The position numbers were made by a program, and so were the translations under genes. Positions 1 to 64,000 of a stretch of DNA of 64,000 bases are shown one piece after another (within the stretch, counting starts at the first letter, position 1; every line of letters begins with the position of its first letter). The notes beneath the pieces are model-generated. The model ran no database searches and was not told where the DNA came from. It was given only the letters and a program-made list of their open reading frames with translations. The stretch lies in the sequence record PP968062.1. One strand, 5' to 3'.

Positions 1-1326
1 AGGGTCCCATTTAACAGTCTTCAGGGTAGCACTGTGCATCTTCTTCAGAAAGATACTCAGGAAGCGACCACCCACCCCAGCGGCAGCTGCGGGAATACCG
101 TTTGGGTTCTCAGCAAGAGCTTTACCTGCACAAGTAGCACAGATGTTTTTGTCTCGACCAAGAATACCTTTCTCAACGTCGCGACCGGTCTTACAAGTCA
201 TTGGCCCACGAACATCGATAATATCCCCCATCAGTCCATCAATGTTTTCAGATGTAATCAGAATGGATTCCCCATTCTTAACCATCGTGTAACCGACAAG
301 TTCTTTTGCATTGAACTTATCAACACGGGTCGGAACACCGATATGAGTTTTGCAGTCCGGTTCGATAATCCGTACAGTACCAACCATTCGATAAATCGTC
401 TTAGTCGATTCACCACCCAGAGCAGTCTGAGCACCACGGCTATAGGAACCATAACGCAGAGAGTTGTTCATTACAGGCATGTGGTCTGTATCGATACCTT
501 CTTCGAGAGATTTAGAGATCAACTCAACAGAAGTACCATCAGAGAACGGAGATTCACCACCAAATAAATAGTGAACTTTCTTACGGACACCACCGAAGAG
601 CTTAGCGTGTTTAGCATCGTAGAATTCATACGACTCGTCATCAGCCAAATACCCTTCATCCAGCTTGATCAGTTCGTTACCGATCTTAGCCACGATGGCT
701 GGATCAGTAAGCTGGTCTTTATACTGTTCCAGAAGAGCAGCACGGACCTTATCGCGATCAGGGTGGGCAGTCATCGACTTACGAGTTACCGACGTCACAA
801 GGCTGTCTGCATACGCAGGAATAGCCAAGCAATGGTCAGCGAACATTAGATACTGCCAAACATAGATCTTACCGTCAGGAGCACGTTCAGTAACGTTACC
901 ATCCTCACGGTCATCGATCATTCGGTCCAGGAGTTCGTTCTCAATCTTGGACGGACTGAAATAGCCAGTCTGGAATGGGAAGATATCTCCGAAAGGAATT
1001 ACCAAGCAAAGGTAGTTAACGAATACGTTACCATAGGTAGTGCGTACAGGCTCGGTACCTTTATAGTTCTCGATTTCACCCGGTTGAAGGATGAATTCAT
1101 CGCGGAAGTGCAGAGGTGCACGTCCTTCAATGTAATCTTCGATGTAGATCTTTTCATCGCCATTAGGCATGTAGAACCACATCCGCCCTTCACCGAAGTG
1201 GGGCTTGTACGGCATGTCGGGAACGTCGTCATTATTAAGAACAACGTTGAACAAACTGTTCATCCAAGCACGCTTCTTACAGAGACCAGCTTTGATCCCT
1301 AAAAGGAAATAGTCACGCAGTTTCAT
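1..1326 (-). CDS. Virion RNA polymerase beta-prime C-terminal subunit (phiKZ gp80-like), 3'-truncated by the window edge
   Basis: Not in the ORF track because it runs off the edge. Manual translation gives 442 open codons from ATG 1326 (MKLRDYFLLGIKAGLCKKRAWM...). It has the beta-prime Zn-site cysteines (PDCKT, RGPMTCK, NICATCAG) followed by GGRFLSIFLKKMH. Confidence 0.85.
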   Translation of the reverse strand, partial: MKLRDYFLLGIKAGLCKKRAWMNSLFNVVLNNDDVPDMPYKPHFGEGRMWFYMPNGDEKIYIEDYIEGRAPLHFRDEFILQPGEIENYKGTEPVRTTYGNVFVNYLCLVIPFGDIFPFQTGYFSPSKIENELLDRMIDDREDGNVTERAPDGKIYVWQYLMFADHCLAIPAYADSLVTSVTRKSMTAHPDRDKVRAALLEQYKDQLTDPAIVAKIGNELIKLDEGYLADDESYEFYDAKHAKLFGGVRKKVHYLFGGESPFSDGTSVELISKSLEEGIDTDHMPVMNNSLRYGSYSRGAQTALGGESTKTIYRMVGTVRIIEPDCKTHIGVPTRVDKFNAKELVGYTMVKNGESILITSENIDGLMGDIIDVRGPMTCKTGRDVEKGILGRDKNICATCAGKALAENPNGIPAAAAGVGGRFLSIFLKKMHSATLKTVKWDP

Positions 1327-2197
1327 TTAGCTGCCCCATTTTGATTTCGATCTCACGGATCTCACGTTCCATAATCATTCGTTCCATGTCGTTCTCAGTG
1401 TATTCATCGAGAGACATCTTGACAGTACGGAAGATACCATCCAGGGGAAGATCGGAGAAGAATGCCAGGCCAACCATTTCATAGGCTGCTGCTTGAGCAC
1501 CTTTATTATCGAGTGAGTCCATGCTACTGGTCAGGAGTTCTAGCCAAGGACGACCGATACGCATACCTGCATTAGAGAGTTCCAGAACCATACTGAACTT
1601 ATCACGACCCAGAGTAGATAGGAGACGGTTCAGTACACGGATACGAGATACAGGTGCGGTATATTCATCGACATGACCACGAGTCATCATTGTATCCTGA
1701 ACGAGTCCTTTCAAAGCCTCAACAAACGATACAGATACTTCTTGAATCAATGGCCACATCTCATCAAAAGATTGACGTTCAAACATTGGTACAAGATGAG
1801 CAAGGATCTCTTCATTATCGAAGTCTCCTTGTAGGATCAATTCAATCTGATCCGGAAGAATATAGTGAGGTATGCCCAAGATGGTACGAACTACAGCAAG
1901 ACGTTGTTCTTGAGTAGCTTCATCCGATACCTTAATTTCATGGGCAGCCAGGACTTGATCATGTGCCACACGAATGATGTCGTCGATACGACCGAGTAAC
2001 ATCATTGTGTCAGCATAGTCATCCGCAATCGAACAGACTGTATGCAGTTCATCCAGAGCTGCCGAGTAATCCATTTCCTCTAGGGAAGCTACACAGTCGA
2101 GCATGATTTCTTTACGTTCTTCCATCACCAGAGGAGTGAGGATACTATCAAGCATTTCTTTCATTGGAATTATCCTGTATAAATGAATATCTAACAT
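1313..2197 (-). CDS. Conserved hypothetical protein, possibly virion-associated (phiKZ gp79 position)
   Basis: 294 aa, acidic and helical; its stop overlaps the start of the vRNAP subunit. Identity from synteny only. Confidence 0.65.
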   Translation of the reverse strand: MLDIHLYRIIPMKEMLDSILTPLVMEERKEIMLDCVASLEEMDYSAALDELHTVCSIADDYADTMMLLGRIDDIIRVAHDQVLAAHEIKVSDEATQEQRLAVVRTILGIPHYILPDQIELILQGDFDNEEILAHLVPMFERQSFDEMWPLIQEVSVSFVEALKGLVQDTMMTRGHVDEYTAPVSRIRVLNRLLSTLGRDKFSMVLELSNAGMRIGRPWLELLTSSMDSLDNKGAQAAAYEMVGLAFFSDLPLDGIFRTVKMSLDEYTENDMERMIMEREIREIEIKMGQLNETA

Positions 2198-2288
2198 ACG
2201 GTTAGGTTGCTGGTATTCTTTATAAACCGTGAAAAGTTACGTTTCCTGTTACATCTATGTTACTACACTATTTCCCAATGGAGCTTCA

Positions 2289-2885
2289 ATGACTAAGTTT
2301 AGTGAAATGCCGTTTAATCTGATGGACACTGCACATCATCCAAAGCCTACTCCTGAAGATGAAGCGAGACTCTCTGAAGCCCTTGATAAAATCTTTTCCC
2401 GTAATCCGCAAATGGAGCACAATCAAATGACCGCACTAACCCCGAAAGAACAACTGGACCAAGCAGTAGAAGCCTCCGCAGTTGCTGCTCAACAACTGAT
2501 AAAAGAAGATGGCTGGGCTATCCTTCGTGAACTGTATCGCGAGACGGCTATTGCCCTCAACGCTACCTCTATTGTTGTTCTCCCGGCTTTGGACCGTCGT
2601 GAAGAAATCCTGGGCAAACTCAGTGATCCTGAAGGCTTCTCGAAAGACCTGCAAAACTGCATGGCTGACGTTGAGCAGATGATCAACGCCCTGGGAGCTC
2701 TTCGTGTTCTTCATGTAGACAAAACTGGTATTCCGGAACTGGCTGATCTCGATCTGATCGGTAAGCTAACTCTGGGCTATGCAAATCTCCAACACAAGAT
2801 CGAAACAGGTGTTCAGCCTCTGCTGCTGGCTCTGGTCGCCAAAATGCAAGAAGCTGGTGTAGACACTGTTTCCTTCGTGAAATAA
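2289..2885 (+). CDS. Hypothetical alpha-helical protein
   Basis: ORF track 2229..2885; GGAG at 2280 favours ATG 2289 (198 aa). Confidence 0.7.
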   Translation: MTKFSEMPFNLMDTAHHPKPTPEDEARLSEALDKIFSRNPQMEHNQMTALTPKEQLDQAVEASAVAAQQLIKEDGWAILRELYRETAIALNATSIVVLPALDRREEILGKLSDPEGFSKDLQNCMADVEQMINALGALRVLHVDKTGIPELADLDLIGKLTLGYANLQHKIETGVQPLLLALVAKMQEAGVDTVSFVK

Positions 2886-2896
2886 GGTAATACAAA

Positions 2897-4498
2897 ATGC
2901 AAGAGCTTGATATGGATAAAGAAGACAATTACCCAGCTGAGGGTAATTGGGAACAACAAGCTGGTGCAGCAGAACAGGGACCTACGGGTCCCACTCTGCC
3001 AGATGCCCCTGCTTCGGAAGAAGTAGCCTCTACTCCTCCTCCGGAACTTCCTCCTCTGGATATCGATCAGAAGGAAGTAAGTTTTACTGAATCTCGTAAG
3101 TGCTTCAGTGAGGCAATTCCTGGTTCCGCCTCTCTGATGAGTTTCATCCTTGAAAATCCCATCACCTTCAACAAAGTTCTGGAACGCCACAGTGCTCTCC
3201 TGAACGGAATGCAACAAGGTGATCTTACCACTACTAATAGCGATCGCGATTGGCTGATCTCTCTGGTGTCTGGTATGAACCACACCAACCTTGACCCGAC
3301 TCCTATCGGCGGCACTGAACGTCAAGGTTCTCACTGGCAACAAGGTATCTCGGCTCACGATGGTGACAATCTGATTCGTCCGGGTCGTCCTTCTCAGAAG
3401 ATCGATCGTAATAAACGTCACAGCAAAGAAGAGCTCCTGGCTTACCTAGCTAAGAAGTCTGGTCTGGGTGCTACCTACGAAGCATTTATGCCTCGTTCTG
3501 GTATCTGGCTGCGCCTGCGTGCTCCGACTCTCTCTGAAGTCGTAGCTCTGCAAACCGAGATGCAACAAGTTAAACTGCGTCTGGGTATGCAAACCAAAGG
3601 CATGTCGTTCTCGAACGCTGGTTCCGTAATGATGGACGCAATGACTAACCTGGCTCTGTCCTGTGTTATTGCTTCTAACAAGTCTTACGTAACTCCGTCT
3701 GACCTGGAACACGAACTGTCGATCTTCGACGAAGCACTGTTGCACCACGCACTAGCTTCTACCATGTACATCGATGGTTTCAACTACGACGTACCGTGTA
3801 TCGCTGATCCGGATAACTGTACCGCTCGCATCACTGCTAAGCTGAACATGTCTTCGATCGTTTGGTTCGATAACACTGTATTCAGTACTGAACAACGTAA
3901 GTTCATCGCTAAGAAATTTGCACCTGCTACTGATGAAGACTTCAAAGCTTATCGTGAAGGCTTTGGTATCGGTGGTAAGCGAGTGTTCTGGTTCGGTGAC
4001 ATCGGTGTTCGTCTGGCTATCCCGACCATCGCTCAACGTAAGATGGCTGCTTCCCAGTGGTCTCAGACTCTGATCGAAATGTCTCAAGGTACTTTCAACG
4101 AGCCACCTCATGGCATACAGCGTTCTGCTTACATTGATAAGCTGAGCAAAGCTACCATCGCTATGCAATACGCTCACTGGGTCGATGCTATCTACGAGAA
4201 AGACGATGAAGTAGAAGACTTTGACGACCAACTGATTTCCGATGATGAAGAGATCATTAGTGACTATCTGGCGAATACCTTGAGTGACCCTCAGTACTCC
4301 GATGACTTCTTTGAATCGGTTCATGAATACACTAACTCCTGTGTACTCGCAATCGTTGCTCTGCCTTCGCATAACTGCAAGCAGTGCAAAGGTCCTCAAG
4401 GCCAGGCATTCAACGAACGATTCCCGCACCTTGTACCGCTCGATCTGATGGCAATATTTTTCACGTTGGCGGGCCAGAAAGCCAAGCACCTGGAGTAA
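2897..4498 (+). CDS. Conserved protein resembling T4 gp26/gp51-like baseplate-hub or tail-assembly proteins
   Basis: 533 aa, AAGGT RBS. Pattern YEAFMPRSGIWLRLRAPT...CV...FDEALL...YDVPC...C...KLNM and a C-terminal CKQC...IFF resemble that family (pattern recall). Confidence 0.5.
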   Translation: MQELDMDKEDNYPAEGNWEQQAGAAEQGPTGPTLPDAPASEEVASTPPPELPPLDIDQKEVSFTESRKCFSEAIPGSASLMSFILENPITFNKVLERHSALLNGMQQGDLTTTNSDRDWLISLVSGMNHTNLDPTPIGGTERQGSHWQQGISAHDGDNLIRPGRPSQKIDRNKRHSKEELLAYLAKKSGLGATYEAFMPRSGIWLRLRAPTLSEVVALQTEMQQVKLRLGMQTKGMSFSNAGSVMMDAMTNLALSCVIASNKSYVTPSDLEHELSIFDEALLHHALASTMYIDGFNYDVPCIADPDNCTARITAKLNMSSIVWFDNTVFSTEQRKFIAKKFAPATDEDFKAYREGFGIGGKRVFWFGDIGVRLAIPTIAQRKMAASQWSQTLIEMSQGTFNEPPHGIQRSAYIDKLSKATIAMQYAHWVDAIYEKDDEVEDFDDQLISDDEEIISDYLANTLSDPQYSDDFFESVHEYTNSCVLAIVALPSHNCKQCKGPQGQAFNERFPHLVPLDLMAIFFTLAGQKAKHLE

Positions 4499-4563
4499 TC
4501 AACGAGGACCCCCGTCATAGTCGTCTGACAATTAACTTGGATGACTATAACGGGCACGTCACA

Positions 4564-4959
4564 ATGAACTCTTTCGGTCGTAGGACATCTAACGGTAAGA
4601 GTGCATTCGATGAACTCGTGCGGACGCTAGGAGCCGTAAGGCCAGTTATCGCTGAGATGATGACGCGCAAGGCTTATCATAAAGACTATGGTATTTTCGA
4701 TCACGATTCAGATGAAGCAGATCCTTTGGACTTGGTTCGCCTGCATCCTAAAGAAAACATCATTGAAGGTGGACCTGAGCGTACTTGGATTCGTAAATTC
4801 GTTAACTACAAGATCAATGAGATCTACGGAGTGTCGTTATTAGACTTCTTCGAGATTCCATTTAACCATTGCCTGTTTATGGTTGAACTCGCTGAGTCAA
4901 AAGCTCTGCAAGGTAGTATTCAGGCTAGACAGCTTGAGAAAGATCTTGGACTGAAATAA
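4564..4959 (+). CDS. Hypothetical protein; possible -1 frameshift extension of the upstream gene (tail assembly chaperone GT-like)
   Basis: The frame is open from 4384 and is -1 relative to 2897..4498. The in-frame ATG at 4564 has no clear SD. C-terminal motif INEIYGVSLLDFFEIP. Confidence 0.6.
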   Translation: MNSFGRRTSNGKSAFDELVRTLGAVRPVIAEMMTRKAYHKDYGIFDHDSDEADPLDLVRLHPKENIIEGGPERTWIRKFVNYKINEIYGVSLLDFFEIPFNHCLFMVELAESKALQGSIQARQLEKDLGLK

Positions 4960-4977
4960 AAAAAAAATAAGGCATAC

Positions 4978-4999
4978 GCCCTCTCCCGAAGGAGAGGGC
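4978..4999. terminator. Hairpin terminator between convergent genes
   Basis: GCCCTCTCC-CGAA-GGAGAGGGC; the A10 run at 4958-4967 gives a minus-strand U-tract. Confidence 0.85.
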
Positions 5000-5010
5000 T
5001 ATATGTCGTC

Positions 5011-5250
5011 TTACACTTGCGCTTCGATCATCATGAAAAGACCACCCAAGAAGAGGGTTAACAACGCAACGATTGCAGCGCCCCACATGAGGACAGTGCA
5101 GATTGTGTTGATACGGTCCAACATGATTCGATCTTTCTTGGGTAGACGAGTACGACGGATATCGTCATCGTCTTTCACCAGTTTGGCTACAAACAAAGAG
5201 CCTGCAATAACTGCAAGCGCGATCCACCAGACGAGCATGATGGCTTCCAT
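5011..5250 (-). CDS. Small membrane protein (2 TM)
   Basis: 79 aa, two hydrophobic segments flanking a charged loop; AGGAG RBS. Confidence 0.7.
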   Translation of the reverse strand: MEAIMLVWWIALAVIAGSLFVAKLVKDDDDIRRTRLPKKDRIMLDRINTICTVLMWGAAIVALLTLFLGGLFMMIEAQV

Positions 5251-5263
5251 GATGAACTCCTTG

Positions 5264-5524
5264 TTACTTCATAAACATCCAGGGTGGCATCTGTAGCGTC
5301 GTGTAGACACTAACCAAAGCCGTGAGGAGAAGCACTAGGTAAATAGCAAAGCTAATAGCCCAGCTAACACAGAGGAACATACAGAAGTACTTCCAATTGG
5401 GAAGCCACTTGCATACGCCCATTACGAACAGCCATGACACGATATAACCAATCAGGAACATCAGTCCTGGGAAGCTAATCGTAGCGTAGATAAAGGCAAT
5501 TGGGTTGGTGAACATCAGATCCAT
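5264..5524 (-). CDS. Small membrane protein (2-3 TM)
   Basis: 86 aa, almost entirely hydrophobic; AGGG RBS. Confidence 0.7.
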   Translation of the reverse strand: MDLMFTNPIAFIYATISFPGLMFLIGYIVSWLFVMGVCKWLPNWKYFCMFLCVSWAISFAIYLVLLLTALVSVYTTLQMPPWMFMK

Positions 5525-5532
5525 GTTGGTCC

Positions 5533-5721
5533 CTATTTAGGAAGCATGTCAAAGAGATGGTATCCTGCGTAGCCTGTAACAGCGATTATGACCATTCCAA
5601 TAAGAACCGTTACGATTCTATCCGACGGGGTCTTACCGCTTGCTACAAGCCCGTAGAACGTCGTTAAGCCTCCTATCAACAACAGGGTGAAGAAGGCAAA
5701 GACTATTACGGTCCAACTCAT
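5533..5721 (-). CDS. Small membrane protein (2 TM)
   Basis: 62 aa helical-hairpin pattern; GAG RBS. Confidence 0.7.
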   Translation of the reverse strand: MSWTVIVFAFFTLLLIGGLTTFYGLVASGKTPSDRIVTVLIGMVIIAVTGYAGYHLFDMLPK

Positions 5722-5724
5722 AGG

Positions 5725-5925
5725 TCAACTCAGGAAGATGATGTAGAAGGCAGCGATCACCAGCAAGATTACCGCCAGGATTGCCGCCAGTGGACCGGAG
5801 ATATTGAAAGCTTTCGCCAACTCGATCGGCATGTGGGATGTTTTAACACCCAATGCGTGCTTCAGGCAATACACGGCGAACAGGATAATGATCAGAAAGC
5901 AGAAAACGTTAGACAGAAATGCCAT
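5725..5925 (-). CDS. Small membrane protein (2 TM)
   Basis: 66 aa; AAGGAG RBS; first gene after an early promoter. Confidence 0.7.
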   Translation of the reverse strand: MAFLSNVFCFLIIILFAVYCLKHALGVKTSHMPIELAKAFNISGPLAAILAVILLVIAAFYIIFLS

Positions 5926-5958
5926 GGTATTACTCCTTTAGAGGGGCTATATTCATTG

Positions 5959-5990
5959 TTGTAATATAGGCTTTAAACCAGTTTAAGTAC
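5959..5990 (-). promoter_or_regulatory. Early (vRNAP) promoter
   Basis: Minus strand ...TTTAAAGCC-TATATTAC-AA, core 5961-5968; matches the phiKZ early consensus TATATTAC. Confidence 0.75.
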
Positions 5991-6302
5991 ATACGACAGG
6001 TTAGCCATAGCAAACAGGGCTACTGTAAAGAACCCAAACCAACCGATGAAGTAGTAACGATAATCACGCCACCACTTGGGAGTATCATAACCATTCGGAT
6101 TGATTACAGCATTACCGATACCCAATACACAGGTCCAGATAGCTGCAACACCAGTAAGGATACTCAGCGTAGTGAACGGTAGATAAATATACGCTGCGAT
6201 AGGGATAGCAATAACCGCAACAAGAATGCAGAACATCAGGTTGGGGAAAGGAAGAGCACCGTGGGGAGCGTTTTCATAAGCGTGTTGAGAGAAAGTAGTC
6301 AT
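5973..6302 (-). CDS. Small membrane protein (about 3 TM)
   Basis: ORF track 5973..6332; AAGGA RBS favours ATG 6302 (109 aa). Confidence 0.7.
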   Translation of the reverse strand: MTTFSQHAYENAPHGALPFPNLMFCILVAVIAIPIAAYIYLPFTTLSILTGVAAIWTCVLGIGNAVINPNGYDTPKWWRDYRYYFIGWFGFFTVALFAMANLSYVLKLV

Positions 6303-6312
6303 TTCATTTTCC

Positions 6313-6585
6313 TTAGATGTTGGTAACAGCAATTACAAACAGGATCAGCGTAAAGTAAGTTAATACCAGGTAACATTTCTTTACGAACGTATGGATCAAT
6401 CGGGTCAACGCAATCTCAGAATACTCTATAGACTGCTTTATTAACGTCGGTTTGATGTTCTGTCCGGCTAAACGTAACATGTGTTTATAGTGCGCGGTTC
6501 TGTACTCCTCGCGGAGCTTCAGTTCCAATACATACATCATGACGGCTAATATCGGTGAAACAATAAGCAGGATCACAGGTGACAT
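6313..6585 (-). CDS. Small membrane protein (2 TM)
   Basis: ORF track 6313..6618; GAGG RBS favours ATG 6585; hydrophobic N- and C-termini. Confidence 0.65.
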   Translation of the reverse strand: MSPVILLIVSPILAVMMYVLELKLREEYRTAHYKHMLRLAGQNIKPTLIKQSIEYSEIALTRLIHTFVKKCYLVLTYFTLILFVIAVTNI

Positions 6586-6611
6586 TTCTCTATTTCCTCT
6601 TCGTGGCATAA

Positions 6612-6631
6612 AGCCCACCCGGAGGTGGGCT
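6612..6631 (-). terminator. Hairpin terminator after the helicase
   Basis: AGCCCACC-CGGA-GGTGGGCT. Confidence 0.75.
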
Positions 6632-6635
6632 ATGT

Positions 6636-8171
6636 TTAGTGCATGGATATACGCCGTAGCACCATCGACAATGTCTTCCCAGCGAAATGTTCTCCTTTAT
6701 TACGTGCATATCTCACGTGATGCGGTATGTTCTCGCAGACCATGTAGGTCAAACGTGGGACTACGTCAAGGAAATCTTTCAGCTTACGGAGACGACCCAG
6801 AATTTGGATGTTGTCTTTCTTCGAGTCAGTTGCTTGGAGAAGCACTACCTCACGAAGGTTAGGAATGTCTACACCTGTACCGGATGACTTAATAGTAGAC
6901 ACCGTAATGTCGTTATTAAGTAGCTGATCGTAACTACACCCAGAGACATGTCCGTTAACAGTCAAGTCAGGGAACTTAGTCTTCAGGTATTTAACCAGCT
7001 TTTCAATGAAGGCTACAGTTGCACACAGGAGGAGTAGCTTCTGACCAGGTAAGCGGTCTTTCACATACACGCCTTCTGCAATACGACCAACCATCTTGAA
7101 GTATTCATCCATCCGCTTAGGATCTTTCATCATTACTGTTTCGTAACGCGCATGGTTATACGTGTTCTTAAACGGAGTCAGATAATCCTTAGGCTTGATC
7201 TTAGGTTCGGTGTAGAGTAACCCCATGCAGTTGATGTAGACGTCGTAGTTAGGCAACCGACACATCGTCTCGGCAGGCAACATCTTGTCAATCATCTTCG
7301 TCACGTAGGCATTCCCTGTGTAGGGAGTAGCCGACAGATATATCTGCTTATTAATGTTCGAGTAAATATCGATCCGGAAGGTTAGACCTGGATCCTCTTG
7401 AATCTCGTCATTGATTTGGCAGCCTGCTTGGATTGCTTCGTGGAACCGGGGCGGTGGTACATTATACCCGAGCTCATGGAGTCGGTTTCCGTACTTCTCG
7501 AAGTTATCAAGATATGCCCGGTAGGTAGTAGAAGAGATTACAATAACGTCAATCCCTTCAAGATCGTTTTCAACGCCACGATCAATCAGTTTCTGAAGCT
7601 CGGCGGAACCAGAGATTGTGATGTATCTCTGAGCAATGTCTTTGTACGTGTTCTGGAGAGCCTCAATCCAAATACCGAAGTACTTGGGAGGAACCATCAC
7701 AACGCAACGACACATCATCGAGGCAAGGGATGCTAGACTTGTTAGGGTCTTTCCTTTACCTGTTTGTAGGTCAACTCGTGCAGAGTGTAACCAGTCCCGC
7801 AAAATGTCTTCACGGATGATTTCCTGATAATCCCGCAGTACGTATTTTTCGTACATCTCGTAGGTAGCTGCTGCTGCCTTTGGGACAGGGATATCCTCAA
7901 TCTCGACTCGTTCTCTTGGGATACCTTTGTTCTCCAGATAACCGATCAGGTCTTCTAGTGAATTTCGGTGGATATAAGTCTCTGATAGATCTTCGAAACA
8001 ACCATAGTACTTTTTCTTGAGTTCCATGATGATTCGATTACCAGGGATCTTCTTAGGTTCTTTCAAAGAAAGCCCTTCAAGAAACCCCTGCATTTTAGCG
8101 AACGTTTCCCGAGTATACCCAGATAGTCGGACACCATGCGTATAGCGCTCAGCCTTGAGTATCGGTACCAT
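6636..8171 (-). CDS. SF2 (UvsW/DExx-like) helicase (phiKZ gp75-like)
   Basis: 511 aa; Q-motif LRDYQ, Walker A QTGKGKT, DEIQE, motif III SATP, motif V SSGTGVDIP, motif VI QILGRLR. Confidence 0.9.
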   Translation of the reverse strand: MVPILKAERYTHGVRLSGYTRETFAKMQGFLEGLSLKEPKKIPGNRIIMELKKKYYGCFEDLSETYIHRNSLEDLIGYLENKGIPRERVEIEDIPVPKAAAATYEMYEKYVLRDYQEIIREDILRDWLHSARVDLQTGKGKTLTSLASLASMMCRCVVMVPPKYFGIWIEALQNTYKDIAQRYITISGSAELQKLIDRGVENDLEGIDVIVISSTTYRAYLDNFEKYGNRLHELGYNVPPPRFHEAIQAGCQINDEIQEDPGLTFRIDIYSNINKQIYLSATPYTGNAYVTKMIDKMLPAETMCRLPNYDVYINCMGLLYTEPKIKPKDYLTPFKNTYNHARYETVMMKDPKRMDEYFKMVGRIAEGVYVKDRLPGQKLLLLCATVAFIEKLVKYLKTKFPDLTVNGHVSGCSYDQLLNNDITVSTIKSSGTGVDIPNLREVVLLQATDSKKDNIQILGRLRKLKDFLDVVPRLTYMVCENIPHHVRYARNKGEHFAGKTLSMVLRRISMH

Positions 8172-8191
8172 AAAAAATCAACGAGGGGAAT

Positions 8192-8211
8192 GGGAGAGCC
8201 GAAGCTCTCCC
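8192..8211 (-). terminator. Hairpin terminator
   Basis: GGGAGAGC-CGAA-GCTCTCCC (UUCG loop on the minus strand). Confidence 0.7.
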
Positions 8212-8227
8212 AACCTCGGCCTCCAGC

Positions 8228-10201
8228 TTAGAGCAGTTTGCCTCCCATGACCGCGAGATCGTAGGGATGGTCGTTCCTCAGTGTGTAGAGGAAACTGCCA
8301 GGATTGTTCAACGGCTCATGTTGCTTCTCGAACGACATCGCACCTGCCAACGAACGGGACATCATCAGTTTGTTGTATTTCTCAAACTGACCCGTTATAC
8401 CCGGCTTAGGCAGACGGTAATCGCGATCAGCGATAGAGCGCACCATCATAGCATAAACCAGAACCTCACAGTGAATTGCGTTCAGAGAGAACTTCTCGTT
8501 CAGCAGAGCCACAGTAGCCGCCAATGCATCAACGGGGTCTTTGTAGTTCTTAAGATAAGTCTTGCTAGTAAAACCTACCTTATCTGAACTCAGTTTCGAA
8601 CCTTCGGTATCACTACCGGAGTGCAGGAACGACTGGATACGCTTCATCACTTCGTACATGTTTACGTGCTTGTTCGGCAGCGTCAGGAACGGCAGAGTAA
8701 AGTCAAACCCAGCCATATCGATCACGATGTTATCGCGAGCATCCAGTTCCCAACGTACACGTTTGATGTGTTGTAGCATTTCAGTCGACAGACTAGCTCG
8801 ACGGTTATACAGCGATACCGTCAGAACGTCACCTTCATCCACCCCTTCCACAGTACGAACCAAACCGATGCGTGTCAGTTCAGAAGCACTAGGCGCTGGA
8901 TATGCACTCAGGTCATCAATCATCAGAATGTCGGCGAGGTTTTGTGCCTCGTTACGACCAATCATCAGACGGAAGCCTTTACCCGATAGTTCTTTCTTCA
9001 GGTACAGCGTTTCAGCAGCAGAGCCTGTACGCAGATACTTCGCTTCGATACCACCGATCTGATACTGTTCAACCGCGGAGGTTGCGTCAGTGTGTTTAGT
9101 CGACAATACCGCAGAGGTGATCTTGTCACCCATGGATACAGCAGACACCTGACCAATGACAGTTCCTTTCGGAATGGAGAAGCTCAGTCGACCATAGCAA
9201 CGGGAACATACGCCCTGAGGATCCGGATGCATACAACCCAGGATGGAACGCATCTTGATCTTCTTACCGATCAGATGTTTCTCATCACCTTTCAGCCAAT
9301 CCAGTTGCCCAGTCTGTTCATTCAGATAGTACTTACCACGCAGTGCTTTCAACGTACCCTGCATTACAGGGAAGTCGATCAGATGACCATTACAGTCACC
9401 AGTGTGCAGGTTCTGTACGTACTGAGCAATCAGCTGAGATTTCCGGTTGAAGTACTCGGTTACTCGCAGAAGCTCTTTGTTATACAGCAGAGCTTTTGTA
9501 CCGGAGCGGGATTCGATCATGTTTTCATACAGACCCCAGATACCGTCAATGTAACCAGTGGTACACGGTTCACTGAAGATGTCAGAGTTAATGTCTGTCG
9601 GAAAACCACGAGGACCATATGCCTGGAGCAGCTGTTCCATTTTCTGCGTACCCGAACGCAGGCCTTCGATGATGCTGTTACCACGGAACTGAGTTTCGTC
9701 GTTGAATGCCTCCTTAATCATGCCATAGGAAATATTCTCGATACCATGGGTAGTAGGCTGAACGTTTTCGTTTGCCTTTCGTACGGCCGGGTGGTTGTAC
9801 ACTTCCATGATATCGAAGATCGACAGAGTTGCGATGTAGGCACTCAGTCGAGTAGTGGTTTCGTTATACAGCCAGTTTTTACCTTCGATGGCCAGCTTAG
9901 CCAGAATCTCAGGATCAATCTGTTCACCACTCCAACCGTGAATACCCCAGATCACTTTGTTCAGATACTTCACCAGGGACTTAGAGGTAACCCGAGTGGA
10001 CGCCAGGTGATAGTCTTTCAGAACTGGTGCATCGGGGAAAGCTTTCAGTGGATACCAGAGCAGAACCGATAGCTTGGTGATCCGATCTTTTGCATAGAGT
10101 TTCTCTCCGTCATCAAAGACGATCTCATGCCATTCACTCGGAATGGACCACAGTTCGTCATAGCTCATGTTGAGAAGATCGCGTGCTTTATACTGCTTCA
10201 T
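8228..10201 (-). CDS. Non-virion RNA polymerase beta-prime C-terminal subunit (phiKZ gp74-like)
   Basis: 657 aa; Zn site GDC...RSILGC...VCSRCYG; trigger-loop-like GQVSAVSMGDKITSAVLSTKH; synteny. Confidence 0.88.
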   Translation of the reverse strand: MKQYKARDLLNMSYDELWSIPSEWHEIVFDDGEKLYAKDRITKLSVLLWYPLKAFPDAPVLKDYHLASTRVTSKSLVKYLNKVIWGIHGWSGEQIDPEILAKLAIEGKNWLYNETTTRLSAYIATLSIFDIMEVYNHPAVRKANENVQPTTHGIENISYGMIKEAFNDETQFRGNSIIEGLRSGTQKMEQLLQAYGPRGFPTDINSDIFSEPCTTGYIDGIWGLYENMIESRSGTKALLYNKELLRVTEYFNRKSQLIAQYVQNLHTGDCNGHLIDFPVMQGTLKALRGKYYLNEQTGQLDWLKGDEKHLIGKKIKMRSILGCMHPDPQGVCSRCYGRLSFSIPKGTVIGQVSAVSMGDKITSAVLSTKHTDATSAVEQYQIGGIEAKYLRTGSAAETLYLKKELSGKGFRLMIGRNEAQNLADILMIDDLSAYPAPSASELTRIGLVRTVEGVDEGDVLTVSLYNRRASLSTEMLQHIKRVRWELDARDNIVIDMAGFDFTLPFLTLPNKHVNMYEVMKRIQSFLHSGSDTEGSKLSSDKVGFTSKTYLKNYKDPVDALAATVALLNEKFSLNAIHCEVLVYAMMVRSIADRDYRLPKPGITGQFEKYNKLMMSRSLAGAMSFEKQHEPLNNPGSFLYTLRNDHPYDLAVMGGKLL

Positions 10202-10227
10202 TATTTACCTCTTGGCCTACGGCCTGG

Positions 10228-12339
10228 TTAAACACCAGGCGCGTACTTGAACTGCAACCCACGGCATTCCAGCAAGTGAGACAGGAGTCCCACCGGACGG
10301 GAGTTACCGAACGGGATCTTAGAACGATCAACTGCCTTCTCGATGTTGGACGGCTGGTCCGCAGTCAGGATGGAGTTGATCACAGCAACGTGAGCTTCTG
10401 GGTTGTTGGTTTGGTCCAGCAACTCTACGGTAGGCAATGCACCCACAGTACAGTTATAAGAACGAGTCTCGGATTCACCGAACGAACGAATCGCGCTCTC
10501 ACGACCAGGAGTACTGGAACGATCAGAGTTATTCAGCTTCGACGGTAGACCGAACTGTTGAGTCTTCACAGATGCTACAGCCGACCAGTCTTCACCGATC
10601 TTTTCCAGAAGCATCATGTAAAGCGGACCGAGCAACATTGGATCTTTGGTAGTCACCTCTTTGCCAGTCTGGTCACGATACGTAACCGGAGCATATGTCG
10701 GACAGAACCGGGATTCCAGGATCTTGTTACTTGCAGTCGGCAGATGGACCGGATCGTCTACCGGAGAATACAAATAAGCAAACCCGTCACGCAGAACGTG
10801 TGCTACGTGTTGAATAGGGTTCGGATGATCCTTAACCATTCCATGCATAGTCGGAGTGACGATTGCATAGAAGTCCAGCAGTTCATTGAATGCGTACTTA
10901 ACGAAGTCAGCGTTGTTACGGATGTGGTTAACCACTGCATCCAGTTCATACGAACCATGACGCTCTAGCCCACATTCAATTCGGAGACGTTGAGCCAGAT
11001 CGCGAGATGCTGCACCGAAACCATGTTCATAGATACGACCATAGTTAGAACGACGCATAGTCGAGCCGCCAAAGATAACAACATCTGCAACGTTACCATT
11101 CACGTCACGAGGCATATCTGCTCGCTTCATGATCTTACAAACGACACCTTTTCCGCCATGAAAATCAGTAGCTTTATATGCACCGCCCGGTTCTTTAATC
11201 GATTCATAGGTGATTTCAACACGCCATTCATCAAGTTGATCCAGTCGATACATACGTGTCAGCTTACGTTGACCTTCGGCTTGAGGCAGATAGATCATCG
11301 CTTCTACTACAAGTTGACGAAACTCCTCGGTCATATGGAGGCGATCTTTACGGCGGGCAGACAGACCTTTATATACCTTGATGATCTCACGGTAATACGA
11401 AGCCAGGGCATCGTAGTACTTACGCAGTTGACCATCCATACCACTTGGAGTGAATGAAGGATTCTGGCGATCATCCCAATACACTTTGATGTCTTTAATG
11501 ATCGCACCTGGATCGCCAATTACAGCACGATCGAAAGTGCGGTCCAAAGTACGCAGTGCACGAGGAGTCATTTCAGCTGGAGACAGATCGTCATCAAGAT
11601 CACGTACTGCGAAGATCACACCATCATCACGAATACGTTCACCAATATCCGGGAACAGTTTGATGTTGTTGTCATCACCGTACATATTCAGGAAGAACGC
11701 TTTCTTACCAGCGCCACCAGTTGCAGTTGTGTAAGTGCGAGGAGCCATCTTCTCACGAAGGAACTCATCGCAGAAGACGAAACCGTCCTCAATAGTACCA
11801 GGCATAGAACCGAACATTACAGTTGCGTTCACACCCATGCCCAGCAGACCGTTTTCTTTAACAGTAGTAGATTGAGCGATCACAGTGTCCTTGGCGAACA
11901 TCTCACCTACAGACAGATTATTCCATACGTCTTTCTGCTTCTCCAGTTTGAATCCGAAGTCCTGGTGGAAGCTGAGGTACTCAGGTACATGAATCACACC
12001 GATCCGTTTGAACTCGTCGTAGTACTCCTCGTACACGATCGTAGTCACGGGGTTATGACGAATGGAACCGTTACCTACACCAGTGGGATATTTACGGATT
12101 ACGTTCAGTACCACACAGTCAGTTGGGAACCGAATGTCGAACGTATGTTCAGCGTAACGCATTTCAATGCCCGCCATTACCCGGCGAGGCTCGTTCCCTT
12201 CCACTACAGGCGATTGACCAATGTGGGACAACAGCATCGCGCCACGAGCAGCGGATGTGGTTCCGTAATACGGGTCAATTGCTGCGTGACCGAGCAACCT
12301 CAGGTTGATTTCACGGACAGCGTTTGCGAGACTTTGCAT
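10228..12339 (-). CDS. Non-virion RNA polymerase beta C-terminal subunit (phiKZ gp71-73-like), uninterrupted
   Basis: 703 aa; EDGF, KATDFHGGKGVV (cf. RHGNKGV), GPLYMMLLEK, RSFGESE (cf. RFGEME). Confidence 0.92.
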   Translation of the reverse strand: MQSLANAVREINLRLLGHAAIDPYYGTTSAARGAMLLSHIGQSPVVEGNEPRRVMAGIEMRYAEHTFDIRFPTDCVVLNVIRKYPTGVGNGSIRHNPVTTIVYEEYYDEFKRIGVIHVPEYLSFHQDFGFKLEKQKDVWNNLSVGEMFAKDTVIAQSTTVKENGLLGMGVNATVMFGSMPGTIEDGFVFCDEFLREKMAPRTYTTATGGAGKKAFFLNMYGDDNNIKLFPDIGERIRDDGVIFAVRDLDDDLSPAEMTPRALRTLDRTFDRAVIGDPGAIIKDIKVYWDDRQNPSFTPSGMDGQLRKYYDALASYYREIIKVYKGLSARRKDRLHMTEEFRQLVVEAMIYLPQAEGQRKLTRMYRLDQLDEWRVEITYESIKEPGGAYKATDFHGGKGVVCKIMKRADMPRDVNGNVADVVIFGGSTMRRSNYGRIYEHGFGAASRDLAQRLRIECGLERHGSYELDAVVNHIRNNADFVKYAFNELLDFYAIVTPTMHGMVKDHPNPIQHVAHVLRDGFAYLYSPVDDPVHLPTASNKILESRFCPTYAPVTYRDQTGKEVTTKDPMLLGPLYMMLLEKIGEDWSAVASVKTQQFGLPSKLNNSDRSSTPGRESAIRSFGESETRSYNCTVGALPTVELLDQTNNPEAHVAVINSILTADQPSNIEKAVDRSKIPFGNSRPVGLLSHLLECRGLQFKYAPGV

Positions 12340-12370
12340 CTATAACTCCTGTTGATTCGTTGGTGCAGAA

Positions 12371-12400
12371 TGATTATATAGATGTGAAAATTATTTTTTT
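12371..12400 (-). promoter_or_regulatory. Early promoter upstream of the nvRNAP beta gene
   Basis: Minus strand AAAAAAATAATTTTCACATC-TATATAAT, a variant of TATATTAC with an A-tract. Confidence 0.65.
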
Positions 12401-12413
12401 GTAGGATTCCTCT

Positions 12414-12776
12414 ATGGCATTTACAATTATGGAACAGACTGACAATGGCGGAGCATCGATGTTTTATGATCCTGCCTTCCGTTTGATTGTCGAAACCCAC
12501 ATTAACATTCTTAGGAATATCAATGCCGTTAGAGTTGAGATCCCTAATGAACTGTACTGGCAGTACGAAGGGAACTTTTACGGTTATCTAACTGAAATCG
12601 GCGTTGAGCCTGAACTCCATTGGATCTATTTGCGTGTTAATGGAATGGAGAATCCGAATCAGTTCGCTGCTGATGTACGTGATCCTCTGGATAAAGCTTA
12701 CAACAACGTTCTGATAAAACCGTCGAATAATGAGATTGGTGCGCTGCAACAGTTCTACACTAGTCGAAAATTTTAA
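12414..12776 (+). CDS. Conserved hypothetical protein, possibly LysM/T4 gp53-like baseplate protein
   Basis: 120 aa with AGGA RBS, opposite in orientation to both neighbours; motif LHWIYLRVNGMENP. Confidence 0.55.
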   Translation: MAFTIMEQTDNGGASMFYDPAFRLIVETHINILRNINAVRVEIPNELYWQYEGNFYGYLTEIGVEPELHWIYLRVNGMENPNQFAADVRDPLDKAYNNVLIKPSNNEIGALQQFYTSRKF

Positions 12777-12780
12777 AGCT

Positions 12781-12810
12781 AAGGCAGGGGACCCGAAGGC
12801 CCCCTGCTTT
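12781..12810. terminator. Bidirectional hairpin terminator
   Basis: AAGGCAGGGG-ACCCGAAGGC-CCCCTGCTTT between convergent genes. Confidence 0.8.
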
Positions 12811-12818
12811 ATGCCGTC

Positions 12819-14159
12819 TTACACCAGACCCAGACCGTTAGTCTGGCGCATGCCAGCTACAGCTTGCAGGTACGGGTTAGCCGGTTGGCCATTGCCCATC
12901 ATCATACCCTGAGGCTGACCACCCATCCATGAAGGGATAGGAGCTGCGGCCTGGATACCACCTTGGTTCATGTTGCCCATGCCGTTGTTCATCATCATGG
13001 GTTGCATCATGGTACCACCCATGTTGTTCATGGGCATCATGCCATTACCTTGCATCATCATGCCGTTGCCCATGGGCATCTGCATCATCATTCCGGGTTG
13101 CTGCATCATCTGCGGTTGCGGATTCTGAGCTGCCATGAATTCACTCATGGAGACAGTATCTTTCTCTACAGGTTTGCTAACAGTAGCGGTCGGACGAGTC
13201 ATCTGCGGGGTAGCAGTTTGAGCAGGAGTAACGGTTGCTACTTGTTTCGATTGTTGAGCTTGACCAACTTCAGCAGTCTCCGGAGTATCTTCATCACGAC
13301 CACCCAGGTTGCCATTCAGCGGGGGAATCAGGTTGTAGATCTTCGGGAACTCGTCGATCAGATCCAGATCAAAGACCGGGATCGGACTAACAGGAATCTG
13401 AAGCGGGATTGCGTAACGATGAATCAGCTGGTTCAGCATCACGATTACTTTGTGATACGCGGTCAGCAGACTGGTGTAATACGGAGCTACACGGCTGGTA
13501 GTACCAAACGCGTATTCTTCCGGATTGTCACCAAACGGAACGACCAGTTTGAACAACGCGGTCAGAACCTTACGCTGCTTCTTGGCCATCTTGACACCGA
13601 GCACATCATCACTTTCGGCTTGCAGATCTTCCAGGATCGGGAAACGCACAATTGCCATGCGGTTCACTTTCTTACCGTCGTAGGTACCACCGTTCTTCAG
13701 GTATACGGCAACCAGACGATTTTTCTTGGTAGCTGCGGGCATCAGCTTCTCGAACAGACCGACAGTTGCTTTGTCAGCATCTGCCAGTTTCTTCAGGAAG
13801 TCAGTTGCATCCGGCGGAAGGTCCTTGTGGGACGACTTATCCGCTGCGATGGTCAGCAGTTGTTCGGCCATTTTGTGGACGACGAAACTGATGTGTGCTT
13901 TTGCTGCACGTTGCAGGTACTGGATCACCGGGGAAGTACCCCGGCGACTCAGCGCTTCACTCAGCGGGTGGAACGGCTGGAAGTCTTCACCGAAGCCCTT
14001 ACGTAGGAACTTGTCGGTCGGGATAACCAGACGCTTACCGTCTACGGTCGAAGGAGAAGCAGTGCCTACCGGATTGCGGAGGCTGATGTAACCTTCTTCA
14101 TCGAACTCGCAGGCGAACGAGGGGAGTACAGATTTATACGAGTCCAAGATCAACGACAT
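12819..14159 (-). CDS. Nucleus-cluster protein (phiKZ gp70-like) with Q/M/G/N-rich tail
   Basis: 446 aa, between PicA and the nvRNAP beta gene; low-complexity C-terminus. Confidence 0.7.
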   Translation of the reverse strand: MSLILDSYKSVLPSFACEFDEEGYISLRNPVGTASPSTVDGKRLVIPTDKFLRKGFGEDFQPFHPLSEALSRRGTSPVIQYLQRAAKAHISFVVHKMAEQLLTIAADKSSHKDLPPDATDFLKKLADADKATVGLFEKLMPAATKKNRLVAVYLKNGGTYDGKKVNRMAIVRFPILEDLQAESDDVLGVKMAKKQRKVLTALFKLVVPFGDNPEEYAFGTTSRVAPYYTSLLTAYHKVIVMLNQLIHRYAIPLQIPVSPIPVFDLDLIDEFPKIYNLIPPLNGNLGGRDEDTPETAEVGQAQQSKQVATVTPAQTATPQMTRPTATVSKPVEKDTVSMSEFMAAQNPQPQMMQQPGMMMQMPMGNGMMMQGNGMMPMNNMGGTMMQPMMMNNGMGNMNQGGIQAAAPIPSWMGGQPQGMMMGNGQPANPYLQAVAGMRQTNGLGLV

Positions 14160-15768
14160 TGCTAGCTCCTTGGTTAATAGCGTTAGGCATCATGATGGGT
14201 GCAGCTACCGGGTGTTGGTAACCGACAGATTGCAGGGCTTGGTGCTGGGTCGGGTTCGGGATTACTTCTTGAACCAGCCACAGCATGTCACCCGAGAGGT
14301 TGGTTGGATGTTCAGCGTTACGAGTAATCATCGGAGAGAACAAGCTATCCGTGAAAGTCGGTGCAACGAAGCGAGACAGAGCTTGACCACCGATAGCGAT
14401 ATCGATGATAGAGTCCCCTGCCAGGTCCGAGTGCATCGAGATGCGGAACGGTAGTTGGTTACCACGAGTGATGTTGTTCAGGATATCGATCGACAGACGG
14501 CGCTCGAATTCCAGAATGTACTGACGCATGTCCAGGTTATCGATGATAGCCTTGGAGTTCTGAGGATGGAACTCGAACGAATAGTTATTCGGACCAGTAC
14601 CGTTGGTTACAGCGAACGAGCAAGTACGAAGGAAGGTATCCATCATGATCGACGGAATGGTTTGCGCCAGCAAGCTTGCACCGATAGAGGTGTAGTCTGC
14701 ACCACTCCAAACTTCAGAGTCTTCAGCTTGCGCTACTTTACGCATGGCACGACCATCGTTCATCGAGAACTGAGTTACTTGAGAAGTACCGGTCTCAGGG
14801 AACAGACGACGCAGGTCACGGAAAGTGATGTAACCGTTTTCCATGTAGCCAGCATGTTCTTTCAGAAAAGCCAGGAACGTGTTGGTGTGGATCTGTTGGT
14901 TACGGCATTGTGCAGCAGCCTCACCGAACATCACGTCCTTATCAGGAGCACCGAAGAGATCATCTCCTTGGTTTTCCATCGCGTTCTCTTTAACAGCGTG
15001 CTGGTAAGCACTTAGAGTATTCGACAGATAACGAGTCGGAGAAGTATCACGACGTTGACTGTACTTGTAAGCACCGCCTTCGCCTACCATGGTGCGATGA
15101 TCGATAGAACGGTTGATCATGCCATCGAACAGACCCGAGCTTTGCAGCTTTTGAGCAACGTGTGCAGTCTGACCAATACTGAAGATATCTTCAGGCCGGA
15201 TCAGGTGAGCAGTTGCACGAGAGAACATACCGTTCATACCGCCCATCATGTCTACCGGAGAAACGATCTGATTGGAGCCTACGATCGATGCTACGTGTTG
15301 CGGACCATGGATGGTTTGCTGGATCGCCTGAGCGATGATGGTTTCGGAGTTGAAGTAAATCCGCATGTCATCCGGCAGATAATTCTGCGACGCATCTGCA
15401 TGGTCGCTATAGCCGAAGAAAATACGTTGGGTCAGCGTACCTGCGATGAACGGATGTTGCTCGTTCACTTTCATCAGGAAGCGGAACCGGCGAGAACGCC
15501 AGCCATGTGCAATACCGACACTACCTTCTACCGACGCCTGGGGCGTGATAACGGAAGAAGCTACTTCTTGCACTGCACCAACCCGAAGGTTCATACCGCC
15601 ATTGGTGGCTTGTTCCAGTTGACGAGCTACTTCCTGGTTCGCGTTGATCGAGAACGGACGGATGTGTTGCTCTTGATAAGTGCCAGTTTCCACCAGAATA
15701 AAATTCTGTACGTTCAGCTTAGAGTTCACAGCTGCACCAGCGGAAATGCCCATGTTGATTCCGTGCAT
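14134..15768 (-). CDS. picA: Phage nuclear import factor PicA/Imp1 (phiKZ gp69-like)
   Basis: 544 aa immediately downstream of the gp68-like subunit in the conserved gp67-68-69-70-71 order; synteny and size. Confidence 0.7.
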   Translation of the reverse strand: MHGINMGISAGAAVNSKLNVQNFILVETGTYQEQHIRPFSINANQEVARQLEQATNGGMNLRVGAVQEVASSVITPQASVEGSVGIAHGWRSRRFRFLMKVNEQHPFIAGTLTQRIFFGYSDHADASQNYLPDDMRIYFNSETIIAQAIQQTIHGPQHVASIVGSNQIVSPVDMMGGMNGMFSRATAHLIRPEDIFSIGQTAHVAQKLQSSGLFDGMINRSIDHRTMVGEGGAYKYSQRRDTSPTRYLSNTLSAYQHAVKENAMENQGDDLFGAPDKDVMFGEAAAQCRNQQIHTNTFLAFLKEHAGYMENGYITFRDLRRLFPETGTSQVTQFSMNDGRAMRKVAQAEDSEVWSGADYTSIGASLLAQTIPSIMMDTFLRTCSFAVTNGTGPNNYSFEFHPQNSKAIIDNLDMRQYILEFERRLSIDILNNITRGNQLPFRISMHSDLAGDSIIDIAIGGQALSRFVAPTFTDSLFSPMITRNAEHPTNLSGDMLWLVQEVIPNPTQHQALQSVGYQHPVAAPIMMPNAINQGASNVVDLGLV

Positions 15769-15788
15769 GTATTTTACCTCTTGAATTT

Positions 15789-17366
15789 TTACTGGTTGAT
15801 CTGAGCGAGGTGGAGAACCACTTCGGTGATCGTATGCTTGATGTTCGGAGGCGGAATCAGAACGTTGTTCTGTGCGATCTGACCAGAGAGTTTAAACAGC
15901 TCACTCGGGCCATGATAGATCCACGTGGAAGAACGGATAGACTGGTTGCAGTTGTTAACCGCAATACCGGCCATGTTGTCAGGCTTCGGAATCTCCCCGG
16001 ATTGAGGAACCTTAGCAAGCTTCATGTGCGGGTACAGTTCATCCAGTTGCGCCTTGTACTTCTGTGCGATCCGCGATCCGCTTCGAGTATTGCTAAGTTG
16101 ATTCGTCGAGCCATGTTCACCATGGTAAACAGGTTCAACTTGCATGAAGACTGCTACATCCAGGTAACCCCAGTGCCACAGCAAAGCCTGTGTGGTTGCC
16201 AGCAAGGTGTTCACCGGCAGCTTGGAGATATGGTAGAATGCACGTGCAGGGAAAGCCTTAGCCATTACCCATTGAGCAAGCAATACCTGGTGAGGACGGA
16301 TCTCGTAGTTCGCGACCTGATTCACGCAGCTAATGCACTTCCGCAGTTTCTCCAGATCAATGGTCGGATCTACTGTAGTTGCCAGCAGTTCGTAATCCAT
16401 TGCATCGATGTTGTAAGCTTCGATATCACCAGGGCTCACTCGACCTTTAGTCTTGTGGGCCTCGATGAACGAGGTCTTATCTTCATCATCACCACCACCG
16501 CCTTCCGGGCGCTTTTCGTTAACCCGATCAGTTGGGCTACGTTCAGCAGGGTTCAGGTTGCTACGCACGTAACGGAACGTGTTAGCTACGATGGAGTGGG
16601 ACATTGGATCGTTCAATGGAACAATAGTCAGTCGACGTACCAGAACCTTCGAGCGAAGGTGTACCGGAATCTCAACCGAACTCATACCCCGCCAGAGACT
16701 ACCCAATGTGGTCGGCTCATCTTCAACGCAGAATTTGACGTACCCTTCCAGTTTGTCGAATGCGACATCTACGTCTTCACCCACTTCGTCTTTTTCGAGC
16801 AACGGCCAGTTAGCAATCTCACAACGGCTGATAAGACCAACGACTTCGTTTTCCTTATGGAGTTCTTGATCCGTACCCGAATCAATGTATTCACCCCAGA
16901 TCGGAACCATCGGACGCAGAGCCAATGCAACTGTTGCCAGGTTGATGTAATCATGTTGCAGGTAAGTCTGCTCCCGCTTGGTATAGCGGGATTCATCAGT
17001 GATCGTTTTCTGGATCTCTGGTGGAATATGCAGGTTACCGATAGTCAGCAACCAACGACGGAGTTTGTTCATCGGCAATGCCGAGTACAGTTCGTGGATG
17101 TAATGAATCAGCGTACTGGAGATGTGCGCAGGTTCGAAGTCCATCTTGAACAGATCGTTGATTTTGACATAGCTGTTCCAAATACGATCTTGGTCAGCTT
17201 CATCACAACCTTCAAGGTAATCGTTGAATTCCTTGAACACCCGAGTAGGGTCGTTGAGTTTTACTTTGCTATAAGCTCGTGTACTCCACTTGATTTCGTT
17301 TCCTTTATGGCTCGTAGTCACTTCTACGAAACCGTTCCCTTGTACTCCAGTTACGTCAATACGCAT
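15789..17366 (-). CDS. nvRNAP promoter-specificity subunit (phiKZ gp68-like)
   Basis: 525 aa; size and position in the nvRNAP block; has its own early promoter. Confidence 0.75.
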   Translation of the reverse strand: MRIDVTGVQGNGFVEVTTSHKGNEIKWSTRAYSKVKLNDPTRVFKEFNDYLEGCDEADQDRIWNSYVKINDLFKMDFEPAHISSTLIHYIHELYSALPMNKLRRWLLTIGNLHIPPEIQKTITDESRYTKREQTYLQHDYINLATVALALRPMVPIWGEYIDSGTDQELHKENEVVGLISRCEIANWPLLEKDEVGEDVDVAFDKLEGYVKFCVEDEPTTLGSLWRGMSSVEIPVHLRSKVLVRRLTIVPLNDPMSHSIVANTFRYVRSNLNPAERSPTDRVNEKRPEGGGGDDEDKTSFIEAHKTKGRVSPGDIEAYNIDAMDYELLATTVDPTIDLEKLRKCISCVNQVANYEIRPHQVLLAQWVMAKAFPARAFYHISKLPVNTLLATTQALLWHWGYLDVAVFMQVEPVYHGEHGSTNQLSNTRSGSRIAQKYKAQLDELYPHMKLAKVPQSGEIPKPDNMAGIAVNNCNQSIRSSTWIYHGPSELFKLSGQIAQNNVLIPPPNIKHTITEVVLHLAQINQ

Positions 17367-17396
17367 TTATACCTCATTGATGCTGGTGATACACAA

Positions 17397-17425
17397 CTGT
17401 AATATAGATCTGAGATATTTTTTAA
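17397..17425 (-). promoter_or_regulatory. Early promoter
   Basis: Minus strand TAAAAAATATCTCAGATC-TATATTAC-AG, core 17399-17406. Confidence 0.8.
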
Positions 17426-17444
17426 TGTCAGGAAATAGAGGGCA

Positions 17445-17481
17445 TACAGCATCTCTCGGTATTTACCAAAGAGATGCTGTA
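17445..17481. terminator. Hairpin terminator after chmC
   Basis: TACAGCATCTCT...AGAGATGCTGTA, 12 bp stem. Confidence 0.7.
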
Positions 17482-17490
17482 GTTTTTTAT

Positions 17491-18243
17491 TTAGAAGTCA
17501 GGAATGGAGTCGTCGAAACCATTATCCTGGAAACCACCACTAGATGGACGGCTGTAACCGGAAGGAGCACCACCGCTATTACCACCACGGTGGCCGCCAT
17601 TGTAACCGCCTTGACGTTGGCCACCGCCTTGACCACCACCGAAGTTAGCCGGGTTGGCTACGTTCTTAGCGTTCGGATCAAAGCTGGATACCATCATTTG
17701 GTAAATGATTGCAGTTGCGGGTTCGAGGAAACCAGTAGCGTAGGCTTCGGACATTTCTTTCGGGCTGATCGGAGAACCGTCGCCATTCAGGATGGTGTGA
17801 TACTTCGAAGGACCGAAGAAGAAGCGAATACGAGGACGCTGTTGTTGCGAGGAGATCAAAGCGATGTAGATTCGACCGGAGCTTTGTTCACGACCAATCA
17901 CCAGAGAAGTAATCGGAATGATCTTGTCGATCTTCTTACCGCCAACGAAGTCATCTTGATGGACGAACTTACGTTCTTGAGGAACTTCTTTACCATCGAC
18001 CAGATCACGTGCGTACTTCATAGCAGCAGCGAAAGTAGCGAGGTCAGTTTTGAACTCGATCTTACCGTTGTTCAGATCGCCGTTGACGTTAGTTTTAACG
18101 GTCAGGCGCGGAACGTTACCAAAGACACCGAAGCGAAGGTTAGGACGTTTCTGAGAACCTTCTACCGGATCGGCGTGCAGCCAGGTGGACATTACAGAGA
18201 AGGGAGAAAGTGCCGGGCCGTTACCTTGGGTTTGTTGAGACAT
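17491..18243 (-). CDS. chmC: Nucleus-associated nucleic-acid-binding protein ChmC/Imp6 (phiKZ gp67-like)
   Basis: 250 aa directly upstream of the gp68-like gene; beta-rich N-domain, G/Q/N/R-rich tail, acidic end GFDDSIPDF. Name from synteny. Confidence 0.65.
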   Translation of the reverse strand: MSQQTQGNGPALSPFSVMSTWLHADPVEGSQKRPNLRFGVFGNVPRLTVKTNVNGDLNNGKIEFKTDLATFAAAMKYARDLVDGKEVPQERKFVHQDDFVGGKKIDKIIPITSLVIGREQSSGRIYIALISSQQQRPRIRFFFGPSKYHTILNGDGSPISPKEMSEAYATGFLEPATAIIYQMMVSSFDPNAKNVANPANFGGGQGGGQRQGGYNGGHRGGNSGGAPSGYSRPSSGGFQDNGFDDSIPDF

Positions 18244-18326
18244 GATGTGTTAGCTCCAATTGGATTAATTTTACACTTCGCGAAAGTGTTTCTACGTACT
18301 ATATCGGTGACCAGTATTCTTTCTGA

Positions 18327-19154
18327 TCAGCGCAGAAGTGCATAGGATTCTTTGAGTTCTTTACTGCCATGTGTTGTTATGTCATGGTAGATTTTGTCTT
18401 GTGTTGTAACAGGCGACCAACGTCTTGAAGCAGCTAGTTGCTTTAGTTGAGCCTTGATTGCTTTTGACTGCGCTTCGAAAACAACACCATCTCCGAACAC
18501 TTGTAAAGTGAACTTAGTGAAGGGGATCGGTGTATCCTCTTTTATGCCGTTAAGCTTGGTGTACCACAAGTTGTACGGTTTAATTTTCCCTGTGTGGGAT
18601 TCTAGCAGAAGAAGACGATCGAAATATTGTTTCCACAGTAGTTCATGTGGGAAATGCGTAATCAGAGCGATCGTACCCTGGGTTCGCACTGGAGCTCTAT
18701 CGATCTCCATTACTTCTATTCCTGCATCTTTCATTTGGTGCAGGAGTTCAATTGCAGCGTAGCGTTCGTACACTTCATATGCCATTTGCTTTGGCGTCTT
18801 GGCTTCTTTATAGATAGCCTTGGGGTATTCCCATTTGACCGAGTCTTTAGATGCGATATACCAACGCACCTTCACCTTCGATCCATGTTGCCCCAGTGCA
18901 ACCGGTATTGTTGCGATCTCCTGCATTAGGATAGTCACTGCATCAGCAGGGTTAACGCCATGGACTTTATCCGTAGCTACCGCTGAGTTAAGATTACGGG
19001 CCAACGTTCTAAGGTTGACCCAGATCTCTTTTACCGATTTAACGTCAATTGGGTGCTTGGTCTGATTTGGGTGAATTCCCAAGAACCCCTCAAAGGCAAG
19101 AGAAGTCCCGATACTAACGGGTATCTGACCGACGTCTCTTTCGATGAGTTCCAT
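18327..19154 (-). CDS. Conserved core protein (phiKZ gp66-like)
   Basis: 275 aa, coupled to the sbcD-like gene; synteny. Confidence 0.65.
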   Translation of the reverse strand: MELIERDVGQIPVSIGTSLAFEGFLGIHPNQTKHPIDVKSVKEIWVNLRTLARNLNSAVATDKVHGVNPADAVTILMQEIATIPVALGQHGSKVKVRWYIASKDSVKWEYPKAIYKEAKTPKQMAYEVYERYAAIELLHQMKDAGIEVMEIDRAPVRTQGTIALITHFPHELLWKQYFDRLLLLESHTGKIKPYNLWYTKLNGIKEDTPIPFTKFTLQVFGDGVVFEAQSKAIKAQLKQLAASRRWSPVTTQDKIYHDITTHGSKELKESYALLR

Positions 19155-19156
19155 TA

Positions 19157-20302
19157 TTAAGTCCTAACGAACGGGATAAGCCTTTCAAGGCACCGTATTT
19201 GCACTGTTGGATCACTGGTCACTTTCTCAATTTCATCTTTGAGTAGACCCGTGATTGTTTCGGGAGTAATAGCGATAAACTTCGACATGTCAAATTCTTT
19301 CAGACTTGTCGCTACACTATTCTTTTTCTTAGTAGCTTTTTCCACCAAGACCGACCATTCGTAGTTAGGATACTCAATACGGAATGTCTCGATGTCACCA
19401 TTAGCTACGTCCATCGGATCACATCGTAGACGAATAGCTGAGTACTTCGGAAGATCCGCTAAGGTTTCTTTAACTTTGTTCAAGAGTTGCTTGGTATCGA
19501 AACCATGCACTTCAAGAGTTACGTACTTCTTAGCATTTTTGTTCTGTATAAAGGTAGCAGTGAAATCACCGTTATCACGAACCACAAAGTGGAACAAACC
19601 TTTGTCGATCTCATCTCCATGGCAGATTCGATCGAAAGAACCAGCAGCGTAGATCCGTTCATGGATAGTCATGTTGTGTACATGACCAATCAGGATCTGA
19701 TGTTTTACCAGTTTGAGATATTCTGCTTCATCGTGAGTTGGTTCTTCCACGATAGAAGGAAGCTGATAGCTAAATGCCCCGTGCATAATAGCAAAGTCAA
19801 CTTGATCAATTCCTAGTGCAGCCATCTGTTCTTTCACTTGAGAAAGCGTTACAGCGGTAGACGGATGCCACTTGTCTGGGACATAAAGGAAATGAGCATC
19901 GAGCTTCTCATTGTACTCAATCGACAGAGTCTTCGAGTAATGGAGGTCGACTGGAATATCTACGTTGATTTTCTGTTCAACGAAAAACTGGGTTTGTTCA
20001 CGGTCATGGCTTGGTGTACCTTCAACAATTCGTAACATCACATTGTTAGCAGCGCAACGCATCATGAACGTAGTGGCCCAGCGGTTGATCTGGTGCACTG
20101 ACTCGTCGCCATAGTTCAACTGGCGATCAAACAGGTCACCAGTAATGATGACCATGTCAAGATCCTTTAACATCTTATCTGTGATTACCTTATCGAGGTT
20201 CAACAGAATGTGAGATGTAGGAGTTGTCCGATGGCCTAGGTGTACGTCACCTAGGCTTATATAACGGAAGGTGCCGGGGAACTTAGTCTTATCAGTCTTC
20301 AT
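19157..20302 (-). CDS. SbcD/Mre11-like metallophosphoesterase nuclease (phiKZ gp65-like)
   Basis: Motifs DVHLGH, GDLFD, GTPSHD, HG, GHVH. ORF track start is 20407; 20302 (MKTDKTK) avoids a long overlap. Confidence 0.9.
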   Translation of the reverse strand: MKTDKTKFPGTFRYISLGDVHLGHRTTPTSHILLNLDKVITDKMLKDLDMVIITGDLFDRQLNYGDESVHQINRWATTFMMRCAANNVMLRIVEGTPSHDREQTQFFVEQKINVDIPVDLHYSKTLSIEYNEKLDAHFLYVPDKWHPSTAVTLSQVKEQMAALGIDQVDFAIMHGAFSYQLPSIVEEPTHDEAEYLKLVKHQILIGHVHNMTIHERIYAAGSFDRICHGDEIDKGLFHFVVRDNGDFTATFIQNKNAKKYVTLEVHGFDTKQLLNKVKETLADLPKYSAIRLRCDPMDVANGDIETFRIEYPNYEWSVLVEKATKKKNSVATSLKEFDMSKFIAITPETITGLLKDEIEKVTSDPTVQIRCLERLIPFVRT

Positions 20303-20903
20303 AGTCGTCGTCAAATGAGCTGCTTTCAGCCTGTTGACGTACAGCACCATTAGATCCTTTAACAGGAACACCCCCAGCGAGGGCGTACAATGGTTCCCCA
20401 CTTTCATTTTCGAAAGTGCGGTTGTACATCGCCAGGATATTGGCTAAAGGAATGAGAACACTTTTGTCCACGGAAGAAGTGATGGATACGCTACTCAGGA
20501 ATTCAGTGATGTACGGTTCGAGATCTTCAAGAGACCGCTCACGTTCCAGGGCAATGTAATCTACAACATGCGAGATCGATGCTGTAGTTGCATCCGCTGC
20601 CCACGACGTACTAGGTCGAGGATAAAGCGCTGGTACTACAAACAAGATCTTCGGTTCAGCTTCATTTGAAGCGACACGTAAAGGATTAGTTAGCTCCAGT
20701 ACATATCGACGATAACGAATTAGATTATCTGGATCCCAAGGACGAGTGAGCAGAGGGAGAACCTCTTTAATGAAGCGATCCTCCAGAATGATCGGAAGCT
20801 GCATCTCATCATTTGCGATGATCGTATCAAGGCAATCATCGATTGCACGTGTCACGTGGCGACGCCGAATTTCGTCAGCCGTATCAGTTTGCGGGTTGCT
20901 CAT
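20292..20903 (-). CDS. Conserved hypothetical protein (phiKZ gp64 position)
   Basis: 203 aa, acidic C-terminus, overlapping both neighbours. Confidence 0.7.
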   Translation of the reverse strand: MSNPQTDTADEIRRRHVTRAIDDCLDTIIANDEMQLPIILEDRFIKEVLPLLTRPWDPDNLIRYRRYVLELTNPLRVASNEAEPKILFVVPALYPRPSTSWAADATTASISHVVDYIALERERSLEDLEPYITEFLSSVSITSSVDKSVLIPLANILAMYNRTFENESGEPLYALAGGVPVKGSNGAVRQQAESSSFDDDYED

Positions 20904-21480
20904 TTAGGTCACCTTGAACTTTTTCCAGAGCATCTTTCGAAGTCAGGATGTTAATGACGATAGCTTGTTGACCATCGAAGTATTCATCGTGTTGCTTCAA
21001 ATAGGCTACGAAAGGAGCAGTACCTTCGTTCTGGATTACATCGGGGGTAGAGGCCAGTGCGAAGTCAATACCACCATCTGCACGTTTGGTTGCGATGACA
21101 CTGTGTTCGTGCGGCATTACGTTAACGCCATCAACTACTTCAATGGTGAAACCGTACCGGCGGGCGGCAACTTCCTGAGTCATATGCTCCAGGCTTTCAC
21201 GAAGAGAAGAATTCAGACCACCGAAGAAACCAGCAAGGATCTTAACTACACGAAGTTCATGGAGATCTTCAGATTGAGTAAGGGCTTCCAGAATTTGTTT
21301 GATGGCATTCTCGCTAACACGTAGACGAGATTCCAGCTTCTCTACGGTACGAACCAGAGCTTCTACACGTTGAACCAGAATATCATGATCATCCAGATGC
21401 TCTGTTTCAGTAGCAGTATCCGAATTTTCATCCACCAGAGCATTTGCTGCTTCGAGTTGTACGTCTTCGATGTGTTGCAT
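20884..21480 (-). CDS. Hypothetical protein with N-terminal coiled coil
   Basis: 198 aa; heptads LVQRVEALVRTVEKLESRLRVSENAI. Confidence 0.7.
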   Translation of the reverse strand: MQHIEDVQLEAANALVDENSDTATETEHLDDHDILVQRVEALVRTVEKLESRLRVSENAIKQILEALTQSEDLHELRVVKILAGFFGGLNSSLRESLEHMTQEVAARRYGFTIEVVDGVNVMPHEHSVIATKRADGGIDFALASTPDVIQNEGTAPFVAYLKQHDEYFDGQQAIVINILTSKDALEKVQGDLNEQPAN

Positions 21481-21485
21481 TTTAT

Positions 21486-21890
21486 TTACCCGTTGTTGAT
21501 ATTTGCGATACTCACGAGATGTGAGTTTTGGAATTGAACCAGCTTACCTACGGTATATTCTTTAACGCCATCTGTGACGATACCAGTAAACTGGATGGAG
21601 AATGCATCAGGATTATCCGGACTAGCCGGAATGATGTTAACGATAGCTTGCGCTGATTCACCAAACACTGTTTGCAGTTTGGTAGTTAGAACATCACGTA
21701 GGGCGAGTTCCAAATTCAGCATGTCGTTGGCATGTTCCTTCAGTAGATATTGGAGCGAAGTATTTTGTGTCCGATGTAGAGTGGACATCGACCTGTTGGT
21801 AGTTAAGAATGTGGAAAGAATGTAGTCAGCTTTAGATTCCAAAGAAGAAATCCAGCCATCAGTACCTAGTGTTGGAAGAGAGATTGTCAT
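21486..21890 (-). CDS. Conserved hypothetical protein (phiKZ gp62 position)
   Basis: 134 aa, GGAG RBS; size and alpha/beta layout loosely like gp25-type baseplate proteins. Confidence 0.65.
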   Translation of the reverse strand: MTISLPTLGTDGWISSLESKADYILSTFLTTNRSMSTLHRTQNTSLQYLLKEHANDMLNLELALRDVLTTKLQTVFGESAQAIVNIIPASPDNPDAFSIQFTGIVTDGVKEYTVGKLVQFQNSHLVSIANINNG

Positions 21891-21921
21891 GGTAACTCCG
21901 AAAAAAATAATGGAAAAGTAT

Positions 21922-21941
21922 GCGGAGTCCTAAGACTCCGC
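21922..21941 (-). terminator. Hairpin terminator
   Basis: GCGGAGTC-CTAA-GACTCCGC with upstream A-tracts on the plus strand. Confidence 0.75.
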
Positions 21942-21958
21942 TAACTACATCATTGGAC

Positions 21959-22381
21959 TTAATCGGACTCGACGAACAGGAAGTCAATGAAAGGATGACC
22001 GAAAGGTAATTCAATACGTTTACGGCTATATCCGTGACCAGCCATGTTCAACGCTTGCCAAATGCGTCCTTCGTGGATATCCACGAAGTGTACTTTATCA
22101 TGAGGGTCTTGGGAGATCTGAAGTTGAATCGAAGAAGGGAATCCAGGTGGCCCCATAACAGCGATCTCTTTCTTATCGATTACCTCTACACCTTCTCGTT
22201 CGAATACGCAATACCACTTATCTTGATCACGATGGATTTTGATTTCACGATCAGGATTAGTTGCACAATAAACAGCTAGGTTAGTGAATCCTTTTGGAGC
22301 CTGCATTTTGTGCGAGTAGCTATCCAAAGTAGGACGGCGCGCCTTATTGGGATCGGCCTTAAAGTTTACAGGTTCGATCAT
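21959..22381 (-). CDS. Hypothetical protein
   Basis: 140 aa, AAGGAAG RBS, bracketed by two hairpins. Confidence 0.7.
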   Translation of the reverse strand: MIEPVNFKADPNKARRPTLDSYSHKMQAPKGFTNLAVYCATNPDREIKIHRDQDKWYCVFEREGVEVIDKKEIAVMGPPGFPSSIQLQISQDPHDKVHFVDIHEGRIWQALNMAGHGYSRKRIELPFGHPFIDFLFVESD

Positions 22382-22409
22382 GTGAACTTCCTTACTGCCT
22401 CATTATAAA

Positions 22410-22429
22410 GGAGTCCCCGAAGGGACTCC
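22410..22429 (-). terminator. Hairpin terminator
   Basis: GGAGTCCC-CGAA-GGGACTCC. Confidence 0.75.
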
Positions 22430-22439
22430 ATTTATGTTG

Positions 22440-23054
22440 TTAACCCAGCAAGTTCCCTACGGGACTAGTCGGGTCCATTTCGTTTGCATCTAGAGCCACG
22501 TTTACAAGGTTCCACGAACGGAGAACGTCAACCTTCTCATACAGAGACAGTTCTTTATCGCCTTCCGGGATTTCCTCGTAATACTGTTTAACCAAGGTGT
22601 GGTCATCATTGACAACCATTACTTCGTCCATCACTCGACGATAATCGTAGTGGCGTTCACCAACACGATCACCATGATGGTTAACGTACGACTCAGCGTA
22701 ACCCTCTACCATGTTGTTCAGATACATCCCACGCAGACGTTCCTGTGCCATGATGTACCGTTGCATGATCGGGTTTGCGGTCTGAAGCTGTTCGATCGTG
22801 TACAGTCCATGGATGCTGTTAGACATCCAACTGTTATCCGTCTTAGCAACAATGTTCCGCATTGCCTGCACCGCTGTACTGGTGCTGATCATTTGGTAAA
22901 GGTTTTGTGCTTGGTCAAAGAACGAAGTTGCCATCGAACTCAGGTTACTACGAAGTGTCTGAGAACGTTCACCCAACCAGTTCGTGGTATTTTGATCCAG
23001 ATGGCCACCAGCGACGATGTCCATCAAGTCGACGCCGTATGCCTGTTGTAACAT
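22440..23054 (-). CDS. Conserved core protein (phiKZ gp59 position; candidate Imp3 homologue)
   Basis: 204 aa directly downstream of the gp55-like gene; GAGGAG RBS; identity from synteny only. Confidence 0.55.
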   Translation of the reverse strand: MLQQAYGVDLMDIVAGGHLDQNTTNWLGERSQTLRSNLSSMATSFFDQAQNLYQMISTSTAVQAMRNIVAKTDNSWMSNSIHGLYTIEQLQTANPIMQRYIMAQERLRGMYLNNMVEGYAESYVNHHGDRVGERHYDYRRVMDEVMVVNDDHTLVKQYYEEIPEGDKELSLYEKVDVLRSWNLVNVALDANEMDPTSPVGNLLG

Positions 23055-23074
23055 GGATTACTCCTCTTGGATCG

Positions 23075-24541
23075 TTAAGCTGCTTTCGCCAACCATTCCT
23101 CCAAAGACGGAAGATAGTCTTCGTGAGCATAGTTGATGATCGTTTCTACAACCGGACCTTGGAGTTCCAGGTTACCAGAGATCTCGTGTGGATCATCCGG
23201 ACTCAGTACCCAAGTATGCGGTGCGATTCGTTCAGTTGCATCAGCCAGATAGTTATCGGGCATCAGCGTCAAGTTCAGCTGGTCACCATCGAAGTCGGCG
23301 TTAGGTGCTTTCAGGCACAGTACCGACATGCTGATGGAGTTATCTCGAATGTCATTCTTAATAACGGTGATGAAGAACTGCTGTGTCGAACCACGTTGCA
23401 GAGTCGGGTTACGGTGGAACACACACGGAAGACCTTTGTACTTCGATTCTGCAATGATCTCTTTAAACAGCTGATCCAGGACTTCGTTGTACTTCAGGAC
23501 GTTCTCGTAGATGAACGAGTTCGCTTGGCGAGTCGTCATACGGAACTTGCGTTTCAGTTTGTTGATCAGGTGATACTTCAACAACTGACAGCCGACGCCC
23601 CACGGAATGTGAAGTTCATCGTAATCATGCGGGTCACTAATGGAAGTAATTACCGCACGAGCAGTCAGGTTAAGACGACCACCCAATACGTGCCTACGAA
23701 CCAGACCAGGCTTTTGCGCGATCCGTTGTTTGTCGTAGTTCTCATGGAAGATAGCCAGAAGCTTCAGTGCACGAGCTACACGGTTTTGTACAGTGATTGG
23801 TTTCAGCGGGATTGCCGAACTGCCGATACTACTAATAGTCAGTACCGCATCGATTGCTGCGCCGATCGGCTTATCGATGTAAACACCCGAGGTCGTAGAC
23901 TCTACAACGAAACAGAGTTTAGTTGGGATCGGAATGTTCTTCGGGAACAGGTGTTCTTTGTTTTGGTTAACGAATGCAGCCATCTCACCTTTGTTGGTGT
24001 TGATGATACTGCTATCGAGCAAGAACTGGAAGATCGTATCGAAGTTCTGAACGAAGTTGTTCAATCCACGTGGGAACTGGCGAGCCAGCAACTTGTCGAG
24101 TTTCCGTTTGGTTTCTTTCGAACTGATCGTATCGTAATCAAACTGATACTGCGTGTTGGTCAGATACTCCAGGAAGTCGAACTCTTTCATCGACATGTAT
24201 CCTGAAAGCATAATCCACAACTCGGGACTCACCAGACGATCCACCCCTTCCGGTGCCCGAATCCACATCGAAGGAACGATGGGTCGGTTGCTCGTGCTTA
24301 CTACTGGTGTACCACAGTTATCACAGATTACCCCGAGCTTGTATGCTTCCGTGATATGTTCACAGTCACACGATGCCGAGTTCTCGATCGCATCTGCATC
24401 CTGATAATGGGAGAACAGATAACGTTGGAATTCCTCCTTTTGTTCAGCATTGCTGGTATTGAAGTCGTTTGCGAATACTACTTTACCTCTTTGGTTAGCG
24501 AGCATTTCGTCATGATTGACAACCTGAGCATATAGACCCAT
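23075..24541 (-). CDS. Non-virion RNA polymerase beta-prime N-terminal catalytic subunit (phiKZ gp55-like), uninterrupted
   Basis: 488 aa; catalytic NADFDGD, FHRNPTL, Zn-binding CDC...CDNC, RAVI. Confidence 0.95.
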   Translation of the reverse strand: MGLYAQVVNHDEMLANQRGKVVFANDFNTSNAEQKEEFQRYLFSHYQDADAIENSASCDCEHITEAYKLGVICDNCGTPVVSTSNRPIVPSMWIRAPEGVDRLVSPELWIMLSGYMSMKEFDFLEYLTNTQYQFDYDTISSKETKRKLDKLLARQFPRGLNNFVQNFDTIFQFLLDSSIINTNKGEMAAFVNQNKEHLFPKNIPIPTKLCFVVESTTSGVYIDKPIGAAIDAVLTISSIGSSAIPLKPITVQNRVARALKLLAIFHENYDKQRIAQKPGLVRRHVLGGRLNLTARAVITSISDPHDYDELHIPWGVGCQLLKYHLINKLKRKFRMTTRQANSFIYENVLKYNEVLDQLFKEIIAESKYKGLPCVFHRNPTLQRGSTQQFFITVIKNDIRDNSISMSVLCLKAPNADFDGDQLNLTLMPDNYLADATERIAPHTWVLSPDDPHEISGNLELQGPVVETIINYAHEDYLPSLEEWLAKAA

Positions 24542-24582
24542 ACCTACTTCCTATTGTGTTGCGACAAAAAAAGGAGATAGAA

Positions 24583-24603
24583 GCGGCTCCCGAAGGAGCC
24601 GCC
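24583..24603 (-). terminator. Intrinsic terminator ending the chimallin transcript or ncRNA
   Basis: Minus strand GCGGCTCC-TTCG-GGAGCCGC with an extended stem, followed by T7. Confidence 0.9.
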
Positions 24604-24930
24604 TTATCTACTATCGATGGACCACCAACGGAGCCTGGCACGATCCTAGCATCGTCTACAAAGCTTAACCTCCGCTCTTCTCTGTAGCACTTTGACACTA
24701 GAACCTTTTACCATCCATCGTTGTTTTGATCACACGTTGCCTTTTGAGCAACTCCTTTCGGTTAAGTGATCGATCACGCCCGTGTAGCGAGAGGTCGACC
24801 TAGACTTTACGTCCACTAGACGATTACTTCGCGGAACCTACTCCTAACCGTTATCACCGAAGTGAACCAGGGTCGCAGTATTTGAATCGGGATGCCAGCC
24901 TTCTGACACCCCTATCAACCGGGGGAGTTG
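24604..24930 (-). ncRNA. Candidate large structured non-coding RNA (or structured 3' UTR of chmA)
   Basis: About 330 nt with no credible gene; several nested helices, UUCG and GAAA tetraloops, G-U rich stems (see finding). Confidence 0.6.
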
Positions 24931-24934
24931 TTTC

Positions 24935-26800
24935 TTAGTACAGAGTACCAACCGAACCAGCCATGTTCAGCTGGTAGCCACCACCAACGCCCATGCCGTT
25001 GACAACCTGAGCGGTAGAACCGACAGCGAAGTCTTGAATCATGGTGTTGCCGGTGAAGCGCTGAGCACCGAATACCTGAGCAACGTTGTCCATTGCTACG
25101 GTCAGACCGGCAGCAGCGATCGCCTTATCCAGACCCTCGATGAATTTCGGGTTGAAGATACCGCGATGTGCACGGGTGGTGTAAGTTACAGCGCCCAGGA
25201 ACGCACGGTCGTAGTTCTTGGATTGCTTGTTGCGCAGTTCCGGATGAATGTTCGGGTTGCACTGAGTACCGTACCAGGACATCCACTCTTGCTGGTTGCC
25301 TTCTGCGGCGTTCAGAGCACCGAGAGCGTCGAGGTCACGACGGTCACGTTTCTCATCGCCATCCCAGTAGTAGCCCTTGTTGATTTCGGTACCAGTCGAT
25401 GCAATGATCGGCTGGGTGTTGAAATCGAAGAAGCGCTCGAAGCCGCCACCAACCAGGTTCTGTACAGCGCGAATGATCGCGGCAGTAGCTTTCTGTTGGT
25501 TCGGGCCACCCATGGCATCCAGGAAGATCACGTCCAGAGCCGCGTTGTCGCCCATGCGGTCCAGGTCGATCAGGAAGGACGGGTTCGGACGAACCATGCT
25601 CAGCATCAGATCAGCGAAGTTCTGATCGGTGAAGGTGTCGGACTTGGTATCGATCTTCTTGTTCAGGTTGGACAGCCAACCCAGAGCACCGATGTCACCG
25701 AGGTCCTTCACTTTACCTACCTGAGGCAGGAACTTACGAGCCCAAGCCTGACCAGCAGTTACGCGGAAGGCGTTCGACAGAGCGAAGAGATACAGTTCCA
25801 GAGTGTTTGCCTTGATCCAGTTCGCCTGACGAACGTCAGTGATCAGGATCGCCGGGGAGAACGGCGGCAGCGGTTGGGTCTGTTGACCGAACATCTGGGC
25901 TTGCGGAGTCGGAGTGTACTCCAGGGTTACCTGTACCGACACCTGGTTCAGCATGGTGTCTGCTTCGTAGAACTCGTTCTCTTGCTGACCTTGCTTCTTG
26001 GTGCGGTTCAGGCTAACGAGGATGTCCGACTTGATCGGGTTACCAACGCTGTCCATTACCGGACGACCGGAGAAGTCCATCTTGGCAGCCAGGGTTTCGT
26101 CTTGGCCACGCAGCATGGCGATCTGGAACGGAGTCTCGCCAGCTTTCTTCGCCAGAACGTCATCACACAGGTTGACGGAGCGAATCAGGATGTCTTTCAG
26201 CAGGACTTCATCTTTCAGATCGAATTCAGCCGGGATCGGCAGCGGACCGGCCGGGTGTACTTCAGCCTTCGGACGACCGGTGGTCTGACGAACGAAGTCG
26301 CAGATGCGGTTCCAGTACTGAACGGTGAAGACGTCTTGCACTTCAACGTCAACGTCGAAGCGATCGTGGCTCATGCCGTTTTGAATGGTCACTTGGCGAG
26401 GAGCCAGGGTGATTGCCGAGTTCGGCATGATCAGCGGACGAACAACGATGATGCCGTTGCCACCAGCTGCATGCTTGACGATCAGCAGAGCGGAGTAGCC
26501 AACGCGGTTAGCGTCGCGGTCGAAACGCAGGATCTGGAAATCGTTTTCCAGGTCTTGATGGTCGATGGCATCTTTGCCAACGCGGGTCATTACTTGCAGA
26601 GCTTCGCTCGCACGGGCGTCGCCGCCATCAGTACGACCGGAGCGTTTGAACATGTTCGGCAGGCCGGAGATACCGCCTTGCAGAGTTTGAGGAGCGGATT
26701 GTTGCATGCGAGGAGCTTCCTGTTGTGCGCGCGGAGCAGCTTGAGCCGGACCGTTGTTGGCTTGAGCTTGGGTGTTTTGAGCGTCGGTATCACGAATCAT
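24935..26800 (-). CDS. chmA: Chimallin, major phage nuclear shell protein (phiKZ gp54 / 201phi2-1 gp105-like)
   Basis: 621 aa; MIRDT start, GGDARASEAL, ILRFDRD, QQENEFYE, FALSNAFR, GGGFERFFD, GDEKRDRRDLD, LNAAEGN match 201phi2-1 chimallin as recalled; adjacent to the gp55-like gene. Confidence 0.95.
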   Translation of the reverse strand: MIRDTDAQNTQAQANNGPAQAAPRAQQEAPRMQQSAPQTLQGGISGLPNMFKRSGRTDGGDARASEALQVMTRVGKDAIDHQDLENDFQILRFDRDANRVGYSALLIVKHAAGGNGIIVVRPLIMPNSAITLAPRQVTIQNGMSHDRFDVDVEVQDVFTVQYWNRICDFVRQTTGRPKAEVHPAGPLPIPAEFDLKDEVLLKDILIRSVNLCDDVLAKKAGETPFQIAMLRGQDETLAAKMDFSGRPVMDSVGNPIKSDILVSLNRTKKQGQQENEFYEADTMLNQVSVQVTLEYTPTPQAQMFGQQTQPLPPFSPAILITDVRQANWIKANTLELYLFALSNAFRVTAGQAWARKFLPQVGKVKDLGDIGALGWLSNLNKKIDTKSDTFTDQNFADLMLSMVRPNPSFLIDLDRMGDNAALDVIFLDAMGGPNQQKATAAIIRAVQNLVGGGFERFFDFNTQPIIASTGTEINKGYYWDGDEKRDRRDLDALGALNAAEGNQQEWMSWYGTQCNPNIHPELRNKQSKNYDRAFLGAVTYTTRAHRGIFNPKFIEGLDKAIAAAGLTVAMDNVAQVFGAQRFTGNTMIQDFAVGSTAQVVNGMGVGGGYQLNMAGSVGTLY

Positions 26801-26867
26801 GATTTGTTCCTATGTTTGTAACGTTTCTTGATCAAGAATGAGATCCAACAGTGTATTGGATTCAAAA

Positions 26868-26896
26868 CTGTTATATAGATCTCAGATTTTTTTTAA
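26868..26896 (-). promoter_or_regulatory. Early promoter of chmA
   Basis: Minus strand TAAAAAAAATCTGAGATC-TATATAAC-AG. Confidence 0.75.
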
Positions 26897-26993
26897 TGCA
26901 TTATAGACCGGAGGACCCGCTATAAAAGCAAGGTCATTTGAGGACAGTCAGTCTTCACATACTGTATTACATATTTGTTTCCTTAAGATTCAA

Positions 26994-27083
26994 ACTCAGT
27001 ATGCTGAGTACTGGGGCATAGCTCAAATAGCAGGTCAGGACCTCACGGTCATTTCCTGTATTAAATAACTAGCCCCAGTATTT
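26994..27083 (-). other. Structured intergenic RNA/DNA element (long hairpin plus short hairpin)
   Basis: TACTGGGGC/GCCCCAGTA outer stem, inner stems, GNRA-capped GACC-GTGA-GGTC, then ACTCAG-CATA-CTGAGT. Confidence 0.55.
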
Positions 27084-27089
27084 CTTTTC

Positions 27090-28649
27090 TTACTCTTCGG
27101 TTGGAAGGTCAAAGAAGTCGTCTACGTTACCTCGGATACCGTGAACGATTGCGGCTGCTTCTTTACGAGAAGTTGCTTTAGCCAGTTGAGTAGCGTGCCG
27201 AATGAACACGTCCGAATACTCCTTCATCAGGGTGAGTTCCTGAGAACTGAGCTTGTCAGACTTCTTACCCAGTTGCTCTGCGATCTCACGGAGACCCGAA
27301 AGCCCATGACGAGCTTCCAACTTACCATTGACCACGCTATCGCGAACGAAAGCTTTAATGATGTCGAATGCCCAGAGGCGTTCTACGTCATCAGTGATCT
27401 TGGTGAAGTCAATCGACATCGGGTCACGGAAAAATTCCCCGCGACGAATGCTATCAGCAGAAAGAGCGGAAATTCGCATAGAGCGAGTGTTACCACCTTC
27501 CTTATTGATCGCATGCGCTTCTTTGGTAATGCGAGCCGATTCATCGATCAGGAGTTGAGCGATAGACGGACCAGCGAACTCTTCACGCAGTGCTTTGCGG
27601 TCAAGTTCATCTTGAGTCGGTTCAAGACTGGTAGTAAGGCGTTGTGCAATAGAAGGACGAGCCAGATCTTCCGGGCGAAGGACCAGCTTGTCTTCTGCTT
27701 CTGCGTAGTACATGTCAGTCAAACCAGGGTTCTGGAGCTGATTATTGATATTGGTGCTGTGTTCAACACCATTAACAACTTGGTCATAGCTCCGGAAAAT
27801 AGAGGGAACAGAACGCAAACGGGTGTTGAAATCCTTGCTATTAGCAATTGGTTCAAACGGAACATTGGGAGGGGAGTTACGTTGAGTACACTCGATAGCT
27901 TTGTTTTCCATACGACCGCTACTAACAAGCCACTCTTCGAACATGACTCCATTGATCTGACCTTCGGCACAGCACTTCTTATAGAAGCTGATGTACTTTT
28001 GGTAGGTATGTACACGGAGTCGGAATGCTTCTCCGTAATGTTCCATCAAATGGTTAACAAGGGGTTTGATGGTAAACAGAGGTTGAGGGGCATTGCTCTG
28101 GTTTTTGATGTCACCTTTCAAGGCCTTCGCCAACTCACGCAAGAACTTGACGTTGTAAGTGCAGAAGTCAGCGCAGGATTCCGGAGGCAACAGCATACCA
28201 CAGATTTCGGTAATGGCTTCAGCGATCAGTTCTTCATCGGTGTTACCGATGTTCAGGTATTCGTCCCGTTGATCTACACCTTCAACCAGTTCAGTATAAC
28301 GCCCAGATTCCAGAAGCTCGATACCTTTAGTGCGATTGCACCACCAGTCTTCGAACAGAGAATCACGAGTACCGGGAGCCTTCAGGAAAGAATCGTAATG
28401 CTCAATCATTGCTTGGACGCGATCCATGGTAGTCTTGGCGAACTGGGCACGGATGTGGCGATCAAGGGTATACGGAGAGACAGAGATGTCCGGAATGTTT
28501 TCCATCAGTTCGTTGAACATCGCTGTAACGAACTTCGGATTCTGGGTAGCAAAGAGCTGGTGATTCTGGGCACCCATAGTTTGATGGAAGAAGCGATCCA
28601 TTGCGGCGGTAACGATAGCGCGCCGATGGGGAGTATAACGGTTATCCAT
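27090..28649 (-). CDS. Hypothetical early protein upstream of chimallin
   Basis: 519 aa, GGA RBS, own early promoter, short internal repeat PSIAQ. Confidence 0.75.
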   Translation of the reverse strand: MDNRYTPHRRAIVTAAMDRFFHQTMGAQNHQLFATQNPKFVTAMFNELMENIPDISVSPYTLDRHIRAQFAKTTMDRVQAMIEHYDSFLKAPGTRDSLFEDWWCNRTKGIELLESGRYTELVEGVDQRDEYLNIGNTDEELIAEAITEICGMLLPPESCADFCTYNVKFLRELAKALKGDIKNQSNAPQPLFTIKPLVNHLMEHYGEAFRLRVHTYQKYISFYKKCCAEGQINGVMFEEWLVSSGRMENKAIECTQRNSPPNVPFEPIANSKDFNTRLRSVPSIFRSYDQVVNGVEHSTNINNQLQNPGLTDMYYAEAEDKLVLRPEDLARPSIAQRLTTSLEPTQDELDRKALREEFAGPSIAQLLIDESARITKEAHAINKEGGNTRSMRISALSADSIRRGEFFRDPMSIDFTKITDDVERLWAFDIIKAFVRDSVVNGKLEARHGLSGLREIAEQLGKKSDKLSSQELTLMKEYSDVFIRHATQLAKATSRKEAAAIVHGIRGNVDDFFDLPTEE

Positions 28650-28687
28650 TTCATTTTCCTCTTTTGGTATTAGGGTGGATATATCAA

Positions 28688-28712
28688 AACTATGATATAG
28701 ATTTGAAATTAT
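28688..28712. promoter_or_regulatory. Overlapping divergent promoters (early on minus, TATG late motif on plus)
   Basis: AACTATGATATAGATTTGAAAT, identical to 38736-38757. Confidence 0.6.
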
Positions 28713-28730
28713 TTCTAATGGACGAAAACC

Positions 28731-29816
28731 ATGTACATGCTATTCCGGGACGCCCCAGCGCGGCGCTTAGGGCAAGCAGTTGACCCAAAGATCGTCTATA
28801 TCCGTAGGACGTATCGGGAACTGATCAACGATGTAAAGAACTATTACCGTAAGGCTCCAAAGGCTGTCGGCGCGGCAAACATTTTCGCTAACATGATCCA
28901 ACACTTTATCATTGATTGGAAGATCGATGATGCTGCTTGGGCAAAGAAAGTAGAAGATCAAGCAAAAGGCTTGTCACGTGTATTTGGTCTAACCTCTGCT
29001 ATTAATAGAGGAAAGATCCATGAGAAGGGAATCACGCTAGGTCCAAACTGCGAAGAGATCGCAATCGCCAGCTATGAGAAGTTCGAGAAGGAGGGTCTCG
29101 GAAAGCGCTGGAGAGATCTTACTCCTGTTAAGTATCTTTACCATACCCGGACCGATGTGAATCTCCCGATGATGAACAATACAACTGCTGGTAAAGGTTA
29201 CGGTATCATTACCGTTAACATTCCCATGTTGTTGATTCAGTATCGTTACTGGCTACGTTGGCAACAACAGCGTGGTGTAGAACAGTTAGAGAACGCTTAT
29301 CGCTTTGTTGGGAGTATCGTCCTCCCCAACATGGTAGAGAGCTATTTGGATATTGCTTATTTCAATAGGTTATCTCGTCAAGCACAAGGTATCAAGTGTT
29401 TGAGTTTCCCTGTGTCTCATCCGTTCTATCTTACGGATATGACTCCTCGGATTGATAAGCTTGTTGAGAACGTGAACTTCGAGAACTCTATTAAAGGTAT
29501 CGAACTAGAAGGGCTGGCTTGGATTACTCCAGCAATCGTTAAGACTAACTTGTTCGAAGTCATGGAGATTCCTCGGGAACCCATCACGTATCAAAACGAA
29601 TGGGCTTACACTTTAGCTCGGTTACCTTACGTTAAGTATCTGGTAACTATGCTTAAGAAGAATCCAGGTTACGATCGTTCTCAGATGAACGAAGTGTTAA
29701 TCGATTTGATTGATGCTACAAACGACCAAGTCTTTAAGACTGCTGGTAACACTGAGATGGTTAAAGCATTGCGTCGTGACGTTGCTATCCTCATTGAAGA
29801 AATGAAAAAAACATAA
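28731..29816 (+). CDS. Conserved protein, probably virion-associated (phiKZ gp52 position)
   Basis: 361 aa on the plus strand between the DNA polymerase region and chimallin; synteny. Confidence 0.6.
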   Translation: MYMLFRDAPARRLGQAVDPKIVYIRRTYRELINDVKNYYRKAPKAVGAANIFANMIQHFIIDWKIDDAAWAKKVEDQAKGLSRVFGLTSAINRGKIHEKGITLGPNCEEIAIASYEKFEKEGLGKRWRDLTPVKYLYHTRTDVNLPMMNNTTAGKGYGIITVNIPMLLIQYRYWLRWQQQRGVEQLENAYRFVGSIVLPNMVESYLDIAYFNRLSRQAQGIKCLSFPVSHPFYLTDMTPRIDKLVENVNFENSIKGIELEGLAWITPAIVKTNLFEVMEIPREPITYQNEWAYTLARLPYVKYLVTMLKKNPGYDRSQMNEVLIDLIDATNDQVFKTAGNTEMVKALRRDVAILIEEMKKT

Positions 29817-29821
29817 TAAAC

Positions 29822-29845
29822 AGCCCCTACCCGAAGGTAGGGGCT
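29822..29845. terminator. Bidirectional hairpin terminator
   Basis: AGCCCCTACC-CGAA-GGTAGGGGCT, identical to 40622-40645. Confidence 0.85.
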
Positions 29846-29853
29846 TTATGTCG

Positions 29854-30276
29854 TTACTTAGAATACTCAAGCCACTTGTCATAGAGTTCTTTATCTTTCT
29901 CTCTGACAGCTTCTGCCCGAAGACTCTTCAATTCAGCACGAACAACCTTCTGTTTCACGAACTTATAACCGCTAACCCAAATACTGTCTTTGTCTGGAAT
30001 GTTTTCGCATTCAGCGAATACGTTGTCAAACAAGCGAATGTATTTTTGTTTGCGAAGACTATTGCGAACAACCTGCGATTTCAGTAACGGATACTTGGTT
30101 ACCAGTTGATCCCATGCTACTTTGTTGATGGATATACTGATGTGCGATATGTCGATACCGCGGTTAACGCTAACTGCCAACGCGGCCATACCTGTTACAG
30201 TGAAGTCGTTTGCAGAAAGATTGTAATGGCTTTTAACTCGACGTAATGGACCATGAATATGCGACGTATGATACAT
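29854..30276 (-). CDS. Hypothetical basic protein
   Basis: 140 aa, GGAG RBS. Confidence 0.65.
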   Translation of the reverse strand: MYHTSHIHGPLRRVKSHYNLSANDFTVTGMAALAVSVNRGIDISHISISINKVAWDQLVTKYPLLKSQVVRNSLRKQKYIRLFDNVFAECENIPDKDSIWVSGYKFVKQKVVRAELKSLRAEAVREKDKELYDKWLEYSK

Positions 30277-30293
30277 GTTAACTCCGACATAAA

Positions 30294-30311
30294 GCCCAGC
30301 CGAAGCTGGGC
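30294..30311 (-). terminator. Hairpin terminator
   Basis: GCCCAGC-CGAA-GCTGGGC. Confidence 0.7.
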
Positions 30312-30318
30312 GTTTAAG

Positions 30319-31488
30319 TTAAGCCTGTTCACCTTCCGGTACAGAGACTTCTTCAACCGGCTTCAGGGGTTGACCATCAGCACGTTCTTGGAACTTGTCC
30401 AGAAGACGCTTTTGGTAATCCGGGATAGCCTGACCAGATACAGTCTCAACGAAAGAGCTCAGAGTGTGGTTCTTGAGGATCTCGCGTTTAATACCGTCTT
30501 GGGTCTGAGTTTGAATCTGACCCAGCTTAGCCAAGATAGAACCACCCATCAGAGCTTTCACCATACCAGACTTACAGTTGGTGATATGCTTAGAACGCTT
30601 GGCACCTTTCTTTTTCTTACGGCGGGTACGCATGCGGGATTCGATCGAATCGATTTCGGTCGGCTCAGCTTCAACAGTTTCCATTTTGCTCAGGTGTTGT
30701 TCCAGAAGGTCAGTAGACATTGCAGATTCAGTATCAGTAGATTCCAACATGATGTTGTTATGTCCTAGTTCACGAAGTTTATTGTACATGTAGAGACGGC
30801 TATTCGTTTTGGGAATGTCGTCCAATACAGGAGAGGAAATGATTTGGAGTTCGCCCGGTTTGAAGCCCTTGGTGAAAACGTCGTTAATACTCAACCATTC
30901 AGGAGGAGTAACGATACCATCGAACTTTGGCATTTCATTACATTCGGTATCGTAGGTGGGTATCTTTTTCATAAGTACCTCATGTCGTGTACCAGGTAGT
31001 TCACCGTTTTTGCTGATCAGGTTATTGTACTGGGTCCATAGTCTTTGGCTTTGCGAAGTTGTCGATCTTGTACCATGCAATACCCAGCTACGACGAACCA
31101 GGGTCATACCAGCCCAAAGAGTTTCTAGTTGATCCTTAGAGAGTTCTTCATGTTCTTTCATGAAGTTAGCGATAAGATCATCTAATTCTTGGAGTTCATC
31201 CGGTAGATATCCTGCAAGTGTATAACCTGAGTAAGAATCTGTAATCAGTTTGCCTTCCGGAGCGAATGCCTGACGTAGAGCAACATCAAAATGGCAGTAC
31301 ATGTTGTAATCCAACAGTAATGCTTGTTCCATATAGGGGTAGTCTAAGCCAAGTGTACAGATCTTTGCGAAACGGCTAGCTCCAGGTTGAGCAATCTCAC
31401 CACATAGATTACCATCCAGTACATTGTAAGTACCGAAAGGAAAAGATACAACTTCTTTATTTTGCGTTGGATTGGAATTATACATCAT
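30319..31488 (-). CDS. Hypothetical protein with a degenerate DnaB-like segment
   Basis: 389 aa; GFKPGELQIISS...KT without an intact Walker A; K/R-rich patch. Confidence 0.7.
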   Translation of the reverse strand: MMYNSNPTQNKEVVSFPFGTYNVLDGNLCGEIAQPGASRFAKICTLGLDYPYMEQALLLDYNMYCHFDVALRQAFAPEGKLITDSYSGYTLAGYLPDELQELDDLIANFMKEHEELSKDQLETLWAGMTLVRRSWVLHGTRSTTSQSQRLWTQYNNLISKNGELPGTRHEVLMKKIPTYDTECNEMPKFDGIVTPPEWLSINDVFTKGFKPGELQIISSPVLDDIPKTNSRLYMYNKLRELGHNNIMLESTDTESAMSTDLLEQHLSKMETVEAEPTEIDSIESRMRTRRKKKKGAKRSKHITNCKSGMVKALMGGSILAKLGQIQTQTQDGIKREILKNHTLSSFVETVSGQAIPDYQKRLLDKFQERADGQPLKPVEEVSVPEGEQA

Positions 31489-31518
31489 ATTTTCTCATCT
31501 GTGGATTTACGACATAAA

Positions 31519-31536
31519 GGAGTCCCGAAGGACTCC
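31519..31536 (-). terminator. Hairpin terminator
   Basis: GGAGTCC-CGAA-GGACTCC. Confidence 0.75.
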
Positions 31537-31542
31537 TCTGGT

Positions 31543-31707
31543 TTAAAGTTTTCCGATGTAATCAATAATGATCGGTCCCTTGAACTCAATACCACTACGG
31601 ACTATGCGGTCGTTGCATGGTTGCTTGGCTGTAACGATAACCACATCTTTATTAAACGTGAATTTACGCATACGCTCATACAACGCTTTCATTTCGGGGT
31701 CAACCAT
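31543..31707 (-). CDS. Small hypothetical protein (54 aa), below the ORF-track cutoff
   Basis: AGGTG RBS; MVDPEMKALYERMRKFTFNKDVVIVTAKQPCNDRIVRSGIEFKGPIIIDYIGKL; fills the gap between the DNA polymerase and a terminator. Confidence 0.65.
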   Translation of the reverse strand: MVDPEMKALYERMRKFTFNKDVVIVTAKQPCNDRIVRSGIEFKGPIIIDYIGKL

Positions 31708-31717
31708 AGGTCACCTA

Positions 31718-33898
31718 TTAGTAGAAGTCGGAGATCAAACGGGTGTTACCTTTATCGATCAAGAAGATACCCAGGGATTCAAAAATCAAGTAGAACACAC
31801 CCATGGTGTTGGAGATGATCGTGCGAACATCAGCTACACGGGTAATCTCATCGGGAATACCGCGGTTTTCCACAACTGTCATCGGAACGTGGAAGTTGGC
31901 GATACCAGTCTTGTTGTTTTCCATTGCCCAACGTTTAAGGCGCATGGCAAGACCTTTATCTTCGATAGTCTCAACCCACTCATTAAAGCGAGTCTTGTTA
32001 TCGGTTGTTACAGAGATCTTGACGAAGCTGTACGGAGGTTCTTCGATTTCACCAAACGACGGGCTGCAAACTTCTTTCCAGAAAGTGTGCTTAGCATAGG
32101 TGGCGTTATCTTCAGACTTGTACGCATCGATCTTCTTGCACTTACCGGTGGTGAGGTATTCAGCTTTACCAGAACGAACCGAAGCGATGATGTCACGTTC
32201 CAGGTCTGCTACTTCTTTCAGCATTGCGGGAAGATCAAGTGGCTCTTCTGCTTTAATGGACTTAATGATGTCATCCATCATCCGCTTAGCAGTCTTGTTG
32301 ATCTTCGGTGGAACTTTAGAATCTCGCAGACCTACACCTTTAACTTCCATACGAGCTTTAGCGAACATTACGCCCTCCTGCGCGTCCTGAGACGCGTAAT
32401 AGTGTTTTGAACGTGTGGTCAAGGAAAGTACAGCGAAGTAGTATTCGTTCTTCATAGCCAACAAACGGAGCTTCTCTTTCGATACGCCCATGTTAGCCGA
32501 CTGAATGGCGAGGATGTGTGCAACCACACAGGACACCAGGAACACCAATGCAAACACCAGTCGCTTAGCTTCAGCGGTAAAGGTGATCTTACCAAAGAAC
32601 TCTTCTACCCAGTACTGCATGGTAAACATCGTGGAGTCAGTGTCGGAGATGACAGCTGCGCGGCGGTAAGCAGTTGGGAAAGCATGAATGCTAGAAGGTA
32701 CGTTCTTGGTCAGAAGGAGAGCATCAATCAAACGCTTGTATTTCCACAGCGTATCAGAGATGTTCTTACCTGTTGCATAAATCGTGTCGAATACTTCAGG
32801 GGATTCTTTGCTCAGCTTATCATAGTTCCGACCTTTAACCAGATCGAAGCAAATGAAGTTAGCCAGGAGTTGCAAGTCACCATCGTAAGTGTTGTAAACT
32901 TCTTTGGTAACCTTCTGTTCGTCAGTACCTAGTTGAGCAAGCTCTGTCAGGAAACTACGAATCAAAACTTTGTTGTGTTTGTAGACATGATACAGATCGC
33001 CAACATACATAACAGCCGCACGCTGCAATGGAGTGAAACCAGTAACCAACATCCGAATCTGTTCAGTGTAGTCACGATTCTGCCAGTAGTGCGCTGTGGA
33101 ATACAGAACCATTTCAATTACTTCATCCGGAGTCGGGTAATGCATATTGAAATGATCAATGCAATCTTTCAACTTCTTCATGTCGGTGTTGTTAGCAATC
33201 GACAGAAGGTTGGCTTTGGTAATCTCCGGACTATAGTAGTGGCGATTACCAGTGATGAACTTCTCGTTATTCGCGTTAGCATACGAGGTTGCAGTACGAC
33301 AAGTAGACGTCAAGCTGGAGTGAGTCGACTTGTAATACAGAATCGTTGCCGCGCTTACGGTTGCTCCACTGTAGGAGTTATTGTTAATTTTGAAGTTTTC
33401 TTGTTCGCCTTTGCGAACCTGTGCGAGTTCAGCTGCTTCCGGGGTACCTTCACCCTCAAGACGCATTTGTTCTTTCTTAACACGTTTACGGTTTGCTACA
33501 CCTTCAGCGATATACTGAGAGTGGGTAGACTGGCGCTGAGATTCCGGAAGATACACGGTCATACTCGGCGACAGCAAAAGATTCTGTTTTTCTACACGGC
33601 CTAAGAAACCCATGAAGGTGGTTTCTTTCAAACTACGATCGCCTTGAGGATTCTTGTCTAATATCAAGGTCTTTGGATTGTTCAGGGCAAACTGACCCTG
33701 AGGGCGAGACTGTTCCTTCACAAACTCCAAGCAGGTTTCAAATGGATCCCCCGTCATCGCGGAGATGTACAGAGCTTGATCGTTAAGATAACCTTCGATG
33801 ATGTTCAGGTCACGGGTGTAATCTTCAACCGGCAACAAGAACGGGTTAGGAGTGCTGATCTGGTCCATATTTCCTCTCTTAAAATTTAATCTTTTCAA
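31718..33898 (-). CDS. Family B DNA polymerase, polymerase subunit (phiKZ gp50-like)
   Basis: 726 aa; motif B FKINNNSYSG, motif C VISDTDS, KSLLSPS-type region NLLLSPS, K-Y motif TTRSKHY, MEVKGV. In this family the exonuclease part is encoded separately. Confidence 0.9.
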   Translation of the reverse strand: MKRLNFKRGNMDQISTPNPFLLPVEDYTRDLNIIEGYLNDQALYISAMTGDPFETCLEFVKEQSRPQGQFALNNPKTLILDKNPQGDRSLKETTFMGFLGRVEKQNLLLSPSMTVYLPESQRQSTHSQYIAEGVANRKRVKKEQMRLEGEGTPEAAELAQVRKGEQENFKINNNSYSGATVSAATILYYKSTHSSLTSTCRTATSYANANNEKFITGNRHYYSPEITKANLLSIANNTDMKKLKDCIDHFNMHYPTPDEVIEMVLYSTAHYWQNRDYTEQIRMLVTGFTPLQRAAVMYVGDLYHVYKHNKVLIRSFLTELAQLGTDEQKVTKEVYNTYDGDLQLLANFICFDLVKGRNYDKLSKESPEVFDTIYATGKNISDTLWKYKRLIDALLLTKNVPSSIHAFPTAYRRAAVISDTDSTMFTMQYWVEEFFGKITFTAEAKRLVFALVFLVSCVVAHILAIQSANMGVSKEKLRLLAMKNEYYFAVLSLTTRSKHYYASQDAQEGVMFAKARMEVKGVGLRDSKVPPKINKTAKRMMDDIIKSIKAEEPLDLPAMLKEVADLERDIIASVRSGKAEYLTTGKCKKIDAYKSEDNATYAKHTFWKEVCSPSFGEIEEPPYSFVKISVTTDNKTRFNEWVETIEDKGLAMRLKRWAMENNKTGIANFHVPMTVVENRGIPDEITRVADVRTIISNTMGVFYLIFESLGIFLIDKGNTRLISDFY

Positions 33899-33963
33899 GA
33901 GATGGCTACGCTAAAACGGGAAAAAAATTAGGACACCCAATGGATGTCCAAAATTGAGCGGTA

Positions 33964-33995
33964 GCACATCAAATTACTTTCACATATTGATGTGC
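33964..33995. promoter_or_regulatory. Inverted repeat upstream of the DNA polymerase gene
   Basis: GCACATCAA-N14-TTGATGTGC; the spacer reads TATG on the minus strand. Confidence 0.45.
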
Positions 33996-34024
33996 CTTAG
34001 GGTAAAACTTCGCAACGACATAAT

Positions 34025-34042
34025 GCCCTCCCGAAGGAGGGC
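34025..34042 (-). terminator. Hairpin terminator
   Basis: GCCCTCC-CGAA-GGAGGGC. Confidence 0.8.
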
Positions 34043-34048
34043 GATATG

Positions 34049-34456
34049 TTATTCCAAGACTACCGAGTCCGGAACTTCGTTGTTCATCTTGCAAGCATCA
34101 ACAATGCGTTGCAGGCGACGTTCATCGATGTTCTGGAATACGAGGGTAGCTTTCTTGCCATTGTTAATGACAACGCTACCTTCACGAATCCAAGGGATAC
34201 CGAGGTACTGATGCTGACCACCTTCAAACTCAACACGGATGTAGCTGTATTGGGAAGGGTCATTCGGTGTACCCGCTGGGAGAGTCGGGTAAACGTTTTG
34301 GTGAGCAGCGATCAGATCGAAGCCCAGGATACGTACAAGGTTTGCGTCAAGGAAAGCGGCCAGGGTTACGTTCTTGAAGTTGTTACCGTACTGTGCGGAC
34401 GGGTGAACTTCAAAACTGATCTTCTGGCCAATTGCTACGTCGCGAATGGATGGCAT
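34049..34456 (-). CDS. Conserved hypothetical protein (phiKZ gp49 position)
   Basis: 135 aa, GGAG RBS; synteny. Confidence 0.7.
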   Translation of the reverse strand: MPSIRDVAIGQKISFEVHPSAQYGNNFKNVTLAAFLDANLVRILGFDLIAAHQNVYPTLPAGTPNDPSQYSYIRVEFEGGQHQYLGIPWIREGSVVINNGKKATLVFQNIDERRLQRIVDACKMNNEVPDSVVLE

Positions 34457-34480
34457 GATTGACTCCGTTGGAACTGACTG

Positions 34481-34924
34481 TTAAGCACTCATAGGTTTGC
34501 GCGAAACCACAAATGCAAATGAACCGTTCATATCGATCGGCCACATTGACAGTACATCCAGCAAGGGATTATTCAAGCTGAATTCCTTGAAGACTTTATA
34601 CATCTCCACCACATTGATGTTTTCATCGTCAAGCAGATCATCAGTAGCACCTGCTGATTCGAGGATGTGTTCTCCGAAGTTGTTCATGACTTCACGCTGG
34701 AAGTAGAACAGGATACGCTTCCGAATTTGTTCTACCGGAAGCTTAATATCCTTACCCACGGTACCCGCCAGTTCATCTTCTAGCGAGTCATCCACTTCTT
34801 TCTTATCGCGCTCCACGATCCAACGATCCTGGTAAAAGCGCAAGCCGAACCGCTCTGCATACAGAGCTCCAGCTATGGTTCCTGCAATGACGAGATCATG
34901 CATCATCTTCCGGGCCCAACCCAA
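34481..34924 (-). CDS. Hypothetical protein
   Basis: 147 aa in a tightly packed operon. Confidence 0.65.
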   Translation of the reverse strand: MGWARKMMHDLVIAGTIAGALYAERFGLRFYQDRWIVERDKKEVDDSLEDELAGTVGKDIKLPVEQIRKRILFYFQREVMNNFGEHILESAGATDDLLDDENINVVEMYKVFKEFSLNNPLLDVLSMWPIDMNGSFAFVVSRKPMSA

Positions 34925-35678
34925 TCTGTTCTTTGGTTACGTATAACGGAGAGTTGATCTGCCGTTGATAAGCAGCTCGATCTTCCGGTGGCAACATTGC
35001 CAGTTGGAGTTCCTGTTCTCGTTCAAGTCGGGCTTGTTCACGGAAAGGATTGTCTTCAGGTCTATACGGTTCACGTACATGAGGGCCATCAGCTACATCG
35101 CCAACATAAGGTGTGTCGGGGTTATCTCCCACTAGAACATAATAGCTGTCATACTGACCAACTGCAAAGTTCTCAATCTTATCGATCAGACACCCGTTGT
35201 TTTCGAGGTCGTCGATTGCTGGTTTTAGACACTCTCCTAACATACCGGTAGTCTCAGCAAACTTAGCTTCCAGATAAACCATCGTCGTAGGATCTTGTAC
35301 CAATTGTGCTTTTACACTAGGGAAGTACTCATCGACGTAGTGAGCGAAACCCACGTTATCTTTGGCTGGAGCTGTGAGAATGTACTCAACGTGTTTGTTA
35401 ACGCAATCCTGCATCAAGGCAATGACCGAGTCTTCTTCAGCAACGTGATCGTTTTCGTTCTTCGGAACGTGGGACTGGATCATTTTGTTTCGAACAACAT
35501 CGGTCATCTGAACAATCTGCCGATCAATCACTTTCGAGTTGATCATGATCCCGCAAGTACGGGGACCAGCAGATTCTTGGATCTGGGTTTGAGCGATGTG
35601 ATGGGCTCTATTAGCCACACCAATTAGATCAATGGTGCCGTCCGAATTGAAGACACCGTGCATTGCTTGAACGTTCAT
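34896..35678 (-). CDS. Hypothetical protein
   Basis: 260 aa, GGAGG RBS, ATGA overlap with the upstream gene. Confidence 0.7.
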   Translation of the reverse strand: MNVQAMHGVFNSDGTIDLIGVANRAHHIAQTQIQESAGPRTCGIMINSKVIDRQIVQMTDVVRNKMIQSHVPKNENDHVAEEDSVIALMQDCVNKHVEYILTAPAKDNVGFAHYVDEYFPSVKAQLVQDPTTMVYLEAKFAETTGMLGECLKPAIDDLENNGCLIDKIENFAVGQYDSYYVLVGDNPDTPYVGDVADGPHVREPYRPEDNPFREQARLEREQELQLAMLPPEDRAAYQRQINSPLYVTKEQIGLGPEDDA

Positions 35679-36187
35679 TTGGGAGCCTCCACTGAAAGCA
35701 CCATTATTGAGAGTTTGTATTTGTCATAACCTACTACGTTCACAGTAGAAATTATCTCTGATTTCTCCAGGAACGAACGGAGGGTTGAAACCATATCGTC
35801 TTTGTAGGTGCTTACGCAGACATCCATCAATTCTCGAAAACGGAGCCGCCAGTCGACTGCTTCACCATCGTCGTTAATCGTCTTTATGATGTCCTGACCA
35901 TCGAAATCTTCGCTAATGAGGGAAAGATATGCATCCTCCAAATAAATCTCGTAGAAGCTCTCCCAGACGGGTAAGTGGAAGTGTCCGACGTACTGCCGAA
36001 CACAGTCGGCAAAATAAGTCAGAACTCGCTTAACTAGAAGCGCGTTTTCTTCCTTTACCAACTGGTCGACTAAAGTCTTCGATTCGAAAACTAGTAACGA
36101 TCGCATGCTGTTGCCACTTACTCCCATAGTACTCCAACAGGAACCGAGCAGCTGTACCCTTGAACATAATCGGGAAGATCGTCGCAA
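35675..36187 (-). CDS. Hypothetical protein (start uncertain, probably 36106 or 36127)
   Basis: Acidic ORF in the operon. Confidence 0.6.
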   Translation of the reverse strand: MRRSSRLCSRVQLLGSCWSTMGVSGNSMRSLLVFESKTLVDQLVKEENALLVKRVLTYFADCVRQYVGHFHLPVWESFYEIYLEDAYLSLISEDFDGQDIIKTINDDGEAVDWRLRFRELMDVCVSTYKDDMVSTLRSFLEKSEIISTVNVVGYDKYKLSIMVLSVEAPK

Positions 36188-36515
36188 TCCCTCTTGGCAA
36201 TGAGCGCAGGAAGGTTATCGCGTGTTCTAGGAACAACTCTTGGTATCTCTCTGCCAGTTTACCATTATAGCTAAATTGTGGGATATCTACATCCGTCGGT
36301 ATTACCTCTGGGTTCTGGTTAAGCTTCCTAGAAACCTCTAAGACCCAAACAATCACATCATCCCAAACACCACCGGGGCCGTAACCTTTGAACTCCTTCT
36401 TTTTAAAGATGGTTCTATGAAGACGTTCTAGCTCCTCGTAGTTAGGGAAGAATATCCCCAAGTCCATCGAGAAGACTAGGGACGCGGGTAGCGATGACAT
36501 ACACTGCATCTCCAT
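36030..36515 (-). CDS. Hypothetical protein (start uncertain, probably 36467)
   Basis: ORF in the operon, overlapping its neighbours. Confidence 0.55.
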   Translation of the reverse strand: MEMQCMSSLPASLVFSMDLGIFFPNYEELERLHRTIFKKKEFKGYGPGGVWDDVIVWVLEVSRKLNQNPEVIPTDVDIPQFSYNGKLAERYQELFLEHAITFLRSLPRGIATIFPIMFKGTAARFLLEYYGSKWQQHAIVTSFRIEDFSRPVGKGRKRASS

Positions 36516-36822
36516 AGGTTCTTAGGTAACGGAGTTCGATGACATGATCTGGGAGGACTGAAAGGATCTCACTCATCTGCTTGCGGATTGTTCGGACAAG
36601 ATGCTTACCAGTATCTGCGTCCATGAAGACTTCAGTAATAATAGCATCGTCGTCCAGGTCAGTTCCGTGTCCTATCTCCGCTTCAGCCATTAGGATAGCT
36701 AAAGCGTTGATATCGGATACCGTGAAACCAGCCAGATCAGCCCATGATTCAACTTGCCTTGAGCGAGGACCATAGAGTACGTCCATGGATAGCCTCACGA
36801 ATATCGTTTCACGCAACTTCAT
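36442..36822 (-). CDS. Hypothetical protein
   Basis: 126 aa, GGAG RBS. Confidence 0.65.
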   Translation of the reverse strand: MKLRETIFVRLSMDVLYGPRSRQVESWADLAGFTVSDINALAILMAEAEIGHGTDLDDDAIITEVFMDADTGKHLVRTIRKQMSEILSVLPDHVIELRYLRTYGDAVYVIATRVPSLLDGLGDILP

Positions 36823-37243
36823 ACTCCACTATTAAGTAGACTGTATCGGATTTCTCATCAAAGTAAACTTTTCTATTCCGATAGTCCAGAACCAACGCAT
36901 CCGGAATCATGTAACCAATTGCCTTTACCCGGTTCATCACGAACTGTACGATCTTGTCATCGAGCTCAACTCTTCTCTCTTCCGGTACCTCTTGCAGTGT
37001 ACGATAACCGAATATCAGTAGAATCGAGTCTTCCAGATTGCTTACTTTGTAACGTCCAGTTTCAGGATCAAACCCGATACCATGATCTACTTGCCAACAG
37101 ATCGTACTGGCAATAAGATCCACGATACCATCAGTACCGATATAGTCCCGGATCTCATAGAAGCTCTCGTCGATGAGCCCAATGAAGTCCGAACCTTTGA
37201 AAGTTAATAATAGCTGTTCTTTCACGATTTGACACTCCGGCAT
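36809..37243 (-). CDS. Hypothetical protein
   Basis: 144 aa, GGAGG RBS lying inside the upstream hairpin. Confidence 0.65.
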   Translation of the reverse strand: MPECQIVKEQLLLTFKGSDFIGLIDESFYEIRDYIGTDGIVDLIASTICWQVDHGIGFDPETGRYKVSNLEDSILLIFGYRTLQEVPEERRVELDDKIVQFVMNRVKAIGYMIPDALVLDYRNRKVYFDEKSDTVYLIVEYEVA

Positions 37244-37246
37244 AAA

Positions 37247-37264
37247 GCCTCCAATAAAGGAGGC
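37247..37264 (-). terminator. Hairpin overlapping the RBS of the next gene
   Basis: GCCTCC-AATAAA-GGAGGC. Confidence 0.6.
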
Positions 37265-37270
37265 CCTATG

Positions 37271-38290
37271 TTAGTTGTTTTCCAAATACCAGCGTTCTGC
37301 GATAGCACGTTGTTCCGGAGGCAGGTAATCGTTACGGAGGAAAGATGCAACGAGATCCATCATTTCTTTTTCAGTGCGATCAGTGACTTTGGTTTCATAC
37401 AAAGCCAAGATGTTACTGGAGCTGTATTCCAAGCTGTACTTCTTATCACGTTTAACGTAAGTAGAGAAGTAGCTCAGGCCAAATGCTGCAATGACCTTAC
37501 GCACGTAGTTCTGTTTGAAGTCCTCCATGTTGGCAATACCAACCAGAGCAAACATGTCATCGTTCAGTTGGGGACAGATCGGGTCCAGATGAATCATCGG
37601 ATACATCGTGGTCAGGGTATCCAGGAAGACCGCAGCCATTGCACGGTTAGGATTCTGTAGGAAGTCGATTACTCGTTGAACACGAGCAGGTGTACGTTGT
37701 TTACCCATCATTGCAACTGCGCGAGTCAGGGTGTTCGGATCACGCATCACTGCGCCAAATGTACGCATGAACTCGCTATGCAGATACGATACCAACGAGG
37801 TACAGTTCAGAGCGATCTCAGCATGACTATCATCGTTGTGTTGATCAGTCAGTCGATAGTATTCTTGAATACGATGGTCTTCACCTTCAGCCAGGCCGAT
37901 CAAGCCACCAACGCTAACCGGTTTCCACTCAATGTAGGTACGACGATCGATGTGATGTTCGAGTTGTTTATCAATCTCGATATTCACGCCTTCCCAGATT
38001 GCGTCACTAGCGAAAGCCTTATAGACTTCCAATTGTTTCTCATCTAGGGTTCCAGGTTGAACACCAAACAGTGCTCCTGCTTTATAAGCTTCATAGTCGA
38101 TCTCGGTTTCGAATGCACTCCGGCTAGTAAGGATCTCTTTAACAGTCAGGAATACCAACTGAGTTGCGGTACTACGAGTAGGCCGCGGGAGAACCAGTTG
38201 TGGATTGCTTTTAGTAAAGTGTTCGAGATACGCAAACAGGACATCTACCTGTGGTTGAATCTCTAGCACTACAAACCGTTTGGACGACAT
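37271..38290 (-). CDS. Conserved hypothetical protein
   Basis: 339 aa, GGAG RBS. Confidence 0.75.
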   Translation of the reverse strand: MSSKRFVVLEIQPQVDVLFAYLEHFTKSNPQLVLPRPTRSTATQLVFLTVKEILTSRSAFETEIDYEAYKAGALFGVQPGTLDEKQLEVYKAFASDAIWEGVNIEIDKQLEHHIDRRTYIEWKPVSVGGLIGLAEGEDHRIQEYYRLTDQHNDDSHAEIALNCTSLVSYLHSEFMRTFGAVMRDPNTLTRAVAMMGKQRTPARVQRVIDFLQNPNRAMAAVFLDTLTTMYPMIHLDPICPQLNDDMFALVGIANMEDFKQNYVRKVIAAFGLSYFSTYVKRDKKYSLEYSSSNILALYETKVTDRTEKEMMDLVASFLRNDYLPPEQRAIAERWYLENN

Positions 38291-38306
38291 TGTATTGCTC
38301 CGTTTG

Positions 38307-38711
38307 TTAATTGATAGGTATTGACAAGTAGATTACAGAACCGATTCGTTTGTAACCAACATGCATCCCAGAAGCTTCCACTGGAAGATTGAGTATGTTG
38401 TACAGTAATGATCGTGCATCGGTCTGGGCATTCATCCATTCGATTTCACGTTGGGTGTTCCTATAAGGAGCATACCCCATCACGTAACAACATTGGAAAG
38501 AGTTTATGGAGTTCTGAATGAAATCATCGATCAACCGATTCTTTGCTTCGACTAATAGCCCAGCAATTTCCACAGTATCTAGTCCGACCATCTCACAAGC
38601 TTTGACTCTAGCTAAAGCCATGAAGGGCGGTCTAGTGATCTCATTAATGACTCCGATCAGATCGAAGGCATGTAACTGAACTTGCCGTTGTACTTGAAAG
38701 TTTTGTAACAT
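38307..38711 (-). CDS. Hypothetical protein
   Basis: 134 aa, first gene after an early-type promoter. Confidence 0.65.
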   Translation of the reverse strand: MLQNFQVQRQVQLHAFDLIGVINEITRPPFMALARVKACEMVGLDTVEIAGLLVEAKNRLIDDFIQNSINSFQCCYVMGYAPYRNTQREIEWMNAQTDARSLLYNILNLPVEASGMHVGYKRIGSVIYLSIPIN

Positions 38712-38735
38712 TTTAGTATTCCGGAAATCACTCAG

Positions 38736-38762
38736 AACTATGATATAGATTTGAAATCTTTT
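38736..38762. promoter_or_regulatory. Overlapping divergent promoters (second copy)
   Basis: AACTATGATATAGATTTGAAAT. Confidence 0.6.
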
Positions 38763-38858
38763 AAAATCGCCACAGAACCCCGTTGTATATGATACCCCTC
38801 CTGGGTATTATCTCCATTAGGGTTTATTCACTGGTGAGCTTCCTAGGGGCGTTAAAAC

Positions 38859-39671
38859 ATGAATGCTATTCAATACGCACTTCGCGATTTGCCTTTCCGG
38901 ATCCCCCGTCAGATTCTAGAGTCTGTTTTCATTGGTAAAGAAGCAGCAGAGAATGCTGCTGTTTGCGGTGAAGTAATTTCTCTAGAAACCCGGATTCGTG
39001 AGGCGGTATTAGAACCACGTGTCTTTGCAGACATGAACTTGATTGGCGGTAGTAAGACTTACATTCCGCTGGACTTCCCTGTTAAGTCCGAGTACGTCGA
39101 TCCGTACACAGTTATTTACTACATCCCCGATGAGTATACCCAACAACGTCCCATTGTTCAGGTATTTAGTATCCACTTCGGTATCCTGGGTTACCAGAAC
39201 TCTGGGTATGCCATGCATTACAACGAATCCACAATCGGTGCTGAATCTCGTAAGGTACTGGACTCTGCTCGTCGTTTGCCTGTAGCTCAGACTGCTTACA
39301 TCAACTTGATCAACCATAACACCGTAATGGTTCGCTTCATCTATTTACCTTCGCACGCTGCCTATCTAGCATGCCGTTTGGGTAACGATGACGAGCTGTT
39401 GAATATTCGTCCTCAAGCAATTCCCGTTTTCTCTAAGCTCGTTGAGTATGCTGTTAAGGCTTACTGCTATAATGAGCTATACATCAGCATGGGCGAGGCT
39501 CAGTTGTCTGGTGGTCAAGAGCTCGGTGTATTCCGTGATAAGGTTTACGAATGGTCTGAAGCAAATGATCTCTATGACGAGCAGCTGAAGAAGTGGAGGA
39601 AGGTATCCCGGAACTTCAATGATCCTGAAGGTAACCGACACCATATCCGTACAATCATGGCGGCGCCTTAA
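38859..39671 (+). CDS. Conserved protein, probably virion structural
   Basis: 270 aa, AGGGG RBS, plus (late) strand, TATG motifs upstream. Confidence 0.65.
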
Positions 39672-39689
39672 GAGCGAAGGTGTTTTTAT

Positions 39690-40607
39690 ATGTTCGAGTC
39701 TCTACTCGCTACATTAGTTAAAGCTAATCTTGGGTGGCAGGGGATTCCCGTACAGGGTCCTAACATGCCTGTTACTCGGGTAGGTGCGCCTGCAACTCTA
39801 CTTAATGGTAAAGTGTATATTGCAGGTGGTGGCACGCAAGGTGGGACAAACGGCATATCCACCACGACATTAATGACGTATGATCTCGCCACTGGTACGT
39901 ATGATCAAAACTTCAGTACTGTTCCATCGTCTGTATATTTCTCTGGTATCGTTAATGACGGAACTTATCTATATCACCTAGGTGGGGCTACATTCCCTGG
40001 TAATGCTGTTAATAGCACCTTTGTTAGAATTGATCCAGTTACAAAAGAAAAGCTGGTTTTGAAATCGCCACCGGTGGCACGGTATGATTTCCATATGTTC
40101 TATGAGTCAGGCTTTATTTACACGTATGGCGGTACCCCGTCAAACGACGTGCTAATGAAATATAATATCGCTACTGACACATGGGAAACTGTAACCCAGC
40201 CAACTCTTCGTCCGCCAGCTAGAACTTCTTCTGCTAGTGTTTATTTGAATGGTAAATTCTATCTAATTGGTGGCGTTAGTAATCGTAGCGATTTCTGGGA
40301 ATATACGTTGTCCACAAATACGTGGGTACAACTAAGTAACTTCCCGATCACTACCTGGGTTGGTAGTGGTTTCACTATGGAAGGTCGGATATTCCTGATG
40401 CCTGGTGCACCATTAATCAATAACAGCGCTAATAAAAATATCTACGAATATTTGCCCAATGAGAATAAATGGGTATTGTTCAAGAACGTAGCTAACATTG
40501 TATTCAATTCGAGTATAGTGTCAGATGGAAAGCGTTTGTATTGTTTCGGTGGATCTGGTAACAGTTCTGTTAACGCAGCCAGTAACGCAATGTATTATCT
40601 AAAGTAA
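39690..40607 (+). CDS. Kelch-repeat beta-propeller protein
   Basis: 305 aa; six repeats with hydrophobic-GG and downstream Y/W (YIAGG, YHLGG, YTYGG, YLIGG, FLMPG, YCFGG; WETV, WVQL, WVLF). Confidence 0.85.
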   Translation: MFESLLATLVKANLGWQGIPVQGPNMPVTRVGAPATLLNGKVYIAGGGTQGGTNGISTTTLMTYDLATGTYDQNFSTVPSSVYFSGIVNDGTYLYHLGGATFPGNAVNSTFVRIDPVTKEKLVLKSPPVARYDFHMFYESGFIYTYGGTPSNDVLMKYNIATDTWETVTQPTLRPPARTSSASVYLNGKFYLIGGVSNRSDFWEYTLSTNTWVQLSNFPITTWVGSGFTMEGRIFLMPGAPLINNSANKNIYEYLPNENKWVLFKNVANIVFNSSIVSDGKRLYCFGGSGNSSVNAASNAMYYLK

Positions 40608-40621
40608 AAAAAATAAAGCAT

Positions 40622-40645
40622 AGCCCCTACCCGAAGGTAGGGGCT
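40622..40645. terminator. Bidirectional hairpin terminator
   Basis: AGCCCCTACC-CGAA-GGTAGGGGCT. Confidence 0.85.
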
Positions 40646-40653
40646 TTATGCCA

Positions 40654-40884
40654 TTACGATAAACGTTCCAAACAATCCAGAACATCGACCGGATCACACT
40701 TCATGCAGAGGAGATCAGAAACCGAAGCAGAAGACTCGGCTACGAGTTCCAGATTCCCGTCGTTGATGATGACCTTATCACCCTGAACAAAGACATCCCA
40801 ATCACCATAGGTCCAACGACCTTGAGGATTGGCTTCAACAACACGTTTGGTTTCAGCTTGAACTTTATCGAAGAAAGCTTGCAT
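40654..40884 (-). CDS. Small hypothetical protein
   Basis: ORF track 40654..40977; AAGGA RBS favours ATG 40884 (76 aa). Confidence 0.65.
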   Translation of the reverse strand: MQAFFDKVQAETKRVVEANPQGRWTYGDWDVFVQGDKVIINDGNLELVAESSASVSDLLCMKCDPVDVLDCLERLS

Positions 40885-40895
40885 GTTGATATTCC

Positions 40896-41120
40896 TTATA
40901 CGTTTTTCAGGATGGTTACGATCATCTGTTTCGGAGTTACACCCAGACCCAAGCAATAACGACGGAACGTATCGCAAGGTTGAGTGGCTTTCCGGTCAAT
41001 GACGTTAAGATGGAAGCACATGTTACCACGGGCATCCAAGATGGTTACGAACTTACTATTACTGGTTACTCGGTAATCACGACCGAGAACCTTTACGGTT
41101 TTGTACGCATGGCTATTCAT
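40896..41120 (-). CDS. Small hypothetical early protein
   Basis: 74 aa, AAGGT RBS, directly after an early promoter. Confidence 0.7.
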   Translation of the reverse strand: MNSHAYKTVKVLGRDYRVTSNSKFVTILDARGNMCFHLNVIDRKATQPCDTFRRYCLGLGVTPKQMIVTILKNV

Positions 41121-41150
41121 GTCGTGATACCTTTAGGGTTTATTATCACG

Positions 41151-41185
41151 TTTGTAATATAGCCTTTAAATTGGTTTGAATGTAA
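41151..41185 (-). promoter_or_regulatory. Early promoter cassette (35 bp direct repeat with 54525-54559)
   Basis: TTACATTCAAACCAATTTAAAGGCTATATTACAAA on the minus strand. Confidence 0.85.
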
Positions 41186-41202
41186 AAAGAAAAACGGAAT
41201 AA

Positions 41203-41224
41203 AGCCCACCCCGAAGGGTGGGCT
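41203..41224 (-). terminator. Hairpin terminator
   Basis: AGCCCACCC-CGAA-GGGTGGGCT with an A-tract. Confidence 0.85.
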
Positions 41225-41242
41225 ATTCTTTAGCAAGTCTAA

Positions 41243-41671
41243 TCACCAGTAGCGGCGAAGGAAGACATCGAGATCTTGTACAGCGCGATGGTCTTTAGCA
41301 CGGATTTTGGGGTCACGTGTTTCCACCTTCTCCAGAGCCTCAAAAGATTCTTTCAGATGGGTCGGATGGAGTACTTGAATCTCGTAGCTGTTAACTACTT
41401 GTTTCTGTTGCTCCGGTGTCATTTTCCGCAAACGGGTGAAATCGTAGAAGATGATGAACTTACCTTGATCATCTTCAGTCTCCTCGTTCCCTGCTTCAAT
41501 CCAACGATTGTACTGAGCGGGGGTCAAGAAGATGTCGATGGTATTGACTTCCTTACGCAGGTTGTAAATAACCATTGCACTGAGGTGACCTAGAGCCATC
41601 TCTTCCGGTGGACACTTGTTGGTAGTTGCCCAGGTTTTCATGATTTCGACAATGTGTTCACGTTGGGACAT
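41243..41671 (-). CDS. Hypothetical protein
   Basis: ORF track 41243..41749; the later ATG at 41671 avoids overlap. Confidence 0.65.
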   Translation of the reverse strand: MSQREHIVEIMKTWATTNKCPPEEMALGHLSAMVIYNLRKEVNTIDIFLTPAQYNRWIEAGNEETEDDQGKFIIFYDFTRLRKMTPEQQKQVVNSYEIQVLHPTHLKESFEALEKVETRDPKIRAKDHRAVQDLDVFLRRYW

Positions 41672-41697
41672 GTGGGTTACTCGATAGTGATTACATA

Positions 41698-41976
41698 TCA
41701 GTAGTTTTGGAGTGTCTTTCCAATACAGAACTGAGCCGTGCTGATCCACTGCCGAACCTCACCCTGCGTAGAGGTGAGCTCGATCTCATCTCCTTTCAAT
41801 GTAGCGGTGAGGTACTCTTTAGTATGTCCACGCGACCGACTGGTCAGAGTGATAACGTCACCTTTCTTCTTTACAGCCAGGCGAGTATAGCTGTCACCCG
41901 CAACACAGGTTTCATCCAGCCCGAGATCGAGCCACTCGCGAATCATTTCTTTAAGCTGTTCATGTGGGCTTTGCAC
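41698..41976 (-). CDS. Hypothetical protein
   Basis: ORF track 41698..42051; GGAG followed by GTG at 41976 is the likely start. Confidence 0.6.
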   Translation of the reverse strand: MQSPHEQLKEMIREWLDLGLDETCVAGDSYTRLAVKKKGDVITLTSRSRGHTKEYLTATLKGDEIELTSTQGEVRQWISTAQFCIGKTLQNY

Positions 41977-42526
41977 AAGACTTCTCCATTTCTTTAATTG
42001 CCAGTAGAATACCAGCACGTGATGGAACGGGTTCATCACCAGAGTAATCAAACGTCACTACCTTATTGGTGAGGTCGACCTCTACGGGCCATTGTCTCAG
42101 ACGCGACGCGGTATGACGGATCCACAGAATATCCTTATCGATAGGAGAGCTGTAGAACTCCAGGTTATTATGCACACTGTCCTTCCACGATTCACGGGGA
42201 AGTTTGGACACCCAATCGACTACAGTCTTTTCGAACGAACGATTGACGATGAACTGTAGCGCGTTGTAGATTTCCTCTTGAACACTTTCCTGATCTTCCG
42301 CCCAAAGGCAGTTGATGCGATCAAGACGTTTCGAAAGGGGATCAAGTTCAAACACAACGTCCGGGCACAGGCGTTTACTAGGATCAGTACCCTGCATCAA
42401 AATAGAACGTTGGTCCGGGGAATACCAGAGTTGGAGATGGCGTTTGGTCCGAGTATCGATACATGCAGAACGCTGACGGCCGAGAAGTCTCCAGATCTGG
42501 ATCAGGGTAGCAATATCGTTAAACAT
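41960..42526 (-). CDS. Hypothetical protein
   Basis: 188 aa, AGGAG RBS. Confidence 0.7.
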   Translation of the reverse strand: MFNDIATLIQIWRLLGRQRSACIDTRTKRHLQLWYSPDQRSILMQGTDPSKRLCPDVVFELDPLSKRLDRINCLWAEDQESVQEEIYNALQFIVNRSFEKTVVDWVSKLPRESWKDSVHNNLEFYSSPIDKDILWIRHTASRLRQWPVEVDLTNKVVTFDYSGDEPVPSRAGILLAIKEMEKSCAKPT

Positions 42527-42545
42527 TTCTGTCTCCTAAGGACAT

Positions 42546-42571
42546 ATGCTCTCCCTTTCACGGGAGAGCAT
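42546..42571 (-). terminator. Hairpin terminator
   Basis: ATGCTCTCCC-TTTCAC-GGGAGAGCAT. Confidence 0.75.
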
Positions 42572-43069
42572 TTATGCCGCTTTTTCTTTTGATGTTTCGG
42601 TTAGTAACACACCCCATCCGGGATGACTCTTTCGGTTGAACAGTAACGGCTTACTTCGTATATACGGAGCATCCTCTGTTAGAACGGTGAATGTACAATG
42701 ACCGGGGTTGTCATCAATCTTGAAATAGAAGTTATCTTTCAGGTCATCTACCTTAGTAATGTTCAGTGGAATCAACATCCCACCCCCATGAACATACCAA
42801 CGTTTGTAAATCCTTTTAGCAAGCCTATCCTCGACCACGGGATTAGACTGGAACCGAGCTATCCTCAAACGCATTCCATTGACTTCAGACCACGCATCAA
42901 CTTTGTCGTAACATGTAACTCCGTCCTTCTGGAATACAAATACAAAGCCTTCAAGAACGCCGACTAGTGTGACGGCATGGTGTAACATCGCTGTGTAACT
43001 GGAGAGTTCGAGGTCAAGCTCAGCTGCCATTAGCTCATCGAGCTTTTTCGCTGCTGACTTAGCCATCAT
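42572..43069 (-). CDS. Hypothetical protein
   Basis: 165 aa, AGGAGG RBS. Confidence 0.7.
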   Translation of the reverse strand: MMAKSAAKKLDELMAAELDLELSSYTAMLHHAVTLVGVLEGFVFVFQKDGVTCYDKVDAWSEVNGMRLRIARFQSNPVVEDRLAKRIYKRWYVHGGGMLIPLNITKVDDLKDNFYFKIDDNPGHCTFTVLTEDAPYIRSKPLLFNRKSHPGWGVLLTETSKEKAA

Positions 43070-43146
43070 TCCTCCTTAGAGGTTCAATCAGGTTTCATTG
43101 GTGATTCCTTACTTCTGTGGGTTAGTACAAAGGATTGTGGTATCAG

Positions 43147-43584
43147 TTAAAGCTTCGCATAACGCTCATAGCGAGCGATACCACGTTCACTGACGTCCTT
43201 ACGCCACTTAACCATTTCAACGGCGTTCTGACGCGCTACAGTGGCCCAGCCGCGTGCATCATCCATACGGGTACGTTGTTGGATAGGGCTGCCCGACAAT
43301 GCTTCGACGAACTCATCGTCAGGAAGATCTTCTTCTTTGTAGAAGGAATCGTCAGCCTGGATGAAATACACCAGATGCTGGAGAGCTGCTCGGGTTTCTG
43401 AATCGCTAACCAATGCCTTCATTGCAGAACGCATGGTGTTGTTATCGACATCACAGTAGATAGCCAGTTCGCCAATGGTAATACGATCACCTTGGGAAAC
43501 CGTACGCATCAGAGCTTCAGTACTATCAACAGCGATCTTTGTAAAACGTTCAGCGGTAAGCTTGATCATTTTTGTTCCCTGCAA
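43147..43584 (-). CDS. Hypothetical protein with a possible helix-turn-helix
   Basis: 145 aa; ITIGELAIYCDVDNNTMRSAMKAL resembles an HTH. Confidence 0.6.
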   Translation of the reverse strand: MQGTKMIKLTAERFTKIAVDSTEALMRTVSQGDRITIGELAIYCDVDNNTMRSAMKALVSDSETRAALQHLVYFIQADDSFYKEEDLPDDEFVEALSGSPIQQRTRMDDARGWATVARQNAVEMVKWRKDVSERGIARYERYAKL

Positions 43585-43808
43585 ATGAAAACGATTTTGG
43601 TGGAACGGTTCACGTTACTCACATGGAGTTCGTTATTGTCTCCACGATGATAATCCGCGATCCAGTTATTACTGTTATACAAACTGCGGTGTTGCTGAAC
43701 TACCGCTTTACATACATCAAGAGAAGACACAGGTACAGTTGATTCCTTTACCGATGGAAGTTCGCCAACCACGGCAGTAGAAATAACAGTAGCTAGAACC
43801 CAAGACAT
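43566..43808 (-). CDS. Small protein with an N-terminal hydrophobic or signal segment
   Basis: 80 aa, GGAG RBS. Confidence 0.65.
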   Translation of the reverse strand: MSWVLATVISTAVVGELPSVKESTVPVSSLDVCKAVVQQHRSLYNSNNWIADYHRGDNNELHVSNVNRSTKIVFICREQK

Positions 43809-43833
43809 AATTAATCTCCAAGACGGAATAAAA

Positions 43834-43851
43834 GGGGAGCCGAAGCTCCCC
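43834..43851 (-). terminator. Terminator after phuZ
   Basis: GGGGAGC-CGAA-GCTCCCC, followed by TTTTATT on the minus strand. Confidence 0.85.
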
Positions 43852-43857
43852 AGTTAT

Positions 43858-44805
43858 TTACAGAACGAAACCGTCATCAGAACGGTTGTCATCGATATCA
43901 ACGATTGCTGCACGCTGGGTATAGCGAACCTGCTGACGATGGTGTTCTTGTTTCTGATCCAGCAGCGATTTGATGCGTTCCTGAATACCTACCGAATTGA
44001 TTACGAAGTGCAGCTGTTCAGACAGAGCATCTTCATCTTCCGGAGAGGCGATACCAACAGTGCGAACGAACGGGTTACCATAGGCAACTTCTTTCGCGGC
44101 ATCGGTGTACAGGGAAGCAACAGAGATCATCTCGGGAACTGCGGCAGCTTCCTGACGAGAAGTGTGGATGTGCAGTTCACACAGTTGCGGCTGGATGTAG
44201 CTGTGCTTGTTGGTGAAACGAGCCCAGTGATCCAGGTCCAGAACATCCAGACGAGCGTGCTTCTGGTTGGACAGGTAGATCAGCGAGTGTACAGCGAACA
44301 CTGCATCTTTGTCGATCTCGGAGTATGCGACGCCATTGACGTTCTCGATCGGACAGATGCTGATCGGAGTATTGGTTGCAGCAGCGATACCTTCCAGGGT
44401 CTTCATGGTGTCGATGTCGTTCTGAAGAACTTCAGTCGATTCAATACCACTGATGACCACAGCTACAACAGTCTCACCAGCTTTTGCCAGAGCCGATACC
44501 AGCAGCGGACCGAGAACCGAACCAGAACCACCACCCATGGAGAACAGAACAACGTTGAAGTCGCCTGCCGGGTAGCGTTCGAGGAAAGGAGCGATCTGAT
44601 GACGAACCTTCGGCATGATGAATGCACGATTCTTACCTGCACCACGGGTACCCTCTGTCAGGTAGACGCGTTCAAGATCGTGATCAGCAGTCACGTTCTT
44701 ATCGCAGGTATCGATGTACACCAGATCCGGATGCCATTGAAGGTTGACGCCAACGTTCAGACCAGCACCACCACAGCAGTATACACGAGTTTTAACTTTA
44801 GTCAT
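43858..44805 (-). CDS. phuZ: Phage tubulin PhuZ
   Basis: 315 aa; CGGAG, DTCDKN, GTRGAG, tubulin signature GGGSGS, NDIDTMKTLE, RLDVLD, acidic tail IDDNRSDDGFVL. Confidence 0.96.
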   Translation of the reverse strand: MTKVKTRVYCCGGAGLNVGVNLQWHPDLVYIDTCDKNVTADHDLERVYLTEGTRGAGKNRAFIMPKVRHQIAPFLERYPAGDFNVVLFSMGGGSGSVLGPLLVSALAKAGETVVAVVISGIESTEVLQNDIDTMKTLEGIAAATNTPISICPIENVNGVAYSEIDKDAVFAVHSLIYLSNQKHARLDVLDLDHWARFTNKHSYIQPQLCELHIHTSRQEAAAVPEMISVASLYTDAAKEVAYGNPFVRTVGIASPEDEDALSEQLHFVINSVGIQERIKSLLDQKQEHHRQQVRYTQRAAIVDIDDNRSDDGFVL

Positions 44806-44823
44806 TTCGATGTTTCCTCTTGA

Positions 44824-45126
44824 TTAACCTTCTACGATTGAAATCAGTTCGCCACGCTCAGCTTCGTTGAGCTGGGCAAACAGGTATTCACCTACTTCAG
44901 CAGAGAGGGCTCCGAGTTGCCATTGAGCTTTCTCTTCATCGGTAGCTTGAGCAAACACTTCCGGATGGATTTCTTCCAAGAATACCAGAGCGAGTTTATT
45001 GAACTGGCTCAGGGTATTGATGTTGAACTGGATAATGAACTTGTCGACTGCGCGCTTATCATCAAAGCAAACAGTCTTCGTGGTCATTCCAAAGTGAATG
45101 CTACCAAACTCTTCAATTTCACACAT
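44824..45126 (-). CDS. Hypothetical protein
   Basis: 100 aa directly upstream of phuZ. Confidence 0.6.
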   Translation of the reverse strand: MCEIEEFGSIHFGMTTKTVCFDDKRAVDKFIIQFNINTLSQFNKLALVFLEEIHPEVFAQATDEEKAQWQLGALSAEVGEYLFAQLNEAERGELISIVEG

Positions 45127-45149
45127 AGTAACCGTAACTCCGGTATTTG

Positions 45150-45914
45150 TTAGCTAAGAACTAACTCTTGGTCTTTGAACGAATTGAGATAGACTTTAAC
45201 CTGAACATCGACTCCAAGATAGTAACCTACCATCAAGGTTACCGTACAGTTATCGTGAACCATGGTGTTAACAATGGATACATTGTCCAGATTAGCAAAA
45301 TTCTTGATTGTCGGCGTTATCCGATAAATCTTCGGAATCGACTCGAAGTCAAACTCGTGTCTTTCGCTAACCTTCAGCGTATTCAGATCCACGAACGTGA
45401 TTGTCTTTGGACGACAATATTCATCAACTTCGACATGTTTAATCGCAGATGGCGTATTCTCAGGAACTAGAAGCTGATATACACGATCATTACTGTAGAA
45501 AGTAATACGACCCATCTCTTGGTTCAGCCATTCAGTCGGCTTATAGAAACTAACTGAGTGCACCGCGGTATCAAAGCTCATGGAGCTCTGTACATCGAAG
45601 AATACGTAGCCATCGGAGATCATGTGCTCTACCAGTTTCTGATAGTGCTCACCCAGACGGTGTAAAGTTTGGCGAGTAGCAATAGAACCGAAGAACGCAC
45701 CCAAGTTCTGGCGGGTATGCTCCAGGTTAGATTCACTCGGAGCGTAAGTCTCCTCGAACTCTTTCTTGGTAACGTTCCATTCGGAGATCTTCAGGAAGAT
45801 GTCATTGGTAACAGGATGAACTGCACCAAAGGTGATTTCATCTACGTTTTCAATAACTAGGAAGTTTTTAAAGATCTCTTTGATCTTGGGGAACTCGGTT
45901 CCAATGGACTTCAT
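45150..45914 (-). CDS. Hypothetical protein
   Basis: 254 aa, GAGG RBS. Confidence 0.7.
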   Translation of the reverse strand: MKSIGTEFPKIKEIFKNFLVIENVDEITFGAVHPVTNDIFLKISEWNVTKKEFEETYAPSESNLEHTRQNLGAFFGSIATRQTLHRLGEHYQKLVEHMISDGYVFFDVQSSMSFDTAVHSVSFYKPTEWLNQEMGRITFYSNDRVYQLLVPENTPSAIKHVEVDEYCRPKTITFVDLNTLKVSERHEFDFESIPKIYRITPTIKNFANLDNVSIVNTMVHDNCTVTLMVGYYLGVDVQVKVYLNSFKDQELVLS

Positions 45915-46039
45915 TTCTTTTCCTCTTTGGGGTGTACCAGGAAGGTAAAGCCCGATCCATCATTGTGGATCACCAGTTCCAGAGTACCACCCGTGTTGAT
46001 GGCATGTTGCATGAGACGGTTGTAATTGATTGCGCTCAT
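45911..46039 (-). CDS. Small hypothetical protein (42 aa), below the ORF-track cutoff
   Basis: GAGG RBS; MSAINYNRLMQHAINTGGTLELVIHNDGSGFTFLVHPKEEKK; ATGA overlap with the next gene. Confidence 0.65.
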   Translation of the reverse strand: MSAINYNRLMQHAINTGGTLELVIHNDGSGFTFLVHPKEEKK

Positions 46040-46049
46040 TTGTATTTCC

Positions 46050-46271
46050 TCAGATGATGATTTCTGAAACGGGTACCACGCGAATATTCAATACAGTCGG
46101 AGATTGATGCTCGCGACTAACCGTTGCCATTATCACAGCGGGATAAGAGCAACGAATTGTGTTGGGGGAGATCATGTCCACTTTGAATTTCTGGTACATG
46201 TGTTTGATAAGTTCATGGACATCGTCATCGTTTTTTACAAGGAACAAAGAATCGGGGATCAATGTTTTCAT
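46050..46271 (-). CDS. Small hypothetical early protein
   Basis: 73 aa, first gene after an early promoter. Confidence 0.65.
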   Translation of the reverse strand: MKTLIPDSLFLVKNDDDVHELIKHMYQKFKVDMISPNTIRCSYPAVIMATVSREHQSPTVLNIRVVPVSEIII

Positions 46272-46306
46272 TTTTGGTTTTCCAAGTTTTGGGATAGTAT
46301 TCCTCT

Positions 46307-46335
46307 AGGTAATATAGATCTAAGATTATTTTTAC
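46307..46335 (-). promoter_or_regulatory. Early promoter of the phuZ operon
   Basis: Minus strand AAAAATAATCTTAGATC-TATATTAC. Confidence 0.8.
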
Positions 46336-46339
46336 TATT

Positions 46340-46610
46340 GGGTGGATGGGGCTTTGTAGCCCCACGACACCCTCTTCCAAGTTTTGCGACATAGTCGTTT
46401 TTTGTTTCCCTACCCCTGACTAAAGAATAAGGAAATTATATATGGGACCCCCCCAAAGGGTCCCCCCCACATATAATTACTATTTATATAAAAATTCTTT
46501 TAGAAGAAAAAGCTTTGAATAATGAAAATACTCTTTATTAAAGAATTCTATTCTTCTACTACAAATTACTTATGCGCGGCCCGGCCCCGCGAAAAAGAAA
46601 AAAAGAAAGC
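46340..46610. other. Non-coding AT-rich island with G/C-run hairpins (origin-like)
   Basis: No ORF; very AT-rich core flanked by GGGGCT/AGCCCC, GGGACCC/GGGTCCC and CGCGG/CCGCG inverted repeats. Confidence 0.45.
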
Positions 46611-46612
46611 AA

Positions 46613-46632
46613 CCCTCTCCCGAAGGAGAGGG
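46613..46632 (-). terminator. Hairpin terminator
   Basis: CCCTCTCC-CGAA-GGAGAGGG with long A-tracts. Confidence 0.85.
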
Positions 46633-46641
46633 CTTTATGCC

Positions 46642-47427
46642 TTAACGGTTACTTAGCTTGACCATGGAAACAAATTTATCATCCCAGGTCAGTTTGTCCA
46701 TGTCGAAGTAACGTTGAGGGTACATGGTGAAACCAACAGCCGTACCATGGTAGATGCTATCTGGATCATTCACAGCAATCACAGTAGAACGAGTGTACTC
46801 ACCTGCATAATTTTTCATTATGTGGACGAAGGACTTAATGTTCTTATTGCCTGTCAACCAAGTCATGCGACGCTGAGCTACTTCAGCGAAACGAAGAACT
46901 TCAGAACGTACCCACTGAGGATAATGGGTAACGTTGTTGTTCTCTAGAGGAACGACACGATCGACATCTTCCTCAAGATCACCGAAACTAAAACCGCTTA
47001 CCAAACCAACGATCTGGAAAAAGACTGGCTTCTCTGCCATATCGGTGATGGTTTGATACATGCCGTTACTAGTACAGGCGAAGCCACGATCTGCAAACTC
47101 ATCCATTATGTCGGTGTAAGCTCGCTGAATACGAGGTTCGATCCAGCAGCAACGGTCGACGTAATGTTTAATGAGAAGACCCTTGACGTGCTCTTTGTAA
47201 CTTTCTTCATCGAACGAAGAGTTCAGGCCACGCACGTTCAGATAAGAACGATCACGTCCTTCAAACGTAAATGTAGGCTTACTCCAGCCACTGTGGCTTT
47301 CAACGAACACACGGATGGTGTAGCTGTCCAGCGCGCCATTTCCGGTCACGTTGTACCAAATTGTGTCGAGGTGGTTCTTGGTTAAGCCGAGGTCGAGAGC
47401 ATTGAAACTGAAATCGATGTCAGACAT
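46642..47427 (-). CDS. Hypothetical early protein
   Basis: 261 aa, AGGAG RBS, own promoter. Confidence 0.75.
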   Translation of the reverse strand: MSDIDFSFNALDLGLTKNHLDTIWYNVTGNGALDSYTIRVFVESHSGWSKPTFTFEGRDRSYLNVRGLNSSFDEESYKEHVKGLLIKHYVDRCCWIEPRIQRAYTDIMDEFADRGFACTSNGMYQTITDMAEKPVFFQIVGLVSGFSFGDLEEDVDRVVPLENNNVTHYPQWVRSEVLRFAEVAQRRMTWLTGNKNIKSFVHIMKNYAGEYTRSTVIAVNDPDSIYHGTAVGFTMYPQRYFDMDKLTWDDKFVSMVKLSNR

Positions 47428-47460
47428 TGTAGACTCCTGTTAGGGGATGGAATATCACTA

Positions 47461-47482
47461 CTGTAATGTAGATCTAAAAACA
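47461..47482 (-). promoter_or_regulatory. Early promoter variant
   Basis: Minus strand TTTTTAGATC-TACATTAC-AG. Confidence 0.6.
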
Positions 47483-47495
47483 AATACAACATAAA

Positions 47496-47513
47496 GCCTC
47501 CCCGAAGGGAGGC
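47496..47513 (-). terminator. Hairpin terminator
   Basis: GCCTCCC-CGAA-GGGAGGC. Confidence 0.8.
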
Positions 47514-47520
47514 GTTTATA

Positions 47521-47826
47521 TTACTCGATTTCAACCCAAGGGCGAAGATCCATTACGGTCGGAGCAGCTTTCTTGATGTAAGCCAGAATAGCAGCTTTAT
47601 CAACAGTAGGCTTCAAAGCAATACCAATTACGATACTGTCTTTGTTACGAACTAGTTTACGGACCTGGTTGCTCTCCAGACGCTGTTCTTCGAAGAACAG
47701 TTTACTGGGGAAGGGTAAGTCATAGGGAAGCTGGAAAAGCTTATGTAGGACCATTGGAACGGTTTCCAGAGGGGTACCTAGTTCAGCTTTGATTTCTTCC
47801 AGAGTAACTTCAAATTGCGTAGCCAT
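47521..47826 (-). CDS. Hypothetical protein
   Basis: 101 aa, AAGGA RBS. Confidence 0.7.
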   Translation of the reverse strand: MATQFEVTLEEIKAELGTPLETVPMVLHKLFQLPYDLPFPSKLFFEEQRLESNQVRKLVRNKDSIVIGIALKPTVDKAAILAYIKKAAPTVMDLRPWVEIE

Positions 47827-47835
47827 ATCAAATCC

Positions 47836-48603
47836 TTAGATTGTGTAGTATTCGTGATAACGACGAAGCTTATCGTCATCCAGAGCGATCTCTTGATAAC
47901 TGATAGTGATCTTCATGTGGTTCCACGGAGAACGGAATGCACGACCCGTTAGGGATACTTCACGATAGTCATTTACTTTTTCATCGACCACGGATTCCTC
48001 GAATACAACACCGAGCTTACCGAAACGTTTAATGAGCAGTTCAATGGACCGACCCAGTTCACCAGGAACATCAGGGAACTCAGTAGCAGATGCAATACGG
48101 GGCATTACTACCGGACCGTCTTCAACTTCGTAATTAACTTTGAATACAACTACGCCGAGATCGGTTTTGATGGGACGGAAAATCCGATAGCCGTCTTTAT
48201 TTAGACGCAGAGTGTAACCGTCATCAGGATATGCTTCTTGTAAAGCCTCTAGATGATCCTCCAGTGCACGAACGATACTCCGGTTGTACCGTAGCTCCCT
48301 TTCTCGGTAATCGCGTTCAAACGCTTCTTGGGGGCCTTCTTTTGTGAATTCTTTTACGACCGTATATTCGATTGTCTCACCAGTCAAGTGATCAGTGATA
48401 ATAAACAAATAGGTCATCGCATCGACCAGAGAGTGTTGGACACTGTACCGTTTTACGTCACACGGGACTGCGTCTGCACGCTCTTCTTTGAGATAGTCAA
48501 ACATGTCTTTGAGATGAGCCCATACGTCACAATTCGTACCGAGCCCATCGATGTCAATAGACGTATCTGGAACTTCTCTTTTAGCGCAGCAACTCATACG
48601 CAC
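47836..48603 (-). CDS. Hypothetical protein
   Basis: 255 aa, GAGGT RBS. Confidence 0.7.
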   Translation of the reverse strand: MRMSCCAKREVPDTSIDIDGLGTNCDVWAHLKDMFDYLKEERADAVPCDVKRYSVQHSLVDAMTYLFIITDHLTGETIEYTVVKEFTKEGPQEAFERDYRERELRYNRSIVRALEDHLEALQEAYPDDGYTLRLNKDGYRIFRPIKTDLGVVVFKVNYEVEDGPVVMPRIASATEFPDVPGELGRSIELLIKRFGKLGVVFEESVVDEKVNDYREVSLTGRAFRSPWNHMKITISYQEIALDDDKLRRYHEYYTI

Positions 48604-48654
48604 CTCTATAATGGTATTTAGCTTTCACATGATAAAAGAAAAAGGCGACATATA

Positions 48655-48674
48655 GCCTCTCCCGAAGGAGAGGC
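48655..48674 (-). terminator. Hairpin terminator
   Basis: GCCTCTCC-CGAA-GGAGAGGC. Confidence 0.8.
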
Positions 48675-48684
48675 CAATGCCAGG

Positions 48685-49032
48685 TTAGGACTTCACCTGT
48701 TCATCCAGGGAAGCAAGAAACTTCTCCCAAGCGGGGTAAACCCCATCAAGGTAGTAGCTATTCTGAGTAGTCTTTTTCAGGGACTCTACGGAACATTCTT
48801 CAGGATCCCATTGATTATCGCCACCGCTACCAGGACTGAGTCCATAGCAGCTGCAATGTGAACCGTGGACTTCGTAGTACTTACCATCGCGCTCAAAGAG
48901 CACGAAGGCATGACCCGTGTAATCCTCGTATTCATACCACGCAAAAAGAATGGTAGCGTTATCAAGTTCACCGTTAATCAGGCCAAACTCAGAAATTACA
49001 TCTTGCTCACTTTCAAAAATACCGAAGTACAT
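48685..49032 (-). CDS. Hypothetical protein with an HGSHCSCYG motif
   Basis: ORF track 48685..49110; AAGGTG RBS favours ATG 49032 (115 aa). Confidence 0.7.
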   Translation of the reverse strand: MYFGIFESEQDVISEFGLINGELDNATILFAWYEYEDYTGHAFVLFERDGKYYEVHGSHCSCYGLSPGSGGDNQWDPEECSVESLKKTTQNSYYLDGVYPAWEKFLASLDEQVKS

Positions 49033-49137
49033 GATTTCACCTTTATGTTGTCTTTGCGGAATGCAAACGCTTTGCATCGTTCGTGCAAGATAGACAACAG
49101 GGAAATCCAACCTGTATTAAATACTAGACATCAGTAT

Positions 49138-49524
49138 TTATTCATCATCAAATTCGATGACTAAACCAATTTTCTCGTAGAGTGAGATCGCTGCCTCATT
49201 CTCTTTGTGGACAACTACTTTCTTAGCTTGGGTGTACCGTACCAGCTGTTCGCCATATCCCATGCCTTGAGCTGACTCTGCAATGTACAGACAGTCTAAA
49301 TGCATTTCAGGAATATAGACGATTGCATAACCACGAAGATCACCATCAAACCAAATACCGTAGGCTTTCCTAGACTGAGCGAAAGCCTTATTGGTTAACA
49401 ACGTTCGGATATTGCCTTTGTAATCAAGCAATGATTCCAGATAGTCAGGGAGGACAACTAGTGTCCTCTCGACTTCTATGAACTCACCGATTACCTCATG
49501 TCGAATCTCACCGATCTCTAACAT
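49138..49524 (-). CDS. GNAT-family acetyltransferase
   Basis: 128 aa; LDCLYIAESAQGMGYG (acetyl-CoA motif A) and NEAAISLYEKIG (motif B). Confidence 0.85.
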   Translation of the reverse strand: MLEIGEIRHEVIGEFIEVERTLVVLPDYLESLLDYKGNIRTLLTNKAFAQSRKAYGIWFDGDLRGYAIVYIPEMHLDCLYIAESAQGMGYGEQLVRYTQAKKVVVHKENEAAISLYEKIGLVIEFDDE

Positions 49525-49527
49525 GGA

Positions 49528-50151
49528 TTACCCAAAGATCTTGACGAACGCCTCCGGCCAAAGCATGGTCGGGAAATCAGCGCCGTTCAGTTCAATAACC
49601 AAAAGACCGCGTTCCAGCTTAAGCCGGATGATATCGGTCTCATCCATTTCGCGTTCAGCTACATTTGCCATGTAGGCAAACACAGCTTCGTTCGGAACCA
49701 TGTAAGTCCCATCCACATATGCCTTTACAACCAGCAGGAAGTTCTGGCAACGGATGTAATAGGTTTCACTGAGTTCATCATAGCAGAACCGAGCACGGAA
49801 TGCCTCACGTTGATACATGGAGTTAATCAGTGCCTCGATATGGCCAATTACAGCCATAGCCTTCATCACAGTGAAGTGAGTGTGATTCGTACTCATCCAG
49901 ATCCGATGAACTTCAGTGGGAGTCAGATCAACAGCGGACATCGGAATCTCGACAGCCGAACTATCGTAGACTTCAATACAGTCGTTGGTGTACTCACCAT
50001 TAACCATGAAGCGGAAGACGTTACCGTCAGCTTCATATTCCCACTGCCGACCTTTCGAGCGAACCAATCCATCCAGAGTTTGAGCAACGATATCAGACTT
50101 GCTAGGGGACTTGAAGATTACTTCCGGGAAATGCAGAGCGGGCTGGGACAT
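49528..50151 (-). CDS. Hypothetical protein
   Basis: 207 aa, AAGGAG RBS. Confidence 0.7.
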   Translation of the reverse strand: MSQPALHFPEVIFKSPSKSDIVAQTLDGLVRSKGRQWEYEADGNVFRFMVNGEYTNDCIEVYDSSAVEIPMSAVDLTPTEVHRIWMSTNHTHFTVMKAMAVIGHIEALINSMYQREAFRARFCYDELSETYYIRCQNFLLVVKAYVDGTYMVPNEAVFAYMANVAEREMDETDIIRLKLERGLLVIELNGADFPTMLWPEAFVKIFG

Positions 50152-50160
50152 GATAACTCC

Positions 50161-51165
50161 TTAGAAATCGACAGTGATGGTTACTTCGTCTTTGTTATCG
50201 TCAATAGCACGAAGACTGATGATGGTTTCGTTATGACGAACGGAGCGAGAGATCGATACCAGTTTAGTGGCACCGAGGGCATGGAGTGTATCCATGATTT
50301 CTTTGGCGCTAACCAGAGGAGCTTTGTCCATGTAACTGGTCAGCAATACTTCGGTGCGTTCCAGAGTGAGAGGTTCAACGAATGCGGTCTGTTGATCAAT
50401 CGATTGGTAGTAGCCGAATTGACAGATGACGTACTTACGTTTCAGGATACCATCCACCTGACTAACCACGTCTACGCGACGATGCGAGTAGTTATAGTTT
50501 TCCAGAACGTACAGGTTATCCGGATACAGGGGAGCCAGCTTATCAACGAAACCATTTGCAGCTTCACCGATAGTTGAGTCGAGGTGCAACATGACATCAT
50601 CACTAGCGTAGTCGATATTGATCTTAGCGTAAGGCTTGGCATCAACAGTACGATTTGCTTGTTGTTCGGAATGCAGGTAATTCAGTGTATAGCCTTTATC
50701 AGCTACTTCGCTGGATACCTTAGCCAGTAGCGTCAGAAGCTCGCTACCCGCCGGACTCTTTTCAGCGTACTCGGCATAAAGCATAGCCAGCTCTTTGCTC
50801 ACCGATACCTTAGAGAAGTCAACCGAACGAATGATGACGGCATTGCTGGTATTGCGATAAGGTTCGTAATAACCATCCTCTTCACCAAAACCACCGTAGC
50901 CATTACCGTACTTACGAACGATGCCAATGGAACCGATCATCTTGCGAGTGTTGAGATCAAAGATATATTGATTCAGTCTCGGGCACTGGTTTACAGAGAT
51001 AACCGATTGTTCGTAGCCAGTGTTGTACCAGTCGCTCACCAACAGGTTACCATGGATACCAGGTTCGACCAGATCAAGGCCAATGAACTTAGCCGACCAA
51101 TTTGCCCAGGTGAATTTGGGCTCTTCACGTTTTACAGCTTCTTCTTTTACAACAACATTGGACAT
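50161..51165 (-). CDS. Hypothetical early protein
   Basis: 334 aa, GAGG RBS, first gene after an early promoter. Confidence 0.75.
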   Translation of the reverse strand: MSNVVVKEEAVKREEPKFTWANWSAKFIGLDLVEPGIHGNLLVSDWYNTGYEQSVISVNQCPRLNQYIFDLNTRKMIGSIGIVRKYGNGYGGFGEEDGYYEPYRNTSNAVIIRSVDFSKVSVSKELAMLYAEYAEKSPAGSELLTLLAKVSSEVADKGYTLNYLHSEQQANRTVDAKPYAKINIDYASDDVMLHLDSTIGEAANGFVDKLAPLYPDNLYVLENYNYSHRRVDVVSQVDGILKRKYVICQFGYYQSIDQQTAFVEPLTLERTEVLLTSYMDKAPLVSAKEIMDTLHALGATKLVSISRSVRHNETIISLRAIDDNKDEVTITVDF

Positions 51166-51202
51166 AACACAAAACCTCTTTTAACGGATTGATTTAGCTT
51201 GC

Positions 51203-51232
51203 ATGTAATATAGATCTAAGATAATTTTTAGC
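51203..51232 (-). promoter_or_regulatory. Early promoter
   Basis: Minus strand AAAAATTATCTTAGATC-TATATTAC. Confidence 0.8.
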
Positions 51233-51264
51233 GCAATGATCTGATTAATCCAAGAGGTATAGCC

Positions 51265-52509
51265 ATGGCTCTCACTATCCGTCAAGTTCTTGACAAGCAT
51301 TTCGAAGATGTCAAGTTTGACCGAGACCTCTGTAAACGAATCATCGACTACACAGTCCGTTACATGAACCGTAACGAAGATCACTCGGCCTTCTTTGGTG
51401 GAGTGTTACTAGGTGTTCAGGAAGTTCGCTTCTATGATACTGACCGTGAAATTTGGTTTGATGACGTGCTACGTGTAGATGACGATCTACTCCGTCACGA
51501 CTTCGTTAAAGCAGAAGGGATCGATCCTACTCACATTGTGGCATCTGACCCGTTCAACCATATTCCCGGCTACTTGACTATTCAACTGAATAAACGTAAC
51601 GATATTCCGTTGAACATCAAACAAGAAGCTATTACCTGTGCTTTCATGGTACTGCACTTTAAGTACCTGACTTCGTTGTTGGTCCGTCGTTTCAAATACC
51701 CGGCTAAGCGTGAAGTGGCAGAGGCTACGTTTGCTGCTCTCAACTACAAATTCGACATCAAAGCGATCGGTAGTTGGGGTAAGTTGATTCGCGAGCGTTC
51801 TGAAGGTATCTCCTCGAACGACACGTCTAACATCTACTACTCTTATCTCCACGATAAGCAAGAAGACAAAGACGGTTATATGTCTAAGCGGGTAGTAACC
51901 GATACTCAGTCCCGTATTCGTGAACTGATCAACAAGTACTACGAAGTTTATATCCGTACCCTGCAATCCGGTGCAAAGTTGGTTATGACTTCTGACGTTG
52001 GCGTTAACACTGACGGTGATCAAATCCTTCGTGATAAGATCAACGGTTATTCTGGTTATCTACGTTACATGCATGGCGTGGTTAACAACGAACAGAACTT
52101 CATCCGTCCTGAGCTCTTAGGTGTAATCGAAAACTCGATGGCGGCAATGCCACCTAAGCTACTGGTCGAATCTCTTCAGTACATGTCCCGTAACTACGGT
52201 CAACCCCGTATGGGACACTTGGAGAAACTAGTAGATGAGTGCTTGCTGTATGCATTCGATTACATGCAGTCCATTAAGACCTCTGTACAGCGCAATACAG
52301 ACCTGAACGGCATCATCGTGAAGATCCGTGCCAAACTCATGGCATCGCGCTCTGAGGACCCTCGGGTGCTCTTTATGAGGGATACGGGAGAGGCTATGGT
52401 CAAGGAAGCTACGAAGATTAAGAACCCTGCTGTAATCGCAGCAACCCGTACAGGTATCATGCTGTACATTATCCTTCGTGCAATGACCCGCAACTACTAC
52501 TCCCGATAA
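51265..52509 (+). CDS. Conserved virion structural protein (phiKZ gp32 position)
   Basis: 414 aa, GAGGT RBS, plus strand near the tail tube and sheath genes; synteny. Confidence 0.65.
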   Translation: MALTIRQVLDKHFEDVKFDRDLCKRIIDYTVRYMNRNEDHSAFFGGVLLGVQEVRFYDTDREIWFDDVLRVDDDLLRHDFVKAEGIDPTHIVASDPFNHIPGYLTIQLNKRNDIPLNIKQEAITCAFMVLHFKYLTSLLVRRFKYPAKREVAEATFAALNYKFDIKAIGSWGKLIRERSEGISSNDTSNIYYSYLHDKQEDKDGYMSKRVVTDTQSRIRELINKYYEVYIRTLQSGAKLVMTSDVGVNTDGDQILRDKINGYSGYLRYMHGVVNNEQNFIRPELLGVIENSMAAMPPKLLVESLQYMSRNYGQPRMGHLEKLVDECLLYAFDYMQSIKTSVQRNTDLNGIIVKIRAKLMASRSEDPRVLFMRDTGEAMVKEATKIKNPAVIAATRTGIMLYIILRAMTRNYYSR

Positions 52510-52527
52510 AAAGAAAAATGACATATT

Positions 52528-52549
52528 GCCCTCTCCCGAAGGAGAGGGC
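52528..52549. terminator. Bidirectional hairpin terminator
   Basis: GCCCTCTCC-CGAA-GGAGAGGGC, identical to 4978-4999. Confidence 0.85.
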
Positions 52550-52557
52550 TTATGCCG

Positions 52558-52773
52558 CTACTTGAACAAGTGATCTGCCAGGATAATGATAAACAAAGCA
52601 AGGCCAGTGTTACGACCCCCTTTGAATATACGTACCCACCACTTGGACTTCCTCAAAGTAACTTTATCACGCTGATCAACTTTCTCTTGACGATACTGCT
52701 TCTTGGAGAACAGGTATCCGATGTTCAGGATCATGCTAACCATAAACAGTCCAGACAATCCGACAGCAACCAT
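52558..52773 (-). CDS. Small membrane protein (2 TM, basic loop)
   Basis: 71 aa, coupled to the upstream stop (TAATG). Confidence 0.6.
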   Translation of the reverse strand: MVAVGLSGLFMVSMILNIGYLFSKKQYRQEKVDQRDKVTLRKSKWWVRIFKGGRNTGLALFIIILADHLFK

Positions 52774-52976
52774 TAGTTGTTGTAATCGATTACAGAAGCT
52801 AACAGATCAGCGGCAGTCCGATCGTCAGCGTTCCATAGTTTATCACACCACTCCTTATCTTCAGGGTTGGTGATCTTGTGGAGTTCCATGTGGTTATGGA
52901 ATGCTTGTCCCCAACGTTGAGACTTGTCGGGGTTGGTGAACGTAGCCAGACGGCTATAGGGAATTGTTATTGCCAT
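52773..52976 (-). CDS. Small hypothetical protein with an RxGQAxxN motif
   Basis: 67 aa; QRWGQAFHN. Confidence 0.7.
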   Translation of the reverse strand: MAITIPYSRLATFTNPDKSQRWGQAFHNHMELHKITNPEDKEWCDKLWNADDRTAADLLASVIDYNN

Positions 52977-52979
52977 AAC

Positions 52980-53345
52980 TCACCGTATGCATTTAAGGGA
53001 ACGTTTGGTCTGTTCACTCAGAGGACCAGAACAATCATTGGTCTTCATGGCGATCAGGGTTTGGTAGAACTCGGTCAGCATCGGACGATAGAAATCGATT
53101 TCCTCCACAGTGAACTTACCCGCGGGGAAAGCGATCGTGTAACCGTCTTTCGGTTGACCGTCATATTCGGTGAACAGATCACCATTGTCAACGTAGTTGC
53201 AGATACCCTGGTTACAGTAGATCAGATCAGAACTGTCTACCATCTCGGCGTACAGTTGAGCATCGTATTCCACCGGATTGAACGGGTTAGCTACAGCAGC
53301 TTGCATTGCGATGGCGGATACTACAGCGATGATCAGTTTACGCAT
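52980..53345 (-). CDS. Putative secreted or periplasmic protein
   Basis: 121 aa; signal peptide MRKLIIAVVSAIAMQAAVA-NP; four cysteines. Confidence 0.7.
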   Translation of the reverse strand: MRKLIIAVVSAIAMQAAVANPFNPVEYDAQLYAEMVDSSDLIYCNQGICNYVDNGDLFTEYDGQPKDGYTIAFPAGKFTVEEIDFYRPMLTEFYQTLIAMKTNDCSGPLSEQTKRSLKCIR

Positions 53346-53357
53346 TTTGTTTAGTCC

Positions 53358-53717
53358 TTACTTGGCAGTCTTGAAGTGGTTGATTACAGCGTTGATCAAC
53401 ATCTCTTCGATGTCGACCTTCTTGTACTGAGGTTCCGAGTTCTCGTCTTCTTCCATATCCCAGTAGATAGTGGCACGCAGCAACGCGGGTGCTGTGAAAC
53501 GAATGATCTTACCGGTAGCATCGAACTCTACGCTGAACATGGCGTATTGCTCAGAGGTACCGTCTCTGTAGAAGATGAACGCTCCGCCGAAAGTACGAAT
53601 CTCCAGTTCACCGAACTTGCTGATACGGACTTGTCCATCGAAGTACTCGCTCTTGACGCGCATGTTGTCTTCGATAACGGTGAACAGTTCTTTGAGAAGC
53701 TCCTGGTTGAGTTGCAT
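53358..53717 (-). CDS. Hypothetical early protein
   Basis: 119 aa, AGGAG RBS, after an early promoter. Confidence 0.75.
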   Translation of the reverse strand: MQLNQELLKELFTVIEDNMRVKSEYFDGQVRISKFGELEIRTFGGAFIFYRDGTSEQYAMFSVEFDATGKIIRFTAPALLRATIYWDMEEDENSEPQYKKVDIEEMLINAVINHFKTAK

Positions 53718-53749
53718 TCGTAGACTCCTATTGGGGTATTGAATTCACA

Positions 53750-53784
53750 TTTGTAATATAGTCTTTAAATAGACTTCAATGTAA
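53750..53784 (-). promoter_or_regulatory. Early promoter cassette
   Basis: Minus strand TTACATTGAAGTCTATTTAAAGAC-TATATTAC-AAA. Confidence 0.8.
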
Positions 53785-53794
53785 GACGACATAA

Positions 53795-53815
53795 AGCCCA
53801 CCCGAAGGATGGGCT
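53795..53815 (-). terminator. Hairpin terminator
   Basis: AGCCCA-CC-CGAA-GG-A-TGGGCT. Confidence 0.75.
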
Positions 53816-53821
53816 TGTTGA

Positions 53822-54460
53822 TCAACGAGTACTGTAGTACTTGTAGATCAGACTGTAGTTACCGCCCTGCTGCTTGGCAGTGCGATCCAGCGCCTCGCAT
53901 TCGGCTTTGCCGTTGCGATAGACTGCCGAATCATCACTGTAGCTGTAGTACCAGTCGGCCTTCTTGCAGTGTTCTTCGAACACCTGCTCGTCCTCGGTGA
54001 GGACACCCCAGTTCTGGGTGGCTTTGACTGGTTCCACAGGAGCCGGCTTGGGAGCCGCCAGCTCTTGTTGCAGCTTGGCGATATCGTTGGCGTACACACG
54101 CGCAGCGAAATACCCAGCCTTGTCGGACCGACCGCGGGCTTCATAGCGCACCCGCATGCCATCCAGCCCATAGACCCGAATCCCATCCACCGAGGTCACT
54201 CCCATGAAGTGACCCTCGTGCAGAGAGACGCGGTCATTGAACCGGATCATGCGGCGACCATCCACCGTCCCCACGAAGTTCTGGGTGGACTTAGCCACGG
54301 CCTCGAACAGCGTGCTGCCGACATCGAAACACGCATGGTCAACGCTGTCCAGCAACCCGTAGACCAGCAGGGCAGTCGTCTCACAGGCGACTACCTCGCA
54401 TGCAGGGGCATAGGCCAGAACTTCTTGTTGCAGGGCCAGCAGTTCGTGTTTGTAGATCAT
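53822..54460 (-). CDS. GC-rich hypothetical protein, apparently a two-domain fusion
   Basis: 212 aa; about 57-65% GC in the lines I counted; C-terminal DWYYSYSDD motif; AGGAG RBS. Confidence 0.75.
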   Translation of the reverse strand: MIYKHELLALQQEVLAYAPACEVVACETTALLVYGLLDSVDHACFDVGSTLFEAVAKSTQNFVGTVDGRRMIRFNDRVSLHEGHFMGVTSVDGIRVYGLDGMRVRYEARGRSDKAGYFAARVYANDIAKLQQELAAPKPAPVEPVKATQNWGVLTEDEQVFEEHCKKADWYYSYSDDSAVYRNGKAECEALDRTAKQQGGNYSLIYKYYSTR

Positions 54461-54524
54461 GGTATTCTCCTATTGAGTTTGAAAAGCCAACCATTTGGCC
54501 TTTTCTAATGGGGTATTGATCACC

Positions 54525-54559
54525 TTTGTAATATAGCCTTTAAATTGGTTTGAATGTAA
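54525..54559 (-). promoter_or_regulatory. Early promoter cassette (identical to 41151-41185)
   Basis: 35 bp exact repeat containing TATATTAC. Confidence 0.85.
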
Positions 54560-54570
54560 GACGGCATAAA

Positions 54571-54590
54571 AGCTGCCCCTAAGGGCAGCT
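54571..54590 (-). terminator. Hairpin terminator
   Basis: AGCTGCCC-CTAA-GGGCAGCT. Confidence 0.8.
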
Positions 54591-54592
54591 AT

Positions 54593-55213
54593 CTATACTT
54601 CAACCAGAATTGGTCGCCAACCCGAGTTAAGGTTAGCTACACTTTTAGTCGAAATGCCGATGTCGGTAATACCGTTTTGGTAACCACGGCGAATACAGTA
54701 AGTAGAACCCGATGCCAAAGACGATTCCTGACAATAATTCGAGCGGCCTTGTGTATCAATGGTTTCATCGATACCCAGATCAGCCTTACTTAAGTTAGCC
54801 TGGATAGTACCGGTAAATCCAGCAGGGCGACTAGCAGCAATGGGGTACATGAATGTGTTCCATTCCCCACCAGGTGTATCTCCAGGGTTAGTGGTTGCAC
54901 CTGTCATCAAGCGCACCGTAAACGCTCTATCACCTACTGGAATATTCTTACCCGTAACCAGACTAAGTCGATTGAGTTCATCCCAGGTAAAGGAAGTACG
55001 AATAGCTTTCTGAGGTATGTAGTATTCTTTACCGTTAAGTTTAAACATCAACCATTGTGCATTTGTATTGATCGCTGTACCCATACCCAGTTGAGTAAGG
55101 GCCGCCACGTTGGCGAATGTGATGAAATTCGCTTGGGAGACCATACCAACATAAAGAGGTTCCCCAGGTAACAGAGTCTTTCGACTTCCCGTAGATAACA
55201 GTATTTCCAACAT
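54593..55213 (-). CDS. Putative virion accessory protein of a phiKZ-like paralogue family
   Basis: 206 aa; YIPQKAIR...TW, FTVRLMTG, GEWN..MYP, YCQE, RRG, GWRPILVEV match the recurrent family pattern (recall). Confidence 0.7.
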   Translation of the reverse strand: MLEILLSTGSRKTLLPGEPLYVGMVSQANFITFANVAALTQLGMGTAINTNAQWLMFKLNGKEYYIPQKAIRTSFTWDELNRLSLVTGKNIPVGDRAFTVRLMTGATTNPGDTPGGEWNTFMYPIAASRPAGFTGTIQANLSKADLGIDETIDTQGRSNYCQESSLASGSTYCIRRGYQNGITDIGISTKSVANLNSGWRPILVEV

Positions 55214-55234
55214 AGGTCACCTAATAAACATAAA

Positions 55235-55252
55235 GCCGCCCTCAAGAGCGGC
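55235..55252 (-). terminator. Hairpin after the sheath-tube operon
   Basis: GCCGC-CCTCAAGA-GCGGC, flanked by CATAAA and TATG. Confidence 0.6.
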
Positions 55253-55258
55253 CGTATG

Positions 55259-55471
55259 TTAAGCGTACTGTGCATTCGCCTCTACGGGCAAACCACGAGC
55301 GACGTTATCTGCATCGGTAGCCACAGATGCGGCTACACGATTCATGCGATGCCAAAGACCATTGTCTTCAGCAGCCACATCCGCAGATATCAGATCGTTG
55401 TACTTCTCAACGGAACCCCCTTGGGCGGGAGCCTGCATCGAAGCATCGTCCAGCTTCAGGGGATTAGCCAT
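55259..55471 (-). CDS. Small acidic protein coupled to the tail tube gene
   Basis: 70 aa; its ATG overlaps the tube stop (TAATG). Confidence 0.7.
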   Translation of the reverse strand: MANPLKLDDASMQAPAQGGSVEKYNDLISADVAAEDNGLWHRMNRVAASVATDADNVARGLPVEANAQYA

Positions 55472-56346
55472 TAGTCAGCACCATCGTAGGTTACACGGTT
55501 AACAGCGGATTTTTCCAGCTGATCACGCAGACCGATGTTCGCCGCCCGAACGTCAGCGGAGATGGATTCGATCCAGCCGCGTTGTTCGTTCGGGTTCATG
55601 CCTTTAATGTTCAGCGTACGGAACAGTTGACGAGCGTACATGGTCACACCTTCAGATACGTCAGTCATCGCAGAGAACTCGATCGAGAGATCAAGGTTCT
55701 GACCGATCTGAGCAGCATCCTTACGGCTTTCCCATTGGCCAGTCGACAGCGGGAACATGTTAGTGCACAGGTATGCACTCACCACGTCCTGGAAAGTCGG
55801 GTCCGGCTCGATGAACAGGATAGTAGCACCGTAGAAGGTAGCATCGTATTTCTCCGGCGGAACGTTACCTTCAGCAACGATACGCGGGATCTTGGTGTTC
55901 TCGTCACCGATACCATAGGTGATCCACCACTTCAGGTAGCGCTGAATAGCACGACCTTGCAGTTCCCAGCAACCCAGCGACGGAGTCGAACGAGCACGGG
56001 TAACGTTGGTAGCAGCTTGAATAGCTTCACCTGAACCACCCCACGGTGCTTCAGCGGTATCAACAGTAACAGTCTGCTGTAGGCCATCGATAGTACGAAC
56101 ATGGTTCTCTACCAGGGCTTTCAGCGAACGAACCAGTTGACGGCTGTTGCTAGCGTATTGGAAGAAGCGGGGAGCTTCCAGAAGGAACGGGACGAGGTTC
56201 CGGCTAACGTAAGGAGTGTTGCTCGCAAGGTTAGCCAGATCAGGACGGAAGACATCCGTACCAGCCTGAGCCAGGTTGATGGTGTTCTTGGAACCACCTG
56301 CACCGTAGCCGGACTGAGGAGCCATCGGGTCATTATAACGTTTCAT
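55471..56346 (-). CDS. Tail tube protein (phiKZ gp30-like)
   Basis: 291 aa directly downstream of the sheath gene; highly biased codons; AYLCTNMFP...LSIEF tube-like pattern. Confidence 0.85.
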
Positions 56347-56378
56347 TTCGATTCCTCAAAAATGAGTAGTTACCGAGC

Positions 56379-58472
56379 TTATTGCTGCTCGGTAACGTTC
56401 TCGCGGCGAACGGTTTCCAGTTGGAAGTTCAGCGTGGTGCGCGGGTTGTTAGCCGCAACAGTCACGGTGCAAGTCCAGCTAGTGCCATTGTTCTCATCGA
56501 TACCAGTGATCTCGGTACGCGGGATTACGTCAACACGACCACCGAACAGGTCACGAGTACGATCAAGGATCTCTTGGTCGCAACGTTCAACAAGCTGCTC
56601 TTTAGTCAGGAAGGCGTTACCCGAGAACTTAGCATGGATCTTGTGGATCAGGCGCATGATAACGCAGCAGATGTTCACAGTGATCGGGCTAAGCAGAACC
56701 GAGGTGTCGTCCTGGTATACAGAACGCAGGCACGGGTAGTAGTTCGAACGATGGTCGTACGAAGTGGAATAGGTCGCACCGTTAGCCCACAGGTTAGCCG
56801 AAGTCCGTGCGTTGAAGAACGGTACGTTCAGTTTCTTAACCATGGTTACACGGTTGTTTGGATCTACGTCCATCTCTGCGCCCGGCCGCAGGATGCCGGT
56901 ACCGGCGCCAGCGTAGCGAGCCCACATCATGGCAACGTCTAGCAGTTGCGGTACAAACTTGTTGTAACCACCACCTACCAGCTTACCAGATTGCATTACG
57001 ATCATGGCACGGCAAACAGGAGTACCGTACAGGGTTGCTTCCGGGAAAGCCTTCAGACGAGTCATCAGAGCTTGTACACGGGATACTTCTTCAGAAGCCG
57101 TAGGCATCCGAGTTTCACCTTCTACGAAAGTGGTGAAGAAGTATTGTACGTCGCGGCGAGCTGCTAGTACTTGCATTGCCTTGTACTTCGATGCCATCGG
57201 AAGACCGGTATCGTACAGAACGCCGAACTGATACAGTGCAACGTTTTCGTACTGGTCACCCAGCTTACCGAAGTTGGTGTTTTCAATATCTACCAGCTTG
57301 ACGTATTCATTCAGGTCGGTAGTACCATCTTTACCACCTTGGGCATAGACAGTAGCATTCTTACCGAGCAATACGCCACCTTCGATCGGACCTTCCAGTT
57401 TGATGGATTGGTACGGATCACCGTCTTCGCCGAGCATAGTCAGGAAGTCGATTTGACCAGGATCGGTAACGGTAGCAGCGATAGCCGGGTTTACACGGTT
57501 CTCGGCATCGAAGATGATTTCGCGAACAAGTTCAACGTTATCACGGTAAACGAAGCACTGGGAGAACGGGCTATAAAGCGGGGACATACCCGACTCAATA
57601 CCGTCGTCATTGTACTGGTCGATCAGAACTTCGTCGATAGTCAGATCACGGTCATACTGCTCGGACCAAACGCCTTCGTCGAACGATACGTTAACGTAGT
57701 CTTCGTCGGTCTTAGTCTTAATGATGATCGGAGTGCTGGTACCATCCATGAGTTCAACGAACTGCATGCGATACAGACGAGTCTTGAAGCGTTGGCCAGT
57801 GAATTCATCGTAGCCATCCGGATCCAGTTGGGTCGGAGCCCAAATGCGCATACCCAGGTTGTTACCCGGTTGACCGAAGAACGAAGCAGGAAGTTCGAAC
57901 AGCGGATATACGGTGGATTGGCTACCGTCCATACCCGAAACCATAGTACCCGGCAGAACACGTTGAGTGCCAACCTCAGATTGGTTATCAGGGATCAGAA
58001 CGATACGAGCGCGATAACCTTCGACAGTGTCGGTACCCGAAGCAATCGGACCATTACCTACGTCAGTTACAGCGTCAGGATAGTTAAAGCCACTGAGACG
58101 AGTAACAGAAGCCGGGATCATATCTTGCACCATTTCCAGGGCAACGATGATACGAGCGGAGTTACCAGCGTCTTCAGGTTTTAGGCGCTTAACGTAGAAA
58201 CCGTTACCTTGTCCCAGCAGGTTCAGAGCCAGCAGAGATTGCTGGTTGAAATACTTGCTACGGGGATCAAGAGAGTTTTGACCAAAGATCGAAGCAAAGC
58301 CGTCTTCGGAGTCACCTACATAAGTGGTTTCAGTTGGGCCAGTCTCGGTGAAGAGACGAAGCAGAGGAGTGTGTTGGGCGAAAGTAATCTCGGGACGAAT
58401 GAACGCCCGACGGCTACGATCTCGAATCCCGTTAAACACAACCTTAGGAACAGCGTTGTAGTACGTGGACAT
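56379..58472 (-). CDS. Contractile tail sheath protein (phiKZ gp29-like)
   Basis: 697 aa; [15 protein letters not shown] start, LYDTG, sheath-like C-terminal domain (RSVY.DDTSVL...WTCTVTV); synteny. Confidence 0.88.
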
Positions 58473-58521
58473 CTTTATGTTTCTCCCAGATGTGGAGCTT
58501 TAAACTCGATGTTATGAGTGT

Positions 58522-58570
58522 TAACTAACAGTCAATCATAAATATTGTTCATAGTTGACTGTGCTAGTTA
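58522..58570. promoter_or_regulatory. Inverted repeat in the divergent late promoter region
   Basis: TAACTA-ACAGTCAA-N19-TTGACTGT-GC-TAGTTA; the spacer holds two minus-strand TATG motifs. Confidence 0.5.
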
Positions 58571-58603
58571 TTTTTCCCTACCCATGAAAGGAGTAAAACG
58601 GTA

Positions 58604-59539
58604 ATGTTTTCGCTACCGTATCAAACAACAGTCTGTGGGATCTACCCTAAATACCAACAGGTGATCGCAGCAGCCCGTCGGGCAGAAATCGATATGCCGT
58701 TCCCCCAAGTAGAAACACCTGGTGGGAACATTCTGATGAACTCTGCGTTCGTAACTCCCCGTGAAGAACACGAGAACGTTCCGAACTTCACTCAGATTAT
58801 CAATGTAGGCGAACCTAATAAACCACGGCTTCTTGTAGATAGCCGCCAATACATGAAGTTCGATCAGCGCTCGAATCAGTATTCTCTGATCGCGCAGAAC
58901 GATTGGCAGTTCCAATGTGTTCGTCTAGCTTTGAATAACCGCCTACTTTCTGGCGATGAAGCTTTCTTCAACCGCCTATCGGACCTACCCGCTAAAGTGT
59001 TCCATCGATGGGTTAGCGGAGTATTGATTACTCGCTACAATCTGCCGATTGAATCGCAGATGGCACTCTTCGTTATTACTGCCTACTACTACTACGCAAT
59101 GACCACTCCTGAACTTCGTCAGCCTGGTCAAGCACGCGAGCAGTTTGCATCGATCATTTCTCGGACCACTTCTGTGCCCCCGGACTTTGTACTCGATGTA
59201 GCAGCAACGATGGGTAAACTGGAGAATGCCTCCGACCTCATTCACGAGATGTCGGTTAACTCCCGTCAACAGCGCACCGGTGAACTGAAGTTTGGTGACC
59301 TGTTTGCACTGATCTCTACTTCTTGGTTCGGTGTTAACTCCCGTGAAAACGTGGGTGTAGCACTCGAACATCTACCGACTTTCATTGCTATGCTTTACAT
59401 GGCAATTGCAGAACGCTCATACCGTAAAACAGTAATCACCCAACGAGCAGAATCTCTTGGTCGTGGTAACGAACTGAAGGTCTTCACTGACCTCGTATTT
59501 AAAGCGGTATCCGAGCAATTCACACGTCAGTATCAGTAA
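58604..59539 (+). CDS. Virion structural protein (phiKZ gp28-like)
   Basis: 311 aa, AGGAG RBS, divergent from the sheath gene; synteny. Confidence 0.7.
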   Translation: MFSLPYQTTVCGIYPKYQQVIAAARRAEIDMPFPQVETPGGNILMNSAFVTPREEHENVPNFTQIINVGEPNKPRLLVDSRQYMKFDQRSNQYSLIAQNDWQFQCVRLALNNRLLSGDEAFFNRLSDLPAKVFHRWVSGVLITRYNLPIESQMALFVITAYYYYAMTTPELRQPGQAREQFASIISRTTSVPPDFVLDVAATMGKLENASDLIHEMSVNSRQQRTGELKFGDLFALISTSWFGVNSRENVGVALEHLPTFIAMLYMAIAERSYRKTVITQRAESLGRGNELKVFTDLVFKAVSEQFTRQYQ

Positions 59540-59549
59540 TGGGTGACTA

Positions 59550-62246
59550 ATGAACGACTATCTATTGCGCTACGCAATTGAGAACGTTTGGTGTAACCCC
59601 ACTCAGGATCGACAGTTCGTTTATAAGCTTCGTCAACTTACCCCGCGCTACGGTGTGCGGGGGAGTTACGTAGTTGAACATGAACGCTATAAACTTCCCC
59701 AAGTCTCCACTCGCGACTTCTGGCATGTCTATCAGATCGGCCAAGTTATTCCCCGACACCTTGGTGTACCCAAGCTGTTGAATAATTGGATTAGTCTCGA
59801 ACAACTGGGTAAAGAGGTTCATACCCTCGCAGAAGTTTATGTCAGTAACGGTATTCAGTTCCCTCGGTCTGAAACCTACGTCCTGGTTACTCAAACGCAA
59901 AACCTGCTTGTAGCAATCCGTCGCAATGATCGGTTCCCCGATCTGGATGAACCAGAGAATAACCCATACCTGCACGTCTACCATAACGCTTACTTCAACT
60001 CTAAGCGTAGTGATGTGGCTGCAAAGCGTTACATTGATGTCCTGACTATTACCCCCAGTTCTAACGAAGAACTCCGTCAGTTCCAGATTAAGATCATGGA
60101 CCTGGTTGCACTGAAAGGTGGTTTCCCGCAATACTTCGTTAATGGTCGGTTTGTTCAAGAGATCTCTCTCGTAACTGCTGGTCCTGGTGACTACTGTGAG
60201 TTCATTCTTGACCCCACTATCAAACGTGTGGTTGATCTTGATCTGCGTAACCTCAAAACTTTCAATTCAACTCTTGACAAAGAGCGTAAATATATCCTTC
60301 ACTACGACGACAAGACTGTCAATCAGATTGAGTTCTATGATGACCTTGATGTCTATCTGTGTAAGCGTGGTACCCAAGCTGGTCGCTTCAGTGGTGTGAT
60401 GTATCATCACAATGAAGGTAACTGGCTGCGGATGTTAACCCATAAAGACTACTCTGCTCCCGTAGATCGGATTCAGTCCTTTATCACTAATCATCCAGAA
60501 GATCCGCGTCATGCGAGTGATCCTACTCGTTGGCCTTCTGATCTGTGGACTGGTATCAACGATAAGTTTCTTCGTTTGTATATTCGTCACTCTGGTTATG
60601 AACGTCCTCTAGTTGCAGATGTAGGTCGTATCCAAGAACTGTATCGACTGAGCTCTGCTAACATCCTCCGTGCAATGACTGGTGCTGATGCTACCTGTCC
60701 ACTATGGCGGGCTGAGAATCTTGAGAAGTCTGCATACGTACAGTTCATGTCCGCTGATCCGAATGTGATCTATCCGATCGCTTTCCAAGATCCCGACGAA
60801 ACCTCTCAAGGTAAGATCGATGCACAGAACTTTGCAGGTGATGTTTTCGGTTACCACAAAGCTGCTGATATCCAAGCGCATAACCCAACTAAGGTCCACA
60901 CGGATCAAGGAACGGTTTACGCTAAACTCCCGTACAACTACTGGGAGAATGCCACCATCTTCGAATATGATGCCAAAGGTATCCTGCTCGGTTATTACCA
61001 CCACGTTGCTGGTCGACGCTGGCGTGTAATGAACCAAGTTGAATGTAAGATGGTTGAGTGCATCACAGGTAAAGGTGATACAAACCTCCACGGTATTTAT
61101 GGTAACGGTACAGTTGACCTTTCCGAAGGTTATAACTTCCGTCTATATGCCTGTAAGGTTTGGGCCGGTGTTCCGACTAACGAGTGGATTGACATCACTG
61201 ATCTGCCAAACCGAAATGACTGGGGCTTCCACGATACAACAGATCTGAAACACCCGAAATGGACTTGGACTGCTAAGCCGAACGAGTGGTATGGTTACGT
61301 CCGTATGGACAACTATTTCTACTTGAAGGAAATGCGGTTCACCAAAGACCAAGGCATTATCCGATTCGGTATCGATAACTGGGAAGAGCACAGCGGTGAG
61401 CTTGTCAATAAGCTCATGGAAATCCCGTTTGGTCAACTTGATATCTTCTTGAACAATCGTCCGATCATCAGTGGTTTGGATTATTTCGATAAGGGTATCA
61501 TGACAGTACTGAACAACCACGAATATCTAGTGGACGGTGTTAACACTGTTCTGGTCCGTGGTACGGGTTATTGTACTGCTGATCTCCAGCGTTATCAACC
61601 GAGTGAAGTAGGTTGGGTAGAATACAACGTTCTATCTAACAACGGGATCTACGATATCCATACGCACAAGATGCAACGGATCATTGTTGATGGTCACTAT
61701 CGTGCCCGTGAAGATCTGGTATTCGAGGAAGATAACAATTCCCTAGTCATCAAAGATGAAAGGAACGGTGCTCCCTTCCAGATCCAAACTCCGCAATCCA
61801 CTTTCCGTGATGTATACGACACTGATCATAAAGCACGAGTTGCAGATGACGAACGAGACAAACAAGTCTCTGACTACATGACTGCGTATTTCCCGAAAAG
61901 GACTCGTACTAAGGTTGACTCGATTCCCCGTCGTTATGTAGTTTACTCTTCGTTCTCGACGAAGATACTGCATGATATCGTTAAGGGAACACTGAAGCCT
62001 CCGTTGGTCAATGGTCGTTACAGCGAGATGGATATTGCTCGTGTAATGGCGCCCTATGAGTGGTTGGTTCCGTTTGATATTCTAAACACCGACTACAACA
62101 CCAACCATGTGGTAGTTTATCCACATTGGCACAAAGATCCGATTGGACTTGATACTGATCAATACGAGTTTTATAAACGTGTTCTGAAGATGTATCTGCA
62201 ACGTCCTATGGACATCGCGCCATTCGTATACCTAACGAGGACTTAA
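59550..62246 (+). CDS. Large virion (baseplate/tail) protein (phiKZ gp27-like)
   Basis: 898 aa; [18 protein letters not shown] start; size and synteny. Confidence 0.75.
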
Positions 62247-62247
62247 C

Positions 62248-63912
62248 ATGCTTCCTGTACCTTACGGGAATTCCGACTACCTCGACCCTAATCGGGGTTG
62301 GTGGGTTTGGAATCGCAAAGATATCGTCCAGAAACCTGGGCAAGTAAATAAGTGGGTCCCCAATATCGGGGACCTCGTTTGGGACCGCGAGAATGGTTGG
62401 TTCACGGTTGAGGATGTCGAAGAGGGTACACACGTACCGACTCTGAAAGAATGGTATCCGCCAACTAAGGTCGACCCTGACGGTGAAGAGAACGTACTGG
62501 TTGGCGTAGGTCCCGGCTATAGCTCCGAAAGCTATCGTTTGTTCCTAGATACCAGTGTTATTCCTCACACCCTCGCTCCTGATAAGCGGCTGCACTTCTA
62601 CGGTTCGATGGTCTCCAGTTACAAAGTCTTCCTGGGTAGTGATATCTCGGAAGAGTTCGGTAAGATCATTTCTGCTTTCTATACCCCGTCTGGTGATTAC
62701 ACTGGTCCACTTATACCCGTTGAGACGGTACCGGTCCCTGGTGGCTCTCAGAACGTCATTAAAGCGCCTATGGTTGGTTTCACAGCCGAGGAGATGGATG
62801 ACGGTCAGCGTTGCACCTTGGTGGCCTACGACGACCTGGGTGGGGTTGTATCGGTAGCTCAGCTTCTGGTACAGAACACGAAAGCAATCCGTCAGTCCGA
62901 TGCATCCAAGAAATACATCGCCGGTATTGAGATCGACAGTCCGTTCCTGTCTGCTGCTGATCCGAAGGTTATTGAATTCCCGCTTAACGTTAACGTTGAG
63001 TCTCTCCCGATGGTTGGTGTTATCAACTACCGTGGTGGTTCTCGTGTACGTCGCGGTATTGATAACTCCACAATGTTCCTGTTCGGTATGGAGAACTACA
63101 TCGCAACTGAAATCGGTCAAGAGTTCCCGTTGACTCTGGCTTATCAGTTAGCTGACGATGAAATCTCCTATGCCCTGACTCCGACTGCAAACCGTCGGAT
63201 CACTGAGAACTACATTGCTCGGACTACTGCTGCTGATGGTGCTTACGAATGTCGTCTGTTCGTATACCCGGTATGGCAAAACGTTACTGCTGGCTATCGT
63301 TTGGAGTTCTGGCTCTACAACCTGGATCGTCAACGTTTCTACAACGTTACTTCCCTGGTCGAATTGGGTGTTAACTCTGCTCCGTTCAACCCGAAAGGTT
63401 ACGGTAACCTTCAGACGCTGACTTACGCTGTTAACCTGAATAAGGTTGATGGTCGTTTCGCTCCGCATCGTTTCGTTACTACATTCCAAGTTGCCCTGTT
63501 GACCTCCGGTGAGAACCGTGACGCTAACTGGGAAATCTACACTCGTCCTGATGTAGAAGCTGCTTATGGTCGTGGCCTGAAAGCAGACCTGGAATACATC
63601 CAAACTAACGCTTGGGATCTGCGCCTGCAAAATGGTGCTAACACCAAGGAAGCTTGGCTACGGAAAATGTACGAAGCTGCTGAGCCTCTGATTAACCCGA
63701 ACTCTGAAGTCGTTGCTCCGACTCCGACCCACTTCGTTCTACATTTCCTGCACAACAAGTACGAGTTCAGTGTTGAACAGTGGAAAGATAAGCTGCGTGT
63801 TAACAACGATCTGCAAGATGGTGAGCTTCTCTACATCCAATGGATTCGTCGTGAATACGACACTGATCTTCAGTTGGCAATGACCGGTATTCCGATTCTG
63901 AAACGCGGTTAA
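62248..63912 (+). CDS. Virion structural protein (phiKZ gp26-like)
   Basis: 554 aa, follows the gp27-like gene with a 1 bp gap; synteny. Confidence 0.72.
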
Positions 63913-63920
63913 AGACATAC

Positions 63921-63942
63921 GGCCTTCCCTCCGGGGAAGGCT
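63921..63942 (+). terminator. Hairpin terminator
   Basis: GGCCTTCCC-TCCG-GGGAAGGCT followed by TTATG. Confidence 0.75.
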
Positions 63943-63965
63943 TTATGCTGTAAAATATACCCTAA

Positions 63966-63996
63966 AGGTATGAACACTTTGTTTCTTTAAGGAAAC
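63966..63996 (+). promoter_or_regulatory. Probable late promoter motif and RBS for the next gene (terminase expected by synteny, outside the window)
   Basis: TATG at 63969-63972; AAGGAAA at 63989-63995. Confidence 0.4.
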
Positions 63997-64000
63997 GGTC

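Follow-up and report, generated by a model that had tools for sequence, protein, structure and literature searches.

The spacer that separates chmA, the gene for the nuclear shell protein chimallin, from the gene for the N-terminal beta' subunit of nvRNAP in Pseudomonas phage HPP-Temi is interpreted here as the 3'UTR of the chimallin mRNA: a selected and compact RNA of ~370 nt, built from three domains (D1, D2, and D3) and a terminator, that would act as a binding platform, with ChmC as the best candidate for its partner. Taken as a whole, this interpretation is regarded as evenly poised. The RNA is non-coding and falls into no known RNA family. Compensatory substitutions on the chmA-sense strand have preserved its helices, and conservation is far stronger in the unpaired nucleotides of junctions and loops than in the stems. 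Rather than a single RNA, the element is a mosaic of modules that can be exchanged. These modules have been gained, lost, and exchanged among jumbo phages at one locus, and the RNA is dispensable in some relatives.

Coding status, termination, and folding of the chmA 3'UTR

The DNA analyzed was a stretch of 64,000 nucleotides (hereafter, the window) of GenBank record PP968062.1, which derives from HPP-Temi, a phiKZ-like Pawinskivirus of the PA1C/PS119XW group. Within this window, the spacer between chmA and the beta' gene occupies positions 24542..24934 (393 nt). The upstream gene of the transcript is chmA (24935..26800, minus strand, 621 aa), assigned from the ORF list, the annotation in GenBank PP968062.1, and tblastn against relatives; the other neighbor is the nvRNAP beta' N-terminal subunit gene (23075..24541, minus strand, 488 aa), assigned from the ORF list and the GenBank annotation. 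The whole chmA 3'UTR RNA (24566..24934, minus strand, 369 nt) was taken to start immediately past the chmA stop codon and to extend through the last base of the terminator U-tract.

An earlier note on this DNA had proposed that the spacer is closed by a strong UUCG terminator with a run of seven T residues, which was borne out by reading of the sequence and by calculated pair probabilities. The intrinsic terminator (24566..24608, minus strand) consists of an extended hairpin with a UUCG loop, GAUAAGGCGGCUCC-UUCG-GGAGCCGCUUCUAUC, at 24608..24576, followed by a U7 tract at 24572..24566. At equilibrium folding, its stem showed a pair probability of ~1.0. The 3-nt gap between the extended stem and the U-run causes a simple terminator scanner to miss this site. 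PhiPA3 carries a terminator of the same type, while those of phages D6 and Psa21 and of the IMG/VR genomes L029 and L037 are of a sister type.

The ATG of the beta' gene lies 24 nt past the terminator U-tract. Since this leaves no room for a promoter between the terminator and the ATG, expression of beta' would need read-through and, judged from the sequence, the terminator would have to be leaky. A promoter scan found no sigma-70-like promoter in the spacer region. As expected for a 3'UTR-derived RNA, the element lies on the minus strand between the chmA stop codon and its own intrinsic terminator and does not need a promoter of its own, in agreement with its earlier assignment to the chmA transcription unit. 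In phiKZ, an early primary and a middle secondary TSS are reported for gp54 (PHIKZ054), the first gene of a six-gene operon (Wicke et al., PMC8244752). The early and middle promoters that have been mapped in phiKZ would drive abundant synthesis of the RNA together with chmA; the transcript would end at the terminator, and a leak there would allow the nvRNAP beta' gene to be expressed.

Small ORFs have been annotated in the spacer of HPP-Temi and of HHBS36_1. In the GenBank record of HPP-Temi these are CDS0382 (24844-24951) and CDS0381 (24510-24698), both listed as 'hypothetical proteins'. Both frames contain stop codons in phiKZ-group sequences and in PhiPA3, and in several of these sequences length differences also cause frameshifts. 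A protein-coding gene was rejected because neither annotated ORF stays open in the phiKZ group or PhiPA3, and the earlier description of the region as ~360 nt without a credible gene was upheld by these interruptions. The small 'hypothetical proteins' that several GenBank records place over this region are probably spurious. A start-stop mini-ORF after the GGAGG loop was also discarded, as it is not conserved in L037.

Folding of the minus-strand RNA yielded a minimum free energy of -139.3 kcal/mol (z = -3.93), which was not equaled by any of 100 dinucleotide shuffles, whereas the antisense (plus-strand) sequence gave a z-score of -1.06. Such strand-specific thermodynamic stability is expected of a conserved structured RNA and agrees with the minus strand that the earlier note had favored for the RNA. 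The two small ORFs annotated in HPP-Temi and HHBS36_1 could still be taken to mean that the region does not act as RNA at all, but encodes small proteins or, at the DNA level, functions as an origin, a promoter array, or a packaging signal. Against this view, the ORFs are disrupted in relatives, the region has no sigma-70-like promoter, and strand specificity is seen in its 14 G-U pairs, in its compensatory changes, and in its folding z-score; such a view is given next to no probability.

Rfam 15 (4227 models) returned zero matches at gathering thresholds in the whole 64-kb window and, in E-value mode, only partial, terminator-like matches (E 0.75 to 8). In eleven related loci, both modes returned nothing but the known phiKZ group I intron. 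The latter served as a positive control for the group I intron model RF00028, which scored 75.6 bits on it (L002 5669-5990) and found no match in the spacer at E <= 10. ARAGORN detected neither a tRNA nor a tmRNA between 24300 and 25200. With no family above its gathering threshold in the window and no ARAGORN match, the earlier statement that the region contains no tRNA, tmRNA, RNase P, intron, or known ribozyme was maintained.

Small ribozymes are plentiful in phage genomes, and multi-junction folds with invariant unpaired cores, such as those described below, are typical of ribozymes. However, Rfam ribozyme and intron models remained unmatched even at E <= 10, while the same library detected the phiKZ group I intron, and a conserved candidate cleavage site was not identified. 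It is therefore very improbable that the element is a new self-cleaving or self-processing ribozyme that frees the 3'UTR RNA from the chmA mRNA. A separate candidate, a CsrA/RsmA sponge, was dropped when a by-eye count of GGA motifs proved similar to a rough hand estimate from base composition.

Consensus structure and covariation of the three domains

Domains 1 and 2 were analyzed as curated domains (D1+D2; covariance model R2, alignment A7), to which PhiPA3 was aligned by the model. In this alignment, 13 of the 61 pairs had changed on both sides, with 99.1% of cells paired. Shuffled controls yielded 4.6 ± 1.4 such pairs (0 of 500 reached the observed count), and slid partners at most 2. RNAalifold, applied to eight distinct sequences of the Temi and phiKZ groups, returned 118 pairs, 8 of which showed changes on both sides.

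Domain 1 (24779..24923, minus strand) forms a four-way junction. It is closed by helix P1 (24920-23 with 24779-82) and carries a long hairpin as its P2 arm (24882-24918), a P3 arm (24839-24880) that ends in UCAC-UUCG-GUGA with the UUCG loop at 24858-61, and a P4 arm (24787-24832) that ends in GGAC-GUAAA-GUCU. Compensatory changes were found in P1, P2, P2a, P3, and the base of P4. PhiPA3 has kept the architecture of this domain, with ~120 nt inserted in P4. Its CGACC...GGUUAG helix is replaced by UAGGC...GCCUA and its UUCG hairpin by CUC-GAAA-GAG; these replacements favor a local P3 helix over the long-range pairings CGACC/GGUCG and ACGGUUA/UAAUCGU that had been drawn in the earlier note. Both long-range pairings were rejected, as CGACC pairs locally with GGUU(A)G and UCG(A/U)CU pairs with AGGUCGA. 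Position 24820, which is A in seven of eight variants, suits the consensus helix and not the one drawn before. The earlier picture of domain 1 was thus correct in part: the domain is real and its UUCG and GUAAA hairpins were placed correctly, but the two long-range helices were unsupported, and the drawing lacked the closing helix P1 and the P2 arm of what is a four-way junction in the consensus.

Domain 2 (24728..24771, minus strand) is a three-way junction that corresponds exactly to the earlier drawing, with a closing helix GAUCAC/GUGAUC (24766-71 with 24728-33), a CC-GAAA-GG hairpin, and a GUURC...GYAAC hairpin. Compensatory changes affect three pairs of the closing helix and two more in the hairpin.

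Domain 3 (24615..24720, minus strand, 106 nt; model R1) comprises P1 (24713-20 with 24615-22), J1/2, P2, P3 with a purine-rich, 16-nt apical loop (24664-79), and the P4 hairpin (24625-38). Here too, the structure first drawn, with P1, a G-U-rich stem, an 8-bp stem, and the 16-nt purine-rich loop, was retained without alteration and is supported by compensatory changes. In an alignment of eleven distinct sequences from three lineages, which was fitted to the model and somewhat favors the structure, 19 of 37 pairs had changed on both sides and 99.0% of cells were paired; shuffles gave 10.7 ± 1.8 such pairs (0 of 500 reached 19) and slid partners 4 or fewer. A MAFFT alignment still contained 12 pairs changed on both sides, with 97.3% of cells paired. 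Together with the D1+D2 counts, these values provided the covariation that had been suggested earlier as a check on the fold. When the D3 sequences of Temi and L037, a member of a distant clade, were compared, 36 of 64 paired bases differed as opposed to 4 of 42 unpaired bases, and pairing was kept in 21 of the 22 changed pairs. J1/2 (UGGUAAA), the apical loop (AAGAGCGGAGGUUAAG), and the P4 hairpin (CCAGGCUCCGUUGGUGG) are invariant.

The motif CGGAG in the P3 apical loop (24674-70, minus strand) and the motif CUCCG in the P4 loop (24633-29, minus strand) show perfect 5-bp complementarity and are invariant in 11 of 11 sequences. This complementarity suggests a loop-loop kiss, with the two motifs as candidate partners. 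The P4-loop sequence GGCUCC is also the core of the 5' arm of the terminator. In all lineages, P1 of D3 ends 6-10 nt before the terminator.

Such an arrangement could reflect attenuation in cis, either riboswitch-like or protein-dependent, in which D3 would be an aptamer that tunes read-through of the terminator and thereby sets the ratio of chmA to nvRNAP beta'. The aptamer-like anatomy of D3, with its invariant junction bases, kissable loops, and a P1 close to the terminator, is consistent with this mechanism, as are the location of the beta' gene past the terminator without a promoter of its own and the sequence that the P4 loop has in common with the terminator arm. A purine-type riboswitch with its terminator offers a parallel for how D3, as a candidate, might work: in both, two arms whose loops are complementary extend from a helical junction with conserved bases, and a terminator follows within a few nucleotides. 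However, D3 measures 106 nt, shows no sequence or model similarity to such riboswitches, has no detectable antiterminator, and follows a gene instead of residing in a 5' leader. At equilibrium folding, D3 and the terminator behaved as independent units in four lineages, with a terminator pair probability of ~1.0, and no mutually exclusive aptamer and terminator structures were found in these lineages. Blocking of a terminator arm would cost 14-21 kcal/mol, no alternative pairing of D3 was seen, and the sole candidate competitor consists of 6 bp. In addition, relatives that lack D3 keep the same terminator and gene order. Attenuation by D3 is therefore considered rather unlikely.

Conservation and exchange of modules among jumbo phages

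In blastn searches, the spacer was 95% identical within the PA1C group and 85-87% identical in ~45 phiKZ-group genomes, and was matched in pieces in PhiPA3. With flanks included, the phiKZ-group match ended almost exactly at the edges of the spacer. Comparison of Temi with phiKZ in 100-nt windows gave identities of 79-89% in the spacer, 42-69% in chmA, and 45-81% in the aligned part of the beta' gene. Overall, the two essential genes on either side are ~45-70% identical. When the 64-kb Temi window was compared with positions 5-90 kb of phiKZ (85 kb), the spacer was by far the largest conserved non-coding block, and coding matches reached identities of 64-70%. Among non-coding blocks of 100 nt or more, an identity of 80% or higher was otherwise seen only in a 121-nt AT-rich promoter/terminator region (46423-46543).

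Temi ChmA is 50% identical to its phiKZ homolog and 67% to that of PhiPA3, and the corresponding values for beta' are 67 and 85%. As the RNA is shared with phiKZ while the flanking proteins are nearer to those of PhiPA3, horizontal exchange on top of purifying selection is indicated. Intron co-conversion as the origin of this identity island was rejected in view of the low identity (57-70%) of the beta' gene in between. The phiKZ-like group I introns are structured RNAs of similar size in the same neighborhood, with the phiKZ intron located just downstream, after gp56. They differ from the chmA RNA, in which RF00028 finds no match and which is intergenic and lacks an endonuclease gene.

The composition of the spacer varied between relatives. 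In phiHQ, which is otherwise 95% identical to Temi, D1 is replaced by a different, strongly structured module of ~320 nt (module X), while D2, D3, and the terminator are kept; the whole phiHQ spacer folds with a z-score of -6.2. PhiPA3 has D1 and D2 but not D3. Conversely, some phages of the P. syringae clade have D3 without D1 or D2. Searches with nhmmer and model R1 located D3 in two IMG/VR genomes (L037 and L029) and in a metagenome contig (L054), with chmA on one side and the terminator on the other in all three. The phages concerned are members of the D6/Psa21 clade, and their ChmA is 83-86% identical to that of D6 but only 45% to that of Temi. In this clade, the L029 spacer contains D3, the L037 spacer a hairpin and D3, and the 435-nt Psa21 spacer module X plus additional sequence, while the spacers of L023, L024, and L025 contain unrelated sets of hairpins. 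D6, with a spacer of 87 nt, has the same gene order and the terminator alone, as does Noxifer. The core of module X, for which no Rfam match was found, recurs immediately 5' of a tRNA-Leu gene in Ralstonia phage RP13, an unrelated phage.

Beyond the contigs already found, neither D1 nor D2 was detected in 28 related loci searched with the model, and IMG/VR motif scans for D3 and D1 likewise returned only known contigs. A D3 pattern scan of JGI metagenomes gave 38 matches, among which only L054 contained a real D3. Of 26 matches to the D3 motif in 185,579 species genomes, none was upheld by the covariance model, and the search of E. coli genomes was negative. A cellular origin or mimicry of a cellular RNA was rejected on these grounds.

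The patchy presence of modules in the D6/Psa21 clade (none in D6, D3 in L029, a hairpin and D3 in L037, module X in Psa21), in spite of 83-86% ChmA identity, is consistent with their being accessory cargo. According to this possibility, the modules would be independent, trans-acting ncRNAs carried in the most strongly and earliest transcribed 3'UTR, where they could act as decoys or sponges that target host factors such as an RNA-binding protein, a nuclease, or an RNA-sensing defense. This would explain the exchange of modules among phages with a common host. It is also consistent with a D1-D2-D3 array that is 85-87% identical in two lineages of P. aeruginosa phages whose flanking proteins are 50-67% identical, with the presence of the module X core beside a tRNA-Leu gene in RP13, which indicates that a module works outside the chmA context, and with invariant loops, which suggest a specific binding surface. 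However, no similarity to host or cellular RNAs was found, since the scan of species genomes yielded chance matches and E. coli none, and D3 always directly precedes the terminator, a position for which free-standing cargo would have no need. Accessory cargo is considered possible, though clearly less probable than the binding platform.

Another explanation for the variety of spacers is generic protection of the 3' end, in which any stable structure would keep 3'-to-5' exonucleases from degrading the abundant chmA message and uncouple its stability from that of the downstream cistrons, as intercistronic hairpins and REP elements do in bacterial operons. Every spacer variant in the clade is indeed rich in hairpins regardless of sequence, and the element lies where such protection would be expected, with a very highly expressed gene preceding it and a low-expressed one following. 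However, a barrier requires only stable stems, whereas here the stems drift and the loops and junctions are near-invariant across clades. Moreover, the terminator hairpin already constitutes a 3' barrier, and D6 and Noxifer cope with the terminator alone. Generic protection is thus regarded as unlikely.

Candidate role in binding ChmC and meaning for phage-nucleus biology

For the binding platform, the invariant loops and junctions would form a surface for a protein, and the RNA would not work by coding, base-pair switching, or catalysis of a known type. The best candidate partner is ChmC, a nucleus-associated RNA-binding protein that binds phage RNAs with little sequence specificity (PMC11077065). 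In PhiPA3, eCLIP revealed ChmC-bound peaks between chmA (gp53) and gp54 that were attributed to unannotated RNA (Enustun et al., 2024, PMC11077065). As PhiPA3 has D1 and D2 homologs at this position, its ChmC-bound RNA is very probably the same RNA. In this view, ChmC would be tethered to chmA transcripts by the RNA, or the RNA would accumulate as a free, ChmC-bound species. Either would favor export, translation, or stability of the shell mRNA, and the RNA would act as an accessory enhancer that is not essential for nucleus formation.

Because of the PhiPA3 eCLIP observation, which was the sole experimental sign of expression or protein binding found in the literature search for this locus, a ChmC platform is ranked first among the mechanisms with moderate confidence. 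The earlier suggestion of a ChmC ligand thereby gained independent, if indirect, support (PMC11077065), although the peaks could be a matter of abundance: as RNA binding by ChmC is little sequence-specific, they may merely reflect an abundant and stable RNA. In addition, D3, the most constrained module, is missing from PhiPA3 and thus cannot be accounted for by binding of ChmC. An accessory, host-directed function would be no less consistent with the patchy distribution of the modules and their horizontal exchange. A universal role in nucleation of the shell, which had also been envisaged, is unlikely, as D6 and Noxifer have the same gene order without any of the modules.

The main texts of the phiKZ dRNA-seq, Grad-seq, and ONT-cappable-seq papers and of the 201phi2-1 transcriptome paper report other UTR-derived RNAs and not an RNA from the chmA 3'UTR, and a recent review contained nothing further on it. 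The earlier characterization of the RNA as undescribed was nearly right: its structure and conservation do not appear in the literature examined, but the PhiPA3 locus is covered by a one-sentence report of ChmC eCLIP (PMC11077065). That report presents the RNA as coverage peaks, without boundaries, structure, or conservation, and the PhiPA3 RNA, although it originates from the same locus and has D1 and D2 homologs, lacks D3 and is extended by an insertion of 120 nt within D1.

UTR-derived ncRNA candidates of phiKZ and 201phi2-1 include 3'UTR_PHIKZ298, the 5'UTR of p40, the 5'UTR sRNAs of gp221 and gp302, and sRNA005 (PMC8545117, PMC10914365, PMC11512511). Like the chmA RNA, these candidates are phage-encoded, derive from untranslated ends of mRNAs, are bounded by intrinsic terminators, and are conserved among related jumbo phages. 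However, they measure 70-200 nt with one or two hairpins, as compared to ~370 nt and three junction domains, they originate from other loci and have no sequence in common with the chmA RNA, and the latter is absent from these three reports (PMC8545117, PMC10914365, PMC11512511). The evidence supports the view that the chmA RNA is a modular and essentially undescribed form of this theme of phage UTR-derived ncRNAs. GOLLD, ROOL, HEARO, OLE, and raiA (Rfam) resemble it in their multiple junctions, their invariant unpaired nucleotides, their frequent association with phages, and the absence of a known function at the time of their discovery. No covariance model of these families matched the chmA RNA, which is smaller, resides in an mRNA 3'UTR, and consists of separable modules.

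A broader reading, put forward tentatively and with less confidence than the binding platform, is that the chmA 3'UTR is a dedicated expression slot in which nucleus-forming jumbo phages carry and swap autonomous RNA modules with tertiary folds (D1, D2, D3, X, and others), which would include at least one new class of functional RNA. The strongest candidate for such a class is D3, in view of stems that have turned over around almost invariant loops and junctions. D3 could be an aptamer or the core of an RNP for a phage or host factor, for example in ChmC export hubs on the shell mRNA or in countering RNA-directed defense of the host. As a compact and well-defined domain, it is also a target for structure determination.

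phiKZ is the model nucleus-forming phage and chmA its most studied gene, and a three-domain RNA of 370 nt on the chmA message had escaped description in spite of several transcriptome papers. At this fixed locus of jumbo phages, structured RNA modules are shuffled in the way of accessory protein genes. If functional, the element would extend phage-nucleus biology by an RNA component, with candidate roles in ChmC binding, in export and stability of mRNA, and in the balance between shell protein and nvRNAP.

Small CDSs and other elements near the structured RNA

Two small CDSs annotated in HPP-Temi as "hypothetical protein", CDS0382 (window 24844-24951) and CDS0381 (24510-24698), overlie the structured RNA in the 3' UTR of the nuclear shell gene chmA, and the same pair is annotated in HHBS36_1. 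Both ORFs were disrupted in relatives. In Psa21, gp057, also a "hypothetical protein", overlies the structured RNA on the opposite strand (positions 4362-4604 of locus L015). All of these small CDSs, in HPP-Temi, HHBS36_1, and Psa21, are probably spurious annotations.

The beta' gene of the window (23075-24541, 488 aa) was uninterrupted, unlike that of phiKZ, which is split by a group I intron (Rfam, 75.6 bits; positions 5669-5990 of locus L002) located just 3' of the gp56 HNH endonuclease gene.

Apart from the chmA spacer, a single non-coding stretch of 100 nt or more in the window showed at least 80% identity to phiKZ. This AT-rich block (window 46423-46543; phiKZ 31131-31248, downstream of the Dip gene gp37) contained a long palindromic hairpin and probably represents a terminator combined with an early promoter. 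In PhiPA3, another peak bound by the RNA-binding protein ChmC has been reported in the gp203-gp204 intergenic region, corresponding to an unannotated RNA (Enustun et al., PMC11077065).

Module X and other occupants of the chmA-to-terminator slot

A further structured RNA, module X, was conserved across phiHQ (locus L004, about 1340-1500), Psa21 (L015, about 4430-4580), and Ralstonia phage RP13 (L116, 2430-2597). Its core comprised, in order, AAUUGCAGGCG...AAAGGUCUGACG...UGACCUGCCAAAGUC...ACUUACGGUGAUGUAA...AAACCGUAU, and no match was found in Rfam. Module X took the place of domain 1 in phiHQ and was contained in the chmA 3' UTR of Psa21, while in RP13 its core immediately abutted the 5' end of a tRNA-Leu.

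In three IMG/VR loci of the D6 clade (L023, L024, and L025), the same slot held three more unrelated hairpin-rich spacers of 165-205 nt, which matched neither the domain 1 plus domain 2 nor the domain 3 covariance model.

Relation of domain 3 to the terminator and to a D6 hairpin

The P4 loop of domain 3 carries GGCUCC (window 24630-24635), the very sequence that forms the core of the terminator 5' arm (24595-24600) in both terminator types, and GGAG in the P3 loop matches the terminator 3' arm. This sharing could be due to chance, to an origin by duplication, or to a kinetic switch.

D6 carries a small hairpin, GACCA-AUAG-UGGUU (positions 4274-4300 of locus L014), at the site where the related loci L029 and L037 carry the P1 helix of domain 3, AACCAGU...ACUGGUU (L029 4882-4900 and 4990-5010). 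It looks as if the domain 3 core was either gained by, or lost from, a hairpin loop.
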